Shown here: positions 1 through 64,000 of the stretch, in pieces
Layout: the number at the start of each line of letters is the position of its first letter
Numbering within the stretch: the first letter of the stretch is position 1
NCBI GenBank assembly: GCA_041658785.1
Contig: JBAZZL010000001.1
Span: 5,478-69,477 of the forward strand
Length of the DNA stretch: 64,000 bases
Direction: 5' to 3'
Source of the DNA: Patescibacteria group bacterium
GTDB taxonomy: Bacteria > Patescibacteriota > Patescibacteriia > Magasanikbacterales > UBA922
Translations under genes and position numbers: made by a program
Notes under the pieces: generated by a model
What the model was told of the DNA's origin: nothing
Seen by the model: only the letters and a program-made list of their open reading frames with translations
The model's database searches: none

Positions 1-29
1 ATTATTTCAAAAAAATAGTGAAGTACTTT

Positions 30-110
30 GAATTACGAAACAGGCGTAAACTGTCATTCCCGTCCGCCAGCTGGCGGACGGGAATGACAAATGATGACGT
101 TTCGTAATTC
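30..110. repeat. Nested palindromic MITE-like element, family 1 (gaattacgaaac...gtcattcccg..cgggaatgac...gtttcgtaattc)
   Basis: Outer inverted repeat gaattacgaaac/gtttcgtaattc encloses inner inverted repeat gtcattcccgtccgccagctggcggacgggaatgac. Related copies at 1808-1935, 8767-8893, 51724-51829. Confidence 0.7.
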
Positions 111-376
111 AAAGGAAGTAGAAAAAAACGCCTTTTGCTTAATGGCATCCCTCCGCTATTTTTTATTCGCCTACGCCTGAATACCGCGGGGCTTGCCCCG
201 CGGATAAAAGGCGGAGCGAATCCGCCGATGAGGCAGATAAACCACGGGTGCTTCGGCGAATGAACTCTTATTTGCCTGATACCCCGAGGCTTGCCTCGGG
301 GAGGGGTTCATTGTTTATATTATAACATAATGTATTTAATAGCGCCAAATGGCCGAACTAGCATGATTTCAGACAG

Positions 377-405
377 TTGATATTTATCTCCCAAAGGCGT
401 ACAAT
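377..405 (+). promoter_or_regulatory. Sigma70-like promoter for ruvB (TTGATA-N17-TACAAT)
   Basis: ttgata at 377-382, 17-nt spacer, tacaat at 400-405, 9 nt before the ATG at 415. Confidence 0.45.
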
Positions 406-414
406 ACCCCTGCT

Positions 415-1455
415 ATGCCCAAAAATACACCTGAAACAAAGACCCGGCGCGTCGTGGCTCCAGAAGACAATGAAGAGGAGCTTATTTTTGATCTGACGCT
501 CCGTCCCCAGTGGTTAAAAGAATTTGTGGGTCAATCTCATATCAAAGAGCCTTTGTCAATTTCCATGCAAGCGGCCAAAAAACGCAACGAGCCGATTGAA
601 CATGTCTTGTTGTATGGAAACCCCGGGCTGGGAAAAACTACTCTGGCTCATATTATCGCGAAAGAAATGGGCAGCAGTATCAAAATGACCGCGGGTCCGG
701 CGCTGGAGCGGGTGGGAGACCTCGCGGCCATTCTTTCCAATCTGCAAAAAGGCGATGTCTTTTTTATTGACGAGATCCACCGGATGAACAAAACGATTGA
801 AGAAATTTTGTACACCGCGATGGAGGAGTACGCGCTTGATATTATTGTGGGAAAAGGCCCGGCCGCGCGGATCCTGCGGATGGCTCTTGAACCATTTACC
901 CTGATTGGAGCGACAACAAAAGTAAATCTTCTCTCCAGCCCCCTGCGCGATCGATTTGGCCATGTTTATCATTTGAATTTTTATGAGGTGGATGATATAG
1001 AAAAAATCGTTGCCCGCAATGCCAAATTGCTTGATGTAAAAATAGACCAACCCGCCCAAAATATAGTTGCCGGCCGATCCAGGCGAACGCCGCGGGTGGC
1101 CAACCGGCTATTGAGGCGCATCCGCGACTTTGCGGAAGTGCGGCATGATGGTATAATAACCGAGGCGATTGCCGAAGACGCCCTTGACATGCTAAACATT
1201 GACGCGCGCGGCCTGGACGAAGTTGACCGCAAAATTTTGCTCGCCATTATAGAAAAATTCAATGACGGGCCGGTTGGTTTGAATACTCTGGCGGCGGCAG
1301 TGGCAGAAGACATGGATACAATAGAAACTGTTTACGAGCCGTATCTCTTGCAGATCGGAATGATTGAAAGGACGCCGCGCGGCAGAAAGGTAACAAAGTT
1401 GGCCCATGAGCATTTGAGAAAAAATCAGGGACAAGCGCAAGAAACCCTTTTATAA
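415..1455 (+). CDS. ruvB: Holliday junction branch migration helicase RuvB
   Basis: Walker A GNPGLGKTTLAHIIA, AAA+ sensor motifs, winged-helix C-terminal domain; 346 aa, full length. Confidence 0.93.
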   Translation: MPKNTPETKTRRVVAPEDNEEELIFDLTLRPQWLKEFVGQSHIKEPLSISMQAAKKRNEPIEHVLLYGNPGLGKTTLAHIIAKEMGSSIKMTAGPALERVGDLAAILSNLQKGDVFFIDEIHRMNKTIEEILYTAMEEYALDIIVGKGPAARILRMALEPFTLIGATTKVNLLSSPLRDRFGHVYHLNFYEVDDIEKIVARNAKLLDVKIDQPAQNIVAGRSRRTPRVANRLLRRIRDFAEVRHDGIITEAIAEDALDMLNIDARGLDEVDRKILLAIIEKFNDGPVGLNTLAAAVAEDMDTIETVYEPYLLQIGMIERTPRGRKVTKLAHEHLRKNQGQAQETLL

Positions 1456-1462
1456 ATTATTT

Positions 1463-1720
1463 ATGATAGAAGTTCCACTCTACCTCTTTCTCTTCCTCTA
1501 CTTTATATTTCTCGCGTTATTCGCCGGCTTTTATTTGGCGATAATGTACCACATTATAAGCAGCGCTTCTTTTACCTTGGCCAGTTTTTTCGCCTCTTTT
1601 TTTATTTTTGCCCTGACAGCGCTGACATTTTACGCCACTAGGCAGCTTTTGCTCGAAGTGGATTGGCGGCAGATCGTCTTTAGTGTTGATATGAGTTATT
1701 TATACTCAATTGTTATTTAA
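1463..1720 (+). CDS. Small hydrophobic membrane protein (hypothetical)
   Basis: 85-aa ORF 8 nt after the ruvB stop, with two or three predicted TM helices. No recognisable family. Confidence 0.3.
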   Translation: MIEVPLYLFLFLYFIFLALFAGFYLAIMYHIISSASFTLASFFASFFIFALTALTFYATRQLLLEVDWRQIVFSVDMSYLYSIVI

Positions 1721-1807
1721 TTCCGGCACTGGTAGGCGTTTTAGGGGCTGCCAATGAATAAATAATGTAAATAAACTGTTAATGTTGAGAGCGTTAAATA
1801 ATTCAAC

Positions 1808-1935
1808 TGTCATTCCCGCCCCCGTTTCCACGAGGGTAAACTCCGGCGGGAATCCAGTCGCCTCGTATTATAGCTTAGCCATGTTTCTGGATTCTGCCGG
1901 AGTTTATCCTCGCGCAGGCGGGGGCGGGAATGACA
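1808..1935. repeat. MITE-like family 1 copy (gtcattcccgcccccg ... cgggggcgggaatgac)
   Basis: Inverted termini gtcattcccgcc/ggcgggaatgac; internal ggtaaactccggcgggaatccagtcgc block shared with the copy at 51724-51829. Confidence 0.7.
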
Positions 1936-2048
1936 TATCCACCGCGAACCCCGGGGCAGAGCCCCGAGGAATTAGTTGATTAATAAAGCGAAGGGGCATA
2001 TCCGGGATGTTTTAGTCCTTAATCCGCGCCAGCCGAGGGCGGCAATTT

Positions 2049-2606
2049 ATGAGCATACCCAATCTTATCAGACAAAAAGCGTACGAACGCGTTGAATACA
2101 TCTTGCGGCGGCATCCGATTACCTTCCTGCCGATTTTATTTTTATTTTTAATTTTGCTTGCCGCGCCGGTGGCTGTTTATTTTTTGATCCACGCCATTTA
2201 CCCGGCGCTGTTTGGCAATGAAATATTATTTTCGCTGGGAGTTTTGCTTGGCAGCGCTTATTATCTCGGCATTTACTTGTTTTTTTACGCGCAATTTATA
2301 GAATATTATCTGGATATCTGGGTGGTTACCAATGATCGCATTATTGATGTGGAACAGCTTGGCCTTTTTTCTAAAACAATCTCGGAATTAGACTTATTCA
2401 GAATTCAGGATGTAACGGCCGATGTTCATGGTTTTTTTGCGACCATCTTCAATTATGGGAATTTATCAGTCAATACCGCGTCTGCCAATGTCGGTATTAT
2501 TTTCCGAAATATATCGCATCCAAACGAAATACGCGAGAACTTGATCCGTCTGTCTCATGAAGACAGGAAACACCATTATTTTACCCCGGGCGACGAGCAC
2601 GACTAA
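2049..2606 (+). CDS. Membrane-flanked bacterial PH-domain protein (YdbT/DUF304-like)
   Basis: Two N-terminal TM helices followed by a roughly 100-aa domain with the bPH_2 pattern (IIDVEQLGLFSKTISELDLFRIQDV...). Confidence 0.55.
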   Translation: MSIPNLIRQKAYERVEYILRRHPITFLPILFLFLILLAAPVAVYFLIHAIYPALFGNEILFSLGVLLGSAYYLGIYLFFYAQFIEYYLDIWVVTNDRIIDVEQLGLFSKTISELDLFRIQDVTADVHGFFATIFNYGNLSVNTASANVGIIFRNISHPNEIRENLIRLSHEDRKHHYFTPGDEHD

Positions 2607-2647
2607 ACCCGATGCGCGGATCAACGCGTCGCAACGGAATCCCGAAT

Positions 2648-2938
2648 ATGAATTATTTTTTTGAATTGCCGCTATTGAGCCAGCTCGCGCTGATATATTT
2701 TGTTGCCATCAATATCCTGGCCTTTTTTTATTATGGAATTGACAAATTAAAGTCGCAATTCGGCAAGCGGCGAATTTCTGAAAAACACTTATGGCTGCTG
2801 GCGCTCTCCGGCGGATCTCTCGGCGCCATTGCGGCAATGGAATTTTTTCATCACAAAACAAAAAAAACTTCGTTTCAGACCATATTTTTGATAATCTTTT
2901 TTGTCCAAATTGCCGCGCTGACATTATTGATACAATAG
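2648..2938 (+). CDS. DUF1294 family membrane protein
   Basis: Motif DKLKSQFGKRRISEKHLWLLALSGGSLGAIAAMEFFHHKTKK is typical of DUF1294. The ORF opens at 2612; the MNYFF start at 2648 seems more likely. Confidence 0.55.
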   Translation: MNYFFELPLLSQLALIYFVAINILAFFYYGIDKLKSQFGKRRISEKHLWLLALSGGSLGAIAAMEFFHHKTKKTSFQTIFLIIFFVQIAALTLLIQ

Positions 2939-3060
2939 AACGCCAACCGCAAGCAACAAAAAATCCGCCCCGAGTATTCGGGGCGGATTTTTAATTCTTT
3001 CCCTATTTTTTTATCCATCACCCATGACTTATCGCTCTATCGCTTATGGCTTATCGCTTA

Positions 3061-3627
3061 TTACTCGCTCGCTCTCCCGGCATATTCTCCAGTCTCGGTA
3101 TTAACCAGCACCTCTTCGCCTTCTTTTATAAATATCGGAGCTCTTATTTTTAATCCATTGTCCAGCGCTATTTCTTTGGTAACATTGCCGCTCGCCGTGT
3201 CCCCTTTTACCGCCGGAGGCGCTTCTGCCACACTATACTTTATTTTTTTTGGCAATTCTATCGCCACCGGATTGCCATCATGCAACGCCATTACCACTAC
3301 CAGTCCGTCTTTCAAATATTTCGCGTCCTCGCCGATTATATTCAAATTAACATCCAAAGTTTCATAATTTTCTTGATCCATAAATGAATAAACCGCGCCG
3401 TTGTTATAAAGATATTGCATGCTTTTTCTGTTTATATAAACGGTGTCAACCGCTTCTCCGCTTTTGTAGGTAATTTCAATCGTCTTCCCCGAAGCAATTC
3501 CCTTCATTTTTGTTTTGGTAAAAGCCGCGCCCTTTCCCGGATTTACAAATTGAAAACCAACCACAGCATAAAGCTCGCCATGGCGGCGGATGACCGATCC
3601 CTTTTTAATGTCGTTGGTGTCTCCCAT
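3061..3627 (-). CDS. efp: Elongation factor P
   Basis: 188 aa. Conserved loop VNPGKGAAF carries the modifiable Lys (equivalent to E. coli K34). Three-domain EF-P layout. Confidence 0.93.
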   Translation of the reverse strand: MGDTNDIKKGSVIRRHGELYAVVGFQFVNPGKGAAFTKTKMKGIASGKTIEITYKSGEAVDTVYINRKSMQYLYNNGAVYSFMDQENYETLDVNLNIIGEDAKYLKDGLVVVMALHDGNPVAIELPKKIKYSVAEAPPAVKGDTASGNVTKEIALDNGLKIRAPIFIKEGEEVLVNTETGEYAGRASE

Positions 3628-3628
3628 A

Positions 3629-3760
3629 AAGCATTAAAGCACTAAAGCACTAAAGCACTAAAGCACTAAAGCACTAAAGCACTAAAGCACTAAAGCACTA
3701 AAGCACTAAAGCACTAAAGCACTAAAGCACTAAAGCACTAAAGCACTAAAGCACTAAAGC
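3629..3760. repeat. 9-bp microsatellite (gcactaaag) x about 14.5 in the efp upstream region
   Basis: Perfect tandem copies read directly. A second AT-rich repeat (ttttaatgttttaaag x3) lies at 3853-3897, overlapping the epmA 3' end. Confidence 0.9.
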
Positions 3761-3871
3761 AAAAAAAACATTCATTTTTGATTTTAATATTTGTTTGTAA
3801 TTATCTGTCACACGCCTTATTTTATTTTGCTTTTTTATTTTCTTGCTTTTATGTTTTAATGTTTTAAAGTT

Positions 3872-4891
3872 TTAATGTTTTAATGTTTTAAAGATTATAG
3901 ACGCTGGTAATACTAGCACATCATCAATATTTTTGCAACCGGCAAAGACTTGGACCAGACGATCAATGCCCAGAGCGATTCCCGCCGATGGCGGCATCAG
4001 GGCTAGCGCCCCGATAAATTCTTCATCAATGTCATAAACATCTTTCCCCGCCTTTTCGCGCTGCCGCTTTTCTTCTTCCAGACGGCGGAGCTGCTCCACA
4101 GGGTCGGTCAATTCAGAAAAAGCGTTCGCCAGTTCAATGCCATTGATATAAAGCTCAAATCTTTCCGCGTACTTTGGTTCTTGATCAGAAATTTTTGACA
4201 AGGCCGCCATCCGGGCGGGATAATGATGAACAATTTGCGGATTTTCTCTGCCCAAATGAGATTCAATTTCATTAAGAAAAATGCGGTAAAACAAATCTTC
4301 ATAATTCTCATTTTCCCCGGCATTGTATCCTTTATCAATGCACAATTGGCGCAAAGAAGCCGGTTCTAGATATTTGTCCAGATCAGCTTTGGCGTATTTT
4401 TTCCAAAGGTCTCGCATGTGGGTTCTTTCGCATTTTTCAAAATTAGCGACCTGGGCCGAGCGATCCCTTTTCAAACCGGAAACAATTTGGCCCAAAAGCA
4501 GATCAATATCATCCATGATTTTCCAAAAATCAACGTTGGCGCGGTACCATTCAATCATGGTGAATTCCGGGTTGTGCAATCCGCCAAAACTTTCATAATC
4601 GCGAAAACATTTGCAGATAGAAAAAATATTCTCAAATCCAACCGCCAGCATTTTTTTCATTGCGTATTCAGGCGAGGTATGAAGATAGCCGCGGCGCTTC
4701 TTCTTTGTTTCATCATGAATATCAATCGGCATTGGGGACAAGTGCGGTTCTTGGCCCGGGAGCCTGACGATCTGCGGGGTTTCTACTTCAAAAAAATTGT
4801 TTTGCCAAAAAAATTCGCGAATGGCGCGAATGATGTTAAACCGAAGTTCAAAATTTTTTTTATTTTTTTGAAGATGTGTTAGTTCGTTCAT
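3872..4891 (-). CDS. epmA: EF-P-lysine lysyltransferase EpmA (PoxA/GenX, truncated class II LysRS paralogue)
   Basis: 339 aa with no anticodon-binding domain. Class II motif 2 FRDYESFGGLHNPEFTMIEWY and motif 3 GIALGIDRLVQVFAG. Immediately upstream of efp on the same strand. Confidence 0.75.
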   Translation of the reverse strand: MNELTHLQKNKKNFELRFNIIRAIREFFWQNNFFEVETPQIVRLPGQEPHLSPMPIDIHDETKKKRRGYLHTSPEYAMKKMLAVGFENIFSICKCFRDYESFGGLHNPEFTMIEWYRANVDFWKIMDDIDLLLGQIVSGLKRDRSAQVANFEKCERTHMRDLWKKYAKADLDKYLEPASLRQLCIDKGYNAGENENYEDLFYRIFLNEIESHLGRENPQIVHHYPARMAALSKISDQEPKYAERFELYINGIELANAFSELTDPVEQLRRLEEEKRQREKAGKDVYDIDEEFIGALALMPPSAGIALGIDRLVQVFAGCKNIDDVLVLPASIIFKTLKH

Positions 4892-4919
4892 ATCAAAATA
4901 CTAGTGTGTTGGCGCGCTG

Positions 4920-5888
4920 TCAGTAAATTTTTACTGGGTTCATTTTATAAATTTTTAACAAACGATTAATCTGCGCTCTATTCAACAGCCCTTTTTGCGC
5001 GCCGAATTTTTGAATTACACTGCCGGCATTAACCGTGCCCCACCGCATCGCTTCTGGAATCGTTTCGCCTAAAATTATCGCTGACAAAAACCCGCTGGTG
5101 TACGCATCCCCGGCGCCGGTCTTGGCGATCGCTTTCACTGGAGAAGCCGGCATGCGCCAGCACGCCTCCCCATCAAACGCGTATGACCCGTTTAGGCTGT
5201 CAGTGATCACAACCGTTTCCACACCTTGTTTATGAAGCGCCAGGCACAATGCCCGCGCGTCTTTTTTCTTGCCAGCGATTTTTTGCGCTTCTTCTTTGTT
5301 TACAATCAAAAGACTGGCATGGGGTATTATGGACTTAATCGCCGGCAATCCTTTTTGGATTTGATACGACCCTGGATTCATGGCCAATTTTACATCAGGA
5401 TTATTTTTTAAATGACGCAATAATTTTTTTTGCAATTTTTCAAAAGAAGCTCCGAGCGAAGTGTAATAGATCCATTTTGTGCGTGGTAATTTGGGTAAGG
5501 AATAATTTCGTTTGGCGTGATAAGAAAGGATAGTGCGTTCACTTTGGTAATTCAACACCACTGCGTAGCGGGTTTCTCTGCCTCGCAGGCAACGAACCAA
5601 TCTGGTATCCACGCCTGCCTGCGCCAGATCCTCTTTTATCGTATAACCGTTGATATCATCTCCCAGTTCGGTGACGATGGCGGTTTTCAATCCGAGTTTT
5701 TTCGCGCCCGCCGCCACATTGGCCGCGTTGCCGCCAACCGACTGCGCGGAGTGTTTAATCGGGATTTTTTCCGCGTAATTAAAACAAAGCTGGCAATGTT
5801 CTTTTTTCAAATCACAATGCAGGGTTGCATCATCAATAATCAAAAAAGTATCAATGGTGCTATCGCCGATGGTGATGAGATCGAACAT
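4920..5888 (-). CDS. PfkB-family carbohydrate kinase (ribokinase-like)
   Basis: N-terminal GG motif (SVGGNAANVAAG) and C-terminal GAGDAYTSGFL anion-hole motif. The ORF extends to 5972; MFDLITIGD at 5888 is the likelier start. Confidence 0.8.
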   Translation of the reverse strand: MFDLITIGDSTIDTFLIIDDATLHCDLKKEHCQLCFNYAEKIPIKHSAQSVGGNAANVAAGAKKLGLKTAIVTELGDDINGYTIKEDLAQAGVDTRLVRCLRGRETRYAVVLNYQSERTILSYHAKRNYSLPKLPRTKWIYYTSLGASFEKLQKKLLRHLKNNPDVKLAMNPGSYQIQKGLPAIKSIIPHASLLIVNKEEAQKIAGKKKDARALCLALHKQGVETVVITDSLNGSYAFDGEACWRMPASPVKAIAKTGAGDAYTSGFLSAIILGETIPEAMRWGTVNAGSVIQKFGAQKGLLNRAQINRLLKIYKMNPVKIY

Positions 5889-5889
5889 A

Positions 5890-6204
5890 TTATTTTTTCC
5901 CAATATACTTATAAACTTCCACATCTTTCCTTGTATGGTGATGATAGCCGAGATAAATCTCAATAAACTCAATGAGCGAGGCGATAAAAATACCGAACGA
6001 GGCGATGATGAAAATGAGATTTAAGAGGGAGAGCGAATAAACCAAAAGACCCATCGCGCCAATCATGCGGATAAGATCGCGCCGATTTTCGACCTCCACG
6101 AATTGAGAGTAAATAAGCATGATAACGCCAAGGACGGCGATGATAAAAATCATTGTTTCCAATGGTCCTGCCGGCAATTGCGGGAAGAGGGATTCTAAAA
6201 ACAT
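5890..6204 (-). CDS. Small membrane protein (hypothetical)
   Basis: 104-aa ORF with two hydrophobic helices between trxB and the kinase. No family recognised. Confidence 0.35.
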   Translation of the reverse strand: MFLESLFPQLPAGPLETMIFIIAVLGVIMLIYSQFVEVENRRDLIRMIGAMGLLVYSLSLLNLIFIIASFGIFIASLIEFIEIYLGYHHHTRKDVEVYKYIGKK

Positions 6205-6379
6205 ATTTTTAGTGATCAGTGATTAGTGAACAAAGATCAATGGCAGTGTCGTTGTAATAAAATAAGTATAGCATAAAGTTGAATAAAATTGAACAAAATT
6301 AGATAAATTGAACAAAATTAATTATTTTATTATAAAACCGCTGTGAGGCGGTTGTTTGGTATGTGTTGAGTGGTACCTG

Positions 6380-7348
6380 TTAATTCTCCATTTTGTTAAT
6401 ATACTCAATCGCGCTTAAAGCCGCGGTAACTCCGTGTCCGGCGGAGATGGCGATTTGTTTGAATGGAATATCAGTAACATCGCCGGCGGCAAAAACACCA
6501 GGGCAATCAGTCTGGCATTTGGTGTTGACCATAATTTCCCCCAATTTATTTTTTTTGCCGCAAGTGACAAAATCTGAATTTGGAATCATGCCAACATGCG
6601 CCATCACACCCTGAACGGCAAGCCCTTTTATTTCTTTCGTCTTCTGATCTTCATATTTAACGCCCGCGACCATTTTGTCGCCGACAATTTCTTTGGTATT
6701 CGCGTTATAGACAATCTCTATATTTTTGAGTTTTTTAACTTTATCCACCAAGATGTTTTCCCCTTTGGGAAAGCCCCAACCGTTTTCTTTGTCATTGGGA
6801 TATTTGGTGATTAAATAAACTTTTTGGGCGATTTCGCCCATCATGAGAGCCGATTCCAGCGCCGCGTTGCCAGCGCCGATAGTCGCGGTGATTTTGCCAT
6901 GGAATAGAGGCCCGTCGCAGACCGTGCAATAAGTAACGCCCAGCCCGCGGTATTTTTTTTCTCCCGGAATTTTTAATTCGCGCGGATGAATGCCGCTCGC
7001 GACAATTACGGCCTTGGTTTGGTACTGCTTTTCTTTGCCCAGCGAGTCTTTGGCGCTTACTATGTGGTAATTTTTTTCTTTTTTAATGCTCGCGACTTCC
7101 ATTCCTTCGTCAATTTTAACCCCATAGCTTTTCATGTGCTCATGGAAATTTTTGGCAAGTTCAATGCCTGTGGTCTTGATGATTCCGGGCCAGTTTTCCA
7201 CTTCGCCGGATAAGGCAACCTCGCCGCCAATGTCTTTGGCGACGACTACGAAGTTGAGTTTTCTTCGAGCGGCGTAAACAGCGGCCGAGGATCCAGCGGC
7301 CGCGGCGCCGATGATGACGAGATCTAGCAGTTCATTTTTTTCAACCAT
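6380..7348 (-). CDS. trxB: Thioredoxin-disulfide reductase
   Basis: N-terminal FAD GxGxxG (VIIGAAAAGSSAA), redox-active CTVCDG, second NAD(P) GxGxxA motif; 322 aa. Confidence 0.9.
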   Translation of the reverse strand: MVEKNELLDLVIIGAAAAGSSAAVYAARRKLNFVVVAKDIGGEVALSGEVENWPGIIKTTGIELAKNFHEHMKSYGVKIDEGMEVASIKKEKNYHIVSAKDSLGKEKQYQTKAVIVASGIHPRELKIPGEKKYRGLGVTYCTVCDGPLFHGKITATIGAGNAALESALMMGEIAQKVYLITKYPNDKENGWGFPKGENILVDKVKKLKNIEIVYNANTKEIVGDKMVAGVKYEDQKTKEIKGLAVQGVMAHVGMIPNSDFVTCGKKNKLGEIMVNTKCQTDCPGVFAAGDVTDIPFKQIAISAGHGVTAALSAIEYINKMEN

Positions 7349-7455
7349 AGATTAATGGGTATTGGGTTAGGGTTAAGAAGCCGGATTTTTTGTATTTTTC
7401 GAAATTTCTGGCTTCTTAACCCTTACCCTTACCTTCGGGAAAGAATAGTTAACAT

Positions 7456-8103
7456 TCACCACTGCGTCAACTTGTCAATTATCTCTCTCATCCTTTTTAT
7501 ATTCTCTGCCGGTTTTCCATTTTGCCAAACCGCGCTACCCGGGCAAATCGCATCTACTCCGGACATGACAATTGAAGGCAGAGTTTCTTCATTTACCGCT
7601 CCATCCAGCTCAACAAAATGATTGGTTTTTTTTGCTTTGAATTCTTTTATCCGGTCAATCGTTTGGGGAATAAATTTCTGTCCCTGAAATCCCGGGTAAA
7701 CACCCATAAACATCACTCCTTCTATTTTGTCCAGATAAGAATCAAGCGCGCCAACCGGCGTGTCGGGATTTAAAACAATACTCGCCTCCCAGCCGTTCGC
7801 GTGAATGGCGGCGATTGTTTTTTCAATATCGTCTTTTGCTTCAAAATGGAAAAGCGCCCGTTTAACTTGCGGCACATTTTTCCATTTTTTTATTTCCGCA
7901 ATTGGATGTTCAACCATCAGATGCAGTTCAACATTGATTTTTGCTTCTTTTTTTACCGTTGCTGGTTCCGCCCACGTGGTATTGGGAACAAACTTGCCGT
8001 CGGCGATGTCCAGTTGGATTTGATTGAGGGTGTTTTCAACAGCGTGTATTTGGGCGGTGAATTCCTCTGCAGATTGAACTAAAATTGAAGGAATTATTTC
8101 CAT
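7456..8103 (-). CDS. rpe: Ribulose-phosphate 3-epimerase
   Basis: 215 aa. PSIL..D.....HLMVEHP pattern and a C-terminal GAD/G block typical of RPE TIM barrels. Confidence 0.85.
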   Translation of the reverse strand: MEIIPSILVQSAEEFTAQIHAVENTLNQIQLDIADGKFVPNTTWAEPATVKKEAKINVELHLMVEHPIAEIKKWKNVPQVKRALFHFEAKDDIEKTIAAIHANGWEASIVLNPDTPVGALDSYLDKIEGVMFMGVYPGFQGQKFIPQTIDRIKEFKAKKTNHFVELDGAVNEETLPSIVMSGVDAICPGSAVWQNGKPAENIKRMREIIDKLTQW

Positions 8104-8196
8104 AATCTAACAAAATTATACAGAATTGGACAAAATTAAACAAAATTTTTACAAAAATAATTTTGTATAATTTTGTATAATTTCGTTTAATTTTCT

Positions 8197-8655
8197 TTAA
8201 TTCCGTTTCTCATACTCCTCAATCTTCTCATTCCTCCGCTCATACTTCCCTCCAAGAAACTCGGTCGTTTCCAACCACTTCTTCACTATCGCCATAGCGT
8301 GGTCTTCGGTTAAGACTCTGCCAGCCAAAGCAAGCCCGTTGGCGTTGTTGTGTTTAATTGAGAGTTCCGCCGCTTCAATGTTATAGCCAAGGGCGCAACG
8401 CATTCCCGGCACTTTGTTGGCCGCGATAATGTCTCCTGTGCCGCTGCCGCAGATAAAGATTGCCCGGCCGTTCGTTTTCACCGTTTTTTGCGCCGCCGGA
8501 ATAATATAGTCGGGAAAATCGTCTTCGGCATCATATTCATGCGCGCCAAGGTCTTCCACTTTAAGATTGAGCTCATTTTCAATATAACGCGCGATTCGTT
8601 TTTTAAGCTGGTAGCCGGCGTGGTCCGCGGCGATGTAGAGATAGCCTTGGTACAT
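8197..8655 (-). CDS. rpiB: Ribose-5-phosphate isomerase B (RpiB/LacAB family)
   Basis: 152 aa. IAADHAGYQLK start and ICGSGTGDIIAANK active-site region. Confidence 0.88.
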   Translation of the reverse strand: MYQGYLYIAADHAGYQLKKRIARYIENELNLKVEDLGAHEYDAEDDFPDYIIPAAQKTVKTNGRAIFICGSGTGDIIAANKVPGMRCALGYNIEAAELSIKHNNANGLALAGRVLTEDHAMAIVKKWLETTEFLGGKYERRNEKIEEYEKRN

Positions 8656-8766
8656 ATGTTTAAGAGGGGTTTAAGAGGGTGGTAGCGAGAATTTAACGAA
8701 ATTATACAGAATTAAACGAAATTAAAGTAAATTATAAAAAATTTTGTTCAGTTTTGTTTAATTTCT

Positions 8767-8893
8767 GTGAATTACGAAACTATCTCTTTTTGTCATTCCC
8801 GCGGAGGCGGGAATCCAGTCGTAAGGTGAATCTGGCTCGATTTCTGGATTCCCGCCTCCGCGGGAATGACAGACAATGCATTTCGTAATTCAC
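8767..8893. repeat. MITE-like family 1 copy with outer gtgaattacgaaac/gtttcgtaattcac inverted repeat
   Basis: tgtcattcccgcggaggcgggaatccagtcg ... gattcccgcctccgcgggaatgaca, nested inside the outer inverted repeat. Flanked by AT-rich aattaaacaaaat-type degenerate repeats (8105-8195, 8690-8765). Confidence 0.75.
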
Positions 8894-9019
8894 AATAATT
8901 TAGTAAGTTATTTAAGTTGATTGAATTGTAGCATAGATTGGAGCTCGGGGCAATAATTGACTTTTGACGTTAGATTTATTATTATTAAAGAACAATTTAC
9001 ACTAATGAATCAGTAAGTT

Positions 9020-11989
9020 ATGCCATACAACGCCGACCAAAACGAAAAAGAAATTCTTGCGTTTTGGGATAAAAATAAAATTTTTGAAAAATCTATTTCA
9101 GAGCGTCCGGAAAACAAGCCGTACGTGTTTTATGACGGCCCGCCGTTTGCGACCGGGCTGCCTCACTACGGACATATTGTCGCATCATTAATGAAAGATG
9201 TTGTTCCTCGTTACTGGACAATGCGGGGATATAGGGTAGAACGCGTTTGGGGTTGGGATTGTCATGGACTGCCGATTGAAAATATTATTGAAGAAGAACT
9301 TGGGTTGAAGACCAAACAAGATATTGAAAAAATGGGTGTGGCAAAGTTCTGCGATGCTTGTAGAAATACGGTTTTGAAATACGCCGAAGAATGGAAAAAG
9401 ACAATTCACCGCATGGGGCGATGGGTGGATATGGACCATGCTTACCAAACTATGGATTTGGGCTACATGGAAAGCATTTGGTGGGTTTTCAAACAACTTT
9501 GGGAAAAAGATTTGATTTATGAAGGCAGGAAATCCATGCATATTTGCCCGCGCTGTGTTACTCCGCTTTCCAATTTTGAAGTAACGCAGGGGTATAAGGA
9601 TGTGAAGGATATTTCAGTGGTGGTGAAGTTTAAAGTCATAAATCATAAGACTAAAGTCAAAAGTCTAGAGAATTTGGATAATTTATATATTTTAGCCTGG
9701 ACAACCACTCCGTGGACGTTACCGGGAAATGTGTTGCTTGCGGTGGGAAAGAGTATTCAGTATTCAGTAGTGAGTATTGAAGGCGAAGATGGATTGTTTG
9801 TGGTAGCCAAAGATAGAGTGGAGAAAATGATGGGAAATAAGAAATTTGAAATAAGAAATAGTATTTTAGGGAGTAACCTTATTGGATTAGAATACGAGCC
9901 GTTGTTTCCTTATTTCGCCAATACAGAAAATAGCTTTCGCGTGGTAGAAGGCGGAGATTTTATTACTACCGAAGAAGGAACGGGCGTGGTGCATATTGCG
10001 CCGGCTTTTGGTGAGGACGATTATCAAGTAGGTTTGCGAGAAAAGACTGGCTGGGTACAGCACGTAACCATGGAGGGTAAATTTATTCCAGAAGTAACTG
10101 ACTTTGCCGGCAAAGAAGTAAAGCCAAAAGAAGATCCGACAAAAACAGACGTTGAGATTATTAAATGGCTGGCGGCTAATGGCAAATTGTTTGCTAAAGA
10201 AAAAGTTGAACACAGCTACCCGCATTGCTGGCGCTGTGACACCCCGCTTCTCAATTATTCTACCTCCTCGTGGTTTGTAAAAGTGACAGAATTAAAAAAT
10301 GATTTATTAAAAAATAATAAAGATATCAATTGGGTGCCGGCACACATCAAAGACGGCCGGTTTGGATTATGGCTGGAGGGAGCGCGCGATTGGGCGATTT
10401 CGCGCAATCGGTACTGGGGCACTCCATTGCCGGTTTGGAAATGTGAGGAAGATTGTAAAAATGTCGCAGTCGTCGGTTCAGTGGAGGAATTAGAAAAGTT
10501 GACTGGGAAAAAGGTAGACGATTTGCATAAAAATAAAATCGATAACCTAGTTATTAAGTGCGACAAGTGCGATGGGGAGATGAAGCGCATTACCGAGGTG
10601 CTGGACTGCTGGTTTGAATCCGGCTCCATGCCTTATGCCCAGTTTCATTATCCATTTGAAAATAAAGAAAAAGTAGAAGCCGGTTTTCCCGCAGAATTTA
10701 TTGCCGAGGGCCAAGATCAGACGCGCGGCTGGTTTTATACTTTGCATGTCTTGGCCACCGCCCTGACTCGGGGCAAAAAGCCGCCCATTCCAGTGAAAAA
10801 AATGAGTTCGTCATTCAAGAATGTGATTGTGAATGGCATCGTGCTGGCGGAAGACGGCAAAAAAATGAGCAAACGTTTAAAAAATTATCCTGATCCAACA
10901 GAAGTGCTGGCAAAATATGGAGCCGACGCCATGCGTTATTATTTGGTTTCTTCACCAGTCATGTATGCGGAGAATTTGAATTTTTCTGAGAAAGAAGTGA
11001 GAGAGATGTATAATAAAGTGATGAATATTCTCTGGAACGTATTTGAGTTTTATCAGCTGTTCTCTAAACATGGAACATGTAGCATGAAACATGTAACAAG
11101 TGACAAAAACATCCTTGACCTGTGGATTTTGGCGAAATTACATTTATTGATTAAAGAAGTGACGGAGAGGATGAATGAATATAAACTTGCCGAGGCAAGC
11201 AGGCCGATTGGGGAATTTATTACTGAATTATCGCAGTGGTACGTTCGCCGTTCGCGCGATCGCTTTAAAGGCGAGAATGAAACCGACAAACAAAATGCGC
11301 TCGCCACTTTGCGCGAGGTATTACTGACGCTGTCAAAAGTAATGGCGCCGTTTACGCCGTTTATCGCGGAAAAGATATTTAGGCAAATCATAAATCCTAA
11401 ATCCGAAACCATAAATGACGATTTGTCGGTGCATTTGGAGGCGTGGCCGGAGGCGGACGAGGGGCTGATTGATGAAAAATTATTAAAAGAAATGGCCCAG
11501 GCGAGAAAAATTGTGGAGATGGGGCACGCGTTACGCAAAGAGGCGGGTATTCCGGTAAGGCAACCGCTGGCAGGACTTACGGCTTACGGCTTACGGCTTA
11601 CGGACGAGTTGAAGCAAATCGTAGCTGAAGAGTTGAATGTAAAGAGCGTTGAAATAGGAAATAAAGAAATAGGAAATAATTTTGTAGTTAAAGAAGAAGG
11701 TGGTATTAAGGTGGCTTTGGATACAAAAATTACTGATGAACTCAAAAAAGAAGGTCTGGCGCGCGAGATTGTGCGGGCGATAAATCAGCTGAGGAAAAAA
11801 CAGGGGCTCACCATTCAGGATCAAATTGCTGTTCAGTATCACACTGATGATAAATTATTAAAGCAAGTATTTGCAGAATATGGCGGGAAAATTAAACAGG
11901 GAGTATTGGCAGTGGAGTTGAAAACAGGCGCTGGAGAGGCGGTGGAGATTGGTGGAGTTAAAATTCAATTAAACATCCATAAAGTTTGA
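9020..11989 (+). CDS. ileS: Isoleucyl-tRNA synthetase
   Basis: HYGH (PHYGHIV) and KMSKR (KKMSKRLKNYPDP) class I motifs, editing domain, 989 aa. Carries in-frame tandem repeats at 11576-11603 (cttacgg x4) and 11648-11680 (gaaataggaaataaa). Confidence 0.95.
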   Translation: MPYNADQNEKEILAFWDKNKIFEKSISERPENKPYVFYDGPPFATGLPHYGHIVASLMKDVVPRYWTMRGYRVERVWGWDCHGLPIENIIEEELGLKTKQDIEKMGVAKFCDACRNTVLKYAEEWKKTIHRMGRWVDMDHAYQTMDLGYMESIWWVFKQLWEKDLIYEGRKSMHICPRCVTPLSNFEVTQGYKDVKDISVVVKFKVINHKTKVKSLENLDNLYILAWTTTPWTLPGNVLLAVGKSIQYSVVSIEGEDGLFVVAKDRVEKMMGNKKFEIRNSILGSNLIGLEYEPLFPYFANTENSFRVVEGGDFITTEEGTGVVHIAPAFGEDDYQVGLREKTGWVQHVTMEGKFIPEVTDFAGKEVKPKEDPTKTDVEIIKWLAANGKLFAKEKVEHSYPHCWRCDTPLLNYSTSSWFVKVTELKNDLLKNNKDINWVPAHIKDGRFGLWLEGARDWAISRNRYWGTPLPVWKCEEDCKNVAVVGSVEELEKLTGKKVDDLHKNKIDNLVIKCDKCDGEMKRITEVLDCWFESGSMPYAQFHYPFENKEKVEAGFPAEFIAEGQDQTRGWFYTLHVLATALTRGKKPPIPVKKMSSSFKNVIVNGIVLAEDGKKMSKRLKNYPDPTEVLAKYGADAMRYYLVSSPVMYAENLNFSEKEVREMYNKVMNILWNVFEFYQLFSKHGTCSMKHVTSDKNILDLWILAKLHLLIKEVTERMNEYKLAEASRPIGEFITELSQWYVRRSRDRFKGENETDKQNALATLREVLLTLSKVMAPFTPFIAEKIFRQIINPKSETINDDLSVHLEAWPEADEGLIDEKLLKEMAQARKIVEMGHALRKEAGIPVRQPLAGLTAYGLRLTDELKQIVAEELNVKSVEIGNKEIGNNFVVKEEGGIKVALDTKITDELKKEGLAREIVRAINQLRKKQGLTIQDQIAVQYHTDDKLLKQVFAEYGGKIKQGVLAVELKTGAGEAVEIGGVKIQLNIHKV

Positions 11990-11992
11990 GGC

Positions 11993-12146
11993 ATAGAACT
12001 CACATTCCAAAATCGGACTGAAAAGCCAGACACAACCGATAATCATTTCTGCCGCGAGGACTGTTTGAGTGAGAATACACGAGTTCCGCAGCAAAGAAAT
12101 GATTAGCGGTTGTGCGGCCAGTCCGATTTTGGAATGTGAGTTCTAT
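11993..12146. repeat. 154-bp near-perfect palindrome (28-bp perfect outer arms) downstream of ileS
   Basis: atagaactcacattccaaaatcggactg ... cagtccgattttggaatgtgagttctat, with further complementary inner segments. Confidence 0.85.
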
Positions 12147-12243
12147 ATGTCTAAAACGAACAAAATGGAAGCGAACAAGATGGCGGATCATTAAGTTGAT
12201 GATTTGAAAGTCCGTTGTTTTAATCGCGTGTTGACTATACGTG

Positions 12244-12271
12244 TTGACTATAATTGTATAAGCGGTATAAT
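12244..12271 (+). promoter_or_regulatory. Sigma70-like promoter (TTGACT-N16-TATAAT) upstream of the ATP-grasp gene
   Basis: A direct repeat gtgttgactata x2; the second copy supplies the -35 box, with tataat at 12266-12271. Confidence 0.45.
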
Positions 12272-12433
12272 AATATCTGAACATAAAGTTCCTCTCCGCA
12301 TGCCCCCAGCCTGCGGATTGCGGCCATTACCCATTTTATTTTTATGAACCTTAGCGGTTCGCAAATAGAGGATCCTCTACCAATAAAATTTATCCAACTG
12401 ATTTAAATTATAAACCCAAGCCGATGAGTCAGC

Positions 12434-14917
12434 TTGGTTTTTGTTACTATTATGCCCTCTGATAACCAAATAAAAAATAATGGCAAGCTTCGCGGCAGCA
12501 ATAAATGCTTGGAAGGTAAAACTATCCTTTTAGTAAATACGGGGTCTCCAAAAAAAAAATTTATTATCCAGCGACTCAAAAAACTGGATCTCAATTTGGT
12601 TATTTTGAATAAAAATAAAAATTGGGCGCAGATATATGCTGATCACTGGATTATCGCCGACACCTACAATCACACCGAGTCAATCCAGGCGGTAAGAAAT
12701 TTTATCAAAGAAAATCCGCAGATAAAAATTGAGGGGGCTCTGACTTTTTGGGAGGATGACGTTTTGTTAACTTCAAAAATTATTGACCGATTCAATTTTA
12801 TCGGCATACCATTGAGTGTGGCGAAAAAAGCCAGAAATAAATATAGCTTTCGCGATTTTTGCAAAGCCAACAGCATCAATGCCCCGCGCCACATTTTAGC
12901 CAGGACGGCTGCTGATATTAAATTTGCCTGTGATAATTTTAATTTTCCGGCGGTAGTCAAGCCTGTTTATGGATCTAGCAGCGCTGGTGTCACCAAAGTA
13001 ATGGACAAAGAAAGCCTGTCTCGCGTCTATACGCAGATTAAAAATAGTCTGTCAACGAATGTGGAAAGCGCCCTGACCGACGGCATGGATATTTTGGTAG
13101 AAGAATTTATTGATGGCGATGAGGTTGATATTGATCTGGTTTTACAGAATGGTAAAGTAAAATTTTACTGTATTTCTGACAATTACGACAAAAGCAAGGA
13201 CGAATTTTTTATTGACCGCGGCCAAGCCACGCCTTCCAGCCTGCCAAAAAAAACGCAGGACGAACTTTTTGCCATGACCGAAGAGGTCTTGGAAAAACTG
13301 GGCATCCAAAATGGTATAATTCATTTTGAAGCCAAAACAACTTCCAAAGGACCGTTTCCGATCGAGGTAAATCTCCGCATGGGCGGTGATTATGTTTATT
13401 CATATATAAAAGGCGCTTGGAATATTGACTTAATAGATTGCGCGGCAACAATAGCTTTGGGGAAATATCTGAATATAAAAAAGATAATTGAACCCAAAAA
13501 ATATATTATTGGCTGGGACTTTCATGCCGAAAATTCTGGAATTTTGGTGGAATTGAGCATAGATGAGGAGCTGTACAAAAAACAATATTTTGAAGACTTG
13601 CAGATAAATAAAGAAATCGGCGATGCCGTGCTGGTCCCGCCCGAAGGTTATGATTATCTAGGTTGGATAACAGTTTCCGGCGATAATATTCTTGATACCC
13701 AAGATAATCTGAAAAAAGCTTTGGAGTTGATAAAATACAATGTGGCTCGATTCCACAAAGCATCGTCAATCGGCCGAACTTTGCGCAAATCCAACTCATC
13801 GGTAGCGATGCTCAATAAAAGCATGCTGCTGGGCGCGGCAAAAATTGAAAAAATCAGGCGACTGACAAGCAAAAACCAGAGAAACTTAAAAGTTGGCATT
13901 GCTTGCAACATCTATGATGATTCCACCGGAGAAAAAGTGGAAAAGGAGCTAATGACAGTAGGAAAAAACATTGAGGCTACTCTGAACTCCAGGGGTTATC
14001 GGACAGAATTCTTGGATTTCAACAATATTGACAAAGTCTTTAATGAACTCAAGCGAAGCGATATTGATTTGGTGTTTAATGTCTGCGAAAGAATAAACGA
14101 CTCCAGCCTGCTTGAACCACACGTTGCCGCGTTGCTGGATATTCTGCAAGTGCCATATACCGGGTCCAATCCTTTCACATTGGGGCTCTGCATAGATAAA
14201 ATTAGAGTCAAAAAACTTTTGGCTTATCACAACATCCCAACACCTGATTGGGACTATGCTTATACGGTGGATGATAAAATCAGAAATGATCTGGAATATC
14301 CGTTGATTGTAAAACCAGCGAACACGGACAATTCAATCGGCATAACCAATGAATCGGTGGTCGTTGATGAGCCGGGACTCAAAAAACAAATAAAAAAGAT
14401 TATAATTGATCTAAACAGTCCGGCTTTGATTGAAGAATATATCGAAGGCGACGAGTACGATGTTCCCATTCTGGGCAGCGATGAAAATGATTTGCGAGTC
14501 ATGCCATTGGTTCGTTCAATTTTTGACCGCATGCCGAAAGGAAAGTGGCATATTTTTTCTTATGATTCAAAGTATGGCGAAAAGGATTTCAAAAATTCTG
14601 GAATCACGCAACAATACCCGGCCAAAGGCGTAAACAAAAAATTGATTTCCCTGATTACCGAAATTTCTCTTGATACTTACAATATTTTGGACTGCCATGA
14701 CTACGGCCGGATAGAGGTAAGAGTTGATGAAAATGACAACCCCTATGTGCTTGAGTTGAATCCAAATCCTTCTATTAATATTGGCAACTGTCTGCCGAAA
14801 GCGGCCGAACTAGCTGGCATGGATTATGGTGATTTTATAGAAGAAATAATTAGAATGAGCATCAAAAGGTATAAAAATCGCCCTCCCTATTATCATTTAC
14901 AAGGCGGCATAATATAA
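12434..14917 (+). CDS. Tandem ATP-grasp ligase (two D-Ala-D-Ala-ligase-like ATP-grasp modules in one polypeptide)
   Basis: Module 1: FPAVVKPVYGSSSAGVTKV, EEFIDGDEVDIDLV, IIHFEAKTT...EVNLRMGG. Module 2: YPLIVKPANTDNSIGIT, IEEYIEGDEYDVPILG, DYGRIEVRVDENDNPYVLELNPNPSI. A hairpin plus T-run (12415-12445) overlaps the predicted start; an alternative start is at 12452. Confidence 0.7.
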   Translation: MVFVTIMPSDNQIKNNGKLRGSNKCLEGKTILLVNTGSPKKKFIIQRLKKLDLNLVILNKNKNWAQIYADHWIIADTYNHTESIQAVRNFIKENPQIKIEGALTFWEDDVLLTSKIIDRFNFIGIPLSVAKKARNKYSFRDFCKANSINAPRHILARTAADIKFACDNFNFPAVVKPVYGSSSAGVTKVMDKESLSRVYTQIKNSLSTNVESALTDGMDILVEEFIDGDEVDIDLVLQNGKVKFYCISDNYDKSKDEFFIDRGQATPSSLPKKTQDELFAMTEEVLEKLGIQNGIIHFEAKTTSKGPFPIEVNLRMGGDYVYSYIKGAWNIDLIDCAATIALGKYLNIKKIIEPKKYIIGWDFHAENSGILVELSIDEELYKKQYFEDLQINKEIGDAVLVPPEGYDYLGWITVSGDNILDTQDNLKKALELIKYNVARFHKASSIGRTLRKSNSSVAMLNKSMLLGAAKIEKIRRLTSKNQRNLKVGIACNIYDDSTGEKVEKELMTVGKNIEATLNSRGYRTEFLDFNNIDKVFNELKRSDIDLVFNVCERINDSSLLEPHVAALLDILQVPYTGSNPFTLGLCIDKIRVKKLLAYHNIPTPDWDYAYTVDDKIRNDLEYPLIVKPANTDNSIGITNESVVVDEPGLKKQIKKIIIDLNSPALIEEYIEGDEYDVPILGSDENDLRVMPLVRSIFDRMPKGKWHIFSYDSKYGEKDFKNSGITQQYPAKGVNKKLISLITEISLDTYNILDCHDYGRIEVRVDENDNPYVLELNPNPSINIGNCLPKAAELAGMDYGDFIEEIIRMSIKRYKNRPPYYHLQGGII

Positions 14918-15081
14918 ATCATCAACTGCGGCGGCTGCTTTGGCCTTGTTTTTTTTGCCGCCAGAACTATGCTGAGCTGCTAGCCGTCGGCTTTTTCGAT
15001 TTTGACGATGGCGCCGGCGGCGGTTTGACTAAAAGCGTAATCTAGGCTAGAATAAGAACAATTTATTATTAACAAATATCT

Positions 15082-16047
15082 ATGCTGACAATAAACCAAA
15101 TTTTTGATCTGGCAATCAAAATGGCCGTCAAAGCTGATCCTCGCGGCGAAAAAGGAATCAAGGAGTATTTGAACGCCGTGGGCAAAGAGTATGAGGACGC
15201 CAAGCCAAAGGATAAAAGATTTTTTGACAGCGAAAAATTGACCAACCCTTACGCCGACAGCCGCGTTCATTTAGACGACGGCAAGACCGCGGTCAAACGG
15301 GTTTTGGTCGGCATTGACATTGACGGAGCGGAAATTATTTTGGCCAGCCAGCTAAATGAGCGGGGCAAAAAAATTGATTTGGTTATGGCCCACCACCCGC
15401 TTGGCCGCGGGTTGGCGGATCTGCATTCGGTAATGGATATGCAGGTGGAGATATTTTTGAAAGCGGGCGTGCCGGTGCATGTGGCGGAAAAGGTGATGGC
15501 CGAGCGGATAAAAGAAGTGGGGCGCGGCCTGCACCCGATCAACCATTCCAAAATTATTGACTTGGCGCGCCTGCTTGGCATCAATCTTTTGAACGTCCAT
15601 ACGCCCACCGATAATTTGGTGTATAAATATCTGAATGATTTTTTGATTAAAAAGAAAGTGCGGATCATCCGGGACGTAATTGACGCCCTGCTGGAGCTGC
15701 CGGAATACGAAGCGGCGGCGCGCCTGGGCGCCGGTCCGAAGATTTTTTCCGGCGATCCCGGTCATAAAGTAGGTAGATATATTTTGGAAATGACCGGGGG
15801 TACCAACCCTTCAGAAAAGGTTTATAAAGAATTATCTCGCTATGGAATCAGTACCACGGTCGGCATGCACATGAAAGAACCCGCCCGCGAGTTGGCTTCC
15901 AAACACCACATGAACGTGGTAATTGCGGGACACATGGCATCAGATTCTTTGGGCATGAATTTATTTTTGGATGAGTTGGAGAAGAGAGGAGTAGAGATTG
16001 TGCCGTGCGGTGGGTTGATACGAGTGAGCAGAGTGAAGCAGAGGTAA
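15082..16047 (+). CDS. Nif3-family dinuclear metal centre protein (YqfO/YbgI-like)
   Basis: DLVMAHHPLGRGL and C-terminal AGHMASDSLGMN blocks match the NIF3 HHP and GHYxSE motifs; 321 aa. Confidence 0.55.
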   Translation: MLTINQIFDLAIKMAVKADPRGEKGIKEYLNAVGKEYEDAKPKDKRFFDSEKLTNPYADSRVHLDDGKTAVKRVLVGIDIDGAEIILASQLNERGKKIDLVMAHHPLGRGLADLHSVMDMQVEIFLKAGVPVHVAEKVMAERIKEVGRGLHPINHSKIIDLARLLGINLLNVHTPTDNLVYKYLNDFLIKKKVRIIRDVIDALLELPEYEAAARLGAGPKIFSGDPGHKVGRYILEMTGGTNPSEKVYKELSRYGISTTVGMHMKEPARELASKHHMNVVIAGHMASDSLGMNLFLDELEKRGVEIVPCGGLIRVSRVKQR

Positions 16048-16209
16048 GGGTGAGGCAGGTGGAATTAAAAGTGTGGGATTGCAAGATACAGTTTTGAAGA
16101 TTGAAAGATTACGATTTTTTGTTGGACAAAGTATTAGGATACAAAATGATCTTTTAATCTTCACTTCGCCAATAATCTTTTAATCTTTTAATCTTCTAAT
16201 TTTTGAACC

Positions 16210-16785
16210 ATGATTTCCTCAATCCGCGGCACAACCGTCGCCAAAACCGCCACCAGCGTTCATATTCAAACCTCCGGCGGTGTTGGCTATGAAATTTCTT
16301 TAACTCCGCTCCACGCGGCGAAGCTGGTTTTGAATAAGGAAGCGGAATTGCCGACTTATTTGCGGGTGACGGAAAGCGCGCTGGATTTGTTCGGTTTTCA
16401 GAATGATGAAGAGAGAGGTTTTTTTATTTTATTGATTTCCGTTTCCGGCGTCGGCCCGAAGACCGCGTTGAACATTTTGTCTTTGGGATCGTTATCGGAA
16501 ATAAAATCCGCCATCGCCCGCGGGGACGCGAAGTATCTTTCGGCGGTCAAGGGAATCGGGAGGAAGACGGCGGAGAGGTTGTGCGTGGAGCTTAAGTCAA
16601 AAATCACGAGGCACGAGGCATACAGCACGACGCAAACGAACGGCGGAGTGCTATCTGAAGTAATAGACGGACTGGTTGCCTTGGGATATTCTCGGGAAGA
16701 GGCGCGGGAGGCGGTCGCGGGGGTGGAGAGCGAAGGGAAGACGACGGAGGGGATTTTGAGAGAAGTTTTGAAGAATAAAAAATGA
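16210..16785 (+). CDS. ruvA: Holliday junction DNA helicase RuvA
   Basis: OB-fold N-terminus, two HhH motifs (LISVSGVGPKTALNIL; LSAVKGIGRKTAERL), C-terminal RuvB-binding domain. Confidence 0.88.
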   Translation: MISSIRGTTVAKTATSVHIQTSGGVGYEISLTPLHAAKLVLNKEAELPTYLRVTESALDLFGFQNDEERGFFILLISVSGVGPKTALNILSLGSLSEIKSAIARGDAKYLSAVKGIGRKTAERLCVELKSKITRHEAYSTTQTNGGVLSEVIDGLVALGYSREEAREAVAGVESEGKTTEGILREVLKNKK

Positions 16786-16981
16786 TTAGAAATTGGTAAT
16801 TGGTAATTGGTTACATTGTTAAATTGTTGTCGTGTTGTGGCGTTGCCGTGTTGCAGTATTGTTGTGTCATGGTTGAAAAATAAATTGGAAACAAAAACCC
16901 CGGCCGCTCGGTCGGGATTTGTATTTTATTTCATTATTCATTATTCATTTTGAGTCGTGTTGCGCGCCTCGTGCTTTGTGA

Positions 16982-19477
16982 TTACAAAAGCGCGATACTC
17001 GCCACCTTATCCCCCTCTTCCTTAAACCGCATCACGCGCACGCCTTGGGTGGCGCGGCCGAGAGTGGATACGGAATTGAGCGGAGTGCGGATCACCTGGC
17101 CTTTGACCGAGATCATCATCAGATCTTTTTCTTCGGTTCTGTTAATTACCCGCGCGCTGATAATTTTGCCGGTCTTGTCAGTAATGGCCATGGTCTTGAT
17201 GCCAGAGCCGCCTCTGCCTTGCACTTTGTATTCATTCAAATTAGTGCGCTTACCTAGGCCGTTTTCCGAAATTACCAAAAGCTCCAATACTTTTTGTCCT
17301 ACCAGCTTGGGATCAATAATTTCCATTCCCACTATCGCGTCTTTGTTTGATTTAAGCCTAATGCCGCGCACGCCAGCCGCCGCCCGGCCCATGGCCCGCA
17401 CATTTGTTTCCCTGATGCGGATTGATTGTCCGCCGGCAGTAACCATCATAATTTCGTCTTTGCCAGCGGATGGGTGCACCCATTCTAGCCTCTCGTCTTC
17501 TTTGAGCTTGACCGCGATTAGGCCTGATCGGCGAACATTGACAAAATCTTCTATCTTGGTTTTTTTGATGGTTCCTTTGTTGGTAACCATTACCAAGAAC
17601 GCGAATTTATTTATATCACCCATGGAGAGCATCACTGCCACTTTTTCATTCGGCGCCAGTTGCAAAAAGTTTACCATTGCTTGTCCTTTGGAAGTGCGGG
17701 TAGCTTGGGGAATATCATAAGCCATGAGTTGGAAGACTCGGCCGCGGCTGGTGAAGAACAGCATGTTATCATGAGTGTTGGTAGAGATGATTTGTTCTAC
17801 CACATCCTCTTCTTTGGTAGTCAATCCAATTACGCCTTTGCCGCCCCGGCCTTGGGTTTTGAAAGTGTCGGGCGGCAGGCGCTTGATGTAGCCATCGTGA
17901 GTCATCATGACGATAGTTGGTTCGTTGGGGATGAGATCTTCCATGCTAAAGTCGCCTACGGCTCCGGCGACAATTTTGGTGCGGCGCTCATCGCCGTATT
18001 TTTCTTTAATTTCTTTAATTTCTTTTTTGATTAAATTCAAAACTTTTTTTGGACTAGCCAGCAATTCTTGCAATTCTTTAATTTGAGTTATTTTCTCTTT
18101 AAGCTCATCCAAAACTCTTTGCCTTTCCATATTAGCCAGTTGTTGCAGGCGCATCTCAAGAATAGCCGCCGCCTGGCGGTCAGTAAACTTGAATTTGCTC
18201 ATCAAGTTTGTTTTGGCGATATCTTTGTCTTTGGATTTGCGAATGACGCTGATTACCGCGTCGATTTTATCAATCGCCTTTTTCAGACCTTCAAGAATGT
18301 GGGCGCGTTCTTTGGCCACATTCAAATCAAACTGGGTTCGGCGGGTAATTATTTCTTGCCGGTGTTTGATATATTCTTCCAAGACTGATTTCAAATTCAT
18401 CAGGCGCGGCTGGATTCTTTCTACTAAAGCAATCATGTTTACGTGGAAAGTAGTTTGCAGTTCAGTAAGATTGAACAAGCGATTCAAAACTTTTTTGGGA
18501 TAAGAATCTTTTTTAAGGTCAATTACCACGCGCACGCCATCTTTGTTGGATTCATCGCGCAGATCTTTGATCCCATCAATTTTTTTCTCTTGCACCAAAG
18601 AAGCGATTTTTTCAATCAATTTCGCCTTGTTGATTTGATAAGGAATTTCGGTGATCACAATCTGAAATAAGCCGCCCTTATCTTCTTGGATTTCTGTCTG
18701 TCCGCGCAGGACAATGCCGCCGCGTCCGGTGGCATACGCGGCAATGATGTCTTTTTTATTATAAATAATACCGCCCGTAGGAAAATCCGGTCCTTTGACA
18801 AATTGCATCAATTCTTCAATCGTGGCTTTCGGGTCGTCAATCAAATGGGCGGCGGCAGCGCATAACTCTGACAAATTGTGCGGCGGAATATTCGTCGCCA
18901 TGCCGACAGCAATACCCATGCTTCCATTCAAAAGTAAGTTTGGCAGCTTGCTTGGCAGCACCCTCGGCTCTTTGGTGGAGCTGTCATAGTTCGGGGTAAA
19001 ATCAACCGTTTCTTTTTCAATATCAAAAAGCATTTCTTCGGCAATTGATTGCAGTTTGGCTTCGGTATAGCGCATAGCCGCGGCGCTGTCTCCATCCATA
19101 GAACCAAAATTGCCCTGGCCATCAATCAAGGGATTTCTCATGCTAAAGTCCTGCGCCATTCTAACCAAAGAATCATAAATAGCGGCATCGCCATGGGGAT
19201 GGTATTTAGCCATTACTTCACCCACCACATGAGCCGATTTTCTAAATTTTGCGTTGTGCCTTAGGCCGATTTTCCACATGGCATAAAGAATTCTACGGTG
19301 AACCGGCTTAAGACCGTCTCGGACATCGGGCAGGGCGCGCGACACAATGACACTCATTGCATAATCCAAATAGGAACGTTTCATTTCATCAACCAGCTGG
19401 ATTGGCTCAATTCTGCCGGTCGGCGCTTTTGGCTCGCCTGGCCGCGGCATGGATTTTAACATTTGTTTCTTTGGCAT
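16982..19477 (-). CDS. gyrA: DNA gyrase subunit A
   Basis: [28 protein letters not shown] with the active-site Tyr region; GyrA box QGRGGKG in the C-terminal beta-pinwheel; 831 aa. Confidence 0.95.
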
Positions 19478-19484
19478 AAAAAAA

Positions 19485-20066
19485 TTAAAATTCAGTTGTT
19501 GTGTTTTCGGTTGATGTTGATGTTGATGTTGATGTTGCAGTACTGGTCACTGCCCCAAACAGTCCTGCCAACGTTTCTCTAATTGCTTCTTCGGCGGTTA
19601 TTTGCCTCGGCTGTTCTGGGACTCCATTTTCTTTTTTGATTTCCTGTTTTACGCCTTCTGCGTTCTCAGCAATCGCTTCCTTGCTTTGTTGTGAAAGTCT
19701 GGAAAAAATCGAGCCAAGATCTTCGCCAGCCGAACCCAAAATTTCGCTTTTTATATTTTTCTGGCTGAAGTCGTTGATCATCGTTTTAACATTCCAGCTC
19801 CACATGATAAAAATCGCTGCCGCGAGCGCAATCACGCCAAACCACATCAACCCTCTCCCCTGTTTCGGGGGTTGATAATAAGTTTGCCTGCCTCGTTTTT
19901 GGTTCTCAGCCTTGCTCGGGGGCGCCGCTTGGTCCGACGGTCTCTCTTGCCTGAAGACGGCCTCTTCCAAAATAAAACCGGGAATTGATTCGACCGCATG
20001 GGCAATGTCTTTTTTAATCTTGCTTTTGGCCGCGCGCTTTGCTTTTTGTCTAATTCTTCTTTTCAT
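19485..20066 (-). CDS. Hypothetical membrane protein (basic N-terminus, one TM, C-terminal (ST)n tail)
   Basis: 193-aa ORF, 8 nt upstream of gyrA on the same strand. The C-terminal [13 protein letters not shown] is encoded by a gttgat hexamer repeat at 19505-19535. Confidence 0.45.
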
Positions 20067-20090
20067 GATTATCGGGGTTATCGACGCTAT

Positions 20091-20702
20091 TTATTCCTTG
20101 TATAATAAGGCGACTGTTGTTTCTTCTTGCGGTAATTCTTTTTTCTTTAAAATTATTTTCTTTTCAGGTTTTAGGCTGCAGCCAATTTCTTTGAGAAACA
20201 TTTGCTCCGTGCCTGCCTGCGGATCGTTGTCAGATCTAAATGCTGTTGGAATAATTATTCGAGGTTCAATAATACTAACAACCTTCATCGCTCCTTCTGG
20301 CGTCAAAGCATCCTTCGCTCCAACCGGCAAGCACAAAACATCCACGCCGGATAACACATCAAGGGCTTGGTTTGGCGGTGTTTGGCCAATTAATCCGAGA
20401 TGCCCCACGCTTATGCCTTCGGCATCAATACGGACAACAATTGTCCCGGGTTCCCGTCCTGCCGCCGCAGTAACCAAAACGCCTTTTGTTTCGCATTCTC
20501 CAGGAGCTGAAAGTATAAATGGATCGCCAGAAAGCGTAATTGATCCTTTTTCTCCCCGAGTAAACAGCGCGATGTCCGGCGCCAAGCTCCTGGGAAAGCT
20601 GCCATGCGCTGGCCGATATGGATCAATAACAACAACCACATCCTTGCCGGCGTGCTTGGTCTGAATTTTTATCGCTGTGGTTCCGAGCCAAGTAAAATGC
20701 AT
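20091..20702 (-). CDS. MBL-fold metallo-hydrolase (putative)
   Basis: Pattern HFTWLGTTAIKIQ...VVIDPY...SVGHLGLIG...VLCLPVG resembles the UPF0173/beta-lactamase-fold hydrolases. Confidence 0.5.
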   Translation of the reverse strand: MHFTWLGTTAIKIQTKHAGKDVVVVIDPYRPAHGSFPRSLAPDIALFTRGEKGSITLSGDPFILSAPGECETKGVLVTAAAGREPGTIVVRIDAEGISVGHLGLIGQTPPNQALDVLSGVDVLCLPVGAKDALTPEGAMKVVSIIEPRIIIPTAFRSDNDPQAGTEQMFLKEIGCSLKPEKKIILKKKELPQEETTVALLYKE

Positions 20703-20788
20703 ATGTGTTCAAACTTTAGCTAAAAAAACGAAAAATGTAAGATTGTGGAGATATTATAGAGGATTTTAAAGGAGTTTGCAAGAGGCGC

Positions 20789-20817
20789 TTGCCACGCGAC
20801 AACTGTTATGTTATAGT
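20789..20817 (+). promoter_or_regulatory. Sigma70-like promoter for rpsA (TTGCCA-N17-TATAGT) with a roughly 135-nt GC-rich leader
   Basis: ttgcca at 20789-20794 and tatagt at 20812-20817. The leader 20818-20951 contains G-runs (gggcggggcggcggg). Confidence 0.45.
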
Positions 20818-20951
20818 ATTCTGGCTCCAAAACCCAAAACCTTTTGTACAGCCAAAAAGGGCGGGGCGGCGGGCAGTGCATATACCCAAGTCCAGGCACA
20901 AGGACGCCCTCTTTTTGGGGGGTTAAATTTAAAAGTGGGGGGTAAGTATTT

Positions 20952-22244
20952 ATGATGGCAATAAATGAAAAAGTAAAGGGGCAGTTTGCCGAACTGCTCA
21001 AAGATTATTCCGTCAACATCCCAAATGTTGGTGACATAGTTAAAGGCACGGTCATTTCTATCGATCGAGGCATAGTGCGAATTGACATTAGCGGTATAGC
21101 CACAGGTGTGGTGCGCGGCAAAGAATTGTTTGCCGAATCGCAGGAATATACTAATATTGCGGCCGGGGATGAGGTTGAAGCAACCGTCTTGGAGCAAGAA
21201 AACGAAACTGGCGAGATGGAGATGTCTTTTCGCAGCGCCGGCAATCAGCGCGTATGGAATCGCATGGAACAATTTCTAAAAGACGGCATCACCCTTTCTT
21301 CCAAAGTGCTGCAGGCCAACAAAGGCGGGCTGATGATGCAGGTTGACGCGCTGGCTGGATTTCTGCCAGTTTCTCAACTCAACCCAGACCACTATCCTCG
21401 CGTTCCCGGCGGAGACAAGAATCGTATTTTGGAACACCTCAAACAACTTATTGGCAAAGAAATTCAGGTTAAAATAATTGACGTAAATCAAAAAGAAGAA
21501 AAATTAATAGTTTCAGAAAAAGCGGCCTGGGAGGATGACCAAAAAGCGGTGCTGGACGCATACAAAATTGGCGATACGATCGAGGGCGAGATAAGCGCGC
21601 TTACTTCATTTGGCGCCTTTGTAAAATTTGGCGACGGGCTGGAAGGTTTAGTTCATATTTCCGAAATTGTTTGGCAGCGAATTGACCACCCTAGAGATAT
21701 TTTAAAAGTCGGCGACATTGTCAAAGCCCAAATAATTGATCTAAATAAATCCAAAATCTATTTATCAATCAAGCGGCTGATCAATGACCCCTGGAAATCG
21801 GTAAAGGATAAATATAAAACCGGACAAATCGTAGAAGGCGAAGTGCACAAGATAGAACCTTTTGGCCTAATGGTAAAATTGGATGAAGACATTCACGGAT
21901 TGGCGCATATTTCCGAATTATCAAACAAACAAATTCATTCTGTTGATGAGCTGAGAACCGTGTTTGAAGTTGGAAAAAAATATCAGTTTGAGATTGTCAG
22001 CATTGAGCCTGCGGAGCATAGATTGGGATTAAAAATCGGGGGCGTAAAAGGAAGAAATGAAAAATTTAAAGACCAAAAAGCAGGAGAAAGCGAACCACCA
22101 GAAGCGCCGGAAGCAAAAGAGAGGCCGGCAAAAGAATCAAAGCTAAAAAAAGAGAAAAAAAGAGCGCCAAAAATATCAGGTGATAAAGCACCGCCAGCAG
22201 AAAAAAAAGAGGAGAAGAGTGAGGCTGAAGAAATAAAAAGTTAA
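20952..22244 (+). CDS. rpsA: 30S ribosomal protein S1
   Basis: Four S1 (OB) repeats (GDIVKGTVISI..., GDTIEGEISAL...GLVHISEI, GDIVKAQIID..., GQIVEGEVHKI...GLAHISEL) and a Lys/Glu-rich tail. Confidence 0.85.
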   Translation: MMAINEKVKGQFAELLKDYSVNIPNVGDIVKGTVISIDRGIVRIDISGIATGVVRGKELFAESQEYTNIAAGDEVEATVLEQENETGEMEMSFRSAGNQRVWNRMEQFLKDGITLSSKVLQANKGGLMMQVDALAGFLPVSQLNPDHYPRVPGGDKNRILEHLKQLIGKEIQVKIIDVNQKEEKLIVSEKAAWEDDQKAVLDAYKIGDTIEGEISALTSFGAFVKFGDGLEGLVHISEIVWQRIDHPRDILKVGDIVKAQIIDLNKSKIYLSIKRLINDPWKSVKDKYKTGQIVEGEVHKIEPFGLMVKLDEDIHGLAHISELSNKQIHSVDELRTVFEVGKKYQFEIVSIEPAEHRLGLKIGGVKGRNEKFKDQKAGESEPPEAPEAKERPAKESKLKKEKKRAPKISGDKAPPAEKKEEKSEAEEIKS

Positions 22245-22258
22245 AACAACAAATAAAA

Positions 22259-22283
22259 CACTCCAGACCAGCTGGAGTGTTTT
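22259..22283 (+). terminator. Rho-independent terminator after rpsA
   Basis: cactccag-accag-ctggagtg hairpin followed by tttt. Confidence 0.7.
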
Positions 22284-22311
22284 GATTTCTTGAGATGCGG
22301 CGGGGTATCCT

Positions 22312-22917
22312 TCAAAGCATCCTTGCGGCTTTGAGCGCCCTCGCCCACCAGAGCAAATCATCAAAGAATATTTGTACGCGATCCCCCATCACGCCCTCAT
22401 GGATTGGCTTGAACATTTCATTGCCTGTCGGTCCCTTGCCCATCATCGCCGCCATAAAGATATCAACTGGAATATGAATAGCATTTCTGATCGGAGCCAT
22501 TTGGAGCTCAACCGCGACTTGGCGAAGCTGTTCAACCGAACGCGCGCCAAGCGCGCTGCCGTAGCTTACAAAACCGACCGGCTTTTTGTTCCACTCCGGG
22601 TAGATAACATCCATTGCGTTTTTGAGTACCGCGGAATAGCCGTGATTATATTCTGGCGCGACGATGATAAATGCGTCTCCATCGTTTATTTTTTCTGCCC
22701 ATTTTTTGACAAATTCGTCTGAGTACTGCCCCTTCGCCATTGAAGGCGACATCGGGCTGTCAAAAAACGGCATCGGATAATCGCGCAAATCCAAAAGCTC
22801 GGCTTCCACGCCCTCCAGCTTCTTTGCTTCCTCAAAAATCCACTGTGCGGGCTTTTCACTGAAGCGATTTTGCCGCACGCTGCCAAGAATGATTTTAATT
22901 TTGATTAAGGTATTCAT
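22312..22917 (-). CDS. NAD(P)H-dependent FMN reductase (flavodoxin-like fold)
   Basis: IKIILGSVRQNRFSEK..., IVAPEYNHGYSAVLKNAMD; 201 aa. Confidence 0.75.
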   Translation of the reverse strand: MNTLIKIKIILGSVRQNRFSEKPAQWIFEEAKKLEGVEAELLDLRDYPMPFFDSPMSPSMAKGQYSDEFVKKWAEKINDGDAFIIVAPEYNHGYSAVLKNAMDVIYPEWNKKPVGFVSYGSALGARSVEQLRQVAVELQMAPIRNAIHIPVDIFMAAMMGKGPTGNEMFKPIHEGVMGDRVQIFFDDLLWWARALKAARML

Positions 22918-23059
22918 ATAAATTTATTTACTCTTTTTAATAACCTCGCGGATCGTATCTAATCAACCCGAAAGATGCGACGCGAACTGTTCAACCTTCA
23001 AGAGCTTGGCGAGCGCGATCATGTCGCGCCCCATACCAAACACAAGGAGCTTGTCTCCT

Positions 23060-23650
23060 TTATATTTTCCCTACCAAATCTGAACCGGGTTTGAGGGTTT
23101 TGCCGCCGGGTTTCCAGCTGGCGGGGCAAACAAGACCGGGGTGTTCTCGGACAAATTGCGAGGCTTGGAGTTTACGAAAAATCTCTTCTATGTTGCGGCC
23201 GATAGAATTATCATGGATATCATAAGATTTGATCGTCTGATCAGGATCAACAATAAAAGTGGCGCGAAGAGACAGGCCTTCTTCTTCTATAAAGGTGCCG
23301 AGAGCATGGCAAAATTTTCCGGTTGGATCCGCTAACATCGGGTACTTTACCTTTTTAACGGACGGAGAAGTATCATGCCATGCTTTATGAGCAAAGGCAG
23401 TGTCGGTGCTGATACTGACGATTTCGGCGCCGATTTTCTTGAATTTACTATAATATTCAGCCGCGTCTTCAAGTTCAGTCGGACAGACAAAAGTGAAGTC
23501 GGCTGGATAAAAAAGAAGCACAAGCCATTTCCCTTTATAATCGCCCATGGTGATATCTTTGATATCATTTTGGTAATAAGCGGAAAGAGTAAACTTTGGG
23601 AGCTTCTTGCCAATTAGTGGATAAATGAGATTGTTGTTATCTTCAATCAT
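23060..23650 (-). CDS. Peroxiredoxin (AhpC/TSA 2-Cys family)
   Basis: Peroxidatic Cys motif FTFVCPTE and resolving Cys near the C-terminus (GLVCPASW); 196 aa. Confidence 0.9.
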   Translation of the reverse strand: MIEDNNNLIYPLIGKKLPKFTLSAYYQNDIKDITMGDYKGKWLVLLFYPADFTFVCPTELEDAAEYYSKFKKIGAEIVSISTDTAFAHKAWHDTSPSVKKVKYPMLADPTGKFCHALGTFIEEEGLSLRATFIVDPDQTIKSYDIHDNSIGRNIEEIFRKLQASQFVREHPGLVCPASWKPGGKTLKPGSDLVGKI

Positions 23651-24042
23651 ATTTTTAGTAATTAATTTTTTTAATTATATCAGTCGATCTTATTTCAAAA
23701 TAATGGATATTATTCCATCGCCACGCCGAAAAACTTGTTGAATTCCATAAGAAAAACAATCATGAAATCCCGCCAAGCTGGGCTTTATCCAACGATTTTT
23801 ATGAAATAAAATCATTGACGGAAAAAATTGGAACGAACCGCCGTTTGCTTTCCCGAAAAACTGAATTTGAATTTGTCCGCCCCTTTGATTTAATTCCGAA
23901 ATATTTACCCGCCGTAGCTGAAAAAGCGCAGGAGGGCAAGGCTTTCTGCGAAGCGAGACCCGCTCCCGCATCGCCGTGCGGGATAAACTCCGGCGGGGCG
24001 AGCGAGCAACCAAATGCTCCTCAATTTTCAAAATGTCTATCT

Positions 24043-24119
24043 TGGTCGGGGTGAAAGGACTTGAACCTTCGGCCTTCTGGTCCCAAACCAGACGCTCTAG
24101 CCAACTGAGCTACACCCCG
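24043..24119 (-). tRNA. tRNA-Pro (TGG)
   Basis: Hand-folded reverse complement: CGGGGTG acceptor, anticodon loop TTTGGGA, T-loop GGTTCAAGTCC, 3' ACCA encoded. Confidence 0.85.
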
Positions 24120-24206
24120 AAAACATGATGCACGAGGCACGTAGCACGACTCATTTTGGACAATTTGTCGTGCGTCGTGCTGTGTGCATCGTGCCTCGTG
24201 AATAAG
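24120..24206. repeat. MITE-like family 2 (catgatgcacgaggcacg ... ttggacaatt ... cgtgcctcgtg), between tRNA-Pro and tRNA-Phe
   Basis: Imperfect inverted repeat around the ttggacaatt core. Homologous copies at 50968-51059 and 52640-52790, partial at 51136-51175 and 43640-43680. Confidence 0.65.
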
Positions 24207-24278
24207 TGCCGAGGGCGAGGATCGAACTCGCGACGCAAGGATTTTCAGTCCTTCGCTCTACCACTGAGCTACCTCGGC
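24207..24278 (-). tRNA. tRNA-Phe (GAA)
   Basis: Reverse complement GCCGAGGTAGCTCAGTGGTAGAGC...anticodon loop CTGAAAA...GAGTTCGATCCTCGCCCTCGGCA. Confidence 0.85.
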
Positions 24279-24279
24279 G

Positions 24280-24358
24280 TTACGGATTACGGATAATCCT
24301 GATTTACGGATATGGCGAAATTGTCATCCGTAAATCAGGATTATCCGTAATCCGTAAG
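24280..24358. repeat. Perfect 35-bp-arm hairpin (ttacggattacggataatcctgatttacggat ... atccgtaaatcaggattatccgtaatccgtaa) between tRNA-Phe and tRNA-Ala
   Basis: Read directly. Contains the ttacgg/aatccgta motif that recurs at 11576, 26300 and 46160. Confidence 0.85.
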
Positions 24359-24361
24359 CAG

Positions 24362-24434
24362 TGGACCCGAGCGGATTCGAACCGCTGACCTCCGCGATGC
24401 AAACGCGGCGCTATACCAGCTAAGCTACGGGCCC
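24362..24434 (-). tRNA. tRNA-Ala (TGC)
   Basis: Reverse complement GGGCCCGTAGCTTAGCTGGTATAGCGCCGCGTTTGCATCGCGG...GGTTCGAATCCGCTCGGGTCCA; G3:U70 present. Confidence 0.85.
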
Positions 24435-24544
24435 ATATCAGTTAGAGAGTTCATAAAGTTTATGAACTTTATGAACTTTTTGAACTTCGGGGCAAATTAT
24501 AACAGCTAAAAGACCCAAATGTCAAGGAAGTTAGAAGAGTGTTA

Positions 24545-26239
24545 TTAGTGATGAGTTCCCGCGGTAAAGCGCAGTTTCATTTCTTCTTTTTGTTCGCGGC
24601 GTAGAAGTTCAAAAGTTTTTTTGGTCCAAGGAGAATCTTTGAGCACCGAGGCTACCCAGTTGCCGCCAAGAAGATGCGGCATCATTACATAATCGGCTCC
24701 AGCGTCATATAGTTCTTTGAGATAAGTATTGTGGTAAAGATTCGCGATGATGTTAGTTTTAGAATTCAGGCTCTTGATGTGTTTGATCATAACTAATTGA
24801 TCGTCAGGTTCGGGCAAAGTAGAAACCACTAGTTTTGCTTCAGACAGCGGTAAAGAAGAAAGAAATTCAACATCAGCCGCATCGCCAAAATAACAAGGAA
24901 TACCGCGGTGTTTTAATTTTTGGATGGCATCAGGATTAAAGTCCACGACCGCGAAAGTAATTTTCTTTTCCGCCAAGGCTTCACACAGCTTCCAGCCAAT
25001 GCGGTGGTAGCCAAAAATAATTACCTCATATTTTTTGCCCACATCTTCTTTTTGGAGATGTTTATCTTTACCAAAGATATTGAAAAAAGGAATTAAGAAA
25101 CGATATAGCTCTTCATTGTAGGTAATAAGGTAAGAAGAAATAAAAATAGTGATCAGCGCGACAATCGTAAAGGTGGGCAATTCTAATCCACCCAGATGGC
25201 CCGCCAGCCCGCCGGTAAAAATTAAAATAAAACCAAACTCGCTTACTTGCGCGCCAGTAACGCCAGCCAAAAAACTATTGCGGCGGGAGAATTTTTGCAT
25301 TCTGAATAAATGATATAGGATGAGCGGTTTAATAAATAAAATGAAAGCGGCCAAAATCAAGCCGGGCATTAAAATTTTATTTATTCCCGCCAAGCTCATT
25401 TCACTGCCTAAAATGATAAAGAACAAAATAATGAAAAAGTCGCGCAAAGGCCTGACGCGGCTCGCGATCTGTGTTTGATATGGGGAAGAGCCTAGTGATA
25501 ATCCCGCAATTACGGCGCCTATTTCTATTGAAAATCCCGCCCAGTATAGCAGGCTGGCAACGCCAAAACACCAAGCAATGGTAAAGATAAACAAAAACTC
25601 GCTGGATTTGGCGACATGGTCAAGCAGTCTTGGCAAGAGATAACGGGATAAAAAGAAAACTATAGCGACTAAAATAAATCCTCGCACCAGCAAATCTATC
25701 GCGCTGCCAGACGGCATCCCCGCGCCGCTGGCAGAAGTAATAAAAAGCATGAGGATGATGGCGATAATATCTTGGACAATCATGAGACCGAGGGTGTGCC
25801 GGCCATAAGCGGATTCAGCGTCTTTTTTTTCATTCAGAAGCTTGACAATAATAATCGTGCTGGAAAAAATGATCGCGACGCCAAGATATAAAGCGGATAA
25901 TACCGGGAAATTTAGATAGCGCAAAAGTAAAAAACCGATCGCGCCGGTAAGAACAAACTGAACCAGACCAGTAACCACAGCCACCCGGCCGATTTTTTTA
26001 ATATGGCTGATATTCAAACTCAAACCGACAACAAAAAGAAGCAAGACCACGCCGAATTCAGCGAAAGCGTTGTATGCTTTTTGATCTCCGGCAACGAGAT
26101 TCAAAAAAAGCGGGCCAGCGATTATTCCGGCGACAATATACGCGCTCATCAGTGGTTGGCGAAGCAGGCGCATGACGGCGGCAATTGTGACGGTGATGCC
26201 GAGGAGAATGCTGAGTTGGAAGAAGATGTTGTCAATCAT
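24545..26239 (-). CDS. Kef-type cation:proton antiporter with C-terminal TrkA-N (RCK) domain (CPA2 family)
   Basis: About 12 TM helices, then Rossmann GYHRIGWKLCEALAEKKITFAVVDFNP; 564 aa. Confidence 0.8.
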   Translation of the reverse strand: MIDNIFFQLSILLGITVTIAAVMRLLRQPLMSAYIVAGIIAGPLFLNLVAGDQKAYNAFAEFGVVLLLFVVGLSLNISHIKKIGRVAVVTGLVQFVLTGAIGFLLLRYLNFPVLSALYLGVAIIFSSTIIIVKLLNEKKDAESAYGRHTLGLMIVQDIIAIILMLFITSASGAGMPSGSAIDLLVRGFILVAIVFFLSRYLLPRLLDHVAKSSEFLFIFTIAWCFGVASLLYWAGFSIEIGAVIAGLSLGSSPYQTQIASRVRPLRDFFIILFFIILGSEMSLAGINKILMPGLILAAFILFIKPLILYHLFRMQKFSRRNSFLAGVTGAQVSEFGFILIFTGGLAGHLGGLELPTFTIVALITIFISSYLITYNEELYRFLIPFFNIFGKDKHLQKEDVGKKYEVIIFGYHRIGWKLCEALAEKKITFAVVDFNPDAIQKLKHRGIPCYFGDAADVEFLSSLPLSEAKLVVSTLPEPDDQLVMIKHIKSLNSKTNIIANLYHNTYLKELYDAGADYVMMPHLLGGNWVASVLKDSPWTKKTFELLRREQKEEMKLRFTAGTHH

Positions 26240-26246
26240 AATAATA

Positions 26247-26310
26247 CATACGAATTATACGAATGTACGGATACCATTATAAAAATTCGTACATTCGTAT
26301 AATTCGTAAT
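26247..26310. terminator. Long perfect hairpin (atacgaattatacgaatgtacg ... cgtacattcgtataattcgtaat) 3' of the LTD surface-protein gene
   Basis: Stem of 21 bp or more, read directly. Lies between the stop of the 26354 gene and the start of the kef gene. Confidence 0.55.
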
Positions 26311-26353
26311 CCGTATGTTGAGTATTATAGCAGAAAATGAGTAAATTGTCTTT

Positions 26354-29300
26354 TTATTTTTTCCTCCTCACCACCGCCACCGCCACTCCGCCAAATCGTT
26401 TAACCAATCCAGCGACCGCCGCCCCCCTTGCCCTGGCGAATAGGCCGGCCAAGAGGGCAGTGAGTCCGCCGGCCGTGGCGGTTAAGTATGTTTCAGCCAC
26501 GTCTTTTGACGAGGCCGCGCCGGAGTCGGGCAGATTATTTATAGCCGACTCGGCTACGCCGGTTTTGACGATGTCGGCTTGGCCGCGGGGCAGGAGTTGG
26601 AAGCCGTCTTTGGTGCGGCTGACGATGCCAGTAACTTGGGCCAGGTCGCCGAGCTGCAGTGTTTGGCGATTGATGCCGGCGCCGCGTTTGAAATAAATCC
26701 GTACTTCTTCAGTGCCGTCGTCAACGTACATGTAAGATGATTTTATTTCCGTAATTTCTCCGTGTACTTGCGCCAGCCAGCCCTCGTAGCCCTCGCCGAC
26801 GTCCGTAACATCAAGCGTTTTTGCTTGAGGTTCGCCCGGGTGGTCAATTTTGACGATATCGTCTTTGGTCTGGGTTTTGAGGCGGGCTTCGCCGTTGATC
26901 TGCGAAATCTCGCCGGTTACTTCCACGCGGTCGCCGACTTTTAAATCCGACGGGAAGTCCTTTTTGTAAGAATAAATTTGCACGCCCGGGCTTCCCACAA
27001 TGTAAAAATACTGCGAACCTAAAACGCCGGGCAGAACCGCCACAATGCCGGCCACTTTTACGCGGTCGCCGACGTCTTCTTCGCGGATTTTTTCCAAGGT
27101 AGTGTTAATGACCGGCTTAATATATTTGCTTTTGTTTTTGGTTATTTTTGTTCCAGCCACCGCTTTCGGAACGGAGATAATATTGGCTTCGCCCGGGGTG
27201 ATGCTCGCGGTCCAGGTCCAGTTTTCATCCGTATCCGGCGCATAGCTCGCGCCTTCGGGCGCGTCGTCGTAGCGGACTTCGGTTAAAATTGTTCCATCCG
27301 GGTACAGTATTCTGACCGAGTCGCTCACATTATTCAGCGCCAGTTTTGTCTCCTGCTTGCCAAAGACCTTGTACTCGCCGGCCGCGATAATCGTGCCGTC
27401 GGGAATCGTATAAGCGCGCGAGCCGCCCTCTTCATCATCCAGTTTTAATTGAGAAATATCAATTTCCTCCGCAGTCGGATTCCAGAGTTCAATAAATTCC
27501 GCGGCGTCCGAGCCGGCCGGGTTGGGAATGAATTCGGAAACTCTGATTTTTTCCACCGGTTCAGTTGATAAATATCCGCCGGCGAAGTCCGCCTCGTTTT
27601 TTACCGTGATAATCACGTTTTTTTCTGATTCATTACCGCTCGTATCGGAGACGGTCAGTTTGATCGTATAAACACCCATCGCGATAAAACGATGTTCCAC
27701 GAGCGCGCCTTCGCCCCCGCCGCCATCGCCAAAATCCCAGACAAACGTCATTTCATCGCCATCCGGATCAGTTGTGTCCGACGCGTCAAACATTACCGGC
27801 TCGTTTACGGCGACCTCGGTATCCACATCAATCGCGATAATCGGCGCCGCGCTTTTTCCTTCTAAAATATTTTTTGTTCCGGGCGTGGATTTAACGGTCC
27901 AGGCCCAGGAATTATCATCGCGGCGGGCGTAGCTTTCGTTTTCTCCGGCGCTACCGGTGTATCTTATTTTGTCCGCGACGGCGCCGCTCGCGCCATACAG
28001 AGCAATTTCATCGCCGCCGGTGTTATTTAGCGCGATGCCGGTCATTGAGCGTTTGAAAACAATAAAGCCGCCCGCGCTTAATGTTCCCTGGGTGATAGTA
28101 TAACGTTTGCTGGAGCTGTCTCCGAGCTTCCAACCGGCTAGGTTGATTGTTTCCGCGCCGGTATTTTTTAATTCAATCCATTCCCCGTCATCATCGGCCC
28201 CGGCCGGATTGGGCAGAAGTTCGTTAATAACGACATTGGTTGGCATGGTTGCCGGAGCGACTGTTTTGCCCTCTGGCGTCGTGTTGGTGATGATATTCGC
28301 GCGGCCGGAAGTAATCGTGGCCGTTAAAACAAAATCATAATAATCATTGTTGCTGTCTTGGCCGTTCACTTTTCTGATCAAACTCGTGGGGTCGGCCGGA
28401 ACAGGCGCGTTGTCCGCCAGATTGCCATCGTCCCAAGTTCCATAAGTAACGCTGTCTATTTCTTTTCCGCTCGGATCAAAAATTTTTACAATGTCGCCGC
28501 TATTATTCAAACTGCCTTTCGGTTCTTCAATGACAAAATATCCTTTTGCAGCGACACTGCCAGCAAGCGCGGTTTTGGTTTCGCTGCCATCCTCAATCCA
28601 CCAGCTGTCAAGAGCGATCATGCTGCCGGTAGTGTTAAAAATCTCCACGAACTCTTCCGCGTCGTCGGCCGGATCGCTTACCAATTCATTGATCACCAAG
28701 CTCCCGGGATTAAACGAAGGCAAAAGAGCGCCTCCGCCGCCGGCAGGAGGCGGCGGCGCGGGCAAAGCCGGCGCGGTGATTTGATTATCCGTTCCCTTGG
28801 TCGGCGTTGCGGTTTCGGCAAAATCATTTTTGTCATTATTTGTGTCTTGCCCGTCTACGATTCTGGCAACAGTGTTCGGATCACTTACCGCCGGCGCATT
28901 GTCCGCGGTGTTTCCGTCGTCCCAATTGCCATAAACCGCTTTGTCAATAATTTCTCCAGTTGGATTTTTTAAAATAATAATATCGCCGCTGTTATTTAAT
29001 TTACTGCTAGCCAAAGCAATCACCGCGAAGCCGAGAGTTTCAATCGTATTTGTCGGGGAAGAAATAGTACCTACGCCATCAGCCAAAGTCCAACCGGTTA
29101 AATTAACAGTTAAAGTGGACGCATTGTACAGTTCAATCCATTCATTTTGGCCTTCAGGCGCGTCGCTGACAAATTCATTAATTACAATTAAAGCTGGTGT
29201 TGAAGTTGGTGTGGGGATTGAATCGCTAACCACAATGTTTAAAGTTTCTAAATCAGTCGCGCCATCATCATCCGTAACAGTAAGAGTAACCGCAAATGTT

Positions 29301-30055
29301 CCTGCCGTAGTGAAAGTGTGGGTAATTGTTGCTTCGTTACCGATAATGGCATCCTCTATTTTCCATTCATAACTAATTATTGTTCCATCAGAATCAGTTG
29401 AATTATTGCCGTTTAGCGCGACTGGAGTATTGACATCGGCTGTGGCGCTCGCAGAAATAATTGCCGTAGGAGGATTGTTCGCTGGTGGTGTAAAACCTGA
29501 CCAATAGTTTTGAACGCCGGCAGTATTTCCGTTCGGGTGTTCTATCCAGTTTGAGCTGGTGTAATCTGGCAAAGAGGCGTCTTTTCTTTCCAGCGAATAA
29601 TCAAAGGCCGGGACATAGGTAAATTGTTCAACAAAATTGCCATCAGCGTCTTTTAAGCCGATTTCTTCTCCGCTTTCGTTCAGCGTACTCCATGAGCTAT
29701 CAAAAATAGTAACGCTTACACTCGGATAATCCGCTCGAAAATTAATATCGTTTTGGGTGATGACCGCATATTCTCCCGGGCCAATTAAATAATCATCTCC
29801 CTGAATTAAACTAAGTCCATGATTGGTTGCTTCTTCCCAAAATTTCCAGTCTTCCATATTTATTGGTTCGGTTCCTTTGTTAAAAATTTCTACCCATTCA
29901 TGCCCGCTGGATTCGTAATTGCCAATTTCATTAATTACAATGTCCGCATTATTTCCTAAAACTTTCCCGCTAAATAAAAAAACGCTCCCAAGCATTATAA
30001 TACTCGCGAGCGCTATACCCCCGTTTCTTTTCAGAATATTTATTTTACTATCCAT
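26354..30055 (-). CDS. Large secreted surface protein with five lamin-tail (LTD) domains, two PKD domains, an OB-fold-like module and a C-terminal TM anchor
   Basis: Signal peptide. LTD pattern repeated (VINEIGNYESSGHEWVEIFNKG..., VINEFVSDAPEGQNEWIELYNAS..., VINELVSDPADDAEEFVEIFNTT..., VINELLPNPAGADDDGEWIELKNTG..., VSEFIPNPAGSDAAEFIELWNPT...). PKD-like segments with WDFGDG. Terminal hydrophobic helix plus RRKK. Confidence 0.85.
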   Translation of the reverse strand: MDSKINILKRNGGIALASIIMLGSVFLFSGKVLGNNADIVINEIGNYESSGHEWVEIFNKGTEPINMEDWKFWEEATNHGLSLIQGDDYLIGPGEYAVITQNDINFRADYPSVSVTIFDSSWSTLNESGEEIGLKDADGNFVEQFTYVPAFDYSLERKDASLPDYTSSNWIEHPNGNTAGVQNYWSGFTPPANNPPTAIISASATADVNTPVALNGNNSTDSDGTIISYEWKIEDAIIGNEATITHTFTTAGTFAVTLTVTDDDGATDLETLNIVVSDSIPTPTSTPALIVINEFVSDAPEGQNEWIELYNASTLTVNLTGWTLADGVGTISSPTNTIETLGFAVIALASSKLNNSGDIIILKNPTGEIIDKAVYGNWDDGNTADNAPAVSDPNTVARIVDGQDTNNDKNDFAETATPTKGTDNQITAPALPAPPPPAGGGGALLPSFNPGSLVINELVSDPADDAEEFVEIFNTTGSMIALDSWWIEDGSETKTALAGSVAAKGYFVIEEPKGSLNNSGDIVKIFDPSGKEIDSVTYGTWDDGNLADNAPVPADPTSLIRKVNGQDSNNDYYDFVLTATITSGRANIITNTTPEGKTVAPATMPTNVVINELLPNPAGADDDGEWIELKNTGAETINLAGWKLGDSSSKRYTITQGTLSAGGFIVFKRSMTGIALNNTGGDEIALYGASGAVADKIRYTGSAGENESYARRDDNSWAWTVKSTPGTKNILEGKSAAPIIAIDVDTEVAVNEPVMFDASDTTDPDGDEMTFVWDFGDGGGGEGALVEHRFIAMGVYTIKLTVSDTSGNESEKNVIITVKNEADFAGGYLSTEPVEKIRVSEFIPNPAGSDAAEFIELWNPTAEEIDISQLKLDDEEGGSRAYTIPDGTIIAAGEYKVFGKQETKLALNNVSDSVRILYPDGTILTEVRYDDAPEGASYAPDTDENWTWTASITPGEANIISVPKAVAGTKITKNKSKYIKPVINTTLEKIREEDVGDRVKVAGIVAVLPGVLGSQYFYIVGSPGVQIYSYKKDFPSDLKVGDRVEVTGEISQINGEARLKTQTKDDIVKIDHPGEPQAKTLDVTDVGEGYEGWLAQVHGEITEIKSSYMYVDDGTEEVRIYFKRGAGINRQTLQLGDLAQVTGIVSRTKDGFQLLPRGQADIVKTGVAESAINNLPDSGAASSKDVAETYLTATAGGLTALLAGLFARARGAAVAGLVKRFGGVAVAVVRRKK

Positions 30056-30318
30056 ACCCCCTAATGTTAAGAACTAAAAATAAAATTATTTTGATTATAG
30101 CATTTTTTAAAAAATAAAAAAATACCCGCTGGCCAAGCAATCTATCCACCTGTCCTCCTTCCTTTTTGAAAGGAAGGAGGAACGTGGTAAAAATGTTATT
30201 GTTAAACCAACTTTTTTTGAGCAAAAATGAGAGAGGACTTTAGAAAACTTTTATTAACGGGTTCCCTTTCCCCTCATAAGGGAAAGGGGCAGGGATAGAG
30301 TTGTCGGGCTACCACGAT

Positions 30319-31383
30319 TTAGTTGTTATCTAGTTCACCGTGATAGTAGCAATTATAGATGGAGATAATAGCCAAAAACAACGAGGCGATAATCGGCCCG
30401 ATCACAAAACCGGAAATACCAAAAAGAAAAATGCCGCCCAAAGTAGTAAAGAGAATAATGAGCGGATGCATTTGAGTATCCTTGCCAATGAGCGGCGGAC
30501 GGATAATATTGTCTATGGTGCTGATGAATAATCCGCCAATGAGGATAACCAGCCCTTGCCAGGTATTTCCAAGAGCAAGCATAATGATGCCGGCGGGAAG
30601 CCAGATAACAAACGAACCAATGGCCGGGACTACGGACAAAGCGATCATAATAATACCCCAAACCAAAGCTCCTTGAATGCCGGCAATCCAAAAAAAGATT
30701 CCGCCCAAAGTGCCTTGCAGACCGCCGACAATGAGCGTGCTTTTCAAAGTAGCTCTAGCCGTAGAAGTGAACTTCTGATAAAGCATTGCTTCATATTTAT
30801 CGCCCAAGGGAGAGACGCGCATGAGAAATTTGAGCAGGCGCGGGCCATCTTTGAAAAAGAAAAACAAAGTGTAGAACATGATAAACAGCATGAAGACAAA
30901 CTTGACTGACACTTGTGTTAAATTTTTAACATTATTAAATAAAAAGATGCTGATTACCTTGGTCGCGTTTGTGGCATAACCTGTCCATTCCGTTTTGATA
31001 TTTTCCACATAAGGAGCAAGGGGGGTGGACTCTAGCCATGCCGTAGCGCCTTGAACATTATTGATAAGACCGTCTCCTCGCGAGACTCGCGTGTACAATT
31101 CAATTGATTCATTGACAATGAGAATAGAAAGCAAGGTAAGGGGAAGGAATATGGTTACGATCACTAAAACCAAAACAAAAACGGAGCTTAAGCGCGGCAG
31201 TTTGATGTGTTTGTCCAGCCAGCTATATATCGGATAAAACAAAATTGCCAATACCGCGGCCCAGAAAATCGGATAAAAAAACGGACGAATGAGATAGAGC
31301 ATGGCAATGGTCAAAATGATGATCAACCCGAAAAAGAAGGCTGAGCGCATTGTGCTAAAATTTACTTTCTCGTTTTTCGGCAT
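30319..31383 (-). CDS. AI-2E family transporter (YhhT/PerM-like)
   Basis: Eight TM helices with the AI-2E conserved C-terminal region. The ORF extends to 31578 across a repeat; MPKNEK at 31383 is the likely start. Confidence 0.75.
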   Translation of the reverse strand: MPKNEKVNFSTMRSAFFFGLIIILTIAMLYLIRPFFYPIFWAAVLAILFYPIYSWLDKHIKLPRLSSVFVLVLVIVTIFLPLTLLSILIVNESIELYTRVSRGDGLINNVQGATAWLESTPLAPYVENIKTEWTGYATNATKVISIFLFNNVKNLTQVSVKFVFMLFIMFYTLFFFFKDGPRLLKFLMRVSPLGDKYEAMLYQKFTSTARATLKSTLIVGGLQGTLGGIFFWIAGIQGALVWGIIMIALSVVPAIGSFVIWLPAGIIMLALGNTWQGLVILIGGLFISTIDNIIRPPLIGKDTQMHPLIILFTTLGGIFLFGISGFVIGPIIASLFLAIISIYNCYYHGELDNN

Positions 31384-31394
31384 ATTTTTATTTT

Positions 31395-31500
31395 TTAATC
31401 CGTCTACGCCTGTGGGCTGCGCCGGACAAGAAGGTGGTTTAATTCCCCGCAGCTTGCTGCGGAACAAGAGTCCAGAGCTTGCTCTGGGGTTCATACCTTT
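31395..31500. repeat. Palindromic repeat family 3 (cttaatccgtctacgcctgtgggctgcgccggacaag ... ccgcagcttgctgcgg ... ccagagcttgctctggggttcatacc)
   Basis: The reverse-complement copy at 51238-51440 is interrupted by a family-1-like insert of about 100 bp. A partial copy lies at 31931-31975. Confidence 0.7.
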
Positions 31501-31657
31501 GATTTTTTTTAAGGCCCTTTGAGGTTTGGGGCGGCAATCGAACGAACTACGCCCCCTTTCCCTTTCAAAGTATAGCACAATTTACAAATCCACAAAATAG
31601 TCCAGCTTTTTGGTTGTCGGTTTTCCGCTCGTTATACCACTCAATTGTTAATCAAAA

Positions 31658-31690
31658 AACCCCGGAGTCCGGGGCTTTTTTATTATCTTG
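31658..31690. terminator. Bidirectional rho-independent terminator (ccccggagtccgggg flanked by A/T runs) at the rpmH 3' end
   Basis: aaaaaccccggagtccggggcttttttatt. Confidence 0.7.
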
Positions 31691-31859
31691 TTTTTCGCGT
31701 CCTTTTGCCAGTCTTTTCATCACTTACTGTCAGCTTGGCTCTGGCTTTGTTCCTGCGCCGTTTCAATACGTCTCTGCCGTTTTTTGTCTTCATTCGAGAA
31801 CGAAATCCGTGGGCTTTCGCGCGTTTCCTTTTTTTGGGTTGGTAGGTTCTTTTTGGCAT
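31683..31859 (-). CDS. rpmH: 50S ribosomal protein L34
   Basis: Hand-translated 58-aa [48 protein letters not shown]..., matching the L34 consensus MKRTYQPS.RKR...HGFR.RM.T..GR.VL..RR.KGR. Too short for the ORF track. Confidence 0.85.
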
Positions 31860-32139
31860 AAAAATTTGTTATACTCAATTGCTAATTAAATTCCGTATAA
31901 TACTCCGTTTTCCCGGCCGCCGACTTTGTGTCGGGATGGAACAATAGTCCAGAGCTTGTTGTAAGGTTCATACCTTCATACCATTGATTAATTTTTTATC
32001 TCTCTACAATTCCCCGCCTTTCCAGCTTCCTAACAATTAAACAGTTTACTTGAATTATAATATTTTGTCAACATCCCATCCTAACTCCTTTCCCAACATA
32101 CTCAAGAAACCAAAATATCCGTCGTTTTATTTTAAAAAT

Positions 32140-33258
32140 TTACTGCCTGATTGGCATTATAATATATAAATAATCCTCTTTTCCTTTTTCTTTTATTAAG
32201 CATGGGGCGTCCGCGCTGTTCATCAACAATTCAATATCACCGCTCATCTGCAGCAAGCCGTCAAGAAGATACCGGTGATTGAGTAGAATTGAATTCTCTT
32301 CGCCCGTTACATCAGCATCAATTTCTGAACTATGTTCTCCTTTTTGCGTGCTCATAGAAGAAATACCAACAGTATTATTTGACGCGTTAAAATCAAAAGA
32401 AACAGCATTCACTCCTGCGGTAGTAAACAAACTGGCGGCCTTTATTTTGTTTATCATTACTTCTAAAGGAAAAGTCGCTGTTGTTTTGAAAGCTGCTGGA
32501 ATTATCTGCGTGTAATCTGGGTACTTTCCATCAATCAGCCTGGTGCTAAATTCGTAATTATCATATTGAAAGAGAAGTTGTGTATTGCTGATCAAAACAC
32601 GCGCCTGTATTTCATCATTCTTTTTTTCCAAACCAAGCAACCTCGCCATTTCATACGCTGCGCGAGCAGGCACTATGCAATTACACCCATCTTCTCCTTG
32701 CGCTACAGATACTTTTTTTTCCGCCAGACGATAAGAGTCTGTTGCCGCCAAAACCAACCCGCGGTATCTCTCGGTAAAAAATGAAAAGTTGACGCCTGAC
32801 AACTCAGGTCTTATTTCATTTTTTGCGGCGGCTATCGCTGTTTGAGACAGCGCCTGCCGGAATGGTTCTCCCAACAACAGATAAATGTGCGACGCTTCCA
32901 CCTCTGGCAATATGGGGAATTCATCCGCGGGTGTTCCTTTTATTTTTGTGCTTGAATTCCCGCAAGATACTTTTAATTCGTTTTCTTTTAAACTTATTTC
33001 AACCTGATCTTCTGTGAGCAGGTGAATATAATCACTCAATGTCTTTGCTGGCGCGGTAAATGTCCCTGCCTCTTCTATTTTTGCCCTCAGGTTTGCTTTT
33101 ACTGACATTTCCAAATTTGTTGCTACAAATTCAACTTTCGACTCGCTTACAATAATTAAAATATTTACCAAGATTGGCAGATTGACCTGTCTGCCAGCCA
33201 CAGAACTCACAATATCTAGAGTGTGTGACAAATTTTCTCGCGTGCATGTAAATTTCAT
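32140..33258 (-). CDS. dnaN: DNA polymerase III beta sliding clamp
   Basis: 372 aa with the three-domain beta-clamp pattern, directly downstream of dnaA. Confidence 0.9.
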   Translation of the reverse strand: MKFTCTRENLSHTLDIVSSVAGRQVNLPILVNILIIVSESKVEFVATNLEMSVKANLRAKIEEAGTFTAPAKTLSDYIHLLTEDQVEISLKENELKVSCGNSSTKIKGTPADEFPILPEVEASHIYLLLGEPFRQALSQTAIAAAKNEIRPELSGVNFSFFTERYRGLVLAATDSYRLAEKKVSVAQGEDGCNCIVPARAAYEMARLLGLEKKNDEIQARVLISNTQLLFQYDNYEFSTRLIDGKYPDYTQIIPAAFKTTATFPLEVMINKIKAASLFTTAGVNAVSFDFNASNNTVGISSMSTQKGEHSSEIDADVTGEENSILLNHRYLLDGLLQMSGDIELLMNSADAPCLIKEKGKEDYLYIIMPIRQ

Positions 33259-33589
33259 ATTTTAATTATTTAATTTATTTTCTATTATCACTTTCTTTAT
33301 TTATTATTAATAATATTGTTGTGTATTGTAGAGGAGTGGATAGAGTGGATAAAACATGAAATTGCTTTTTATTGAGTCTAAAATTGAAGGTGGCGGACGT
33401 GGTGTGTTTGTGTTTTTTTGTTGATTAATTGTTTATATTTTTTTGTATTATTTTTTGTTTGTGTATAAGGTGTTTTTGATTTTTATATTTTTCAACAGGC
33501 TGGCGGCAGTTTAATTTTTTTTTCAACAATATTATCCACCGATATATTATTTTTTTAAATCAATTCAATCTGCCTGCGCCGCCTTGAAA
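33259..33589. other. Candidate oriC segment (dnaA-dnaN intergenic, AT-rich, DnaA boxes)
   Basis: Near-consensus DnaA boxes gtggataaa (33345-33353), agtggatag (33335-33343) and ttatccacc (33533-33541), in very AT-rich sequence. Confidence 0.6.
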
Positions 33590-34972
33590 TTATAATGATT
33601 GGGAAAATAATTTTTGTTTTATCAGTTCCAAATCTTGTTTTAACTTTAGATCGTTGTCAATATTGGTGGCAATTTTTGTGTGGGCATGCATTGCCGTGGT
33701 GTGGTCTCTTCCTCCCAGCTCATTTCCGATTGCTGGGTAAGAAAGTTTTAATTCCTCGCGCAGAAGAAACATTATTATCTGGCGGGGGAAAGACACTCTT
33801 TTCTCTCTGCTTTTTCCCAACAGATCCTCAAGAGCAACATCATAAAATTTTGCTATGCCAAAGATAAGCTCTCTTGGCGTTACCGATTTTTTTAGGGTTT
33901 GGCTTTCAAAACTGGCCAAGATTGATTTTACTGTTTCTTCGGTAGGTGTGCTGTTTTTGAGATCATGGTAAGCGGCGATTTTATTCAGCGCTCCTTCTAA
34001 TTCGCGGATATTGCTTTGGATAGAAGACGCGATAAGTTGCAACATTTCTTCCGACAAATCAAATTGTTTTTCTTGGCATTTTTTTTGCAAGATCGCCACT
34101 CTTGTTTCCATATCCGGCGGAGCGATGTCGGCAATCATCCCCCACTCAAAACGGCTGCGGAGCCGATCTTCCATCGCTGGAATGGCTTTTGGCGGCCGGT
34201 CGCTCGTAAGAACAATCTGGTTGCCATTTTGGTGCAGTTCATTGAAGGTGTGGAAGAATTCTTCTTGTGTTTGTTCTTTTCCGCTGATGAACTGGATGTC
34301 GTCGATGAGCAGTAGGTTAACATTCCGATAGCGCTCCTTGAATTCTTTTGCCCTGCCTTCTTTTACAGCGTTTACAAATTCGCCGGTAAATTTTTCAGAG
34401 CTTACATAAAGTACTTTTATTTGCGGATTATTTTCTAGCATTTTGTTGGCAACAGCCTGTATTAAGTGTGTTTTTCCAAGGCCGACGCCGCCATAGATAA
34501 ACAGAGGATTGTACGCATCTCCCGGACGGTCGGCGACCGCGCGCGCAGCCGCGTGCGCGAGCTCGTTTCCTTTGCCCACAACAAAAGAAGTAAAATTATA
34601 TTTTGCGTTTAGACCGAATTGAGAAAGTATCTGTTTTGTTTCACGAGAGTAAATCGGAGTTTGGATGCTGGAAACAGAAGCGTCCTTGGAAAAGGTACAC
34701 TCCAACTCCTGAATATGTTTAATGTTTTCAACCTTATATTCAATTTTTTTAATCCGTTTGTCGGTAATGCGCTCCAGAAGTCTGACAACATCAGGGTGGT
34801 ATTTTTTTTCTAGCCAGCTTTTTGTGAAAGTGTTTGGAACGCAGACAACCACTTCTCCATCTTTTGAAAATTGGCCAATTCCAGTATTTCTAAACCATGT
34901 GGTAAAGTTGGCTTTGGAGATTTTTAGTTCAAACTCAGCAAGAACAGCCTGCCAGATTTCATGATTAGTCAT
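33590..34972 (-). CDS. dnaA: Chromosomal replication initiator DnaA
   Basis: Walker A GGVGLGKTHL, sensor and arginine-finger region, C-terminal DNA-binding helix-turn-helix (ELKLSYPAIGNELGGRDHTT); 460 aa. Confidence 0.95.
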   Translation of the reverse strand: MTNHEIWQAVLAEFELKISKANFTTWFRNTGIGQFSKDGEVVVCVPNTFTKSWLEKKYHPDVVRLLERITDKRIKKIEYKVENIKHIQELECTFSKDASVSSIQTPIYSRETKQILSQFGLNAKYNFTSFVVGKGNELAHAAARAVADRPGDAYNPLFIYGGVGLGKTHLIQAVANKMLENNPQIKVLYVSSEKFTGEFVNAVKEGRAKEFKERYRNVNLLLIDDIQFISGKEQTQEEFFHTFNELHQNGNQIVLTSDRPPKAIPAMEDRLRSRFEWGMIADIAPPDMETRVAILQKKCQEKQFDLSEEMLQLIASSIQSNIRELEGALNKIAAYHDLKNSTPTEETVKSILASFESQTLKKSVTPRELIFGIAKFYDVALEDLLGKSREKRVSFPRQIIMFLLREELKLSYPAIGNELGGRDHTTAMHAHTKIATNIDNDLKLKQDLELIKQKLFSQSL

Positions 34973-35234
34973 AGAAAAATTATAACACCAAGGCTACGAA
35001 TTTATACTAATGATACCCAATATTGCTCCGTCTTTTTTACTTAGCGCAATCTGATTAAAGAATATTTGCGGCACTGGCATTTATTTGTAGATTTGTATTA
35101 TTTTGGAGCAACTGTCGTATTTTAACACACTTTCAAAAAACAAAAAATGGCTTAAAATAGCCAAAAAGTGGGTAAAATGGGGATAAGCTGTGGATAGTGG
35201 GGATAACAGCTTGCGCCACACTGTATCAGCTTAA
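34973..35234. promoter_or_regulatory. dnaA upstream region with clustered DnaA boxes (second candidate oriC half)
   Basis: tggggataag, tgtggatag and tggggataac within 35179-35210, preceded by an AT-rich stretch of about 180 bp. Confidence 0.55.
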
Positions 35235-38200
35235 TTAGTTGATAACAATAGAATGTCTTTCCCCTTCTCGTACAGCGCCATTTTTTAGCTCTACCTCCGC
35301 AATCAGCGCCCACTCCCCCTCCGAGGGCAGACTGTTTAATACAAAAGTAATTTGATTATTAAACAAGTTTGAAAAATCATTAATAGAGGAAAGAAACAAT
35401 TTTTCTTCTCCCGATTTTTGCGCATAGAGATTGATTTTATTGATTTGTTCAAGCTTAAACGGACTGAGGAAAAGCGTGTGTGGAAAATCACCGCGTGAAA
35501 GCGCAAGGTCTTTTCCAATCCACGACACCCCCGGGGGCTCTTCTGGCACGTCTAGGATAAAAGGCACTTTTTCTTCCAAACGATTGCCGATGTCATCTTC
35601 TACCAAAATTGTTAAGGTGTGGGCGCCAGGCGCAAAGTCGCGGGCGTAATAATCCAAATTAAATGGGTATTCGCGCAAAACACTCACAAAGCGCTCGTCA
35701 AGCTTATAAGTGACTTTTGTTACGCCGCGGGGGGCGTTGGCGCGTATATCAGTTTTAATTTGTCTGGTTTTGATGGTAGAGCTTGGAGCAGGGTAAATTA
35801 CACTAAGGCTTGGCATGAGTTCAATTGAATATTCGTCATCCTCTGCGGTTGGCGGTTCTTCAAACGAGATTTCCCACTTCGGCTCTTTTTCTTTTTTCCT
35901 TTTTATCCAATCTTGAATGGCCGCTTCCCAAATATCATACTGGGGATCCTCTCCGGGGCTCGTTGGATAATCTCCTCGCGGGTTATCTTTGTCAACATAA
36001 TGAAGAATGCTGTGTGGCTGAATAAAACTCCTTTCAACAATCAGATGCTCTGGTGTTGAACTGGTTGCCAGCCTGCCGGTCACTTTATTTATTTTCAAAG
36101 CAACACTGCCGTCGGTGGATCCGCGAAGCGTTGGTTTTTTGGCGTCGTTTGCGGGCGGCTCAGGGAAGCCTTCTACGGGCGAGTCTTTGAGAGCCTCCTT
36201 CATAAAAGCGTTCCAAATTTTTGCTGCCACCATGCTGCCGCCGGACCCTTTTTTCATTGGAGCGTTGTTTGTGTTGCCTGCCCAAACTCCAACAGCAAGA
36301 GACGGGGTGTAGCCTACGGTCCAGGCATCAACATAATTATCCGTTGTACCGGTTTTTGCCGCTACTGGCCGATCGGGCAAAGTCAATACTCCACCAGCGC
36401 CAAAAATATATGATCGAGCGCTATCATCACTGAGAATATTTGACATCAAATCAGCAATTTGTTCGTCAAGTACCTTTTCTCCTTTATTTTTTTTGTTTTC
36501 CAACAAAACATCACCACGATCATCCTCTACCAACAAGATGCTTACCGGCTGGTGTCGTATGCCGCTGTTTGCAAACACACCATAAGCGGCAACATGTTCC
36601 AACAATTTGACCTCTCCTCCGCCCAAGACTAAGGTCAAGCCAAAATTGCCCTCGCTTAAAGTGGTATAGCCCAAACGTTCAGCGAATTCTACGCCCTTTT
36701 TTGACCCGACCAGATATAATGTTTTTACTGCGGGGATGTTTAACGACCCTTGTAATGCTTGGCGCATAGTAACCGGGCCGCGTTCTTCCAAATCATAGTT
36801 GAGGGGACGGTAAGATGGCCCGCTTACCGCAAAGTCAGTCACCACATCATAAAGTATTGTGTCAGGAGTGTATCCTTTTTCAAAGGCGGCAGCATAGACA
36901 ATCGGTTTAAATGAAGATCCTGGCTGTCGTTTACCCAATGTGGCAACATTAAATTGACCATTGATTTCTTCATTATTAAAGTTTTTTGAACCAACCATGG
37001 CCAAAATTTCACCATTTTGAGGGTTTAGGGCGACGAGGGCGGTATTATTTGCGTTTGCCTCTTCTAAAATTTTCGTTCCTGGGTCTTCAATAATTTTTTC
37101 TGCTATTTTTTGCATTTCCCAATCTAATGTGGTGATTACTTTATATCCGCCGATGTCTACCGCCTGTTCGCCAAATTTGCTTACCAGCTGCTCTTTTACA
37201 TAGAGAACAAAATGCGGCGCTTCAATTTCGCCGTAATGCTTTTCAAGCGTGAGCGGCCATGCTTGCGCGGCATTTTTTTGTTCCTCAGTAATATATCCCT
37301 CCTCAAACATTCGGCGGAGCACAAAGTCGCGGCGCTGTTTCAAGGCAATAGGATCGTTCAAGTAGCGCGTGGGCGCCTTAGGCAGGCCGGCCAATGTAGC
37401 TGATTCTTGCAGATCAAGCTCTGACACATGTTTGCCAAAATAGCTTTGAGCCGCGGATTCGGCTCCGTAGTTGGTAGAGCCATAAGGAATTTCATTGAAA
37501 TAAATTTTAAGAATTTGTTCTTTTGAATATTTTTGTTCCAGCCGGAGGGAAAGAATTATCTCTTTAAGCTTGCGGCCGACTCGGCGCTCGTTGGTCAAGA
37601 TAGCATTTTTAACCAGTTGTTGGGTGATTGTTGACGTTGCTTCTATCCGTCTGCCGGGCAACAGGCTTTTGACAAAAGCCCGAAAGATGCTGAGGGGGCG
37701 TATTCCTTTGTGTTCATAAAATTTTGTATCCTCGGTGGCAATAACGGCATTGATAAGATTTTGCGGAATATTTTCCCATTCTACGATGGTTCGTTTTTCA
37801 TTAGAAAAAATTTCATAAAGAAGACGTTTTCCTGTTCGGTCGTATATTTTTGTGCTTTGGGCGACTTGGCGGTCGGTCAATTTGTCTGGATCCGGCAGAT
37901 CTTTGCTCGCCCAAGCGATAACAACTGTTCCGCTCAAAAAAGAGAGTACCGCCAAAACTATGATTGCCATGATTAGTTTTTTAAGCAGTTTTTTTTTGGC
38001 GCTTTTTTTGAGCATTGGGCGCTTTTTCCAGATTTTCCATATTTGAGCAAGGAAGAAACGAGTAATTCTAAAGGGTAATAATAAAAAAATGATCAAGGAT
38101 GCTGTTGTTCTGCCAATTATTCTTTTTTTTTGTTTAAAGGCTGCCTGCGGGATTTGCTGTTTTTGGTCGCCATAACTGCGAGATTCTCTGGTTGGGGGCT

Positions 38201-38327
38201 TGTTTATAAATCCGTAGGAGCGCTTATTGGATTGATTGTCCCGCATAAATTTTTTGAGTATTTGACTATAATACCGCCATATCCGTCTTCCATTATAGCA
38301 CGGACAGGGGCGGCTGAACACTTGCAT
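35235..38327 (-). CDS. Penicillin-binding protein 1A (bifunctional glycosyltransferase/transpeptidase) with long terminal extensions
   Basis: GT51 motifs (ATEDTKFYEHKGI; RRIEATSTITQQLVKN), transpeptidase SSFKP, SxN and KTG(T) motifs, a C-terminal extension of about 250 aa. An alternative start MLKKSAKKK (basic stretch plus TM) is at 38015. Confidence 0.85.
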   Translation of the reverse strand: MQVFSRPCPCYNGRRIWRYYSQILKKFMRDNQSNKRSYGFINKPPTRESRSYGDQKQQIPQAAFKQKKRIIGRTTASLIIFLLLPFRITRFFLAQIWKIWKKRPMLKKSAKKKLLKKLIMAIIVLAVLSFLSGTVVIAWASKDLPDPDKLTDRQVAQSTKIYDRTGKRLLYEIFSNEKRTIVEWENIPQNLINAVIATEDTKFYEHKGIRPLSIFRAFVKSLLPGRRIEATSTITQQLVKNAILTNERRVGRKLKEIILSLRLEQKYSKEQILKIYFNEIPYGSTNYGAESAAQSYFGKHVSELDLQESATLAGLPKAPTRYLNDPIALKQRRDFVLRRMFEEGYITEEQKNAAQAWPLTLEKHYGEIEAPHFVLYVKEQLVSKFGEQAVDIGGYKVITTLDWEMQKIAEKIIEDPGTKILEEANANNTALVALNPQNGEILAMVGSKNFNNEEINGQFNVATLGKRQPGSSFKPIVYAAAFEKGYTPDTILYDVVTDFAVSGPSYRPLNYDLEERGPVTMRQALQGSLNIPAVKTLYLVGSKKGVEFAERLGYTTLSEGNFGLTLVLGGGEVKLLEHVAAYGVFANSGIRHQPVSILLVEDDRGDVLLENKKNKGEKVLDEQIADLMSNILSDDSARSYIFGAGGVLTLPDRPVAAKTGTTDNYVDAWTVGYTPSLAVGVWAGNTNNAPMKKGSGGSMVAAKIWNAFMKEALKDSPVEGFPEPPANDAKKPTLRGSTDGSVALKINKVTGRLATSSTPEHLIVERSFIQPHSILHYVDKDNPRGDYPTSPGEDPQYDIWEAAIQDWIKRKKEKEPKWEISFEEPPTAEDDEYSIELMPSLSVIYPAPSSTIKTRQIKTDIRANAPRGVTKVTYKLDERFVSVLREYPFNLDYYARDFAPGAHTLTILVEDDIGNRLEEKVPFILDVPEEPPGVSWIGKDLALSRGDFPHTLFLSPFKLEQINKINLYAQKSGEEKLFLSSINDFSNLFNNQITFVLNSLPSEGEWALIAEVELKNGAVREGERHSIVIN

Positions 38328-38345
38328 AGCAAAGGAGTTTCAGTC

Positions 38346-38374
38346 TTGACACAATTGAGGGGATATGGTATAGT
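38346..38374 (+). promoter_or_regulatory. Canonical sigma70 promoter TTGACA-N17-TATAGT for the 3D-domain gene
   Basis: ttgaca 38346-38351 and tatagt 38369-38374. Confidence 0.55.
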
Positions 38375-38492
38375 AGAAGCACCAAAAATATAGTAATAGT
38401 ACCCTGGGTATATTCCTAGGGTATTATATTTGAACGGTATTATTGAATTAAAAAATTGGCTTAATTTAGCCAAAAAAAGTAAATAAGAAAAT

Positions 38493-39029
38493 ATGGCCAT
38501 ATTTAAGCGAAAAATATACCAAAGCATATATGAAGCCTCAATCTCTGTTGTTTTGGTTGTTAGTTTGTCTATATCAATAACTACCCCACAGGTGGTAAAT
38601 GCCGAAACGCAAGAGGATGCAGGGCATGATTTGATGATTTTAAATGTTCCGTTTGAAGCGGAAGAATTAAATACATTTTCAGGAGCTTTTCCTCTTTCGG
38701 CAGACCGAAAGCCAGTAAAAACCATCAAAGCGGTTGCTACTGCTTATACTAGCCATGTTTGGCAAACAGACGATACGCCATGTATTACGGCTAATGGGTT
38801 TGATTTATGCGAGTTTTATGAAAAGAAAGGTTTTGGCAACACCATTGCCTCCAACTTTTTGCCTATGGGGACGCAAGTTCGTTTTCCGGAAATATTTGGT
38901 GACAAGATTTTTGTCGTACGTGACCGGATGAATGCCAGATATGGATATGGCAGAATTGATATCTGGATGCCAGAATTGCCCGAAGCCAAGGTCTTCGGCG
39001 TGAAGCGGTTGGTGATGGAAGTATTTTAA
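38493..39029 (+). CDS. 3D-domain protein (MltA/YuiC-like cell-wall-binding domain)
   Basis: Signal peptide plus a C-terminal 3D domain (...TASG...VAVDP..IPLGT.V...G.....A.DTG..I.G..IDIW...). 178 aa. Confidence 0.65.
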   Translation: MAIFKRKIYQSIYEASISVVLVVSLSISITTPQVVNAETQEDAGHDLMILNVPFEAEELNTFSGAFPLSADRKPVKTIKAVATAYTSHVWQTDDTPCITANGFDLCEFYEKKGFGNTIASNFLPMGTQVRFPEIFGDKIFVVRDRMNARYGYGRIDIWMPELPEAKVFGVKRLVMEVF

Positions 39030-39093
39030 TCATGAGGCAGGATGCACCCTTCGGCTTCGCTCAGGGCAGGCTCCGCACGACTCATAACAGAAT

Positions 39094-39120
39094 AAAAATC
39101 CCCTGATGGGGATTTTTATT
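39094..39120 (+). terminator. Rho-independent terminator (aaaaatcccctgatggggatttttatt)
   Basis: Perfect hairpin followed by a T-run. Confidence 0.75.
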
Positions 39121-39155
39121 GTATTGTGCTGCGTGTATCGTGCACCGTGATTCAG

Positions 39156-39227
39156 AGGTACGGGCGGGAATCGCACCCGCGTATAAAGGTTTTGCAGACC
39201 TTTGCCTTACTGCTTGGCTACCGTACC
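39156..39227 (-). tRNA. tRNA-Cys (GCA)
   Basis: Hand-folded: perfect 7-bp acceptor stem GGTACGG/CCGTACC, 3-bp D-stem, anticodon loop CTGCAAA, discriminator U73 (a Cys identity element). The T-loop TGCGATT is atypical (G55). Confidence 0.6.
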
Positions 39228-39468
39228 GTTTGATTTTAGATTTATGATTTTAGATTTCAGATTTTGTAGACCTTTCTCTGGATTTATCTGCCGCAGTTTT
39301 GTTGGGTGAAGAAATAAACGGAAAACACAAAACAAGAATATCATGTTTCTTGTCTTTTTTCAAGGCTATAAACACTCCCCTATTCTTGACACTATTTTCA
39401 TCCTTTGTTATTATTATAAAAGTATGTTTTGGACGGGGCCGAAGGCCCCTCCATGGAAGGAGGGAAAC

Positions 39469-39594
39469 ATGGAAGTGGTGGGATATGGAGTGGTCGGGTA
39501 CTTGGCTGTTGCCACGCTATTTGCGATCGGCGGTGCGTTGCGGGAAGCCATCTTGCACCATCGGCGGTTGCGAAAGCGGACGAAGATCAAGTAA
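39469..39594 (+). CDS. Small GC-rich ORF (41 aa, one TM helix plus basic tail) with a strong Shine-Dalgarno sequence
   Basis: GGAAGGAGGGAAAC ATG. Peptide MEVVGYGVVGYLAVATLFAIGGALREAILHHRRLRKRTKIK. Followed by the hairpin-plus-T-run gcagccggaggcggctgttttttt. Local GC content is far above the window average. Confidence 0.35.
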   Translation: MEVVGYGVVGYLAVATLFAIGGALREAILHHRRLRKRTKIK

Positions 39595-39714
39595 CCGGCA
39601 GGGACGGTGGGTCTGGACGCCAACAGTCCGGTAACCCGCCCTCCCCAATTTATTTTTATGCAGCCGGAGGCGGCTGTTTTTTTGTTTGCGTAAACATGTT
39701 ACAATCTATGTGAT

Positions 39715-42432
39715 ATGCTAAAAGAGAAACAACGTTTTATCATCATTGACGGCAACGCCATTATCCACCGCGCTTATCACGCCCTGCCGCCCATGACGGC
39801 CAAAGATGGCACCATGGTGAACGCGGTCTATGGCTTTACTTCAATGTTGCTCAAAGTTATTAATGATTTGAAACCCACGCACCTCGCGGTTAGTTTTGAC
39901 GTGGCCGGACCGACGTTTCGCGATAAATTGTACGCGGATTACAAAGCTACGCGCGTGAAAGCCGACCAAGATTTGTATGACCAGATTCCGCTTTGTTATC
40001 AGATTGTGGAAGCGTTTGGGATTCCGATCTATACGAAAGAGGGATTTGAGGCGGATGATGTGATTGGGACGATAACCAAGAAACTGGAAACTGGAAATTT
40101 GAAATTAGATATTGAAGCGATTATTGTGACCGGCGACAAAGATATGTTACAACTCGTTGAAAATGAAAAAGTTGAAGTGTATTTGTTGCGCAAAGGAATG
40201 TCTGATTACCATTTGTTTGATGAGAAAAAAGTAAAGGAAGAGTTTGGTTTTGGACCGGAGATGATAGTAGATTACAAAGCCCTGCGCGGTGACGCATCGG
40301 ATAATATACCGGGGGTGAAAGGGATTGGGGAGAAGACGGCGACGGAGTTGATTACAAAGATTGGGGGGGTTGAAGATATTTACCGAAAGATTGAAAGATT
40401 GAAAGATTATAAGATTAGTGATTCGGTGATTAAAAAATTGGAAGATGGAAAAAGAGATGCGGAGATGAGTAAAAAGTTGGCAACGATTGATACGGACGTG
40501 AAAGGGCTGAAGTTTAGTTTGGATGATTGCGAGACGGGTCGGTTTGACGCGGGGAAGATTGAGGGGATGTTGAAGAAGTTTGAGTTTTTTTCACTGCTTA
40601 AACGTATCCCAGGAGCGAGCGTTGAAAATAAGTTACAAGTTACAAGTTACAAGTTACAGAATGAGAGTAGGAAAAAAATAGACGGCGGCATTGAAATAGA
40701 AATTATTAAGTCAGCCGATGAGGTTAAAAAGTTGGCAAACGAGATTAAAAAAGCCGGAGTTTTTGCGTGTAAAGAAATAGTTAGCGGGAAAAATATTATT
40801 GAAGGAAAATTTGAGGGGCTGGTTTTTGTGGTTGATGGAAATAGTTATTTTGTGGATGGGCGGTTTGACGAATTGGCGGAGATTTTTACTGATCAGAAAA
40901 TTTTACTTATCGGGCACGACCTCAAACAATTAATAAAGGTACTTCAATGTAACAATGAAACAATGAAACAATGTAACAATTTATTTGACACCATGATTGC
41001 TTCCTATGTTTTAAATTCCAGCACCAGAGCCCATGATTTGAAGGCGATTATAATGCGCGAGCTAGGCAAGGATCTGCCGGGAAGTTCTGATCAGGCCAGC
41101 TTGTTTGGAGTGAATCCAAAGATTGCGGCAGAAGAGTTAATTTTGGTTTTGCAAGTTTATCAAAAATATGACAAACAACTTAGTGAGATGGAAGATAAAG
41201 GATTGTTTGAAAAAATAGAAATGGCGCTGATTCCGGTTTTGGCGGAAATGGAATTAAACGGCGTGGCGGTTGATAAGGAGATGCTCGGGCGGCTTTCCAA
41301 AGAAGTGGTCAAAGATATTGACAAAGTTACTAAAAAAATCTGGCAAGAAGCCGGCGAAGAATTTAATGTGTCTTCGCCTGTTCAGTTGCGGGACGTTTTA
41401 TTTGAAAAAATGGGACTGCCGGCGCAAGGAATCAAAAAAGGCAAAACCGGCTATTCCACGGCCTCGCCGGAATTGGAAAAACTGCGGGGCGCGCACCCGA
41501 TTGTTGAATTGATTGAAGAATATCGGGAATTGGAAAAACTGCGCAATACCTATATTGACGTTTTGCCGAATTTAATCAACAAAAAGACCGGTCGCATTCA
41601 CACCACTTTTAATCAGGCAGTAACTACCACCGGCCGACTTTCCAGCTCAGATCCGAATTTACAAAACATTCCCATCAAAACCGAACTGGGGCGGGAAATC
41701 CGCAAAGCGTTTTTGGCGGAAAAAGGATATTGTCTGGTGGTGGCGGATTATTCCCAGATTGAACTGCGCATCGTCGCCTCGCTCGCCGAAGACAAAATTA
41801 TGATGGAGATTTTTGAACGGGGAGAAGACATCCATCAAGCCACCGCGGCGGCCATTAATGGCGTTGGTCTGGACAAAGTAACCAAAGAAATGCGGAGCGC
41901 GGCCAAAGCGGTTAATTTTGGCGTTCTCTACGGCATGGGGTCGTACGGATTATCCTGGCGGGCCGGAATTTCCCAGAGCGAAGCGCGGGAGTTTATTGCC
42001 AAATATTTTGAACAGTTTGCCGGAGTGAAAAAATATCTTGACCAGACGCTTGAATTTGCTAAAAAAGAGGGCTATGTGGAAACCCTGTTCGGCCGGCGGC
42101 GGTATATTCCGGAATTAAAATCCGACAATTTCCAAATGCGAAGCGCGGGCGAGCGAATGGCGATTAATATGCCGATTCAGGGCACGGCCGCGGATTTGAT
42201 GAAGATGGCGATGATTGAGGTGAGCGAAAAGATTAAAAGATTAAAAGATTATAAGATTGGAGAGGTGAAGATTATTTTACAAGTGCATGATGAGTTGGTG
42301 TTGGAGGTGAAGAAGGGGTTGGAAGATGAAATTTCTAAATTAGTAAAAGAAGCGATGGAGGGGGTGGCGAAGTTGCGCGTGCCGATTGGGGTGGATGTGC
42401 GGGTGGGGGCGAGGTGGGGGGAATTAAAATAA
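39715..42432 (+). CDS. polA: DNA polymerase I
   Basis: 5'-3' exonuclease domain (IIDGNAIIHRAYHAL), polymerase motifs A (LVVADYSQIELRI), B (RSAAKAVNFGVLYG) and C (LQVHDELVLEV). In-frame oligonucleotide repeats at 40385-40412, 40632-40659, 40951-40980 and 42226-42257. Confidence 0.95.
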   Translation: MLKEKQRFIIIDGNAIIHRAYHALPPMTAKDGTMVNAVYGFTSMLLKVINDLKPTHLAVSFDVAGPTFRDKLYADYKATRVKADQDLYDQIPLCYQIVEAFGIPIYTKEGFEADDVIGTITKKLETGNLKLDIEAIIVTGDKDMLQLVENEKVEVYLLRKGMSDYHLFDEKKVKEEFGFGPEMIVDYKALRGDASDNIPGVKGIGEKTATELITKIGGVEDIYRKIERLKDYKISDSVIKKLEDGKRDAEMSKKLATIDTDVKGLKFSLDDCETGRFDAGKIEGMLKKFEFFSLLKRIPGASVENKLQVTSYKLQNESRKKIDGGIEIEIIKSADEVKKLANEIKKAGVFACKEIVSGKNIIEGKFEGLVFVVDGNSYFVDGRFDELAEIFTDQKILLIGHDLKQLIKVLQCNNETMKQCNNLFDTMIASYVLNSSTRAHDLKAIIMRELGKDLPGSSDQASLFGVNPKIAAEELILVLQVYQKYDKQLSEMEDKGLFEKIEMALIPVLAEMELNGVAVDKEMLGRLSKEVVKDIDKVTKKIWQEAGEEFNVSSPVQLRDVLFEKMGLPAQGIKKGKTGYSTASPELEKLRGAHPIVELIEEYRELEKLRNTYIDVLPNLINKKTGRIHTTFNQAVTTTGRLSSSDPNLQNIPIKTELGREIRKAFLAEKGYCLVVADYSQIELRIVASLAEDKIMMEIFERGEDIHQATAAAINGVGLDKVTKEMRSAAKAVNFGVLYGMGSYGLSWRAGISQSEAREFIAKYFEQFAGVKKYLDQTLEFAKKEGYVETLFGRRRYIPELKSDNFQMRSAGERMAINMPIQGTAADLMKMAMIEVSEKIKRLKDYKIGEVKIILQVHDELVLEVKKGLEDEISKLVKEAMEGVAKLRVPIGVDVRVGARWGELK

Positions 42433-42968
42433 ACGAGCGCACACGCGTTCCTTCTCCTCGTAGGAGAAGGACAGGTAGAGGTCTCAACGAGCGCATGGTA
42501 ACAAACGAGCGTATGTCAAAAAGAGATCGTTATATCATAGACGACCTGACAAAACAAAGACGAAAACGTTTGCGAATCGGTCCGACAAAAGCAGAGTATG
42601 TGCTGTGGCAGGATTTGAGAAGACAGAAAACCGGGTATAAATTTCGCCGACAAACAAGCATCGACAAGTTTATTGTTGATTTTTATTGTCATGAATTGCG
42701 TTTAGCAATAGAGGTGGATGGATCAATTCATTTAGATGATTTTCAGGCGGAATATGATAGGCGAAGAGAAGAATTTTTACGTCGCCGAGGGTATGTGGTG
42801 ATAAGATTTAAGAATGACGAGGTTTTGTTTGAGCGGGAGAGGGTGATGGGGGTGATTGACGAGTGGTGTAGCAGGTTGGCGGTTAAATATTGAGACATTT
42901 TTTATTGTGCCTGCGCTCGTTGAGACCCTTCCCTGTCCCCCGGACGGGGGAACTCGTTTACCCTCGTT
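42433..42968. mobile_element. Inverted-repeat-flanked mini-element carrying a DUF559 gene, inserted at the polA stop codon
   Basis: Left arm 42433-42492 (aacgagcgcacacgcgttccttctcctcgtaggagaaggacaggtagaggtctcaacgagcgca) and right arm 42912-42968 (reverse complement aacgagggtaaacgagttcccccgtccgggggacagggaagggtctcaacgagcgca). Shared ends, internal hairpins with compensatory sequence. Confidence 0.55.
42513..42893 (+). CDS. DUF559 endonuclease-domain protein (Vsr-like / restriction-endonuclease-like fold)
   Basis: AEYVLWQDLRRQKTGYKFRRQTSIDKFIVDFYCHELRLAIEVDGSIH...RRREEFLRRRGYVVIRFKNDEV matches the DUF559 consensus. The ORF opens inside polA at 42414; the 42513 start is preferred. Confidence 0.7.
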   Translation: MSKRDRYIIDDLTKQRRKRLRIGPTKAEYVLWQDLRRQKTGYKFRRQTSIDKFIVDFYCHELRLAIEVDGSIHLDDFQAEYDRRREEFLRRRGYVVIRFKNDEVLFERERVMGVIDEWCSRLAVKY

Positions 42969-43054
42969 TATTTATCCCCACCCCGCTTGCATTTTAGAGA
43001 GAGAGAGAGTATCCTCCTATTATAGGGAGGATTTTATTTTTAAATTGTATAAAT

Positions 43055-43588
43055 ATGGCGGATACAATGTTCTCTAAAAATTTAGCGGAAACGCACCAGA
43101 AAGCGGAGGGAGCTAAAGAGACCCGGGCAGAACACAAAGCAGTAGAAGATTTGATGACAGCGATTGGCCTGCAAGCCAAATATAATGCCGTCAGGGAAGC
43201 ATATAATAACGGTGTTTTTTCCGGCAAAGCACTTCCAACGGCAGACTTTCTTTTAGGTTCCGAAAGCGCTACACATAGTGGAGACTGTATTAAACTCTAT
43301 AAAGATGAAGATTTTCCGGCATTAAGAAATTTATCTACAGGAGTACACACTAAGGTTGAAACAGAAGAACTATTTCTGGCTTTGCTGACTGATTTGGCAA
43401 ATATTGCCATGAGCGAGCGGGACGATGAAATATTAAATATTAAAAAATGTAAGGTCATCAAGGGTGAAAATGACCAAGCGATCTTTATGACTCGCAAAAG
43501 ATTGGCCGAAGCAGCAATCAAAAAGGTGATTGACGCCATGTATGGCTGGTCGGAAAATTACAAGCAAGAGAAAGCGCAAGTAAAGTAA
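43055..43588 (+). CDS. Hypothetical protein
   Basis: 177-aa soluble ORF with no recognisable family. Preceded by the terminator atcctcctattatagggaggat and followed by a hairpin plus T-run at about 43600-43640. Confidence 0.5.
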   Translation: MADTMFSKNLAETHQKAEGAKETRAEHKAVEDLMTAIGLQAKYNAVREAYNNGVFSGKALPTADFLLGSESATHSGDCIKLYKDEDFPALRNLSTGVHTKVETEELFLALLTDLANIAMSERDDEILNIKKCKVIKGENDQAIFMTRKRLAEAAIKKVIDAMYGWSENYKQEKAQVK

Positions 43589-43735
43589 TAAAAATTGAAG
43601 AAAATAAAATACCGCCCCGAGTCTCCGGGACGGTATTTTTGTTCGCATTGCATGCCTCGCTACATGCGTCGCGCCTCGTGTTTCTTCCCATCCTTCCACA
43701 AAAAATCAAAATACGCGCGGTAGGCCTGAGCGGTT

Positions 43736-44575
43736 ATGAGCTGTAGAAGAATATCGGACAGATGTGATAAAATAGATATGATTCTTTTTATGTTCAACGA
43801 ATTGTTTCGCAATAAATACCGTATCGCATCAGCCCGCCATCCGAATTGGAATTACACGTCCGTTGGGCGTTATTTTGTGACGATTTGCACGGGCGGACGG
43901 ATTTGCCATTTTGGCAAAATTGAAAATGGTGGTATGATATTATCCCCGACGGGCAGAATTGTTCGGGAGGAATGGTTGAAAACGCCGCGAATTCGCGATA
44001 ATATAAAATTGGACGCGTGGGTGGTGATGCCGAACCATTTGCATGGGATTGTGGTGATAAAAACATTGGGGGAAAATAAAATGGCGGTAATGTCAGGTTC
44101 AACGACAAATGGCGGTGATGAAAACGTGGGTGATGGGAATGATGCGGGCGGTGGGGAAAACGTTGGTGACGGAATAAACGTTGGCGGTGGGAATAACGTT
44201 GGCGGTAGAGACGCCCCGCCGGGGCGTCTCTACGATTGCATTCCACCAAACGATTGCATTCCACCAAACGATTGCATTCCACCAAACGATTGCATTATTA
44301 CCAACGTTGACAATGCATCCGTGAACGCAATCAACCGATCGTCCAATACCGGCGGCCCCAATCCCAATTGGAAACCCAATTCGTTGGGTTCAATTGTCAA
44401 CCAATTTAAATCAATTTGCACCAAACGGATTCGTTCGGCCGGACATTCGGATTTTTCCTGGCAGGCGCGATTCCACGACCATATTATCCGCAACGAAATC
44501 GCGTTGAATAATATCCGCCGATATATTAAACAAAATCCCCAAAAATGGGGTACGGATTGTTTTCATGTTTTATGA
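43736..44575 (+). CDS. IS200/IS605-type Y1 (HuH) transposase, REP-associated (RAYT-like), with a roughly 100-aa low-complexity and palindrome insert
   Basis: HuH motif WVVMPNHLHGIVVI; C-terminal SWQARFHDHIIRNEIALNNIRRYIKQNP block. Insert = G/N/D-rich segment, 29-nt palindrome (44205-44233) and 4x DCIPPN from an 18-bp repeat (44231-44296). Confidence 0.6.
   Translation: MSCRRISDRCDKIDMILFMFNELFRNKYRIASARHPNWNYTSVGRYFVTICTGGRICHFGKIENGGMILSPTGRIVREEWLKTPRIRDNIKLDAWVVMPNHLHGIVVIKTLGENKMAVMSGSTTNGGDENVGDGNDAGGGENVGDGINVGGGNNVGGRDAPPGRLYDCIPPNDCIPPNDCIPPNDCIITNVDNASVNAINRSSNTGGPNPNWKPNSLGSIVNQFKSICTKRIRSAGHSDFSWQARFHDHIIRNEIALNNIRRYIKQNPQKWGTDCFHVL
44205..44233. repeat. Perfect REP-like palindrome GTAGAGACGCCCCGCCGGGGCGTCTCTAC inside the RAYT ORF
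   Basis: 13-bp perfect arms. A second copy with an added 18-bp direct repeat sits at 45215-45261 inside holA. Confidence 0.85.
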
Positions 44576-45708
44576 TTATATTTTTATACGGCCCGGACAC
44601 CTTCCGTAGCCGGCAACAATTGAAAAAAATGATCGCCAAGTTCAAACATGACCGCGACCCGCAAGGGCTGAATGTGGTTCGTTTGGACGCGGAAAAAGAA
44701 GAAGACACCCGCCGGGTTACGAGCGAAATTTTGGCTACGCCGTTTTTGGCCGAGCGGCGGATGGTGGTGATTGAAAATTTGTTAAATTCTAAACAGACGG
44801 ATTTATTGGAAGGGTTATTGAAAAGAATTGAAGAAAAAAAAATGCCGGAATCAAACGTGATTATTTTTTGGGAAGCGCTGGACGATCCGGCGCAAAAGAA
44901 AAAAGGGGATGAAACGGCAACGCCAAAAACCAAGGCGGCGAAAGAACTGTTCGCGCGTTTGCAAAAAGAAAAATACGCCCAGCGGTTTGAATTATTTTCC
45001 GGCGCCAAACTGGCGACCTGGATCGCGGGCGAAGTAAAAGAACGCGGCGGCGTCATTGACCGGCCCGCGGTCGATTATCTGGCCGCGAACGTGGGGGGCG
45101 ACATGTGGCGGTTGAATTCGTTGATTGGACAATTGGTGGCGTATTGTTATTCCGAAGGCGGCGACGGTGCGTTGCGTGGGGACGCCACGGCACATGGGGA
45201 CACCCCGGCGGCGGGTAGAGACGCCCCGGCGGGTAGAGACGCCCCGGCGGGGCGTCTCTACGCCGTTGACAGGGTTGCGGAGGCAATACGGGCAAAGGAC
45301 GTCCAATTGTTTCTAGACGAACGCGCCGACGACAACATTTTCAATCTGGTAGACGCCATTGTCGCGAAAAATCCCAAACAGGTTTTTGTCATGATTCAGG
45401 AACAATATAATAAAGGCGAGGACGCGCAGTATATTTTTGCGATGTTAATAAGGCAGTTTCGTATTTTGTTGGAACTCCGAGACATGTTTGACCGCGAAGA
45501 TAATATCCAGAGCGGCGTTCTGGCGCAAAAGTTGGGGCTCCATCCGTTTGTGGTGAAAAAATCACTGCCTTTGGTCAAGCGATACACCATGGCGGAATTA
45601 AAAAACATTTACGAACGCCTGCTTGAGCTGGATATCCAAACAAAAACCGGCCAGGGCGGCCAGTCGTTGTTGTTGGATATTTTCGTTGGGAGAATCTGCG
45701 CGGAGTAG
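44572..45708 (+). CDS. holA: DNA polymerase III delta subunit
   Basis: About 380 aa, clamp-loader delta-like N-terminal (IIFLYGPDTF) and C-terminal helical domains. ATGA overlap with the RAYT stop. Convergent with rpsT, a common arrangement. Contains an in-frame REP-like insert (AGRDAPAGRDAPAGRLY). Confidence 0.65.
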   Translation: MIIFLYGPDTFRSRQQLKKMIAKFKHDRDPQGLNVVRLDAEKEEDTRRVTSEILATPFLAERRMVVIENLLNSKQTDLLEGLLKRIEEKKMPESNVIIFWEALDDPAQKKKGDETATPKTKAAKELFARLQKEKYAQRFELFSGAKLATWIAGEVKERGGVIDRPAVDYLAANVGGDMWRLNSLIGQLVAYCYSEGGDGALRGDATAHGDTPAAGRDAPAGRDAPAGRLYAVDRVAEAIRAKDVQLFLDERADDNIFNLVDAIVAKNPKQVFVMIQEQYNKGEDAQYIFAMLIRQFRILLELRDMFDREDNIQSGVLAQKLGLHPFVVKKSLPLVKRYTMAELKNIYERLLELDIQTKTGQGGQSLLLDIFVGRICAE

Positions 45709-45741
45709 GTGTGGTAAAGAGTCCAACACCTCATCCTCTGC

Positions 45742-45775
45742 CCCCTTCCCCTACGAGGGGAAGGGGAACTTTTTA
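45742..45775. terminator. Bidirectional terminator between holA and rpsT (ccccttcccctacgaggggaagggg)
   Basis: Perfect 10-bp stem followed by T-run on plus strand. Confidence 0.7.
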
Positions 45776-45796
45776 AGAAGGTTGGAGGGCAGGGTG

Positions 45797-46057
45797 TTAT
45801 TTAACTGTTTTTACTTTCTTCATCAGCCGCGACAGCTTTCTCGCCGCGGTTTGTTTTTTTATTACTCCTCTTTTAGCGGCTTTGTCCAATTTTTTCTGGG
45901 CCAGGCGGAGTTTTTCGGCCAGGTCCTTTTCGCCGGCCGCGAACGCTTTAGTTACGTCTTTGACCGCTTTTTTGTAAGCATCCTTAACAGCCAGGTTTAG
46001 AGCGGTTCTTTTTTTGATTTTACGCAGTTCTTTTTTAGCGCTTTGTTTGATTGGCAT
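45797..46057 (-). CDS. rpsT: 30S ribosomal protein S20
   Basis: 86 aa, MPIKQSAKKELRKIKKRTALNLAVK..., a Lys/Ala-rich helical protein matching the S20 pattern. Confidence 0.85.
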   Translation of the reverse strand: MPIKQSAKKELRKIKKRTALNLAVKDAYKKAVKDVTKAFAAGEKDLAEKLRLAQKKLDKAAKRGVIKKQTAARKLSRLMKKVKTVK

Positions 46058-46222
46058 AATGGGGTGAATTGTTTATTGGTTTAAGGGTTTATGAGTGATT
46101 GATTAATGATTGTTACACTGTTAAATTGTTAAATTGCTTCATTGTCTTACTGTTTTCTTATGACTTACGGCTTATAACTTACAGCTGTCGTGCGAAGAGT
46201 ATAGCGGAAATGACCGCCGCTG

Positions 46223-47065
46223 TCAACACTTTACGCAGGTTTCTTTTTTCAGCAGGTTCGTGAAGGGTTTGAGTTTTATGAATTCAGTGGAAGTGACGGC
46301 GTTGCCAAGGGTCCAAAGATGGCAGGCATTGTCCAAGGCATCGGCGGCGCAGGCATAGCCGAGGGATTTGAACGCGGTTAACAGTTCAGCTGTCGGCTCG
46401 GCATTGCTAAATAATTCAACTTGCGACCCCAGCGCGTAGCCGTTTTTGTAAACGGCCGCCAATTCGTCGTTTCGTTTTTTGCCGCAATCATCAGCCGTAA
46501 AGAATTGTCCCAGATTGCTCAGGCCAAAATAGCGCGGATGGACCGGATAGGTGGACGAGGCGGTGGCGGACGCTTTTGGATTTTCGGCGCAGAGCGCGGG
46601 GAGTTTGGCGGTTTGGTTCTGTTCGCGTTTGGCGCGGATTTCCTGCTCTTCTATTTTTTGTTTTGTTTCGCCCCACAACCGCGTGACATTTTCCAATTTT
46701 TCGGTCAGCTTTTGCCGCTGATCCTCTACCTGCTTTTTGAGCTCGTCAATCGCGCTGGTTTGTTCTTCCACGGTTTCTATTTTTGCCGCCAATTCTTTTT
46801 GCTGGGTTTTGCTGGAGACGGTCTGTTTGATATAAAGGCCGACCACGACGACAAGTAAAATTAAAAATCCGCCGGCGATCACCATTCCTGTTTTTTTGTT
46901 CTTTGCCGGCTCGCGCGCTGGCGCGATCTTAATTCCTTCTCGTTTTTTCGCCGGTGTTTTTTTCTTGGGCGGTCTTTCCAATTTTTTTTCCGCCGCCGCG
47001 TCGGTCGCGGGGCTATTTTCTTTTTTAATTTCCTCCCCAGTTCCTCCAATTTGATTTTTTGGCAT
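46223..47065 (-). CDS. Hypothetical membrane-anchored protein (coiled coil plus Cys-containing C-terminal domain)
   Basis: 280 aa. Basic N-terminus, one TM, heptad-like segment (EEQTSAIDELKKQVEDQRQKLTEKLENV), then a C-terminal domain of about 120 aa with 6 Cys. Confidence 0.5.
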   Translation of the reverse strand: MPKNQIGGTGEEIKKENSPATDAAAEKKLERPPKKKTPAKKREGIKIAPAREPAKNKKTGMVIAGGFLILLVVVVGLYIKQTVSSKTQQKELAAKIETVEEQTSAIDELKKQVEDQRQKLTEKLENVTRLWGETKQKIEEQEIRAKREQNQTAKLPALCAENPKASATASSTYPVHPRYFGLSNLGQFFTADDCGKKRNDELAAVYKNGYALGSQVELFSNAEPTAELLTAFKSLGYACAADALDNACHLWTLGNAVTSTEFIKLKPFTNLLKKETCVKC

Positions 47066-47377
47066 AAATTTGGTTATTGGATTATTAGTTTAAGGGCTTT
47101 GGATCTAATCTACCCCGCTTTAGCGGGGGTTCGTGGAGCTTTAGCTCCTGCGAACGTAACCAGAAACTGGTAATTAGTAATTGGTAATTGGTTTTAAAAA
47201 TAATCGTTAATTACCAATTATCCTGCCGCTCCGCATTGTGCGGGGTGGGACGACTTACTGTTTACTATCATCAATTTGCCTTACTCTGCTTTATTTGTTA
47301 TCGTGCGGCGAGTATAACGGCAATCACCAATTTATGTCAACAGTTTTTGGAGGCCGACCCATAAACCAATAAACCTT

Positions 47378-48496
47378 TCACTCCTCCCCCCTCGGCCCCT
47401 CTATCGCGAGCGGTTCAATCGTTCTCTCTCCTTCCGTAATTCTCATTACATCCTTATCAACTTTACCTAGCTCTTTATATGCCGTGTTATAGCTATTAAC
47501 GGTCGTGCCTAGGTTGGTGCCGAGTTTTTTCATGTAGTCCTCGTAAGCATTGATATGCTTGCCGAGCATTTCCACGTTTTTTCTAATTACCATAGCGCTC
47601 TCTTCAATTTTCAAGGCCCGCAGTCCCTGCAAGACCGTTTGCAAATACGCGGCAAAAGTGGTGGGCGAGACGATGATCACTTTTTTATTGTTAAACGCGT
47701 ATTCAATCAGACTTTTCGTGTTTACCTTTACCGCGCCCACCTCGTTGACTAACAGATCATAATAAATCGCTTCGGCCGGAATAAACATAAAAGCGAATTC
47801 CAGAGTGCCGTATTTGGGTTTAATGTATTTAGCGGTTTCGTCAATCCGTTTTTTCAGATCATTTTTAAAGTCCTTTTCATATTCTTCTTTTTGCCGCTCG
47901 TCGATCGCTTCCAAAACGCGATTATAGTTGTCTAATGAAAATTTAGCATCCACCGGAATCAGGCCGTCTTTGGTTTTCACTACTGCGTCCACGGTGTCGC
48001 CGTCTGGAAATGAATACTGCAATTCAAACGCAGTCGGCGGCAGGATATTTTCCAAAACTAATTGCAATCCGGCCTCCCCGAGATTGCCGCGCTGTTTTTG
48101 ATGAGTCAAGACCTTTTGCAGATTGTTTAGCTGTTCAGAAAAACCGATCACCTGCTGATTGGTTTTGTCCAGACTAGTTAATTTTTCCGTGATTTCCGAA
48201 ATCATTTTGGTACTCTGGCCGCTGATGCCCTGGATAATCCTGGCGTTTTGGCCAAACTGCTCCTGCAAGGTTTTATTAAGGTTCTGCTGGGTTTCGTTCA
48301 TGGTCTTGTGCGTCACGCTCATTTTTTCATCAAACACCCGCGCGAGTTCCTGCATCTGGTTTTGCAGCATGACGAAGAGGTTTGGTTCGCCTTCTTTGGG
48401 TTTATTATTTTCCGACAGTTTTTTGTATAGAATAAAAAGAATAGCGAGCGTGGCGACTAGTCCGATGGAGAGGATGATTAATAAAGTAGTTTGCAT
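47378..48496 (-). CDS. rmuC: DNA recombination protein RmuC
   Basis: N-terminal TM, long coiled coil, C-terminal RmuC domain (FSFPDGDTVDAVVKTKDGLIPVDAKFSLDNY...FAFMFIPAEAIY). Confidence 0.8.
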   Translation of the reverse strand: MQTTLLIILSIGLVATLAILFILYKKLSENNKPKEGEPNLFVMLQNQMQELARVFDEKMSVTHKTMNETQQNLNKTLQEQFGQNARIIQGISGQSTKMISEITEKLTSLDKTNQQVIGFSEQLNNLQKVLTHQKQRGNLGEAGLQLVLENILPPTAFELQYSFPDGDTVDAVVKTKDGLIPVDAKFSLDNYNRVLEAIDERQKEEYEKDFKNDLKKRIDETAKYIKPKYGTLEFAFMFIPAEAIYYDLLVNEVGAVKVNTKSLIEYAFNNKKVIIVSPTTFAAYLQTVLQGLRALKIEESAMVIRKNVEMLGKHINAYEDYMKKLGTNLGTTVNSYNTAYKELGKVDKDVMRITEGERTIEPLAIEGPRGEE

Positions 48497-48499
48497 ATT

Positions 48500-48763
48500 T
48501 TACCGAACAAATTCTAAAGATAATTTTACTGATTTGTTGTCTGACGGCAGTAAAATCACTTGATTGGGGTATTTTTCTTTTAGAGCGGAGATGAATTCGT
48601 CGGCCCACGAGGGAGTCAAGACCGCTACGCCAGAAAAATCAATCTCTATTTTTTGATCAGGCCTAACATCATTTAAAATATAGGCTCGGGTTGCCAGCCA
48701 TGCCTCTTTAGCCGCCGGCCGGGAGCTCAAAATTGTGCCAAATTTTTTTAACTCAAGTCTCAT
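48500..48763 (-). CDS. DUF4325 (STAS-like) domain protein
   Basis: 87 aa. IEIDFSGVAVLTPSWADEFISAL is the characteristic DUF4325 core. 3 nt upstream of rmuC and 8 nt downstream of the ATPase gene. Confidence 0.65.
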   Translation of the reverse strand: MRLELKKFGTILSSRPAAKEAWLATRAYILNDVRPDQKIEIDFSGVAVLTPSWADEFISALKEKYPNQVILLPSDNKSVKLSLEFVR

Positions 48764-48771
48764 AATACTAA

Positions 48772-49533
48772 TTAAAATTCTATTATTGCCGCCGTGCCTT
48801 TAACGTTTTTCTCTGCCTTTAAAAATTTTATCCCCCCATTTTCTATGAGGCACTTTCCCTGGCCGGAATAAAACGTGAGTGTCAGTTTATTTTCTTCTAT
48901 TACCCGTCTAACAAATTTCAAACCATTGCCACGGTGTTCAGGCGAGCGGCCGGAGATGATTTCGGTAAAGGCCGTTCGTAGCGCTTCGGTATCATCGGCA
49001 ATGTTCGGGCGGATTTTTTTTAAAGTTGTCAGCACTCCCTGTCCTCTGTCTGCCAGCATGATAAGCCGTTCAGGCAAATCTACTTTAAAAAATACTCCAG
49101 GGATATCGGGCCAATTGCCCAAATTATGATCATATGAATTGTTGCCTATTTCTCCAATCACGGCTACAAGCAGGTATGATAGCGATTCGTCTAATCCGCT
49201 GTCAAGTAATGCCTTTAGTATTCGTTCGGTTCTAAATTGAAAAACATCTCTTGTCGGACAATAGAAGTCTTTATTGTTAATAATTTCCGCCTGAATATTA
49301 ATCACCCACAAAATTGTTTCTTGAATTAATCTTTCCTTTGGAGTCATTGGTAGATGATAAAGCACCCGCGGAGGAACACCGCTTTTTTGGATTAATTCTC
49401 GTTCTTGGAGTTTTTTTAATTGGCGAAAAACAGCCGGGGCGCTAAAACCAATAAAATCAATAATTTTTTTAGGTGTTGTCTGCCCTTGCTCTTGAATAAA
49501 TTTATATATTTTTTCAGCAGTATTTGTTCGCAT
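48772..49533 (-). CDS. Winged-HTH plus GHKL (histidine-kinase-like) ATPase protein
   Basis: N-terminal wHTH (KIIDFIGFSAPAVFRQLKKLQERELIQK). C-terminal Bergerat-fold motifs: N box EIGNNSYDHN, D box LADRGQGV, G2 HRGNGLKFV. Confidence 0.65.
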   Translation of the reverse strand: MRTNTAEKIYKFIQEQGQTTPKKIIDFIGFSAPAVFRQLKKLQERELIQKSGVPPRVLYHLPMTPKERLIQETILWVINIQAEIINNKDFYCPTRDVFQFRTERILKALLDSGLDESLSYLLVAVIGEIGNNSYDHNLGNWPDIPGVFFKVDLPERLIMLADRGQGVLTTLKKIRPNIADDTEALRTAFTEIISGRSPEHRGNGLKFVRRVIEENKLTLTFYSGQGKCLIENGGIKFLKAEKNVKGTAAIIEF

Positions 49534-49778
49534 ATTTCATAGTTTATGGTTTATTGTATATAAAATGTATTATAAACTATATACTTAATTTTGTCAATAC
49601 ACGGGTGTGGATAAACAAAAAATCCGCCTCATCAGCGGATTTTTTTGTCCTTATTCTTTGCCTCATTTGCTTTAGAGCTGAGAAAAAGAAAGGGAAACCA
49701 GCTTGTCTTGGATGAGACTTGAATCCTGTATCGATTCCTCCCGAAAATGTTTTTGCCCGCCCCGAAGTGAATCGAGGC

Positions 49779-49934
49779 GGGCGTTGTCCTACTTCTCCGC
49801 CTTTTCGGCAGGAGGTTCGGGGTTTGGCCGCCGAATGACCTGATTCGGCGGTTGGTTGGTGTAGGTGCGCATTGACCGGTCAAGGCCGAAACCCCCGCGG
49901 ATCTCATAGTGTATCCTCGGGATCCACACTTTTT
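49779..49934 (-). CDS. Small GC-rich ORF (51 aa) with a strong SD (AGGAGG about 7 nt upstream)
   Basis: Hand-translated MTRQKVWIPRIHYEIRGGFGLDRSMRTYTNQPPNQVIRRPNPEPPAEKAEK. Followed by the hairpin gcccgccccgaagtgaatcgaggcgggcg. No family recognised. Confidence 0.3.
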
Positions 49935-50114
49935 GTCTTGTCATGGCAAAACCTCCTAATTAAAGTTTTGCATATTTGTATATTTTGTAAATCATATTTA
50001 TCAATATATAAGTATAAGTTTGTTATAATTTGCTTATTTTTTATAAAATTATAAAATAATGTAAATTAAGATTGACATAATTTAAAGGATAAATTATAAT
50101 ATCATTGATATTAT

Positions 50115-50933
50115 ATGGACAAGAATTTAGAACAACTCGGTTTGGACAAAACAGAGTCAAAAATATATTTGGCTTTGCTTGAACTTGGCCCCTCAACCGT
50201 TAGTGAGATAACTAAAAAAGCCAGTGTGACGCGCACGCTTGGCTACCATGTGCTCCAAAAACTCGGCTGGTACGGGTTGGTGGATCGGGTTTCTGGACGC
50301 GGGAGCAAAATTATTTTTTCCGCGACGCATCCGCGCCAATTGGTTCAACACTTACAAAATAAAAAAAATACCTGGGAAAAAAAGTTGAAAGAGGCAGAGA
50401 AGCTCTTGCCAGAATTGATTTCTTTGTATAAAATTGCGGAGAAGCCGACGATTCGCTTCCAGGAAGGTTTGGTCGGGATTAAAAACACTTATAGCGAAAC
50501 CTTGGAATCAAAAACAGAGATTTTTTCTATTCTTGATATTGAGGGCTGGGATATTCCGGAGTTGCGCCAGTTTGGCAAGGATTACAACCGTGAACGAAGC
50601 AGACGAAGAATTAAAGAACGTTTTTTGATATTAGACACGCCCCAAGCCCGGGAATGGATGAAATTTTACAAGGGATCGTTAAAATACACGGATTATCGTT
50701 GGATTAGGTCGGATCAGCTACCCGGAATAGCGGAGTTCGGCGGGGAAATTAATATCTATGAGGATAAAGTGGCGATGATGCTCTTGAAAAAGCCCAACAG
50801 AATGGGTATAATGGCGCAGAGTTCGGCTTTGGCGAATATTTTGAAGGGGCTCTTTGAGCTCGCCTGGCAAGCAGGAACACCGGCGCGGAGAAAAAGACCC
50901 CGTAGTTCAACGGATAGAACAAGACACTCCTAA
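50115..50933 (+). CDS. TrmB-family transcriptional regulator (wHTH)
   Basis: N-terminal TrmB HTH (ESKIYLALLELGPSTVSEITKKASVTRTLGYHVLQKLGWYGLVDRV) plus a C-terminal domain. The ORF 3' end overlaps the tRNA-Arg gene by 38 nt, so the true stop is uncertain. Confidence 0.6.
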   Translation: MDKNLEQLGLDKTESKIYLALLELGPSTVSEITKKASVTRTLGYHVLQKLGWYGLVDRVSGRGSKIIFSATHPRQLVQHLQNKKNTWEKKLKEAEKLLPELISLYKIAEKPTIRFQEGLVGIKNTYSETLESKTEIFSILDIEGWDIPELRQFGKDYNRERSRRRIKERFLILDTPQAREWMKFYKGSLKYTDYRWIRSDQLPGIAEFGGEINIYEDKVAMMLLKKPNRMGIMAQSSALANILKGLFELAWQAGTPARRKRPRSSTDRTRHS

Positions 50934-50967
50934 CGTCTAGATACAGGTTCAATTCCTGTCGGGGTCA
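50896..50967 (+). tRNA. tRNA-Arg (CCT)
   Basis: Hand-folded: perfect 7-bp acceptor GACCCCG/CGGGGTC, D-stem GTTC/GAAC, anticodon loop CTCCTAA, T-arm ACAGG-TTCAATT-CCTGT, discriminator A. Confidence 0.75.
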
Positions 50968-51059
50968 CCGAGTTCATGATGCATGATGCACACAACACGA
51001 CCCAATTTGGACAATTCGTGATGAATCATGCTGTGTGCATCATGTATCGTGATAAAAAC
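50968..51059. repeat. MITE-like family 2 copy between tRNA-Arg and tRNA-Ala
   Basis: catgatgcatgatgcacacaacacgacccaatttggacaattcgtgatgaatcatgctgtgtgcatcatgtatcgtg aligns to 24123-24205. Confidence 0.65.
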
Positions 51060-51132
51060 GGGCTCGTAGCTCAGCTGGTAGAGCACGGCATTCGCATTGC
51101 CGGGGTCAGGGGTTCGAATCCCCTCGAGTCCA
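51060..51132 (+). tRNA. tRNA-Ala (CGC)
   Basis: GGGCTCGTAGCTCAGCTGGTAGAGCACGGCATTCGCATTGCCGGGGTCAGGGGTTCGAATCCCCTCGAGTCCA; G3:U70 pair present. Confidence 0.85.
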
Positions 51133-51237
51133 CTGTTTCGTGTTCATGATGTATAATACATGTAGCGTAATACATTACAATTGTATACACTAGTGTATAC
51201 AAAAATTGGTCAAAAGCCAATTTTTTATTATTTTGTC

Positions 51238-51440
51238 ACACGTGAAATAATCAATGGTATGAACCCCAGAATAAGCTTTGGGTCCTTGTTCCGCAACAAG
51301 CTGATGAGAATTAAATTGTTTTTTTGTCCGGCCCGTCTTCTCCAGCCCGCCAGCTGGCGGACGGGCGACGCAGGGTAAACTCCGTCAACTGGCGGAGACG
51401 GAACTTGTCCGGCGCAGCCCACAGGCGTAGACGGATTAAG
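51238..51440. repeat. Family 3 repeat copy (reverse complement of 31395-31500) split by a family-1-like insert (about 51300-51410)
   Basis: Termini align to both ends of 31395-31500. The insert carries cccgtcttctccagcccgccagctggcggacggg, related to 45-95. Confidence 0.65.
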
Positions 51441-51723
51441 GATTGATAAAATGTGTACAAATCTGTGGTTATGAGTGGTAGTATGTTAATAACTTTATCT
51501 GACTGGCAATAATAATCCTGCTATTTAAATTAAAAGGTTTTTTGTGGAACAAGAATTTAGAGATAAGTTTAAGATAAATAGGCGATTTAAGTTGAAAGAT
51601 AATAGATTTACGAAGCTATTTTAGATATAATTTATAAATTATTATTTATAATTTAGATATAAAATAATGTCGTACAATATAATATAGTTTATAAAGTTGA
51701 GAGCAGCGTTGAATAATTCAAAT

Positions 51724-51829
51724 GTCATTCCCGCCCCCGCCTGCGCGAGGATAAACTCCGGCGGGAATCCAGTCGCAATGCTGGATAAATTAGCCAATTT
51801 TCTGGATTCCCGCCTCCGCGGGAATGACA
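51724..51829. repeat. MITE-like family 1 copy
   Basis: gtcattcccgcccccgcctgcgcgaggataaactccggcgggaatccagtcgc ... ggattcccgcctccgcgggaatgaca. A related outer-arm remnant tttcgtaattcac lies at 51933-51946. Confidence 0.7.
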
Positions 51830-51993
51830 AATTAAAGCAAAATATCAATTATTCAACGGTCTAAAAGTTAAAAAGAAAGTAAGCAATCTGTCATTATGTG
51901 GTTGTCGCCGAATGACAATAAAGAGGTGGTTTCGTAATTCACAGTAATTACCAAACTTTTTAATAATCTTATTTTGTGGTATAATTTTTTTGT

Positions 51994-52650
51994 ATGAAAA
52001 AAATATTCACAGGATTAATAATCACTGCGCTGGTTTTGTGGACACAGCCAGTAAATACCGCAATGACTGGCGGGAGTTATAATATTCCTGTTGATAGTTT
52101 GATAATGTCAGAGGGTGATTTAATAATAGGCGGCAATTATTCGTTGGAGGGGGCGGTTGAGGGTATAAGCGCAGATGACACCAAGAGCGGAGGCGTCTAT
52201 TCATTGATTGGCGGTTTTGCCGGAGCGACTGGCTCCGGCTCATTAACCGTTTCTTTTAATAAAAGCTCTATCAGTCTGGATTTTGGAAGCAGTCCTGTTT
52301 CGATTGTTGCTAGCGACAGCTTGATACTTACTGTTACAGCCGACTCTATCACTGGATATGGCGCGACGATCTCTGAAAGCGGCAATTTGGCGTCAGGAGC
52401 GAATGATATAAACGACGTTTCCGATGGATCGGTTACGGCTGGTACAGAAGAATACGGAATTAGAACCAGCAGCGGCGATGGGTTGCTTGTAAGCGATACA
52501 GCGATTAATGGCTCGGTAGTAGTCGCATCTTCATATGTTCCAGTCTCAAATAGCCAAACTGCGGTTGTATTTAGCGCCGCCGCCTCGCAAAATACCAAGG
52601 CAGGCGCGTATTCCCACACTGTAACATTTACTATTACGGCCAATCCGTAA
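51994..52650 (+). CDS. Secreted protein, WxL-domain-like (C-terminal AGAYSHTVTFTITANP resembles the second WxL motif with W>F)
   Basis: Signal peptide. G/S/T-rich 218-aa beta-type sequence. C-terminal motif similar to AGxYxGTLTWTLxxxP of Gram-positive WxL surface proteins. Confidence 0.45.
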   Translation: MKKIFTGLIITALVLWTQPVNTAMTGGSYNIPVDSLIMSEGDLIIGGNYSLEGAVEGISADDTKSGGVYSLIGGFAGATGSGSLTVSFNKSSISLDFGSSPVSIVASDSLILTVTADSITGYGATISESGNLASGANDINDVSDGSVTAGTEEYGIRTSSGDGLLVSDTAINGSVVVASSYVPVSNSQTAVVFSAAASQNTKAGAYSHTVTFTITANP

Positions 52651-52766
52651 AAACATGATGCACGATTCACGCAGCATGACCCATGACATGATACATGAGG
52701 CAGATAGCATGAGGCAAGACGCGATGCATAATACGCGCAACAGGACTCAATTCGCCGTAATTCGTT

Positions 52767-55460
52767 ATGCATCATGCCGCGTGCGTTGCGCATCAGGTAG
52801 TTTGTATGTCTCGTTTTACCACAATCCTTTTATTTACTTCTCTAGTTTTGGGCAGTCTTTTTTTGGCCATGCCGTCCGCCATGGCCGTTACCATTTCTCC
52901 TGCGCGGCAAGCGGCAGTGATCAATCCTGGGCAGAGTCAGACAGTAATGGTGGAAGTGTTTAATGATGAAAGCGAGAGCAAAATTTTTGTTCCGGAGATT
53001 GATGCTTTTGCGATTGATGAGACAACCGGCGCGGCGATTTTTGGGCAGGAAGATGAAGCAAAAAATTGGATATCAGCGAACCCGCAAAAAATAGAACTGC
53101 GCCCCAATGAAGAGGGTGAATTTAATTTTATTATAGCTGTTCCTCTGGATGCCGAGCCAAGAAGCCGTTATCTTGGATTGTTTGTAAAACAAGAATCAAA
53201 AGAAGGCCGTGTGGCAGTAGATTCAAGGACAGGTTCGCTGTTATTTCTTCATGTTGCAGGCGTTGTTAATGAAGATTTAACGCGAGAAATATTTTCATTT
53301 GATCAAGATTGGACAACGAGCGGTCCTATTCAGCTGTCATTACGTCTGCGAAATAATGGCAACATCCATTTGATCCCCAAAGGACAGATTGTTGTTCGCG
53401 ACAGGCAGAACAATGAAATCAGAATTTTCACTATTAATCCAAGACAACGAAAGGTGCTGCCCAACGGCGCATGGGAAGATAAGTACGTTTTAGAAAGCGA
53501 GACAATAAAGGGGGCTTATGGTCCGATTCAAGCAACAGCGGAAATTATCTATGGGTTATCAGAAAAAAAAATTATGGATGTGGCAGTATTTTGGTTTGTT
53601 CCCAAATGGGCAATTGGTTTGGCTTTCATTCTAGCGCTTGGCGCAGCCATTATTTTTATTTGTTTCCGCCCGCCAAATCGGCGGGCGGGCGGCGCTCGGA
53701 ATGACAAACGCGCAAATCCTAAAAGTAATAGAAATAGAATTATGAGCCGAGATAGAAAAATTTTATTATCAACCATGAGTGTGTTATCGGCTTTCTTTTT
53801 TTTGTTTTTTGTTCATGCGGCGCAAACGGCTACCAGCCAAATTGATGTGAACGCGACAATTACCGCTATTTGCGGCAATGGGAGTATTGATAGCGGCGAA
53901 GAATGCGATGACGGTAATATTATAAATGGAGATGGGTGTTCTTCAGTTTGTAAAACAGAAAGCAGCGGAGGCGGTGCGTTGCCAGTCGCACCTCCAGTAG
54001 AGCCGCCGGTTGAACCTCCGGTTGAACCGCCAGTAGAGCCGCCAGTAGAGCCGCAGGTTGAACCTCCGGTTGAACCGCCAGTAGAGCCGCCGGTTGAATC
54101 AGCATTTCATACTTCGCCAGGCGCTGGATCATCTGTCAGCGGCGCGTATATTCCTTTGCCGGTTGAGGATGTTATTGATAATGAATTGAATCTTAATCAA
54201 AGCGAACCCGAAAAAAAAATTGTTAATATTTTTCAGAAGAAAGCGAGGGAATTTGTCCAAAATGCGTTTAAATTTTTAGGTCTGGAACAGACTGCTAAAA
54301 AAATTGGCGAGCAGGCGGTGAAAATGATTGGGATGTTCAAGAGAACAGCAGATAATCCTATAGTTGAAAAAACAACAAGAAGACTGATTGCGCCAGGTGT
54401 TGTGGCCACTTCTGTTATTATAGTAACGCCATCGTTGTGGAGTATTCTTTTTCCTTTGCTGCGTTTTCTATTTCTGCAGCCATTGCTATTGCTTGGCAAA
54501 AGAAAGAGAAAAGAGTGGGGGGCGGTGTATAACAGTTTGACAAAAATGCCGCTTGATTTAGCAACTGTTCGGCTGATAGATCCAAAGACGCGCAAAATTC
54601 TTCAATCTCGGGTTACGGATAGAAAAGGAAGATTTTTATTTATTGCCGAGCCGGGCGACTATACGTTGGAAGCGGCCAAGCAAGGATTTCAATACCCAAC
54701 GAAATTGCTGGCAGGAATTAATGAAGATGGAAGAATTACGGATGTGTACCATGCCGAGCTCATACATGTAGAAGAAGCAAATACAAGCATAACTCCAAAT
54801 ATACCTGTTGATCCTGACGGGGAGACAAAACCTATTCGCCGCGTTGTCTTGGAGAGCAGGGTGCGAGTGGTACAGCATACGGTCTCCGTTTTTGGCATCG
54901 CGGCGACACTCATCGCTTTTTACATTAGTCCGGTGTGGTACGTGGCGGTTTTTCTCGCGGCGCATATTGGTTTGTATATTCTTTTCATTCATTATGTTAA
55001 GCCAAAGAAACCAAAGGGTTGGGGCATTGTCTATGATCAGTATGATAAAAAACCAATTGGCAGAACAGTCGCCAGGCTGTTTAGCAAAGAATACAATAAA
55101 TTGGCAGCGACAGAGCTGACTGATAAAAAAGGCCGGTACGCCTTTCTTGCGGGGCCAAATGATTATTATGTGACATTTGAAAAAGAAGGGTATAAAGAAG
55201 GGCGCACCAAGGACATCAATTTGAAAGAAGCAGAAGATGTTATTGTCAAAGAAGATGTTTCAATGGAAAAGAAAGGTGATGATTCAGCAAGTTTGTCTGG
55301 CAAGCAAATGCTGTCCAGCTATGAGAAAGTTTCTGATTTTATTGATAGCCAAAAGAGCGGAGAAGCAACAAAAGTAAAAGTAGACGAAGAGAAAAAAGCT
55401 TCGCCCGTTTCTCCTGCCGATAAATCTGAAGAGAGCGAAGACGCTGGTAATAAAAAATAG
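52767..55460 (+). CDS. Large surface/membrane protein: signal peptide, ectodomain of about 270 aa, TM, myxo-type Cys-rich repeat, (PVEPP)n linker, TM helices, two carboxypeptidase-regulatory-like domains, acidic tail
   Basis: CGNGSIDSGEECDDGNIINGDGCSSVC (TIGR02232-like). PPVEPPVEP x about 10 (54000-54100). VRLIDPKTRKILQSRVTDRKGRFLFIAEPGDYTLEAAKQGF and ARLFSKEYNKLAATELTDKKGRYAFLAGPNDYYVTFEKEGY (CarbopepD_reg-like). Confidence 0.7.
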   Translation: MHHAACVAHQVVCMSRFTTILLFTSLVLGSLFLAMPSAMAVTISPARQAAVINPGQSQTVMVEVFNDESESKIFVPEIDAFAIDETTGAAIFGQEDEAKNWISANPQKIELRPNEEGEFNFIIAVPLDAEPRSRYLGLFVKQESKEGRVAVDSRTGSLLFLHVAGVVNEDLTREIFSFDQDWTTSGPIQLSLRLRNNGNIHLIPKGQIVVRDRQNNEIRIFTINPRQRKVLPNGAWEDKYVLESETIKGAYGPIQATAEIIYGLSEKKIMDVAVFWFVPKWAIGLAFILALGAAIIFICFRPPNRRAGGARNDKRANPKSNRNRIMSRDRKILLSTMSVLSAFFFLFFVHAAQTATSQIDVNATITAICGNGSIDSGEECDDGNIINGDGCSSVCKTESSGGGALPVAPPVEPPVEPPVEPPVEPPVEPQVEPPVEPPVEPPVESAFHTSPGAGSSVSGAYIPLPVEDVIDNELNLNQSEPEKKIVNIFQKKAREFVQNAFKFLGLEQTAKKIGEQAVKMIGMFKRTADNPIVEKTTRRLIAPGVVATSVIIVTPSLWSILFPLLRFLFLQPLLLLGKRKRKEWGAVYNSLTKMPLDLATVRLIDPKTRKILQSRVTDRKGRFLFIAEPGDYTLEAAKQGFQYPTKLLAGINEDGRITDVYHAELIHVEEANTSITPNIPVDPDGETKPIRRVVLESRVRVVQHTVSVFGIAATLIAFYISPVWYVAVFLAAHIGLYILFIHYVKPKKPKGWGIVYDQYDKKPIGRTVARLFSKEYNKLAATELTDKKGRYAFLAGPNDYYVTFEKEGYKEGRTKDINLKEAEDVIVKEDVSMEKKGDDSASLSGKQMLSSYEKVSDFIDSQKSGEATKVKVDEEKKASPVSPADKSEESEDAGNKK

Positions 55461-55623
55461 TTTTTCTTAAAAAAAAATGACTTATTAACATGTCATTTTT
55501 TTGTTATTTATGATAGAATATAGATGAAATCATCAATGAATGCATCATTGAAGATTTCATTAATCAGCCCTGCTCGCGCGGCAAATATTTGTGAACGCGG
55601 CAGACGCCTAACTTACGAAATCC

Positions 55624-58600
55624 ATGTTTGTTCGTAAGCTTTTTTGGGCAATAAACAGAAAGGTTCAGAAAACAGATGAGAACCGCTCGTTTGTGTTTTT
55701 GGTTATTTGTATTACAGCATTTGCGAGCTTGTTTACTTTTCTCTTTTTGTTTGGCCTGCAGGGCAATCGGGTTGAAGCGGCTTCTCCACCAAGCATTATC
55801 ACTTATCAAGGCAAGCTTTTGCAAAGCAGCGCTTCGGTTACAACAACGAAAAAAATGGGGTTTTCTATTTACGATTCTTTGACCGGAGGCAATATTCTTT
55901 ATACGGCATCTGGAACTTTGGCTGCTAGCAATACTGTTAACATTATTCCGACTAATGGAGTTTTTTCAGTAGAAATTGGCAAGACTACAGGAGCGACCAG
56001 CACCAATTCTCTGGGTTCATCAATATTTCAAAATAATCAAAGTCTTTATCTTGAAGTAATTGTTGTTGATAGCGGGGCAACCACAACATTGTCGCCAAGA
56101 AAGCAACTGACTACTGCCCCTTACGCATTTAATTCTGAATACTTGGCAGGCGCGGCTGCGACGAGCACTGCTTCAACCACAACTTACATTCCTATTTCAG
56201 GCAGTGATGGCAGTTTTTCTTTTAATACCACAACGATTTCAAATTTAATTGTTTCTGGATTTGTCAGAACCTCATCAACTTTATTGTTGGGCTCGGCTGG
56301 CGGCAATGATGATTTGTTTATTGACGGAACGCGGGTTTTTGTCGGTACAAGCACTTGGGGCGGCGGCGCTGCCGGCTTGCTGGCGCTTGATGCTGACAAA
56401 GCGAATTTAATCGGTCTCTCCATTCGCGCCAATTCGTCAAAGAATGCTCTGGTCATTGAAGGCAGTAACGCGTCTTCTGTTTTCGTGATTGATGCCGCCG
56501 GCGGAGTTTCTGCCTCAAGCTCAATACGCGCGTACGGCAATGTTACTTCCACCGGTATTTTGTATGCAAGCAACGGTTTAATTTCCAGTGCGAGTTCAAC
56601 ATTTGCTTCCAATCTGCAAGTGACTGGCGGGGTCTGGGCATCTTCCACATTACAGGTTACCAACACCTCCACGCTATATAATGATTTACTTCTTGGCACT
56701 GCGGCCTTCGGTCATCTCACCGGCACCAACAATCTTTTGGTCAACGGCCAGTCCGAGTTTGACGGCACGGTTTGGTTTGATGGTTCGCTTCGCGCTTCAT
56801 CTACTTTGCTATCAACGGGACTTATCACTGCCTACGATTCAGTCTCGGTGGCGAAGAATGTAACTTCCACCGGCATTATCTACGGCTTGGGCGGGCTGAT
56901 TTCCAGCGCTTCATCCTCATTTGGCGGACTTTTGACTGCCTCCGGCGCTTTGGATGTGGAGGGAGCGATTACCGCGTCGTCTACTTTTCTTGTTGGCGGA
57001 TCATCCGGCTCTGACGATTTCTACGTGTCGGACGGATCGTCCCGTTTTGGCAATACTAACGCCAGCAGTAGTTTGGCGATTTATGGTTATGTAACTACGA
57101 CCGGCAACATTGAACCGCAGCATAATAATGCTTATGATCTCGGCAAATATAATAATGCCTGGCGGAATGTTTACGCGTCCGGCACTCTGATTGTCGGCGG
57201 CACGGGGACTTCCACTTTTGGCGGGGGCGTTCAGACCGCGACGTTGGATGTTACTTCCCAGAGCGCGAGCTCCACTTTTGCCAATGGTATTATTTTATCT
57301 AAAGGTTGCGTGCTCGTTGGCGGAACTTGTTTATCTGCCGGCGGTTCTGTCGCCGGTTCCGACGGTCAGATTCAATACAACAACGGCGGGGCATTTGGCG
57401 GCGCGAGCGCGCTGGTTTATGACGACGGCACCAATCGCGTGGGCATCAACAGCTCAACGCCACAGGCGCGGCTTTCGGTTGAAGACACGGCTGAACAATT
57501 CCGGCTCGGTTATAATTCTGGAAATTATGCGTCGTTTACTGTCGGCTCTAATGGGGTGCTTACTATCAACCCGTTAGCTTCAGGAACATCTGTCACCACC
57601 ACGTTGTCTGGCGGATTAACAGTTGACTCTAATAGTTTAATAGTTGATTTTTCAACGAATCGGGTGGGCATTTCAACATCTTCTCCCTCGGCTCTTTTTG
57701 CCGTCGGCGGCAACGCTTTTTTCTCCGGCGATATTTCCAATGTCGCGAACATCACCGCCACCGGCACGGTTAATTTCACCGGTGCGGCGGTAACAACGAC
57801 GATCTCGGGCGGATTGGTGGTGGATTCTACGACGTTGGTGGCGGATTATTCGACGAGTCGAGTGGGGATTGGGAACGCATCACCGGGGGCACCACTTCAT
57901 GTTTTGACTAATTCAAGTGGCAGAACAATACGATTAGAAGAAAATTCTGGAGGGGAATATGTGGAGTTTGGAATCAATAGCAGCGGCGATTTTACCATTT
58001 ATGATGATATAAACCTTCCATTATTTACCGTCAACAATCTTAATGGCTATGTGGGAATAGGAGATACGGATCCGGATGGGATGTTGGAGTTATCGTACGA
58101 CGGCGGGGTAAAGCCGTCCTTCTTGGTCAGTTCTTTAGATAATAATGATGGCGATGTTTTTGTTATTAATTCCAGTAAATATGTTGGTATTAACTCTTCT
58201 ACCCCCCAAGTCCGATTGGCGGTAGAGGACACGGCCGAACAATTCCGCCTTGGTTATAACTCTGGCAATTACGCTTCGTTTAGCGTGGTTGCCGACGGCG
58301 CGCTAATTATTACTACGGCCGGTACGGATGAAGATATTACTTTGCAAACAGGCTCGTTCAGCAATGCTTTGTTTATTGACGATTCAGCCACTACTGTCGG
58401 AATCAATTCATCAACTCCTTGGGGCAAGTTTTCTGTGGAAATGGATACAGTAAATCCAGCGTTTGTTGTCGCTAACAGCGGTTCATCAACGCCGGCACTG
58501 TTTGTCTCCGGCGTTAACAAGATGGGCAGAATCGGCATGGGCACGGTCGCCCCGGGAATATCAACCGGCAATGACCCAGTCCTTACTTTGGAGAGCGCGA

Positions 58601-60444
58601 GTTACGCGCCGAGTATTGAAATTTCGCGTAAAAGCGATGGTTTAACAGACGCGGAGACAGTCGGGGTATTACGATTTTTCAGCGGCTCCAACACCCAAAG
58701 ACAATTAGCGGCAATTGAAACCATTGTTGACGGTACGAATGAGGACGCCGGAGAACTGGTATTTTGGACAACACCCACTGGCGGTTCTATCACCCGGCGC
58801 ATGACCATATTGGATACCGGTGAGATTGGGATCGGCACTACCGCACCGGTCCGTCCATTGGATGTTAGCGCTTCCGATGGCCAAAATTTACGTTTGACGC
58901 ATGATCAGTCCGCTGTTAATTATACTGATTTTCTTACCAACGGCAGTGGCGAGTTGGGTATTTTTCCAAGAGGCAGCGCTCCTTTGGTTATGATTGACGC
59001 TAATTCCAATACCGCGGCACTGCGCCTGCGCGGCGCGGACGATCCGGTTGAGGTCGTTGATATATACGTTGGCACAAGCGGAGAATTAATTCTTAACGCT
59101 ACCGCGGGCACTGGCGCGGCCGCTTTTATTGATCTGCGTCCCGAAGATAATCAGTATGGTGTGCTTATCCGCGAGTCAGACGGCACGGGCACGGCTACTT
59201 ACGCCAATTTGTATGTTACGGACGCGACTGATGATTATTTGACGATTAATGTTAATTCGGTTACTGATGGAGACGCTTTAGTAATCACGGCGGCTGATTT
59301 AGTTGGTGTGGGGACTTCAACTCCGTGGGGTAAATTTGCGGTGGAGATGGGAACAACCAATCCGGCGCTGGTCATTTCTAACACCGGTTCATCAACGCCC
59401 GCCTTCTTTATCGGCGGGGTGAATCAGAATGGCCATATTGGAGTAGGTACGAGCACGCTTTCGCAGGCGCTCACGGTGGAAGGTTCAATTTTGGCTTCTA
59501 ACTTGTATGGCGGGGCAGTGAATGTGACGGTTGATGCCGGCGGCAAAATTATTAGAGACCCGTCCGACGTGCGGCTTAAAGAAAATATAAACACGATTCA
59601 AGGGGCATTGGATAAAGTGCTGGGGTTGCGGGGCGTTTCTTTCAGTTGGAAACCCGAATCCAATATGGGCAGTCAGACGGATTTTGGTTTGATCGCGCAA
59701 GAGGTGGAACAGGTGGTGCCGGAATTGGTTAGCCATCCGTCGGTCGGCTGGATGGGTGTTAAATACACCAATATGGTCGGTTTGCTTATTGAAGCAATCA
59801 AAGAACAGCAAACACAAATTCAATCACTCGCTATTGGCAATAATTTGCAGGGAAATCTAAATGGAAACATTACCGCGGATAAATTAACGGTGCGCGGAGA
59901 GGCCGCGTTTGGCCGCGATACTGTGGGCCAGGCGAAAATTTTGGCTGGCGCGACCGAAGTCCGCGTTACTTTTGCAGAGGAATATGAACATCAGCCGATT
60001 GTTACAATTACCTTGCGCGGTGAAGAAGGGCTGGCGGCTGATGTTAATTATGCGGTGGTCAATGAAAACACGCGGGGATTTATCATCAAGATCAGCCGCG
60101 CGGTTGATGTTGATTTGTCATTTAATTGGCACGCGTTTGGCAGCAGCGGCGGGAAAGTGTTTGTGAGCGATGGGGGGGTGCTGGATTTACAGATTGTTGT
60201 GGAGGAAGAGATCGCTGGTGGTGCGGGTACCGCCGATGATACGAGCGATAGGACGAATACGACGGATGGGACGGATAGGACGAATGTGGACGCGGTCGAC
60301 ATGGTGGATGCGGTGGATACCGCTGACGCGACGAATACGGCGAATACAGTGGATATGACGAGTGGGACGGATGAGACAAATATGACTGACGATAGTAACG
60401 GTGAACCAGCGGAGGAAAGTCCAGATGGAGAAGGATCACTATGA
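55624..60444 (+). CDS. Giant tail-fibre-like surface protein (1606 aa) with an internal peptidase-S74 intramolecular-chaperone domain and an acidic Thr/Asp-rich C-terminal tail
   Basis: N-terminal TM. Ser/Thr/Gly-rich beta-helix-like repeats with internal duplications (VGINSSTPQ[AV]RL[SA]VEDTAEQFRLGYNSGNYASF x2; VG..TSTPWGKF[SA]VEM.T.NPA x2). S74 motif DPSDVRLKENINTIQGALDKVLGLRGVSFSWK...FGLIAQEVEQVVPELV...VKYTNMVGLLIEAIKEQQTQIQSL at about aa 1290-1400. Confidence 0.8.
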   Translation: MFVRKLFWAINRKVQKTDENRSFVFLVICITAFASLFTFLFLFGLQGNRVEAASPPSIITYQGKLLQSSASVTTTKKMGFSIYDSLTGGNILYTASGTLAASNTVNIIPTNGVFSVEIGKTTGATSTNSLGSSIFQNNQSLYLEVIVVDSGATTTLSPRKQLTTAPYAFNSEYLAGAAATSTASTTTYIPISGSDGSFSFNTTTISNLIVSGFVRTSSTLLLGSAGGNDDLFIDGTRVFVGTSTWGGGAAGLLALDADKANLIGLSIRANSSKNALVIEGSNASSVFVIDAAGGVSASSSIRAYGNVTSTGILYASNGLISSASSTFASNLQVTGGVWASSTLQVTNTSTLYNDLLLGTAAFGHLTGTNNLLVNGQSEFDGTVWFDGSLRASSTLLSTGLITAYDSVSVAKNVTSTGIIYGLGGLISSASSSFGGLLTASGALDVEGAITASSTFLVGGSSGSDDFYVSDGSSRFGNTNASSSLAIYGYVTTTGNIEPQHNNAYDLGKYNNAWRNVYASGTLIVGGTGTSTFGGGVQTATLDVTSQSASSTFANGIILSKGCVLVGGTCLSAGGSVAGSDGQIQYNNGGAFGGASALVYDDGTNRVGINSSTPQARLSVEDTAEQFRLGYNSGNYASFTVGSNGVLTINPLASGTSVTTTLSGGLTVDSNSLIVDFSTNRVGISTSSPSALFAVGGNAFFSGDISNVANITATGTVNFTGAAVTTTISGGLVVDSTTLVADYSTSRVGIGNASPGAPLHVLTNSSGRTIRLEENSGGEYVEFGINSSGDFTIYDDINLPLFTVNNLNGYVGIGDTDPDGMLELSYDGGVKPSFLVSSLDNNDGDVFVINSSKYVGINSSTPQVRLAVEDTAEQFRLGYNSGNYASFSVVADGALIITTAGTDEDITLQTGSFSNALFIDDSATTVGINSSTPWGKFSVEMDTVNPAFVVANSGSSTPALFVSGVNKMGRIGMGTVAPGISTGNDPVLTLESASYAPSIEISRKSDGLTDAETVGVLRFFSGSNTQRQLAAIETIVDGTNEDAGELVFWTTPTGGSITRRMTILDTGEIGIGTTAPVRPLDVSASDGQNLRLTHDQSAVNYTDFLTNGSGELGIFPRGSAPLVMIDANSNTAALRLRGADDPVEVVDIYVGTSGELILNATAGTGAAAFIDLRPEDNQYGVLIRESDGTGTATYANLYVTDATDDYLTINVNSVTDGDALVITAADLVGVGTSTPWGKFAVEMGTTNPALVISNTGSSTPAFFIGGVNQNGHIGVGTSTLSQALTVEGSILASNLYGGAVNVTVDAGGKIIRDPSDVRLKENINTIQGALDKVLGLRGVSFSWKPESNMGSQTDFGLIAQEVEQVVPELVSHPSVGWMGVKYTNMVGLLIEAIKEQQTQIQSLAIGNNLQGNLNGNITADKLTVRGEAAFGRDTVGQAKILAGATEVRVTFAEEYEHQPIVTITLRGEEGLAADVNYAVVNENTRGFIIKISRAVDVDLSFNWHAFGSSGGKVFVSDGGVLDLQIVVEEEIAGGAGTADDTSDRTNTTDGTDRTNVDAVDMVDAVDTADATNTANTVDMTSGTDETNMTDDSNGEPAEESPDGEGSL

Positions 60445-60995
60445 TAGTTCAGCAGACGAAATTGGTTCCGGCACATGGAGGGTATAGAAAATTGCGTTCG
60501 TATCAGAATGCGACGATTGTGTATGATCTTACAGTAGTGTTCTGTGATTTGTACATTAACAAGTTTAGCAGGACAAAGGATCAGATGGTTCAAGCGGCTC
60601 GCAGTGGAAAGCAGAACATAGTAGAAGGCAGTATGGCATCGGGCACCTCAAAGAAGACGGAGATAAAATTGGTGGGGGTGGCGCGGGCCAGTTTAGAAGA
60701 GCTGCTTGCGGATTACGAGGATTTTTTGCGACAGCGGAGGATGGCGGCTTGGGGGAAAGATGACCCCAAGGCGCGAGGAGTCCGGCAGTTGTCCTACGGG
60801 TCGGATAGGTCATATATGACTTATAACGCCTATTTGGAGAGTCCTGAAGAAGGAGCCAATATGATGGTTTGCCTTATTCACCAGACAAACTATTTACTGG
60901 ACCAACAACTGCGCGCGTTGGAAAAGCAGTTTTTGCAAGACGGTGGCTTTACAGAAAGACTTTACCAGCAAAGGAAAAGCTACCGTGGCTATTAG
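60441..60995 (+). CDS. Four-helix-bundle protein (TIGR02436; Avd / 23S-rRNA-intervening-sequence-protein family)
   Basis: YRKLRSYQNATIVYDLTVVFCDLYI...TKDQMVQAARSGKQNIVEGS...ARASLEELLADYEDFL matches the family pattern. ATGA overlap with the giant gene stop. Confidence 0.65.
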   Translation: MIVQQTKLVPAHGGYRKLRSYQNATIVYDLTVVFCDLYINKFSRTKDQMVQAARSGKQNIVEGSMASGTSKKTEIKLVGVARASLEELLADYEDFLRQRRMAAWGKDDPKARGVRQLSYGSDRSYMTYNAYLESPEEGANMMVCLIHQTNYLLDQQLRALEKQFLQDGGFTERLYQQRKSYRGY

Positions 60996-61018
60996 TTTGA
61001 CATCTAAACTAGCGCCTC

Positions 61019-62692
61019 TTGACAGGGCGTTTTTTTTGTGTTAATTTAGAATTAAATCAGTTCTTTCTGCGTTCGGCTGCGCGAGTCGCGGTCGGCGCAT
61101 ACAAACCTAAGAGGGACATCATGGTAGCGAAGCGTCAGGTGCGATTTCTTTGGGCGCTGACTTTCGTCCTCGTCGCCGTCATGGCGGCGAGGTTCTGGAT
61201 GTACACGGTAGATGACGCGTTCATCTACTTTCGGTATGCGGCTAACTGGCTGGCCGGGCTTGGCCCGGTGTTCAATGCCGGCGAGCCGGTGGAGGGCTAC
61301 ACCAGCCCGCTCTGGCTTGCCGAGTTGACAATGTTGGGCTGGATTGGGTTGTCTCTGCCGCTCGCCTCCAAGGTTCTTGGATTGTTGTACTTGGTGGCGA
61401 CCATCCTTTTCTTTCTGCTCCAGTGTGATCTGAAAATGAAGGTGGGGGCGCTCCTCGTCGCTCTTTATGGCGAAGCTGTTCTGTGGGCTGTAGGAGGGCT
61501 GGAGACATTGGCGGTTGCGGCACACCTTCTCACCGCTGTCGTGATGTTCTTCAGGATGAAGAACGTGCGGCAGGCGAGTGGTGTCGGAGTACTTCTTGGT
61601 CTCGCCTACTTAGCCAGACCGGAGGCGGTGTTGCTTTTCGGAGTGTTGCCGTTAGTCGCTGTCAGTTCCGCGAGAACTGACAGGATGGTGAGGCGGTGCA
61701 TTCTTGCGGTCCTTGGGATAGGTGGAACCATCGTCATCAGTCACCTCGTTTGGCGGTATTCCTATTACGGGGAGTGGCTACCGAACACGTTCTTTGCCAA
61801 GGCCGGCGGACCAGAAATGGTGCCGCTTGGCCTTGAGTACGTGGAGGGATGGCTCCCATGGGTTCTACTGCCTGTGGCTATGGTAGTGGCGGGGCTGGCA
61901 TATCCGGAAGTGCGCCGATATGCATGGGCCGTTTTGCTCATCGCCCTACCATGGACAGCTCACGTGGTTTGGGCCGGCGGCGACCACATGCGGGCACACC
62001 GTTATTTGGTGCCGCTCTTTCCCCTTTTCATTTGGGCAGCGGCAAAGACGGCGAGCTACCTCTGGCAGAAGACCGCCAGGTTGCGGCCGGCGATCATTGT
62101 GTTGGTTCTTATCCAGGCCTGTTTGCAGGCGTGGCTGGGAACCAAGTTGAACGACCAGTCGGAGATGACTGTTGTCCAAGGCAGGTTCATCGGCGAGTGG
62201 CTTGATGATAATCTGCCGGAGGACGCGGTCGTTGCCGGCAACATCGCCGGAGTAATTCCGTATTACTCTCGGCGGGCGTTCATTGACATGCTGGGTCTCA
62301 ACGACATGGTGATCGCCCGCACCCCCGCGGTAGAGCTTACTATCCGGCAGCTCGCGCGGTTGAGCGCCTGGGCCAATCGGCCGGGGCATCTCCGTGGAAA
62401 CGCGGAGTATGTTCTTGGCCGGCGTCCGGATGCTATCATCGTCGGTGCGACCAACGGTTGCGGCGGGCTGCTTTCGCATCACTCCCAGCCGTTTTTTCGA
62501 GCGGACTTTCCTCTGCTCGCCGAGCTCCAACCGCTCAACGGTTTGGTCTATCAACCGCGAACGGTTGAAATCAGACCAAGTCAGGAGGATCTTGCCGCCG
62601 CAGCGCGATACTTTGACCCCGGGCTCCTGGATCCCATCATGTTCTGTTTTTGGGAAAGGATTCCGGGGCAGCGATTGGTTATGGTGGAATGA
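61019..62692 (+). CDS. GC-rich polytopic membrane protein, putative GT-C-fold glycosyltransferase (ArnT/PMT/arabinofuranosyltransferase-like)
   Basis: At least 10 TM helices. First-loop motif YTVDDAFIYFRYAANWLAGLGPVFNAGEPVEGYTSPLW (DD motif typical of GT-C enzymes). GC content far above that of neighbouring genes. Confidence 0.5.
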   Translation: MTGRFFCVNLELNQFFLRSAARVAVGAYKPKRDIMVAKRQVRFLWALTFVLVAVMAARFWMYTVDDAFIYFRYAANWLAGLGPVFNAGEPVEGYTSPLWLAELTMLGWIGLSLPLASKVLGLLYLVATILFFLLQCDLKMKVGALLVALYGEAVLWAVGGLETLAVAAHLLTAVVMFFRMKNVRQASGVGVLLGLAYLARPEAVLLFGVLPLVAVSSARTDRMVRRCILAVLGIGGTIVISHLVWRYSYYGEWLPNTFFAKAGGPEMVPLGLEYVEGWLPWVLLPVAMVVAGLAYPEVRRYAWAVLLIALPWTAHVVWAGGDHMRAHRYLVPLFPLFIWAAAKTASYLWQKTARLRPAIIVLVLIQACLQAWLGTKLNDQSEMTVVQGRFIGEWLDDNLPEDAVVAGNIAGVIPYYSRRAFIDMLGLNDMVIARTPAVELTIRQLARLSAWANRPGHLRGNAEYVLGRRPDAIIVGATNGCGGLLSHHSQPFFRADFPLLAELQPLNGLVYQPRTVEIRPSQEDLAAAARYFDPGLLDPIMFCFWERIPGQRLVMVE

Positions 62693-62721
62693 GATGAAGT
62701 TGGAATGAATTGGAATGTAGG

Positions 62722-62812
62722 TGCAAGCGAAAACCCCCGTTCGCTTCACCTGCTTTCTTTCTGACAGTTTGTTGGAAAAAAAGCAGGGAGGATTAGCGAA
62801 CGGGGGTTTTGT
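62722..62812. repeat. 16-bp perfect inverted repeat (aaaacccccgttcgct / agcgaacgggggtttt) separated by about 45 bp, 3' of the GT-C gene
   Basis: Read directly. Probable terminator or structured element. Confidence 0.6.
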
Positions 62813-63030
62813 AATTGGCAAAGAATTATTTTTTTGGTATAATGACACCAATAGGACTTACGCATTTGAGGAATAGCGGATTGAGTCCCGATTCGCATCG
62901 GGACGAAATCCGCGCTGTTCGAGTGCGAAATTCTCCCGATTCAATCGGGATCATTTCGCTACTCCGCGTAAAATAACCAAACGCGTAAGTCATAACCAAA
63001 TGTAGATATCATAAAACAAGAAAAAAATCT

Positions 63031-63816
63031 ATGCCAAAAAAAGAAAACGCGGCAAAAGAAATAAAATCTATTGCAGACGGTAAGCCGCCCCGCACTCGGA
63101 GTTCAGGTTCAAAATGGATAGGGATATTAATTATATTATTACTAATCTCTTTGATCGGCCTGTTCTGGTCTTTTTATAAATACCAAACAACCAAAAAGCA
63201 GATTGCTGTTTTGTCCGCGCAGACGGGACAGGCCCAACTGTCTGATCAAGAAATAGACGAACTATTAGGCAAAGTAAGCCGTCACATTTTACTGCCTAGC
63301 GAAGAAAAACCGACCGTCGCCACCATTGTGAACGCCGCGGTTTTGGCCGAACAGCAGGATTTTTATCGTGACGCTCAAAACGGAGATCGCTTATTGATTT
63401 ATAAAAACAAAGCGATAATCTACGATCCGGATAACGATATTATTGTTAACGTGGGGCCGGTTATTATTCAAAACAGCGGCCAGCCCGCGAGCGGAGACAT
63501 CCCCGTCGCGCCCGCCGTGGACGGACGCGTCAGCGTGGAATTGAGAAACGGCACGGAAACAAGAGGGCTGACCAGAACGCGAGCGCCGGAGTTTGACGCC
63601 AATTTATATAATATTATCAATATCACGACTGCGGCGAGGACCGATTACGCGGAAAATATTGTCGTTAATTTAAAAGGCGCGGAGGTGGGCGCGCTGGCGG
63701 ATCAGTTTGGCGCCGCGGTGGTTGACGTTCTGCCTGAAGGAGAGGCGGATTCAACCGCGGACGCGGTGGTAATTTTTGGTCAAGAACAGTATGGCAATGA
63801 AAATACCAATCAATAA
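63031..63816 (+). CDS. Membrane protein with LytR_C (LytR/CpsA/Psr C-terminal) domain
   Basis: N-terminal TM. C-terminal RVSVELRNGTETRGLTRTRAPEFDANLYNIINITTAA...IVVNLKGAEVGALADQFGAAVVDVL fits the LytR_C pattern. Confidence 0.6.
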   Translation: MPKKENAAKEIKSIADGKPPRTRSSGSKWIGILIILLLISLIGLFWSFYKYQTTKKQIAVLSAQTGQAQLSDQEIDELLGKVSRHILLPSEEKPTVATIVNAAVLAEQQDFYRDAQNGDRLLIYKNKAIIYDPDNDIIVNVGPVIIQNSGQPASGDIPVAPAVDGRVSVELRNGTETRGLTRTRAPEFDANLYNIINITTAARTDYAENIVVNLKGAEVGALADQFGAAVVDVLPEGEADSTADAVVIFGQEQYGNENTNQ

Positions 63817-64000
63817 AAAAATCGCGGCGTTGATTTTAGTTGTCGCGATTGTTATTTTTGCTTCCGTCTCGCTCGCCATCTGGCTGTCGGCGCGATCCGC
63901 GCTGTCGGCGGAAAAATATCAGGCGGTTTTTCTCGCGAACGGCCAGGTTTATTTTGGCCGCGCGGAGAAAATAAACAGCCGGTATGTGCGGCTCTCGGAC
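63810..64000 (+). CDS. Partial ORF (N-terminal TM protein), truncated by the window end
   Basis: MKIPINKKIAALILVVAIVIFASVSLAIWLSARS... continues beyond 64000. Confidence 0.3.

Follow-up and report, generated by a model that had tools for sequence, protein, structure and literature searches.

What is a small nuclease gene doing between two inverted repeats directly after polA, and does such an arrangement behave as a mobile unit? The question was raised by a stretch of 64,000 nucleotides from a Patescibacteria group bacterium (hereafter the window, meaning the whole stretch that was analysed), for which it had been predicted that a DUF559 gene and its flanking repeats form an undescribed element inserted at the polA stop codon. 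Read from the sequence and compared with other loci, the cassette is about 550 bp long and has two intrastrand-triplex motifs (TMs) of the BoxC/PIT family, inverted to each other, on either side of a DUF559 nuclease gene. Both partners are puzzles in their own right. The BoxC/PIT/TM repeats, which hundreds of genomes conserve, were recognised in E. coli in the 1990s, with their function and their mechanism of spreading unexplained, and DUF559 is a very large orphan family whose E. coli member, YcjD, is uncharacterised. A physical and phyletic link between the two provides a concrete hypothesis for each, testable in E. coli K-12.

Layout of the cassette beside polA

The DUF559 gene lies immediately 3' of polA between inverted arms of about 65 nt each (42427-42495 and 42912-42973). 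The features of the region and the related motifs elsewhere in the window are the following, in window coordinates.

30144-30183, minus strand: solo triplex motif of the same family (GTTCC head, ACAGG spacer)
30261-30298, plus strand: solo triplex motif, partner of 30144-30183
39715-42432, plus strand: polA, 905 aa, intact (Pfam DNA_pol_A E=7e-156 plus both exonuclease domains), stop TAA at 42430-42432
42427-42446, plus strand: left arm, outer segment AAATAAACGAGCGCACACGC, polA stop codon included (inverted repeat I2, 25 nt, 84%)
42447-42482, plus strand: left triplex motif, with head GT, pyrimidine arm TCCTTCTCCT (42449-42458), loop CGT, purine arm AGGAGAAGGA (42462-42471), spacer C and mirror tail AGGTAGAGGT (42473-42482)
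42480-42495, plus strand: left arm, inner segment GGTCTCAACGAGCGCA, perfect 16-nt inverted-repeat core
42513-42893, plus strand: DUF559 gene, 126 aa (PF04480 E=7e-31), with an alternative in-frame ATG at 42495
42912-42927, minus strand: right arm, inner segment, reading GGTCTCAACGAGCGCA on the minus strand
42921-42953, minus strand: right triplex motif, degenerate, reading GTTCCCCCGTCCGGGGGA-CA-GGGAAGGGTCT on the minus strand, hairpin retained
42949-42973, minus strand: right arm, outer segment, reading GGAACTCGTTTACCCTCGTTTATTT on the plus strand (inverted repeat I2)
43011-43032, plus strand: intrinsic-terminator-like hairpin with a T-run
45728-45771, minus strand: solo triplex motif between holA and rpsT, 9 of 11 positions mirrored

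Two pairings join the arms: 42469-42495 with 42912-42938 (27 nt, 89% complementarity) and, as pair I2, 42427-42451 with 42949-42973 (25 nt, 84%). The perfect 16-nt core occurs twice in the 64 kb, both times in the cassette arms. The arms are thus present where the original prediction had placed them, each with a hairpin of its own sequence. It had, however, started the left arm on the base after the polA TAA, whereas the repeat includes the stop codon and a weaker match of the left arm (20 nt, 80%) extends back to 42409, within polA; weaker similarity also continues beyond the right arm, on to 42986 (I3). Since polA ends in WGELK*, the same C-terminus as in 80 relatives, the cassette lies downstream of an intact polA. 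The signature GTTCC-N(10-30)-GGACAGG appeared three times in the window against 0.06 expected, a number reached in 0 of 100 shuffles. The motifs at 30144-30183 and 30261-30298 form an inverted pair, heads inward, without a gene between them.

DUF559 is probably co-transcribed with polA in this genome, and the hairpin at 43011-43032 is likely the end of that transcript. A separate RAYT gene is located 800 nt downstream (43736-44575); a tie between it and the cassette was rejected because that gene has its own GTAG palindromes.

The DUF559 protein

Counted from the ATG at 42513, the start common to the homologues, the protein has 126 aa, and from 42495 it has 132 aa; the cargo was therefore predicted correctly as a DUF559 reading frame, though not in its length of 127 aa. 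The PF04480 match scored 106.7 bits against a cut-off of 20.6 and covered profile positions 4-106 of 109, and PDB entry 3hrl was matched with E=4e-16. The AF2 model (pLDDT 87.5) matched 3hrl, 3r3p (I-Bth0305I) and 1vsr in Foldseek, each with probability 1.0. Across 38 homologues D56, E67, D69, G70, H73 and D82 were invariant, and E67, D69, H73, D82 and D56 were also invariant in an 11-sequence alignment with YcjD and embedded copies. As modelled, the protein is a nuclease of the Vsr/EDxHD fold with a PD-(D/E)XK-type alpha/beta core and intact catalytic residues, which agrees with the restriction-endonuclease-like fold that had been predicted. It comprises the catalytic domain only, the extended DNA-binding region of the homing type being absent. 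Many homologues are named 'very-short-patch-repair endonuclease' by the JGI pipeline, a label that is probably misleading for DUF559 genes. The dN/dS of DUF559 was approximately 0.13, with dS of 1.2 or saturated, and judged by these substitution rates the cassette is under purifying selection in three lineages.

Triplex architecture of the arms

Triplex folding has been shown in vitro for the E. coli motif by CD and NMR (Holder et al. 2015, PMC4666352). The left arm of the cassette has every element of the TM architecture: it obeyed the triplex code at 10 of 10 positions, with a mirror run of 10 versus a direct run of 4. The right arm has the hairpin part only. Its tail is not mirrored by its own hairpin, but mirrors an AGGGAAGGG arm now absent and matches the left arms of two other loci, L004 and L006. 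Because the right-arm hairpin has lost its mirror relation to the tail, the two arms are not equivalent. The left motif of the window and the right arm of L006 were identical at 46 of 49 nt over the divergence at which dS is 1.2 or saturated, and arm and tail co-vary, with GGAGAAGG/GGTAGAGG in the window and GGAGGAGG/GGTGGAGG in L004.

Globally, among the hairpins near DUF559, mirror runs of at least 8 were observed in 50 versus 11 in the direct register (rule G:G, A:A/T). The share of arm positions mirrored by their own tail was 0.90, compared with 0.72 for the swapped tails of other motifs (p=1e-10) and 0.74 for the direct register, and a reading of arm and tail as a direct repeat was rejected in view of these mirror statistics. 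The whole-arm folding z-scores were weak (-1.6 and -0.5), so that the case for structure rests on the comparison with other copies, not on energy; ViennaRNA does not model triplexes. That selection acts on structure, as had been suggested, holds on this comparison and extends to the triplex mirror code besides the hairpin. The TM_ECO consensus CCCTCNCCC-N3-6-GGGNGAGGG-N3-GGGNGAGGG was not found in the arms, which read TCCTTCTCCT...AGGAGAAGGA-C-AGGTAGAGGT, another sequence sub-family. By their architecture, the arms are members of the described BoxC/PIT/TM class of intrastrand-triplex repeats, and hence no new structure.

A function of the motif at the RNA level was judged unlikely: copies of it point with transcription as well as against it, and triplexes of the purine-motif type reportedly do not form in RNA. 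Searches of the region and of the whole window against Rfam returned no matches except tRNAs, and no intron. A Flavo-1 match in the locus L056 proved to be an unrelated hairpin 3 kb from the DUF559 gene.

DUF559 and TMs across bacteria

We quantified how often DUF559 genes and TMs occur together. Among 74 unrelated DUF559 loci, a TM was located at most 150 nt away in 50 and at least two TMs were present in 28, with no TM detected by the detector used in 24. The TM density was 3.5 per kb near DUF559, versus 0.11 per kb elsewhere in the same loci and 0.10 per kb in distant non-ORF DNA. Overall, 68% of the DUF559 genes had a TM nearby, versus 5.2% of 172 control ORFs (odds ratio 38, p=1e-24). The orientation of the TM pair around the gene was variable (heads-out 13, tails-out 9, direct 9). 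The pairing was present in CPR bacteria, Bacteroidota, cyanobacteria, Azospirillum, Enterobacter, Klebsiella and at E. coli ycjD, which adjoins TM number 9 of Holder's table; at the Enterobacter and Klebsiella loci the stop codon falls within the TM loop. These genomes also have TMs of the same family that stand alone or form inverted pairs with no gene. Across the loci compared, the pairing of gene and TM is a recurrent unit in many bacterial phyla, at differing sites per lineage, and the inverted-repeat-bounded DUF559 unit proposed for the window recurs in unrelated contexts with the same kind of termini. As a separate observation, assembly breaks occur at TM motifs.

The claim that the structure is undescribed survives only in part. 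The arms belong to a known class (PMC4666352), but no paper linking DUF559 to BoxC/PIT/TM repeats was found in the literature searched, which excludes most subscription journals. Holder et al. (2015, PMC4666352) looked for an associated mobility gene and reported none, and mention neither DUF559 nor YcjD.

The two also vary together in E. coli, where ycjD was present in 3377 of 5426 genomes. According to published counts, the ycjD-carrying phylogroups A, B1 and C have 19-30 TM_ECO and B2, with eefRABCD in place of ycjD (PMC12817139), has 1-2; this pattern represents two or three independent clades only. Salmonella is reported to be without TM_ECO, and the best 120 YcjD homologues include no protein named as Salmonella. 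TMs persist in the absence of the gene, however: there are 11 in E. coli O157:H7, whose ST11 lineage has eefRABCD replacing ycjD (PMC12817139).

Insertion sites, filled and empty

Most close polA relatives are without the cassette, and in several of them holA starts a few bases past the polA stop. Lineages with and without DUF559 are interleaved in the polA tree. Among 80 polA relatives, one (L088) has a DUF559 gene after polA, and this copy is truncated and 41% identical, indicating a different lineage at the same site. Three related lineages share DUF559 at the same post-polA place, with saturated synonymous divergence and an amino-acid identity of 68-80%, a divergence similar to that of polA. 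On this comparative evidence, the cassette is an old resident of the variable polA-holA gap in this genome.

No trace of a recent spread was found. The window has one DUF559 copy, and exact-protein look-ups of two other DUF559 proteins, P0093 and P0094 (more than 20 contigs each), gave one locus each. DUF559 paralogues within a genome were only about 75% identical, and carriage was rare on phages (2 of 50,697 records) and on plasmids (39 of 72,556).

Between lineages the sites do differ. The YcjD homologues occupy different loci in Escherichia, Enterobacter and Klebsiella. In a Flavobacterium pair that is 93% identical (L022 versus L026), TMs make up the 26-nt terminal inverted repeats on both sides of a 474-nt DUF559 insertion, a further copy with repeat termini, and the unit ends were TMs wherever they could be mapped. 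A target-site duplication was sought in L022/L026/L017 and at E. coli hrpB-mrcB and none was definable, as the empty alleles differ in the hypervariable flank. About 20 of the 74 copies lie in frame within aminoacyl-tRNA synthetase genes, MetH, IspG or HsdR. The in-frame hosts are IleRS, LeuRS, ValRS, MetH, IspG, HsdR and a DNA methylase, and the embedded copies are without splicing domains. Read through in this manner in the synthetases and in MetH, a nuclease insertion would represent a novel route by which a selfish gene lodges in essential proteins without an intein or intron.

The original prediction was to be given up if no other copy had these termini and related genomes carried DUF559 at the same site without repeat flanks. 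The recurrent termini, the cassette-free relatives and the Flavobacterium insertion describe a different situation.

A proposed selfish unit and its alternatives

We consider it fairly probable that the cassette is a selfish unit of nuclease plus structured repeat, working like REP/RAYT; its mobility and the cleavage are what we infer from the arrangement, and the link between enzyme and repeat is an association. The DUF559 nuclease would be a trans-acting enzyme, as in REP/RAYT, and its substrate would be the TM folded on single-stranded or unwound DNA as a hairpin plus a third strand. Cleavage at the TM would lead to recombination or repair-copying, and in this way to the spread or upkeep of TM-bounded segments, with gene-less TM pairs as putative non-autonomous derivatives. 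Several points count against this explanation, among them the lack of any trace of recent spread, the failure to define a target-site duplication, the variable TM orientation, the loci in which no TM was detected, the TMs of O157:H7 and the right arm that has departed from the triplex code. We know of no PD-(D/E)XK hydrolase that is capable of strand transfer alone. In addition, in a published in vivo footprint the triplex was folded to a minor extent or transiently only.

More tentatively, and with rather less than even confidence, YcjD-type DUF559 proteins may be the missing partner enzymes of the BoxC/PIT/TM repeats. The two together would make up an unrecognised pan-bacterial class of selfish elements, whose ends would be recognised as folded triplex hairpins and which would lie either between genes or within essential proteins, where they would be read in frame and unspliced. 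If the enzyme recognises the triplex hairpin, that would add a novel type of structure-specific DNA recognition.

A different and rather unlikely explanation is that DUF559 is a free-standing homing-type endonuclease gene targeting conserved sites (the polA 3' end, the LeuRS and MetH loops), with passive TMs that serve as recombination-prone landing repeats or as stop-free Pro/Gly-rich linker-coding sequence making the insertions tolerable. The repeated use of single sites fits this: one LeuRS position is filled in both a Paceibacterota genome (L021) and a Flavobacteriales genome (L056), one MetH position in Flavobacterium and in an Ignavibacteriota genome, and the post-polA site holds two different DUF559 lineages (window, L088). 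In-frame TMs do encode flexible peptides, such as SPSPTLPKGKGE, but the intergenic copies (window, E. coli, cyanobacteria) need no linker and are also flanked by TMs. TM sequence conservation, moreover, far exceeds that of synonymous sites, the mapped insertion has TMs as its terminal inverted repeats, and the same genomes contain scattered solo TMs from the same sub-family, all of which counts against this reading. As for the enzyme, its fold and EDxHD motif match I-Bth0305I, and Vsr-like free-standing homing endonuclease genes are known (PMC2677866, PMC3239194); the bare catalytic domain of about 120 aa, however, is without the long DNA-binding region behind the site specificity of I-Bth0305I.

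It appears still less likely that TMs spread otherwise, for example by replication slippage or another enzyme, and that DUF559, a housekeeping or domesticated host factor, acts on the triplex or hairpin structures of TMs by processing or repairing them and sits among TMs for regulatory or historical reasons. The in-frame copies in synthetase genes, MetH, IspG and HsdR would be unexpected for such a factor, as would the different loci in sister genera, the absence from most close relatives and the TM terminal repeats that bound a filled/empty insertion. This is so even though the gene has long stayed at one locus under strong purifying selection, is rare on phages and plasmids and has a repair nickase, Vsr, as a relative, and though TMs persist in E. 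coli lineages reported to be without ycjD (O157:H7, with 11).

That the gene is an ordinary, vertically inherited small gene whose flanking hairpins are terminators or regulatory sites with a local, incidental inverted similarity is very improbable: the post-polA gene common to three related lineages, its polA-like divergence (68-80% amino-acid identity) and the unremarkable folding z-scores would suit it, but the triplex motifs lack a T-run and are followed at 43011-43032 by a proper terminator, so the arms were rejected as terminators, and for PIT elements both promoter and terminator activity are reported to be absent. DUF559 also has this motif on its flanks in unrelated contexts and phyla, and the gene is absent from most close polA relatives.

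Comparison with known systems

The BoxC or PIT elements were reportedly described by Bachellier in the 1990s and by Hoyne & Maher in 2000 and 2002. The arms share with BoxC/PIT/TM_ECO the order of pyrimidine arm, loop, purine arm, 2-3 nt spacer and mirror purine/T tail (class II purine motif), and both are dispersed, mostly intergenic, without strand bias and often in inverted pairs of two sub-types. They differ in sequence, with a GTTCC-...-ACAGG-...-GGTCTC sub-family here and CCCTCNCCC...GGGNGAGGG there, and the pair in the window encloses a gene.

Rickettsia palindromic elements and MITEs are short, stop-free palindromic DNA found in frame in essential genes and tolerated as an extra peptide. 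The embedded DUF559 copies resemble them in being stop-free in-frame insertions in essential genes with inverted terminal repeats. Those elements are without a gene or known enzyme, whereas here a nuclease domain would travel between the repeats.

The Vsr repair endonuclease has the same fold, but belongs to Pfam PF03852, not PF04480, and the genomic behaviour of DUF559 is unlike that of a repair gene. Vsr also nicks T:G mismatches at Dcm sites and has a partner cytosine methylase; no such methylase gene was noticed beside the cassettes on casual reading.

With I-Bth0305I and the free-standing genes of 'fractured' split inteins (PMC3239194, PMC2677866), the cassette shares the catalytic fold and motif. 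Like Vsr-like homing endonucleases, DUF559 genes are selfish genes within or next to conserved genes, polymerases and synthetases for example, if our preferred explanation is right, and are patchy among relatives; presence/absence polymorphism at one site was indeed found (1 of 80 polA relatives, lineages interleaved). Neither residence in an intron or intein nor an extended DNA-binding region was found, the embedded copies being read through in frame, and structured repeats like those that flank the cassette are not known from homing endonuclease genes.

A parallel in organisation is REP/REPIN-RAYT. Here the enzyme is a PD-(D/E)XK Vsr-like hydrolase, there an HUH (Y1) tyrosine transposase, and in place of GTAG palindromes the cassette has a triplex hairpin, the GTAG tag being absent from its arms. 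In both systems, inverted short structured repeats, whose structure is presumably recognised on single-stranded DNA, lie on either side of a nuclease gene that is single-copy, persists vertically and is under purifying selection, and in both the repeat that flanks the gene is also dispersed in the genome, singly and as inverted pairs.

Anatomy of the cassette downstream of polA

An ORF 3' of polA in the window matched Pfam DUF559 (E=7e-31), with REase_MTES_1575 as a weaker second match. The gene encodes 126 aa from the ATG at 42513 (MSKRDRY...), which is the start used by its homologues. The original prediction that an inverted repeat flanks this gene was borne out with small corrections: the gene is bracketed by a segment of 27 nt with 89% complementarity (42469-42495 / 42912-42938) and a second one of 25 nt with 84% (42427-42451 / 42949-42973). 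The perfect 16-nt core of the inverted repeat, GGTCTCAACGAGCGCA, occurs at just these two sites in the whole 64 kb window. Weaker complementarity of the left arm (20 nt, 80%) extends back into polA, to 42409. The left arm had been placed on the base after the polA TAA; given this extent, it overlaps the stop codon instead. The hairpin expected within each arm was present in both, with unremarkable whole-arm folding z-scores (-1.6 and -0.5), and neither arm carries a T-run. A short (GA)n run at 42996-43010 directly precedes the terminator hairpin.

polA and the terminator in the window
39715-42432, + strand: polA, 905 aa, stop codon TAA at 42430-42432
43011-43032: terminator-like hairpin with T-run, downstream of the cassette

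The arms are intrastrand triplex motifs

Reading the sequences of homologous loci revealed a common module, in which GTTCC is followed by a pyrimidine arm, a loop of 3-5 nt and the complementary purine arm, which a spacer of 1-3 nt (in many cases ACA or GCA) separates from a purine/T tail. This tail is not a direct copy of the purine arm but mirrors it, with G opposite G and A or T opposite A.

Purine arms and tails of the module in the window and in comparison loci from other genomes
Window, left arm: purine arm AGGAGAAGGA, tail AGGTAGAGGT
L008: purine arm GGGGGAGG, tail GGAGGGGG
L012: purine arm AAGGGGAGAGA, tail AGAGAGGGGTA
L004: purine arm AGGAGGAGGA, tail AGGTGGAGGT

An A-to-G change in the purine arm of L004 is paired with one in its tail. 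This mirror rule is that of a purine-motif intramolecular triple helix, and the counts are consistent with it. In the G-rich hairpins lying up to 250 nt from DUF559 genes, mirror runs of at least 8 numbered 50, compared with 11 in the direct register. A motif's own tail mirrored 0.90 of the arm positions, versus 0.72 when tails were swapped between motifs (p=1e-10) and 0.74 in the direct register.

The module belongs to a class described as BoxC, later as PIT elements and later as intrastrand triplex motifs (TM). The E. coli form has the consensus CCCTCNCCC-N3-6-GGGNGAGGG-N3-GGGNGAGGG; it folds into a triplex in vitro, and TMs number thousands of copies across 262 proteobacterial genomes and frequently form inverted pairs made of two sub-types (PMC4666352). 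According to the same paper, which does not mention DUF559, a mobility function near TMs was never found. The left arm in the window satisfies the triplex code at 10/10 positions. The right arm keeps the hairpin (CCCCC-GTCC-GGGGG), and its tail GGGAAGGG mirrors another arm, the AGGGAAGGG arm of L004 and L006, which makes the right arm of the window a degenerate TM copy. Other TMs of the same sub-family lie elsewhere in the window, and the pair among them has a transporter-like ORF on one side and, on the other, a surface-protein-like ORF of 1233 aa.

Other TMs of the same sub-family as the cassette arms
~30144-30183 and ~30261-30298: two TMs forming a gene-less inverted pair, heads inward, 77-nt spacer
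~45728-45771: solo TM

DUF559 genes are associated with TMs across bacteria

We sampled 74 DUF559 loci on contigs from one genome per species; only the nearest relative shared the post-polA position. Further copies with the same kind of termini were found: a G-rich TM lay within 150 nt of the gene in 50 of the 74 loci, and 28 had at least two. TM density was 3.5 per kb near DUF559 versus 0.11 per kb elsewhere in the same loci (31-fold), 0.10 per kb in non-ORF DNA at a distance from DUF559 and 0.027 per kb in 80 loci of polA relatives. A nearby TM accompanied 68% of DUF559 genes and 5.2% of the 172 ORFs used as controls (odds ratio 38, p=1e-24). On the upstream side, the median distance from the end of the TM to the start codon is 27 nt; on the downstream side, the TM abuts the stop codon. 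Of 31 TM pairs around the gene, 22 were inverted: 13 heads-out (the window's arrangement) and 9 tails-out.

In E. coli K-12, a degenerate TM covers the stop codon of the homologue ycjD, and 170 nt downstream lies a perfect E. coli-type TM (TM_ECO), which is number 9 in Holder's own table. Homologues at other loci in Enterobacter asburiae and Klebsiella have the stop codon inside a TM loop, followed by an inverted second TM. TM-flanked copies also occurred in Pseudanabaena, Synechocystis and Azospirillum, and the pairing extends far outside CPR and Bacteroidota.

Three side observations concern individual loci. In the stretch from ycjD to the perfect TM_ECO of K-12 (L161, 6150-6420) lie a partial duplicate of the ycjD 3' end (GGAGACGGTGCTGGAGAATATTC...) and then a TM remnant, which together resemble the remains of a second unit that has decayed. 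In a Klebsiella locus (L189, 1850-2085), the DUF559 stop codon is separated from a terminal perfect TM by about three tandem units of ~66 nt, each with a TM-like hairpin. Loci L010-L013, GTDB records titled 'uncultured Gammaproteobacteria', carry DUF559 and TMs of Magasanikbacteria type (58-63% identical, GTTCC/ACAGG motifs), and these titles may be wrong.

Probable movement of the unit over evolutionary time

Comparison of loci provided evidence that the DUF559-TM unit moves over evolutionary time. Among 80 polA relatives from metagenomes (55-80% identity across the C-terminal 299 aa), only L088 had a post-polA DUF559, truncated and just 41% identical to that of the window and hence of a different lineage at the same site. 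The nearest polA relative of the window, L120 (82.6%), is without DUF559, and in a polA NJ tree the positive lineages (window, L004, L088) were interleaved with negative ones. The uninterrupted polA-downstream junction sought in relatives was found in L099, L103 and L109, where holA begins a few bases 3' of the polA stop; the window thus has ~2.1 kb of extra DNA in between. L084 has a solo TM at the position of the cassette. Insertions seem to accumulate in the polA-holA gap.

Extra DNA between polA and holA in the window
42433-44544: whole of the extra DNA, comprising the DUF559 cassette, a 177-aa ORF and a RAYT gene
43055-43588: 177-aa ORF, no family match
43736-44575: gene for a REP-associated tyrosine transposase, RAYT (NCBIfam E=2e-16, below the curated cut-off; weak Pfam Y1_Tnp match)

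Within the RAYT ORF, 18-nt tandem repeats (44110-44296) and a GTAG-tagged palindrome form in-frame interruptions. Such REP-like palindromes (GTAGAGACGCCCC...GGGGCGTCTCTAC) lie at 44205-44233 and 45215-45261, within the RAYT and holA coding sequences, where they encode ...GRDAPAGRLY...; 5 exact copies occur versus 0.6 expected.

In three enterobacterial genera, YcjD homologues occupied three different loci. About 20 of the 74 DUF559 copies were embedded in frame within long ORFs, with Pfam host domains on either side: IleRS, LeuRS (twice), ValRS, MetH (twice), IspG, type I HsdR and an N6/N4 DNA methylase. One Paceibacterota and one Flavobacteriales genome had the LeuRS insertion site in common, as did Flavobacterium and an Ignavibacteriota genome the MetH site. 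Compared with the 93%-identical L026, L022 (Flavobacterium covae) has 474 nt of inserted DNA in metH, bounded on both sides by 26-nt inverted TMs, AGCTCCCTAGCCCCCAAAGGGGGAAC ... GTTCCCCCTTTGGGGGCTAGGGGGCT. Several short-read contigs stop within a few bases of the DUF559 gene, as expected at a repeat.

In L022, metH is broken into separate ORFs by the first DUF559 insertion, and the second is read through; in the metH region (1461-4001), solo TMs also lie in frame within coding sequence (peptides GSPLLRRGAGGEA and VPPLGARGL). The E. coli hrpB-mrcB spacer (L162-L164) has three alleles: two inverted TMs in K-12, a single tail-less hairpin in strain 7_14_50A, apparently by recombination between the two hairpins, and an empty site in FDAARGOS_497. 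No clean target duplication was visible among them.

Long residence and constraint

Besides the window, the post-polA cassette is kept in L006 (80% identical at the amino-acid level) and L003-L007 (68%). DUF559 dN/dS is ~0.13, with dS 1.2 or saturated, and the catalytic E-x-D-G..H..D set is invariant, YcjD and embedded copies included. An AF2 model of the protein (pLDDT 87.5) matches the DUF559 structure 3hrl, the Vsr-like homing endonuclease I-Bth0305I and Vsr. The non-coding arms are more conserved than synonymous sites: the left arm of the window and the right arm of L006 are identical at 46/49 nt, and L011 (DUF559 62% identical, other context) has the same motif with one A-to-T change permitted by the triplex code. 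With the gene in the same orientation, the TM sub-types CCTTCTCC and CCCTTCCC stand on swapped sides in the window versus L004/L006 (window-left equals L006-right; window-right equals L004/L006-left). In exact-protein look-ups, two DUF559 proteins on more than 20 contigs had one locus each, and phage and plasmid records seldom contain the family. Given these single loci, the rarity and the long residence, no recent jumping was seen.

Co-occurrence in E. coli

We found ycjD in 3377 of 5426 complete E. coli genomes. A 2026 study records it from phylogroups A, B1 and C as well as from ST69 and ST182, with eefRABCD standing in its place in operon-bearing lineages, B2 among them (PMC12817139). Holder's Table S1 lists 19-30 TM_ECO copies in A/B1/C strains, 1-2 in B2 strains and 6-15 in strains 042, UMN026, IAI39 and O157:H7 (PMC4666352). 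This co-occurrence is suggestive only, because few clades are involved and O157:H7 keeps 11 TMs (PMC4666352) with eefRABCD replacing ycjD in its ST11 lineage (PMC12817139). Salmonella reportedly lacks TM_ECO (PMC4666352); the best 120 YcjD homologues included no named Salmonella protein and did include TM-rich Enterobacter asburiae and E. cloacae.

Proposed mechanism and relation to known systems

How the cassette is built, the association of DUF559 with TMs, the patchiness of its distribution, the TMs at the ends of one mapped insertion and the constraint acting on gene and arms are observed; that DUF559 acts on TMs is what we infer. By analogy, the likeliest model of the cassette would be of the REP/RAYT type (dispersed palindromic repeats and their Y1/HUH transposase). 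The nuclease would recognise a TM folded on unwound or single-stranded DNA and cut there, and the cut would trigger recombination or repair-copying by which TM-bounded segments are maintained and occasionally spread. Since strand transfer is impossible for a hydrolytic PD-(D/E)XK enzyme, host repair would have to complete the job. Gene-less inverted TM pairs, such as 30144-30298 in the window and five E. coli pairs (heads-out, 16-27 nt between), would be the non-autonomous form.

Chief among the rival readings is that of a homing-type endonuclease gene beside passive TMs; the likeness to I-Bth0305I speaks for it and the conservation of the arms against it. A host TM-processing factor is a lesser rival, favoured by the TMs kept in O157:H7 and opposed by the in-frame insertions in genes such as metH. 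An ordinary gene with terminators, also a lesser rival, has against it the T-run hairpin downstream of the cassette and the lack of T-runs in the arms.

In the literature searched, outside which most subscription journals lie, we found no paper on the DUF559-TM pairing or on read-through in-frame insertions, and there is a substantial chance that the feature marks a new class of element. Each of its parts is already known, from the DUF559 fold and the TM repeats to selfish nucleases of the Vsr-like kind and the REP/RAYT logic.

What the first reader, a model, noticed from the sequence alone, without database searches (positions are those of the whole stretch)
43736..45708. RAYT-like Y1 transposase and holA both carry the same REP-like 29-nt palindrome in frame
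ORF 43736-44575 has both halves of an IS200/RAYT-type HuH transposase (VMPNHLHGIV ... WQARFHDHIIRNE...RYIKQNP). The halves are separated by about 100 aa of low-complexity sequence. That segment holds the perfect palindrome GTAGAGACGCCCCGCCGGGGCGTCTCTAC (44205-44233) and an 18-bp x3.5 tandem repeat encoding DCIPPN. A near-identical palindrome, plus an 18-bp direct duplication, is in frame in the adjacent essential holA gene (45215-45261, peptide AGRDAPAGRDAPAGRLY). It is established that RAYTs mobilise REP hairpins. I infer that this palindrome is the cognate REP, and that REP copies have landed inside coding sequence, including the transposase's own gene, without breaking the reading frames. 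REP elements are normally intergenic, so coding-embedded REPs next to their putative RAYT would be unusual. The RAYT may instead be a decayed pseudogene.
Basis: partly seen in the sequence, partly recalled or inferred. Interest (0 to 1): 0.72.

Follow-up and report, generated by a model that had tools for sequence, protein, structure and literature searches.

The report
RAYT gene carrying its own REP
This is a REP-associated tyrosine transposase gene of a published subclass whose hallmark is an in-frame copy of its own hairpin repeat inside the gene, with a second copy in a tolerant linker of the neighbouring holA gene; it is real and tidy, but already described.

Summary
A 29-nt hairpin repeat (14-nt arms, one central base; GTAG at one end, CTAC at the other) lies in frame in a RAYT-like ORF. 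Its exact reverse complement lies in frame in holA, about 1 kb downstream. Both copies abut 18-nt tandem duplications.

The ORF is an intact Y1/HuH enzyme whose best structural match is E. coli TnpAREP. Its roughly 99-aa insert is a disordered loop between the HuH strand and the next helix. The palindrome behaves as the cognate REP.

It is not unusual. Quentin et al. 2018 (BMC Genomics 19:475) define TnpAY1 subclass 2.4, which equals Bertels' RAYT Group 4. [quoted passage not shown] Di Nocera et al. 2013 had already reported intragenic REPs, many in replication and repair genes.

My data agree. 87 of 120 homologues carry the REP-encoded peptide at the same loop. Internal and flanking REPs match within loci. 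holA orthologues mostly have a 5-aa linker where this gene carries the insert.

The pseudogene alternative is not supported. The genome-wide copy number in this organism could not be tested.

The parts
43790..44575 (+). RAYT / TnpAREP gene of TnpAY1 subclass 2.4 type. The ORF opens at 43736. The probable start is the ATG at 43790. The stop TGA overlaps the holA ATG (ATGA at 44572-44575).
   Evidence: 6563 homologues, the best at E 4e-59, several named 'REP element-mobilizing transposase RayT'. NCBIfam REP_Tyr_transpos scores 60 bits and Pfam Y1_Tnp 19 bits, both below cut-off because the insert splits the match. The AF2 core has pLDDT above 90. The best PDB fold match is 4ER8, TnpAREP.
44036..44044 (+). 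HuH motif (H-L-H within VMPNHLHG)
   Evidence: H83 and H85 are invariant in the 51-sequence alignment. They align to the HuH motif of 4ER8.
44069..44365 (+). Variable in-frame insert of 99 aa between the HuH strand and the next helix. It contains the REP and both 18-nt arrays.
   Evidence: pLDDT is below 50 over residues about 102-188. The HuH-to-NSLGS spacing is 117 aa here against a median of 44 (range 19-108) in homologues. GC is 52% against 44% for the rest of the gene.
44110..44206 (.). Degenerate 18-nt tandem array (x5.4) running in register into the REP left arm; encodes GGxxNV-type hexapeptides
44205..44233 (.). REP copy 1: a 'double foot' REP with 5' GTAG, a 14-bp stem, a 1-nt loop and 3' CTAC; read as GRDAPPGRLY
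   Evidence: (I6)
44232..44296 (.). Perfect 18-nt tandem array (x3.6) starting at the REP 3' foot; encodes DCIPPN repeats
   Evidence: (D1)
44459..44464 (+). Conserved W-Q, equivalent to W94/Q95 of E. coli TnpAREP. Published work implicates this region in GTAG recognition.
   Evidence: PMC6006769
44522..44539 (+). Catalytic tyrosine motif YIKQNP (class 2 signature Y---NP)
   Evidence: Y245 and N249 are invariant. The motif aligns to YIYINP of 4ER8.
44572..45708 (+). holA (DNA polymerase III delta subunit), 378 aa
   Evidence: TIGR01128 at 183 bits; PF06144 and PF21694. Orthologues are Candidatus Magasanikbacteria, at most 64% identical.
45145..45285 (+). GC-rich in-frame insert in holA (141 nt, 72% GC against 48% for the rest of the gene). 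It sits at the linker between the N-terminal and C-terminal delta domains.
   Evidence: Most orthologues are about 323 aa with a 5-aa linker at this position.
45209..45251 (.). Perfect 18-nt duplication of the REP left arm plus loop (GGTAGAGACGCCCCGGCG x2.4). More decayed arm-like units lie upstream (45193-45223, 61%).
   Evidence: (D2)
45233..45261 (.). REP copy 2: the exact reverse complement of copy 1, 658 nt downstream of the RAYT stop; read as GRDAPAGRLY
   Evidence: (I1, I7)

Best explanation
This is a REPtron of the published TnpAY1 subclass 2.4 / RAYT Group 4 kind, carried by a Candidatus Magasanikbacteria (Patescibacteria) genome.

The gene at 43790-44575 encodes a monomer-type Y1 HuH single-strand DNA endonuclease/ligase. 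Its cognate substrate is the 29-nt 'double foot' REP hairpin: GTAG, a 14-bp stem and CTAC.

By analogy with E. coli, S. maltophilia and Marinomonas TnpAREP (inference), the enzyme binds the folded hairpin on single-stranded DNA. It uses the GTAG foot as a guide, then cuts and rejoins nearby. REP copies therefore accumulate preferentially close to the gene.

Two of the three reading frames on either strand of this REP are stop-free: VETPRRGVST and GRDAPPGRLY. Copies whose total inserted length is a multiple of three therefore survive selection when they land in a structurally tolerant loop.

One such loop is the beta3-alphaC loop of the RAYT itself, which is the family hallmark. The other here is the inter-domain linker of holA. 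holA starts at the RAYT stop codon, so it occupies the position where a flanking REP would normally sit in intergenic DNA.

The 18-nt tandem arrays abutting both REPs are local duplications of arm-sized units followed by decay. Their mechanism is not shown; hairpin-promoted slippage or RAYT nicking are both possible.
For: SHOWN HERE
- Homology, fold and motifs: 6563 homologues. The AF2 core is confident and the best PDB match is 4ER8, TnpAREP bound to REP, at E 1.6e-4, followed by IS608, ISDra2 and IS200 TnpA. HuH, WQ and Y---NP are intact, and all 24 invariant alignment columns are present.
- The insert is a disordered loop.
- Family hallmark: 87 of 120 top homologues, from Cyanobacteria, Chloroflexi, Acidobacteria and CPR, carry a strict REP-encoded peptide. 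Nearly all the rest carry degenerate versions. All sit after the HuH motif. 35 of 69 metagenomic RAYT loci have a clean GT[AG]G...C[TC]AC palindrome between HuH and WQ.
- Hairpin selection at the DNA level: across 142 genomic hits to GTAGAGACG-N11-CGTCTCTAC, the free 5+1+5 core is self-complementary in most, with many different sequences.
- Cognate relation: internal and flanking REPs match within a locus (median edit distance 1 against 9 between loci; p about 2e-4). REP density is 6.6-fold higher within 1 kb of the gene than beyond it. The holA copy is 658 nt from the RAYT stop.
- Dispersal: only 4 of 132 REP-hit loci contain a RAYT. Copies are depleted in long ORFs (31% against 80% for random positions), but a minority are coding.
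- holA insertion: most Magasanikbacteria orthologues have a 5-aa linker at this position, and the insert is 72% GC.

PUBLISHED
- Subclass 2.4 features (PMC6006769).
- Intragenic REPs in replication and repair genes (PMC3733652).
- Role of GTAG in cleavage-site choice (PMC8266576).
Against: - Only two REP sites occur in the 64 kb window, so high-copy dispersal in this particular genome is not shown.
- Scores against the curated profiles are below cut-off: NCBIfam 60 against 80, Pfam 19.3 against 23.
- The HuH middle residue is L, whereas the published subclass consensus lists I/F/V. The Y motif is YIKQNP rather than YIxNNP.
- No reference subclass 2.4 sequence was compared directly.
- No activity, transcription or translation data exist for this gene.
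- The insert is the longest among the top homologues, which could impair the enzyme.
Confidence: 0.85

Rival explanations
1. The internal REP is not merely tolerated. It is a maintained functional part of the system. It could be a protected 'master copy' that travels with the gene on horizontal transfer and seeds new genomes. It could also be an autoregulatory site where the enzyme binds its own gene or mRNA.
For: The REP is nearly universal at one loop across phyla. Internal and flanking copies are identical in 6 of 15 loci. The basal stem GTAGAGACG is conserved across many phyla, and the gene has a patchy distribution (PMC6006769).
Against: The same pattern follows from local hopping plus a single tolerant loop. 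Some homologues lack the REP altogether (P0019, P0085, P0093, P0117). The inserts show decay and turnover: degenerate arrays and variable copy number and length. The REP is read in different frames in different homologues. No test here separates the two ideas.
Confidence: 0.12
2. The RAYT ORF is a decaying pseudogene, and its middle segment is junk accumulated after inactivation.
For: Profile scores are below cut-off. The insert is the longest in the family (117 aa HuH-to-NSLGS against a maximum of 108 in homologues). The content is low-complexity.
Against: The 786-nt frame is open through 297 nt of repeats whose units are all multiples of 3. All 24 invariant family residues are present, including HuH, WQ and the catalytic Y. 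The core is modelled at pLDDT above 90. The stop codon overlaps the holA start (ATGA), as in a translationally coupled operon. Intact inserts are the family norm (PMC6006769).
Confidence: 0.05
3. The palindrome is selected at the peptide level, or as a host regulatory hairpin such as a terminator or attenuator. It is unrelated to the transposase.
For: The hairpin is strong: z = -3.6 and -4.6 against shuffles for the two regions. Published work suggests many REPs act as RNA elements (PMC3733652).
Against: The same DNA is read as VETPRRGVST in most homologues and as GRDAPPGRLY here, and occurs in both orientations. The peptide is therefore not the selected unit. Arm changes are compensatory at the DNA level. 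The hairpin sits inside an essential gene without a T-run, which is not terminator-like. It is tightly linked to RAYT genes.
Confidence: 0.03

Closest known systems
TnpAY1 subclass 2.4 REPtrons (Quentin, Siguier, Chandler & Fichant 2018, BMC Genomics 19:475), equal to RAYT Group 4 of Bertels et al. 2017
   Same: N-H-u-H, WQ and Y---NP motifs. A variable-length insertion between beta3 and alphaC. 'Double foot' REPs (5' GT[AG]G plus 3' C[TC]AC). [quoted passage not shown] Further REPs within +/-1000 nt. Occurrence across many phyla. Short DNA repeats that explain insert heterogeneity.
   Different: The host is a Patescibacteria (CPR) genome, which that paper does not name. The HuH middle residue is L and the Y motif is YIKQNP. 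The insert is exceptionally long (99 aa). The flanking REP lies inside the adjacent essential gene rather than in intergenic DNA.
E. coli TnpAREP / REP (PDB 4ER8; Messing et al. 2012; Corneloup et al. 2021), subclass 2.2 / Group 2
   Same: Same fold (best Foldseek hit), same catalytic motifs, and a GTAG-footed hairpin substrate.
   Different: E. coli REPs are bulged imperfect hairpins with a single foot. They are extragenic and number in the hundreds. The E. coli protein has no beta3-alphaC insert and has a C-terminal tail. Sequence identity is only about 14%.
Intragenic GTAG/CGTC REPs and Rickettsia palindromic elements (Di Nocera et al. 2013, BMC Genomics 14:522, and the RPE work it cites)
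   Same: Small palindromic repeats inserted in frame in protein-coding genes, often as dimers or grouped units encoding 20-80 aa. They are enriched in DNA replication and repair genes.
   Different: That survey did not list holA or a CPR host among its examples. Here the intragenic copy is directly adjacent to its RAYT.
IS200/IS605 insertion sequences (TnpA Y1 transposases)
   Same: Y1 HuH chemistry on single-stranded DNA hairpins, with a 5' guide tetranucleotide.
   Different: IS200/IS605 elements are multi-copy. Subterminal hairpins bound the whole element, the motif is Y---Q, and tnpB is often present. Here the gene occurs once in the window, has no tnpB and carries the Y---NP motif.

Membership tests
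TnpAY1 subclass 2.4 / RAYT Group 4 | Y1 HuH (IS200/TnpAREP) fold | tested here: met
   The AF2 core has pLDDT above 90. The Foldseek top hit is 4ER8 TnpAREP at E 1.6e-4, followed by IS608, ISDra2 and IS200 TnpA.
TnpAY1 subclass 2.4 / RAYT Group 4 | HuH motif NH[IFV]H | tested here: inconclusive
   This protein has NHLH (44033-44044). L is not in the published subclass consensus. It is listed among the class 2 'u' residues, and many close homologues also have NHLH.
TnpAY1 subclass 2.4 / RAYT Group 4 | W motif WQ and Y motif YIxNNP (class 2 signature Y---NP) | tested here: met
   The protein has SWQARFHDH and RYIKQNP. W224, Q225, Y245 and N249 are conserved in the alignment. One position differs from the subclass consensus (Q for N).
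TnpAY1 subclass 2.4 / RAYT Group 4 | Variable-length insertion between beta3 (HuH strand) and alphaC | tested here: met
   Strand E83-90 is followed by a disordered segment at 100-190 and then helix H199-216. The insert is 99 aa.
TnpAY1 subclass 2.4 / RAYT Group 4 | [quoted passage not shown] | tested here: met
   The REP is at 44205-44233, in frame. The same holds in 87 of 120 homologues and 35 of 69 related loci.
TnpAY1 subclass 2.4 / RAYT Group 4 | Cognate REP copies within +/-1000 nt of the gene | tested here: met
   An identical REP lies 658 nt downstream, in holA. None was found upstream. Related loci show a 6.6-fold enrichment within 1 kb.
TnpAY1 subclass 2.4 / RAYT Group 4 | Clusters with reference subclass 2.4 sequences (MCL/HMM classification of the paper) | not tested
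   No reference sequences or subclass HMMs were available. Assignment rests on motifs, architecture and the taxonomy of homologues (Cyanobacteria, Chloroflexi and others).
TnpAY1 subclass 2.4 / RAYT Group 4 | Low gene copy number per genome (about 1.5) | not testable with these tools
   There is one copy in the 64 kb window. The whole genome is not available.
NCBIfam NF047646 REP_Tyr_transpos (equivalog) and Pfam PF01797 Y1_Tnp | Score at or above the curated cut-off | tested here: not met
   NCBIfam scores 60.2 against a cut-off of 80, and Pfam 19.3 against 23. The match is split by the 99-aa insert. Many close homologues carry precomputed PF01797 hits.
GTAG-type REP, 'double foot' variant | 5' GT[AG]G foot, 3' C[TC]AC foot, and a stable stem-loop of 20-40 nt | tested here: met
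   The sequence is GTAG, a 14-bp stem with a 1-nt loop, and CTAC.
GTAG-type REP, 'double foot' variant | Stem maintained by compensatory changes across family members | tested here: met
   The variable 5+1+5 core is self-complementary in most of 142 hits, with dozens of different sequences. This is also seen as P..G, F..N and T..V pairs in the peptides.
GTAG-type REP, 'double foot' variant | Many dispersed copies in the host genome | not testable with these tools
   The window holds only 2 sites. Published Group 4 flanking 16-mers are low-copy, at about 14 per replicon.
Intragenic (in-frame) REP insertion | Orthologues lack the segment, the frame is preserved, and the insertion lies in a linker or loop | tested here: met
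   Most of 120 holA orthologues have a 5-aa linker where this gene has about 47 aa. The Pfam domains on either side are intact. The insert is 72% GC.
RAYT function | Binds and cleaves cognate single-stranded REP | not testable with these tools
   This requires a biochemical assay, such as the cleavage/strand-transfer (CST) assay of PMC8266576.

The most novel reading that the evidence does not exclude
The in-gene REP of subclass 2.4 RAYTs may be a selected, protected master copy or autoregulatory site. The gene and its substrate would then form one self-contained unit that can seed REPs after horizontal transfer, even into a streamlined CPR genome. The arm-sized tandem arrays that abut REPs would be footprints of RAYT nicking. 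The published view treats the internal REP only as a tolerated insertion.
Probability: 0.12. Interest if true: 0.55.

Novelty: new member of a known kind. Interest (0 to 1): 0.2.

Why it matters
The main value is correct annotation. The ORF should be called an intact RAYT/TnpAREP of subclass 2.4, not a pseudogene or a low-complexity hypothetical protein. The odd GC-rich segment in holA is a REP insertion, not an assembly error.

It extends the known host range of this REPtron type to Patescibacteria. It also gives a clean example of how compact genomes accommodate REPs, by placing them in frame in permissive linkers.

The finding does not open a new question. The only open point is whether the in-gene REP has a function.

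Tried and rejected
1. I tested whether the 18-nt arrays upstream and downstream of the RAYT REP are inverted copies of each other, which would make a roughly 190-nt super-palindrome. The local alignment of the reverse-complemented upstream array to the downstream one scores 18. Shuffles give 12.9 +/- 2.1 with a maximum of 23. Rejected.

2. A full-text literature search for the REP peptides and the 9-mer (VETPRRGVST, GRDAPPGRLY, GTAGAGACG and others) returned only unrelated primer matches. The relevant papers came from a RAYT/REPIN/IS200 search instead.

3. A single-sequence search of PDB sequences gave only a weak hit to 4ER8 (E 0.008). The fold search on the AF2 model was needed to confirm it.

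4. A strict palindrome scan (stem of at least 9, at most 1 mismatch) of holA genes in relatives L214, L215 and L217 found nothing in their inserts. Folding showed long imperfect palindromes for L214 (z -7.1) and L215 (z -2.95). My coordinates for the L217 insert were off, so that case is inconclusive.

5. The viral-contig scan for the REP pattern gave only 12 loci, and I did not pursue it.

It gives no per-genome copy numbers, and the source genome was not identified in it.

7. An assembly artefact is unlikely. The identical RAYT protein is called on a separately deposited JGI metagenome contig. That contig could derive from the same sample.
Full report
OBSERVATION

The 29-mer GTAGAGACGCCCCG-C-CGGGGCGTCTCTAC lies at 44205-44233. 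It has 14-nt arms and one central unpaired base. Its exact reverse complement lies at 45233-45261. No shuffle of the window produced any match. The 9-mer foot-plus-stem GTAGAGACG occurs only at these two places in 64 kb, with 5 hits against 0.16 expected.

Tandem Repeats Finder confirms three arrays:
- a perfect 18-nt x 3.6 array at 44232-44296, encoding DCIPPN and beginning at the REP 3' foot;
- a degenerate 18-nt x 5.4 array at 44110-44206, running in register into the left arm;
- a perfect 18-nt x 2.4 duplication of the left arm plus loop in holA, at 45209-45251.

Both hairpin regions fold more stably than shuffles, with z = -3.6 and -4.6. Read directly from the sequence, two of the three frames on either strand are stop-free: VETPRRGVST and GRDAPPGRLY. 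The third frame contains TAG.

THE ORF

The ORF 43736-44575 probably starts at the ATG at 43790. Homologues begin M-x-LFKNKYRIES, which corresponds to MFNELFRNKYRIAS here.

It scores below cut-off against Pfam Y1_Tnp (19.3 against 23) and NCBIfam REP_Tyr_transpos (60 against 80), because a 99-aa insert splits the match. It nevertheless has 6563 homologues, the best at E 4e-59. Several are named RayT by their source.

In a 51-sequence alignment it retains all 24 invariant residues. These include H83/H85 (HuH), W224/Q225 and Y245/N249.

An AlphaFold2 model gives pLDDT above 90 for residues 20-95 and 195-255, and below 50 for about 102-188. The insert is therefore a disordered loop between the HuH strand and the next helix.

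The best structural match in the PDB is 4ER8, E. coli TnpAREP bound to a REP hairpin. It is followed by IS608, ISDra2 and IS200 transposases.

The stop codon overlaps the holA start (ATGA at 44572-44575). Nothing suggests a pseudogene.

A FAMILY HALLMARK, NOT A ONE-OFF

Of the 120 best homologues, 87 carry a strict REP-encoded peptide: VETPRRGVST, VETFRRNVST, VETTRRVVST, GRDAPPGRLY and similar. These homologues come from Cyanobacteria, Chloroflexi, Acidobacteria, Moranbacteria and other groups. Most of the remaining 33 carry degenerate or partial versions. All sit after the HuH motif. A few (P0019, P0085, P0093, P0117) lack it.

Paired residue changes (P..G, F..N, T..V) are compensatory changes in the two hairpin arms.

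In 80 metagenomic RAYT loci, 69 had recognisable HuH and WQ motifs. Of those, 35 had a clean GT[AG]G...C[TC]AC palindrome between the two motifs.

Where a locus has both an internal and an external REP, the two match. The median edit distance is 1 within loci against 9 between loci. Ten of 15 own-locus pairs are within 2 edits, against 5 of 210 cross-locus pairs. The permutation p is about 2e-4.

External REPs are 6.6 times denser within 1 kb of the gene than beyond it. The copy in holA is 658 nt from the RAYT stop.

THE REP FAMILY AT LARGE

Hits came from Cyanobacteria, Chloroflexota, Bacteroidota, Rhodothermales, Acidobacteriota, Patescibacteria, Omnitrophota, Nitrospirota and others.

The unconstrained 5+1+5 core is self-complementary in most hits, with many different sequences. 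This is what selection on a hairpin predicts.

Only 4 of 132 hit loci contain a RAYT gene, so the element is dispersed. Copies are depleted in long ORFs: 31% are spanned by an ORF of at least 150 aa, against 80% of random positions. A sizeable minority are still coding.

holA

The orthologues are Candidatus Magasanikbacteria, at most 64% identical. Most are about 323 aa, with a 5-aa linker (for example KNGEE) between the N- and C-terminal delta domains. This gene has about 47 aa at that position (45145-45285), at 72% GC against 48% for the rest of the gene.

The upstream part of the insert looks like older, decayed copies of the same arm-sized unit. The peptide reads GDATAH-GDTPAA-GRDAPA-GRDAPA-GRLY.

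Related genomes have a different gene in the slot between polA and holA: a methyltransferase, TrmB or PDDEXK_3. The RAYT is therefore an accessory arrival there.

Because holA starts at the RAYT stop, there is no downstream intergenic DNA. A flanking REP can survive there only in frame, in a tolerant linker.

COMPARISON WITH WHAT IS KNOWN

Quentin, Siguier, Chandler and Fichant (BMC Genomics 2018, 19:475; PMC6006769) define TnpAY1 subclass 2.4, equal to Bertels' Group 4. Its features are:
- the motifs NH[IFV]H, WQ and YIxNNP;
- a variable insertion between beta3 and alphaC;
- REPs of 'long' and 'double foot' type, the latter with 5' GT[AG]G and 3' C[TC]AC.

[quoted passage not shown] Further REPs occur within +/-1000 nt. 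They also note short DNA repeats that explain the heterogeneity of the insert.

Di Nocera et al. (BMC Genomics 2013, 14:522; PMC3733652) had already reported REPs inside genes, many in replication and global repair genes.

Bertels et al. 2017 report that Group 4 is common in Cyanobacteria, Chlorobia and Caldilineae. It is associated with only moderately abundant flanking 16-mers, about 14 per replicon. That fits the low local copy number seen here.

The mechanism is inferred from work on E. coli, S. maltophilia and Marinomonas enzymes. The enzyme binds the folded single-stranded hairpin, uses GTAG as a guide for the cleavage site, and cuts at CT or CA (PMC3479197, PMC8266576). It was not tested for this protein.

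VERDICT

The claim of unusualness is not: this is a new member, in a CPR host, of a published kind.

What remains untested:
- the genome-wide REP count in this organism;
- formal classification with the authors' subclass models;
- expression and activity.

The only reading with some novelty is that the in-gene REP is functional, as a master copy or autoregulatory site. My data do not separate that from local hopping into the one tolerant loop.

Noticed in passing
L214:2828-3937, L215:1062-2261; proteins P0121-P0240: The same holA inter-domain linker carries other, unrelated in-frame inserts in many Magasanikbacteria orthologues. Examples are CHSERPEGVEES...ALGMT, PVPSEVEGRNL..., VIARSEERATKQS...GLAMTG and PPLTPPYRGG. 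The L214 insert folds as a long imperfect palindrome (z = -7.1) and the L215 insert at z = -2.95. The linker looks like a recurrent landing or tolerance site for several families of palindromic elements.
   Followed up: partly
window 52-89 and 51332-51375: A perfect 19+19 nt palindrome, TGTCATTCCCGTCCGCCAG/CTGGCGGACGGGAATGACA, with a related imperfect copy 51 kb away. Its TGTCATTCC...GGAATGACA ends resemble the ends of the palindromic insert in the L214 holA. This is probably a second family of small palindromic repeats in this genome.
   Followed up: no
window 45742-45774: A 10-bp GC-rich hairpin (CCCCTTCCCC tacga GGGGAAGGGG) followed by a T-run, lying between the convergent holA and rpsT genes. 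It looks like an intrinsic terminator.
   Followed up: no
window 42414-43790; L214-L218: The slot between polA and holA varies among related genomes. It holds a DUF559 endonuclease, an unknown 177-aa gene and the RAYT here. Relatives have a methyltransferase, TrmB or PDDEXK_3 instead. It appears to be a small hotspot for accessory genes.
   Followed up: partly
window 44572-44575: The RAYT stop codon TGA overlaps the holA start codon ATG (ATGA). This suggests co-transcription and possibly translational coupling of the transposase-like gene with an essential replication gene.
   Followed up: no
P0038, P0023, P0103, P0118: In some homologues REP-encoded peptides also appear in N- or C-terminal extensions of the called protein, for example MIEVETFRRNVST... 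at the N-terminus. Flanking REPs are therefore being read into the annotated ORFs.
   Followed up: no
L002-L013 (viral contigs): Twelve IMG/VR contigs carry the GTAGAGACG-N11-CGTCTCTAC palindrome, and one carries two copies. I did not examine whether these are true phages, prophage flanks or misbinned host DNA.
   Followed up: no
L031:98-3977 (Rhodothermales MAG): Four copies of one REP variant (core CATCGCCGATG) lie within 4 kb. Two of them are inside a 1050-aa ORF only 108 nt apart. This is a dense cluster of coding REPs.
   Followed up: no

Follow-up and report, generated by a model that had tools for sequence, protein, structure and literature searches.

A GHKL/DUF4325 gene pair conserved across Patescibacteria and its lineage-local neighbour rmuC

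In a 64-kb window of a Patescibacteria genome, the window being the whole stretch of 64,000 nucleotides analysed here, the genes for a winged-helix GHKL protein, a small DUF4325 protein and RmuC follow each other closely on the minus strand, raising the question of whether they form one functional system or are neighbours for another reason. The coordinates of the three open reading frames in the first-pass annotation were borne out by the list of open reading frames and by independent gene calls, which returned the same three genes on the source contig k141_305148 (125,764 bp). The intergenic gaps are 8 nt between the GHKL and DUF4325 genes (48764-48771) and 3 nt between the DUF4325 gene and rmuC (48497-48499), and no terminator-like site was found inside the operon. 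The features are as follows:

48772-49533, minus strand: GHKL gene, 253 aa; winged helix-turn-helix (wHTH) plus SpoIIAB/RsbW-like GHKL protein
49354-49521, minus strand: wHTH of the 253-aa protein, approximately residues 5-60
48775-49260, minus strand: GHKL core of the 253-aa protein, approximately residues 92-253
48500-48763, minus strand: DUF4325 gene, 87 aa, STAS fold; codon of the invariant Ser52 at 48608-48610
47378-48496, minus strand: rmuC, 372 aa; N-terminal transmembrane segment and RmuC nuclease-like domain
49569-49597, minus strand: promoter of the operon; TTGACA (49597-49592), 17-nt spacer, TATAAT (49574-49569)
49539-49580, minus strand: candidate operator; ATAGTTTA (49580-49573) and its inverted copy TAAACTAT (49546-49539)
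49617-49645, both strands: bidirectional intrinsic terminator; 11-bp stem, A and T runs on the flanks

The terminator marks the upstream limit of the operon and also ends the transcript of a small, GC-rich, SD-bearing open reading frame. This frame does exist as annotated before, but it lies at 49789-49944 on the minus strand (51 aa) and not at 49779-49934; conservation in relatives was not found. An Rfam search of this GC-rich region gave no gathering-level match, and since the sub-threshold matches all coincide with the terminator hairpin, an RNA gene was rejected. The divergent TrmB-family regulator noted earlier is present at 50115-50933 on the plus strand (Pfam TrmB, E = 8.2e-15).

The 372-aa protein matches Pfam RmuC (PF02646) with E = 6.8e-54 and 183.4 bits, far above the cut-off of 26, and has an N-terminal hydrophobic segment, in agreement with its previous naming. 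Domain and segment are both shared with E. coli RmuC (YigN; PF02646), to whose equivalog model the match is weak (50.5 bits vs. a cut-off of 810). The 87-aa protein matches Pfam DUF4325 (PF14213) with E = 2.4e-9 and 37.2 bits, above the cut-off of 23, and its listed homologues carry PF14213 with one exception. Its predicted structure (pLDDT 95.8) is a STAS fold with matches to MlaB, SpoIIAA and RsbV, so that its description as a DUF4325 protein of STAS fold stands on a Pfam match above the gathering threshold and on the predicted fold; the Pfam STAS models did not match, DUF4325 being the sole hit, and a PDB profile search returned no STAS chain. MlaB, the STAS subunit of MlaFEDB (PDB 7ch8_K, 6xgy_B), differs in that its partner is an ABC ATPase and not a GHKL protein, and no Mla genes lie near the window pair. 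All 74 sequences compared share Ser52, with which helix 2 (H51-64) of the model begins, the topological position of SpoIIAA Ser58, as judged by the order of secondary-structure elements and not by superposition. The surrounding motif in this family is PSW(A/G)DE instead of the DSSG of SpoIIAA/RsbV. From its place in the model, Ser52 is a possible phospho-acceptor.

For the 253-aa protein, Pfam HTH_24 was matched at residues 5-49 (E = 4.4e-7). A structure search with the GHKL domain revealed SpoIIAB, UsfX and RsbW as the closest matches, and the Bergerat fold carries N-box (E..N..H), G1 (DxGxG) and G2 (GxGxGL-like) motifs. No Pfam HATPase model, HATPase_c_2 (PF13581) included, matched the protein at E < 0.1, and HATPase_c_2 was matched in just 8 of 80 relatives (best E = 3.3e-4). 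PDB-sequence profile searches with the GHKL and DUF4325 families found no relative, and phmmer and profile searches toward solved structures gave wHTH regulators or noise only. With approximate reference sequences, hhalign comparisons with SpoIIAB and SpoIIAA were not significant, yet the SpoIIAB alignment still brings the three boxes (N, G1 and G2) into register. Fold and short motifs are thus the basis of the kinase assignment; by them the earlier call of a winged helix plus GHKL domain holds without a Pfam HATPase match, and the protein looks like an ATPase or serine kinase of the SpoIIAB/RsbW type. The two-gene GHKL/DUF4325 family is compact and separate; in a set of 1.84 billion representatives, it amounts to 625 clusters (50% identity, E ≤ 1e-3).

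Gene order was compared across 80 related loci (L001-L080) from species-representative genomes, neighbours being counted on 79. In 75/79 loci, the GHKL gene is followed immediately by a DUF4325 gene in the same orientation, with gaps mostly between -29 and +30 nt. Apart from DUF4325, even the most frequent gene family is found in about 10 of the 80 loci at most; the flanking genes are varied housekeeping genes, such as those for RecA, MreB, SecA, aminoacyl-tRNA synthetases, DnaG, NusA and RuvC. In two loci, L044 (4295-5359) and L080 (11417-12481), single-chain HATPase_c_2-DUF4325 proteins of 355 aa were found, which can be aligned with either family of the window pair (E = 0.002 and 4e-5). These HTH-HATPase_c_2-DUF4325 fusions occur in genomes of the same kind and keep all three modules in unchanged order; unlike the window pair, they are one polypeptide, match HATPase_c_2 clearly (E ~ 1e-7) and carry Ala where the pair has Ser52. 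The SpoIIAB-like GHKL fold, the STAS-fold partner, the adjacency in 75/79 loci and the fused paralogue together uphold the proposal of an RsbW/RsbV-type pair. Among the papers of the library searched, none describes an HTH-GHKL/DUF4325 module.

RmuC behaves differently. It follows the pair directly in only 4/79 loci (L002-L005, gaps of -17 to +20 nt). In the nearest relative of the genome collection (L001, 68% identity), 640 nt with small ORFs separate the DUF4325 gene from rmuC; in L010, which is rearranged, rmuC-S20 lies upstream of the pair, and in L079 rmuC is 3.6 kb away. The triad is missing from about 70 of the 79 loci, including most Magasanikbacteria (L006-L017). As DUF4325 adjoins the GHKL gene in 75/79 loci but RmuC does so in 4, the conserved unit is the GHKL/DUF4325 pair, a two-gene signalling module across Patescibacteria. 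The loci with RmuC nearby belong to close Magasanikbacteria relatives in which S20 and holA are kept as well, a sign of inherited synteny; rmuC is thus a lineage-local housekeeping neighbour outside the conserved module, and its position behind a kinase-STAS pair, in contrast to E. coli RmuC, is particular to the sub-lineage of the window. The three genes do lie together in some relatives, so that the triad is not refuted by a lack of co-localisation, but local synteny accounts for this, and the idea of one conserved three-gene system was not sustained beyond the closest clade.

A triad in which the partner-switching pair controls RmuC, for regulated DNA processing or against invaders, is accordingly very unlikely in our estimation, given the loci that lack it, the interrupted and rearranged orders in L001 and L010 and the S20 and holA synteny. 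The tight spacing, the uninterrupted operon and the RmuC genes directly downstream in L002-L005 are what speaks for it, as does the reported transcriptional coupling of DUF4325 genes elsewhere to the PIN-nuclease group PIN.4 (PMC5499597). An RmuC-like domain is also part of a PADLOC DRT model (E = 1.3e-17 to the window RmuC); however, the context is housekeeping and the pair has no defence model. PADLOC-DB 2.0 gave no match for the DUF4325 protein and only weak, wHTH-type matches for the GHKL protein (E ~ 0.01), and no reverse-transcriptase domain, as in a DRT system, was found among the scanned neighbours of RmuC.

The neighbourhoods also bear on the reading that the pair is a toxin-antitoxin-like or defence cassette, in which an AbiE-like autoregulated HTH protein is joined to a partner, and not a core regulator. 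In L027, L042 and L076, an HTH-less member is directly preceded by an AbiEii toxin gene, and L043 and L065 have such a gene nearby. Fic genes occur within 6 kb in eight loci, AbiEi_4 is weakly matched by 4/80 of the N-terminal domains, and the layout is compact, of two genes and autoregulated. Against this stand the missing PADLOC match for the pair, the overwhelmingly housekeeping neighbours and the absence of a recognisable toxin domain from either protein. Conservation across Patescibacteria is high, the mean column identity reaching 37% over 80 GHKL sequences and 52% in the partner family, and only once do two of the 80 loci (L043 and L047) come from the same assembly. Such a cassette is considered highly improbable, the least probable of the readings weighed here.

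The promoter of the operon matches the sigma-70 consensus at 12/12 positions, and an equivalent TTGACA promoter precedes the orthologues in L001-L017. A second, internal candidate within the GHKL gene (TTGACA-18-TATCAT, 49205-49176) was treated as chance because it is conserved only in L001 and its hexamers lie on conserved codons. ATAGTTTA overlaps the -10 element and the inverted copy TAAACTAT is located just 5' of the start codon; this repeat region is the only blastn-conserved stretch of the upstream intergenic region. Counting of ATAGTNTA/TANACTAT revealed 38 occurrences in 17 promoter-proximal windows of 75 nt (29.8/kb), compared with 0.32/kb in whole loci and 0.78 ± 0.91 in shuffles, an approximately 94-fold enrichment at the promoter. 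Within the 64-kb window the motif clusters nowhere but at the operon promoter, and the same holds in 15/17 loci.

Relatives with a MerR-type N-terminal domain have TG(C/T)ATAG(A/T)TT promoter repeats, with 61 ATAG[ATG]TT sites in 36 promoters (10.6/kb vs. 0.61/kb elsewhere in the loci), and HTH-less relatives have neither type of repeat, with three ATAG[ATG]TT sites in 15 promoters (1.2/kb). The repeat motifs are AT-rich and similar to -10 elements. An origin of the MerR-type and MarR-type domains as independent fusions was rejected, the domains aligning in register and the promoters sharing the ATAG core; judging by these sequences, they may be one diverged HTH. Motif enrichment tracks the presence of the HTH, which points to autoregulation through this domain, and the pair appears to repress its own promoter through the HTH at the ATAGTNTA repeats.

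What the pair acts on was weighed between DNA and a protein target. In a canonical anti-sigma module, the GHKL protein would hold back a sigma factor, or some other protein, by sequestration, with DUF4325 as anti-anti-sigma factor and a dispensable HTH serving autoregulation only. The best fold matches are indeed anti-sigma kinases, and the invariant C92, D96, F98 and R101, N-terminal to the ATP-binding core, lie on a helix which we take to correspond to the partner-binding helix of SpoIIAB, the one carrying R20. About 20 of the 80 relatives have no HTH at all and retain the DUF4325 partner; in those genomes, the core pair must therefore have a non-DNA target. However, no sigma-factor gene recurs beside the pair in the neighbourhoods of the related loci, and most members have a DNA-binding domain and promoters with matching repeats, implying that DNA is a direct target in most lineages. 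The canonical module is for us unlikely.

The explanation that we favour, and hold to be rather probable, is a conserved HTH-GHKL/DUF4325 partner switch acting on DNA, joined in this lineage by rmuC as a passenger. According to it, the N-terminal HTH of the GHKL protein would bind the ATAGTNTA repeats over the -10 element and the 5'UTR and repress the operon, the protein presumably sitting on DNA as a dimer as SpoIIAB does. The DUF4325 protein would dock on the GHKL domain as SpoIIAA/RsbV do on SpoIIAB/RsbW and may be phosphorylated by it at Ser52, at the N-terminus of helix 2. The binding of the GHKL protein to DNA would be altered by phosphorylation or by a docking that depends on ATP, and the output of the switch would be direct control of transcription via DNA, with no sigma factor being sequestered. 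We infer binding to the candidate operator, the contact between the two proteins, the phosphorylation and the direction of regulation from sequence and models. Against this explanation count the missing Pfam HATPase match, the PDB profile searches and hhalign comparisons without a significant relative, the negative PP2C motif scan of the window, the relatives that keep the partner but lack an HTH, and the likeness of the AT-rich repeats to -10 elements. In the window lineage rmuC is probably co-transcribed with the pair, and its transcriptional control is plausible, in this lineage only, because no terminator separates it from the pair, whose autoregulated promoter lies upstream.

Compared with SpoIIAB-SpoIIAA and RsbW-RsbV of Bacillus (PDB 1l0o, 1tid, 6m36), the window order is different, the kinase gene preceding the STAS gene, and the window proteins have diverged beyond the reach of the Pfam HATPase_c_2 and STAS models. 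Bacillus partner-switching operons have the antagonist gene first. Unlike SpoIIAB/RsbW, the window kinase carries an HTH at its N-terminus and seems to bind the promoter of its own operon, and the pair has no linked gene for a sigma factor or a PP2C phosphatase. A PP2C/SpoIIE-type phosphatase gene neither recurs in the neighbourhoods nor was found in the 64-kb window, the latter by a crude motif regular expression that is a weak test. We propose more tentatively, with doubt outweighing belief, that the pair is a Patescibacteria-wide, sigma-free partner-switching transcription factor, in which a DNA-seated kinase is released or locked by its STAS partner depending on ATP or phosphorylation, and which has rmuC under its control here.

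For annotation, the locus is a warning that tight spacing does not equal a functional system, as the link to RmuC vanishes outside one sub-lineage. Few regulators are recognisable in the small genomes of Patescibacteria, and most of these bacteria are not culturable alone. If the proposed mechanism is true, the pair would rank among the few conserved regulators that such reduced genomes have, with the recombination-limiting RmuC under its control in this lineage. The joining of an anti-sigma-type kinase to a DNA-binding domain and an operator would then offer a testable entry into Patescibacteria regulation and would extend partner switching from sigma factors to direct promoter control.

An ORF check and independent gene prediction for the source contig (ENA k141_305148, 125,764 bp) agreed on the three minus-strand genes proposed in the first-pass annotation, with intergenic gaps of 8 nt (GHKL/DUF4325) and 3 nt (DUF4325/rmuC). 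The operon and its upstream region comprise:

48772-49533, minus strand: GHKL protein gene, 253 aa
48500-48763, minus strand: DUF4325 gene, 87 aa
47378-48496, minus strand: rmuC, 372 aa
49597-49569, minus strand: operon promoter TTGACA-17-TATAAT, perfect consensus
49617-49645, both strands: bidirectional terminator just upstream of the operon promoter
49789-49944, minus strand: GC-rich 51-aa ORF with a strong AGGAGG Shine-Dalgarno sequence

Within the 253-aa protein, Pfam placed HTH_24/MarR at residues 5-51, and it bore out the earlier DUF4325 (37.2 bits versus a cut-off of 23), RmuC (183 bits) and TrmB (divergent gene 50115-50933) assignments. No terminator-like site was found after gene ends within the three-gene operon, suggesting that rmuC is probably co-transcribed with the pair of GHKL and DUF4325 genes in the window. 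The small GC-rich ORF had been noted correctly, its position being 49789-49944 and not 49779-49934; it was called by the source's gene caller, has its own terminator (49617-49645), revealed neither a Pfam or Rfam match nor conservation beside the pair in any relative examined, and may encode a protein or a structured RNA.

A pattern scan with a single genome for each species yielded at least 583 GHKL-protein relatives, and the best 80 loci (L001-L080) were kept, spanning Magasanikbacteria, Peribacteria, Uhrbacteria, Moranbacteria, Falkowbacteria, Roizman-, Gottesman-, Shapiro-, Ames-, Terry- and Buchananbacteria and WWE3; their gene content was determined via iterated HMM searches of six-frame ORFs. 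In 75 of 79 loci the GHKL gene is followed directly by a DUF4325 gene of the same orientation, and contig ends interrupt most of the remaining four. Among these best 80 of at least 583 relatives, RmuC occurs anywhere in the locus in only seven, and rmuC follows the pair directly only in L002-L005; in L001, the closest of them (68% identity), rmuC and the DUF4325 gene stand 640 nt apart with small ORFs in between, L010 has the order rmuC-S20-GHKL-DUF4325, and in L079 rmuC is 3.6 kb off. Since the loci having RmuC keep S20 and holA too, the adjacency is inherited local synteny. That the pair and RmuC form one functional system is very unlikely, as it is contradicted by this distribution, and the coupling to RmuC stressed earlier reduces to ordinary synteny. 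Clustering of all neighbourhood genes revealed no other family in more than about 10 of the 80 loci, the immediate neighbours being varied housekeeping genes (RecA, MreB, SecA, aminoacyl-tRNA synthetases, FtsK, DnaG, NusA, RuvC, DnaB, GyrB, trigger factor). We conclude that the conserved unit is very probably the pair, with RmuC as a passenger.

TrmB-family genes, which are multi-copy paralogues, recur near the pair in the Magasanikbacteria clade with a window-like winged HTH, with cases in L001, L003, L004 (three copies within 5 kb), L007 (both sides of the pair), L011, L015, L042 and the window. The final ~38 nt of the window's TrmB-family ORF (50115-50933) overlap tRNA-Arg(CCT) at 50896-50969, its basic C-terminal tail being translated tRNA sequence, and tRNA-Ala(CGC) follows at 51060-51133. 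Further repeats were present in the window:

44205-44233 and 45233-45261: 29-nt GC-rich perfect palindrome GTAGAGACGCCCCG(C/G)CGGGGCGTCTCTAC, two copies about 1 kb apart
46058-46090, 47067-47099 and 47357-47384, minus-strand sequence: ~30-nt motif AAACCCTTAAACCAATAAAC...

The palindrome copies, with associated regions at 45193-45244 and 44232-44321, lie within long ORFs (279-aa ORF, 43736-44575; holA, 44545-45708), where they are translated as RDAPAGRLY-type peptide repeats; four 18-nt tandem repeats adjoin the first copy. The pattern suggests a small palindromic repeat element that coding sequence tolerates. The ~30-nt motif stands immediately before the start codons of S20 and a 280-aa gene, and a copy in inverted orientation overlaps the stop codon of rmuC; the motif may represent a common 5'UTR or regulatory element.

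No Pfam HATPase model matched the 253-aa protein at E<0.1, and PDB sequence searches found no relative except over the winged HTH. The GHKL call is nevertheless right, as evident from invariant homologue motifs fitting the N box (GE128IGN132NSxDH136N), G1 box (D162RG164xG166) and G2 box (R201G202NG204LK) and from top structural matches to anti-sigma kinases, not MutL, GyrB or Hsp90; the protein carries a small anti-sigma-type GHKL domain. A GHKL-core profile searched against 1.84 billion cluster representatives retrieved only 625 clusters with E<=1e-3, of which 104 reached E<=1e-30. Among the best 150, full-length matches measured about 190-276 aa, apart from a single one of 320 aa; the family is compact.

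In the DUF4325 protein, G9, L12, R15, F43, P51, S52, W53 and N76 are invariant among 74 family members from the genome loci. Ser52 sits where helix 2 (H51-64) begins, which, judged by the order of secondary-structure elements, would be the place of the SpoIIAA phospho-acceptor Ser58. Two genomes encode, less than 6 kb from the split pair, a fused 355-aa paralogue combining a weak winged HTH, HATPase_c_2 and DUF4325 in a single chain:

L044:4295-5359, minus strand: fused paralogue, HATPase_c_2 + DUF4325
L080:11417-12481, plus strand: fused paralogue, HATPase_c_2 + DUF4325

It aligns to both window families, and the fusion argues for physical interaction of the GHKL and DUF4325 proteins, in keeping with the RsbW/RsbV-type pair suggested in the first-pass annotation.

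Regarding N-terminal domains, 41 of 80 loci have a GHKL member with an HTH classed by Pfam as MerR/HTH_17, about 13-18 have the HTH_24/MarR-type domain (the Magasanikbacteria clade, window included), and about 20 have members of about 190 aa without HTH. As they align in register, the two types of HTH may be one diverged domain.

Upstream of the pair, conservation in relatives is confined to the final ~63 nt 5' of the start codon, with ATAGTTTA across the -10 element and inverted TAAACTAT immediately before the ATG. In 75-nt windows of 17 promoters of the winged-HTH Magasanikbacteria clade, ATAGTNTA/TANACTAT occurred in 38 copies (29.8/kb), versus 0.32/kb over whole loci and 0.78 +/- 0.91 in shuffles, and the promoter cluster was the sole one in the whole locus in 15/17 loci, the 64-kb window included. 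In MerR-type relatives (L021-L079), 2-4 direct copies of TG(C/T)ATAG(A/T)TT span the promoter some 90 nt 5' of the GHKL gene, frequently spaced by about 21 nt and lying across the -35 (TGTATAGATTTGACA) and -10 regions (61 sites in 36 loci; 10.6/kb versus 0.61/kb elsewhere), whereas HTH-less relatives lack these direct copies and have three sites in 15 loci (1.2/kb). The motif tracks the HTH, which provides good, if indirect, evidence of HTH binding to the promoter repeats, and autoregulation of the operon through it is likely.

We consider it somewhat probable that the HTH-GHKL protein represses its own promoter and that DUF4325 docking and nucleotide state modulate DNA binding. The protein would bind the operon promoter, by analogy with SpoIIAB presumably as a dimer; the DUF4325 protein would dock on the GHKL domain, perhaps being phosphorylated at Ser52, for which our confidence is tentative; and nucleotide state together with partner binding would alter DNA binding, the output of the partner switch thus being DNA instead of a sigma factor. 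The pair's promoter would also drive rmuC expression in this sub-lineage. Against this stand the finding of no sequence-level membership in HATPase_c_2 (GHKL protein) or STAS (DUF4325 protein) by Pfam, PDB profile and hhalign searches, the Ala replacing Ser52 in the fused paralogue, and the finding of no phosphatase in the 64-kb window by a crude and weak motif scan. HTH-less members, moreover, must have a target other than DNA. They would fit a canonical anti-sigma role with the HTH merely an add-on, an unlikely reading given that the neighbourhoods of the related loci hold no sigma-factor gene linked to the pair.

A toxin-antitoxin-like or defence cassette is weakly hinted at by Fic/DOC genes within 6 kb of the pair in eight loci (L006, L019, L022, L030, L035, L061, L064, L065), by a few N-terminal domains weakly matching AbiEi_4, and by AbiEii nucleotidyltransferase toxin genes directly upstream of three HTH-less GHKL-DUF4325 pairs:

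L027:4962-5606, same strand as the pair: AbiEii gene
L042:3414-4064, same strand as the pair: AbiEii gene
L076:408-1028, same strand as the pair: AbiEii gene

Such proximity may reflect a real link or mere coincidence in genomes rich in toxin genes. The housekeeping gene context, near single-copy occurrence, strong sequence conservation and lack of a PADLOC match for the pair make such a cassette very unlikely.

Full-text literature searches returned no description of an HTH-GHKL/DUF4325 module and only three incidental mentions of DUF4325, one of them reporting that its genes are coupled to a PIN-nuclease group (PMC5499597). The pair resembles SpoIIAB-SpoIIAA and RsbW-RsbV in fold and pairing but differs in the DNA-binding domain fused to its GHKL protein, its apparent operator, its strong sequence divergence and the lack of a linked sigma-factor or phosphatase gene. 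It is this conserved HTH-kinase/STAS pair with its putative operator, rather than a coupling to RmuC, that is worth pursuing.
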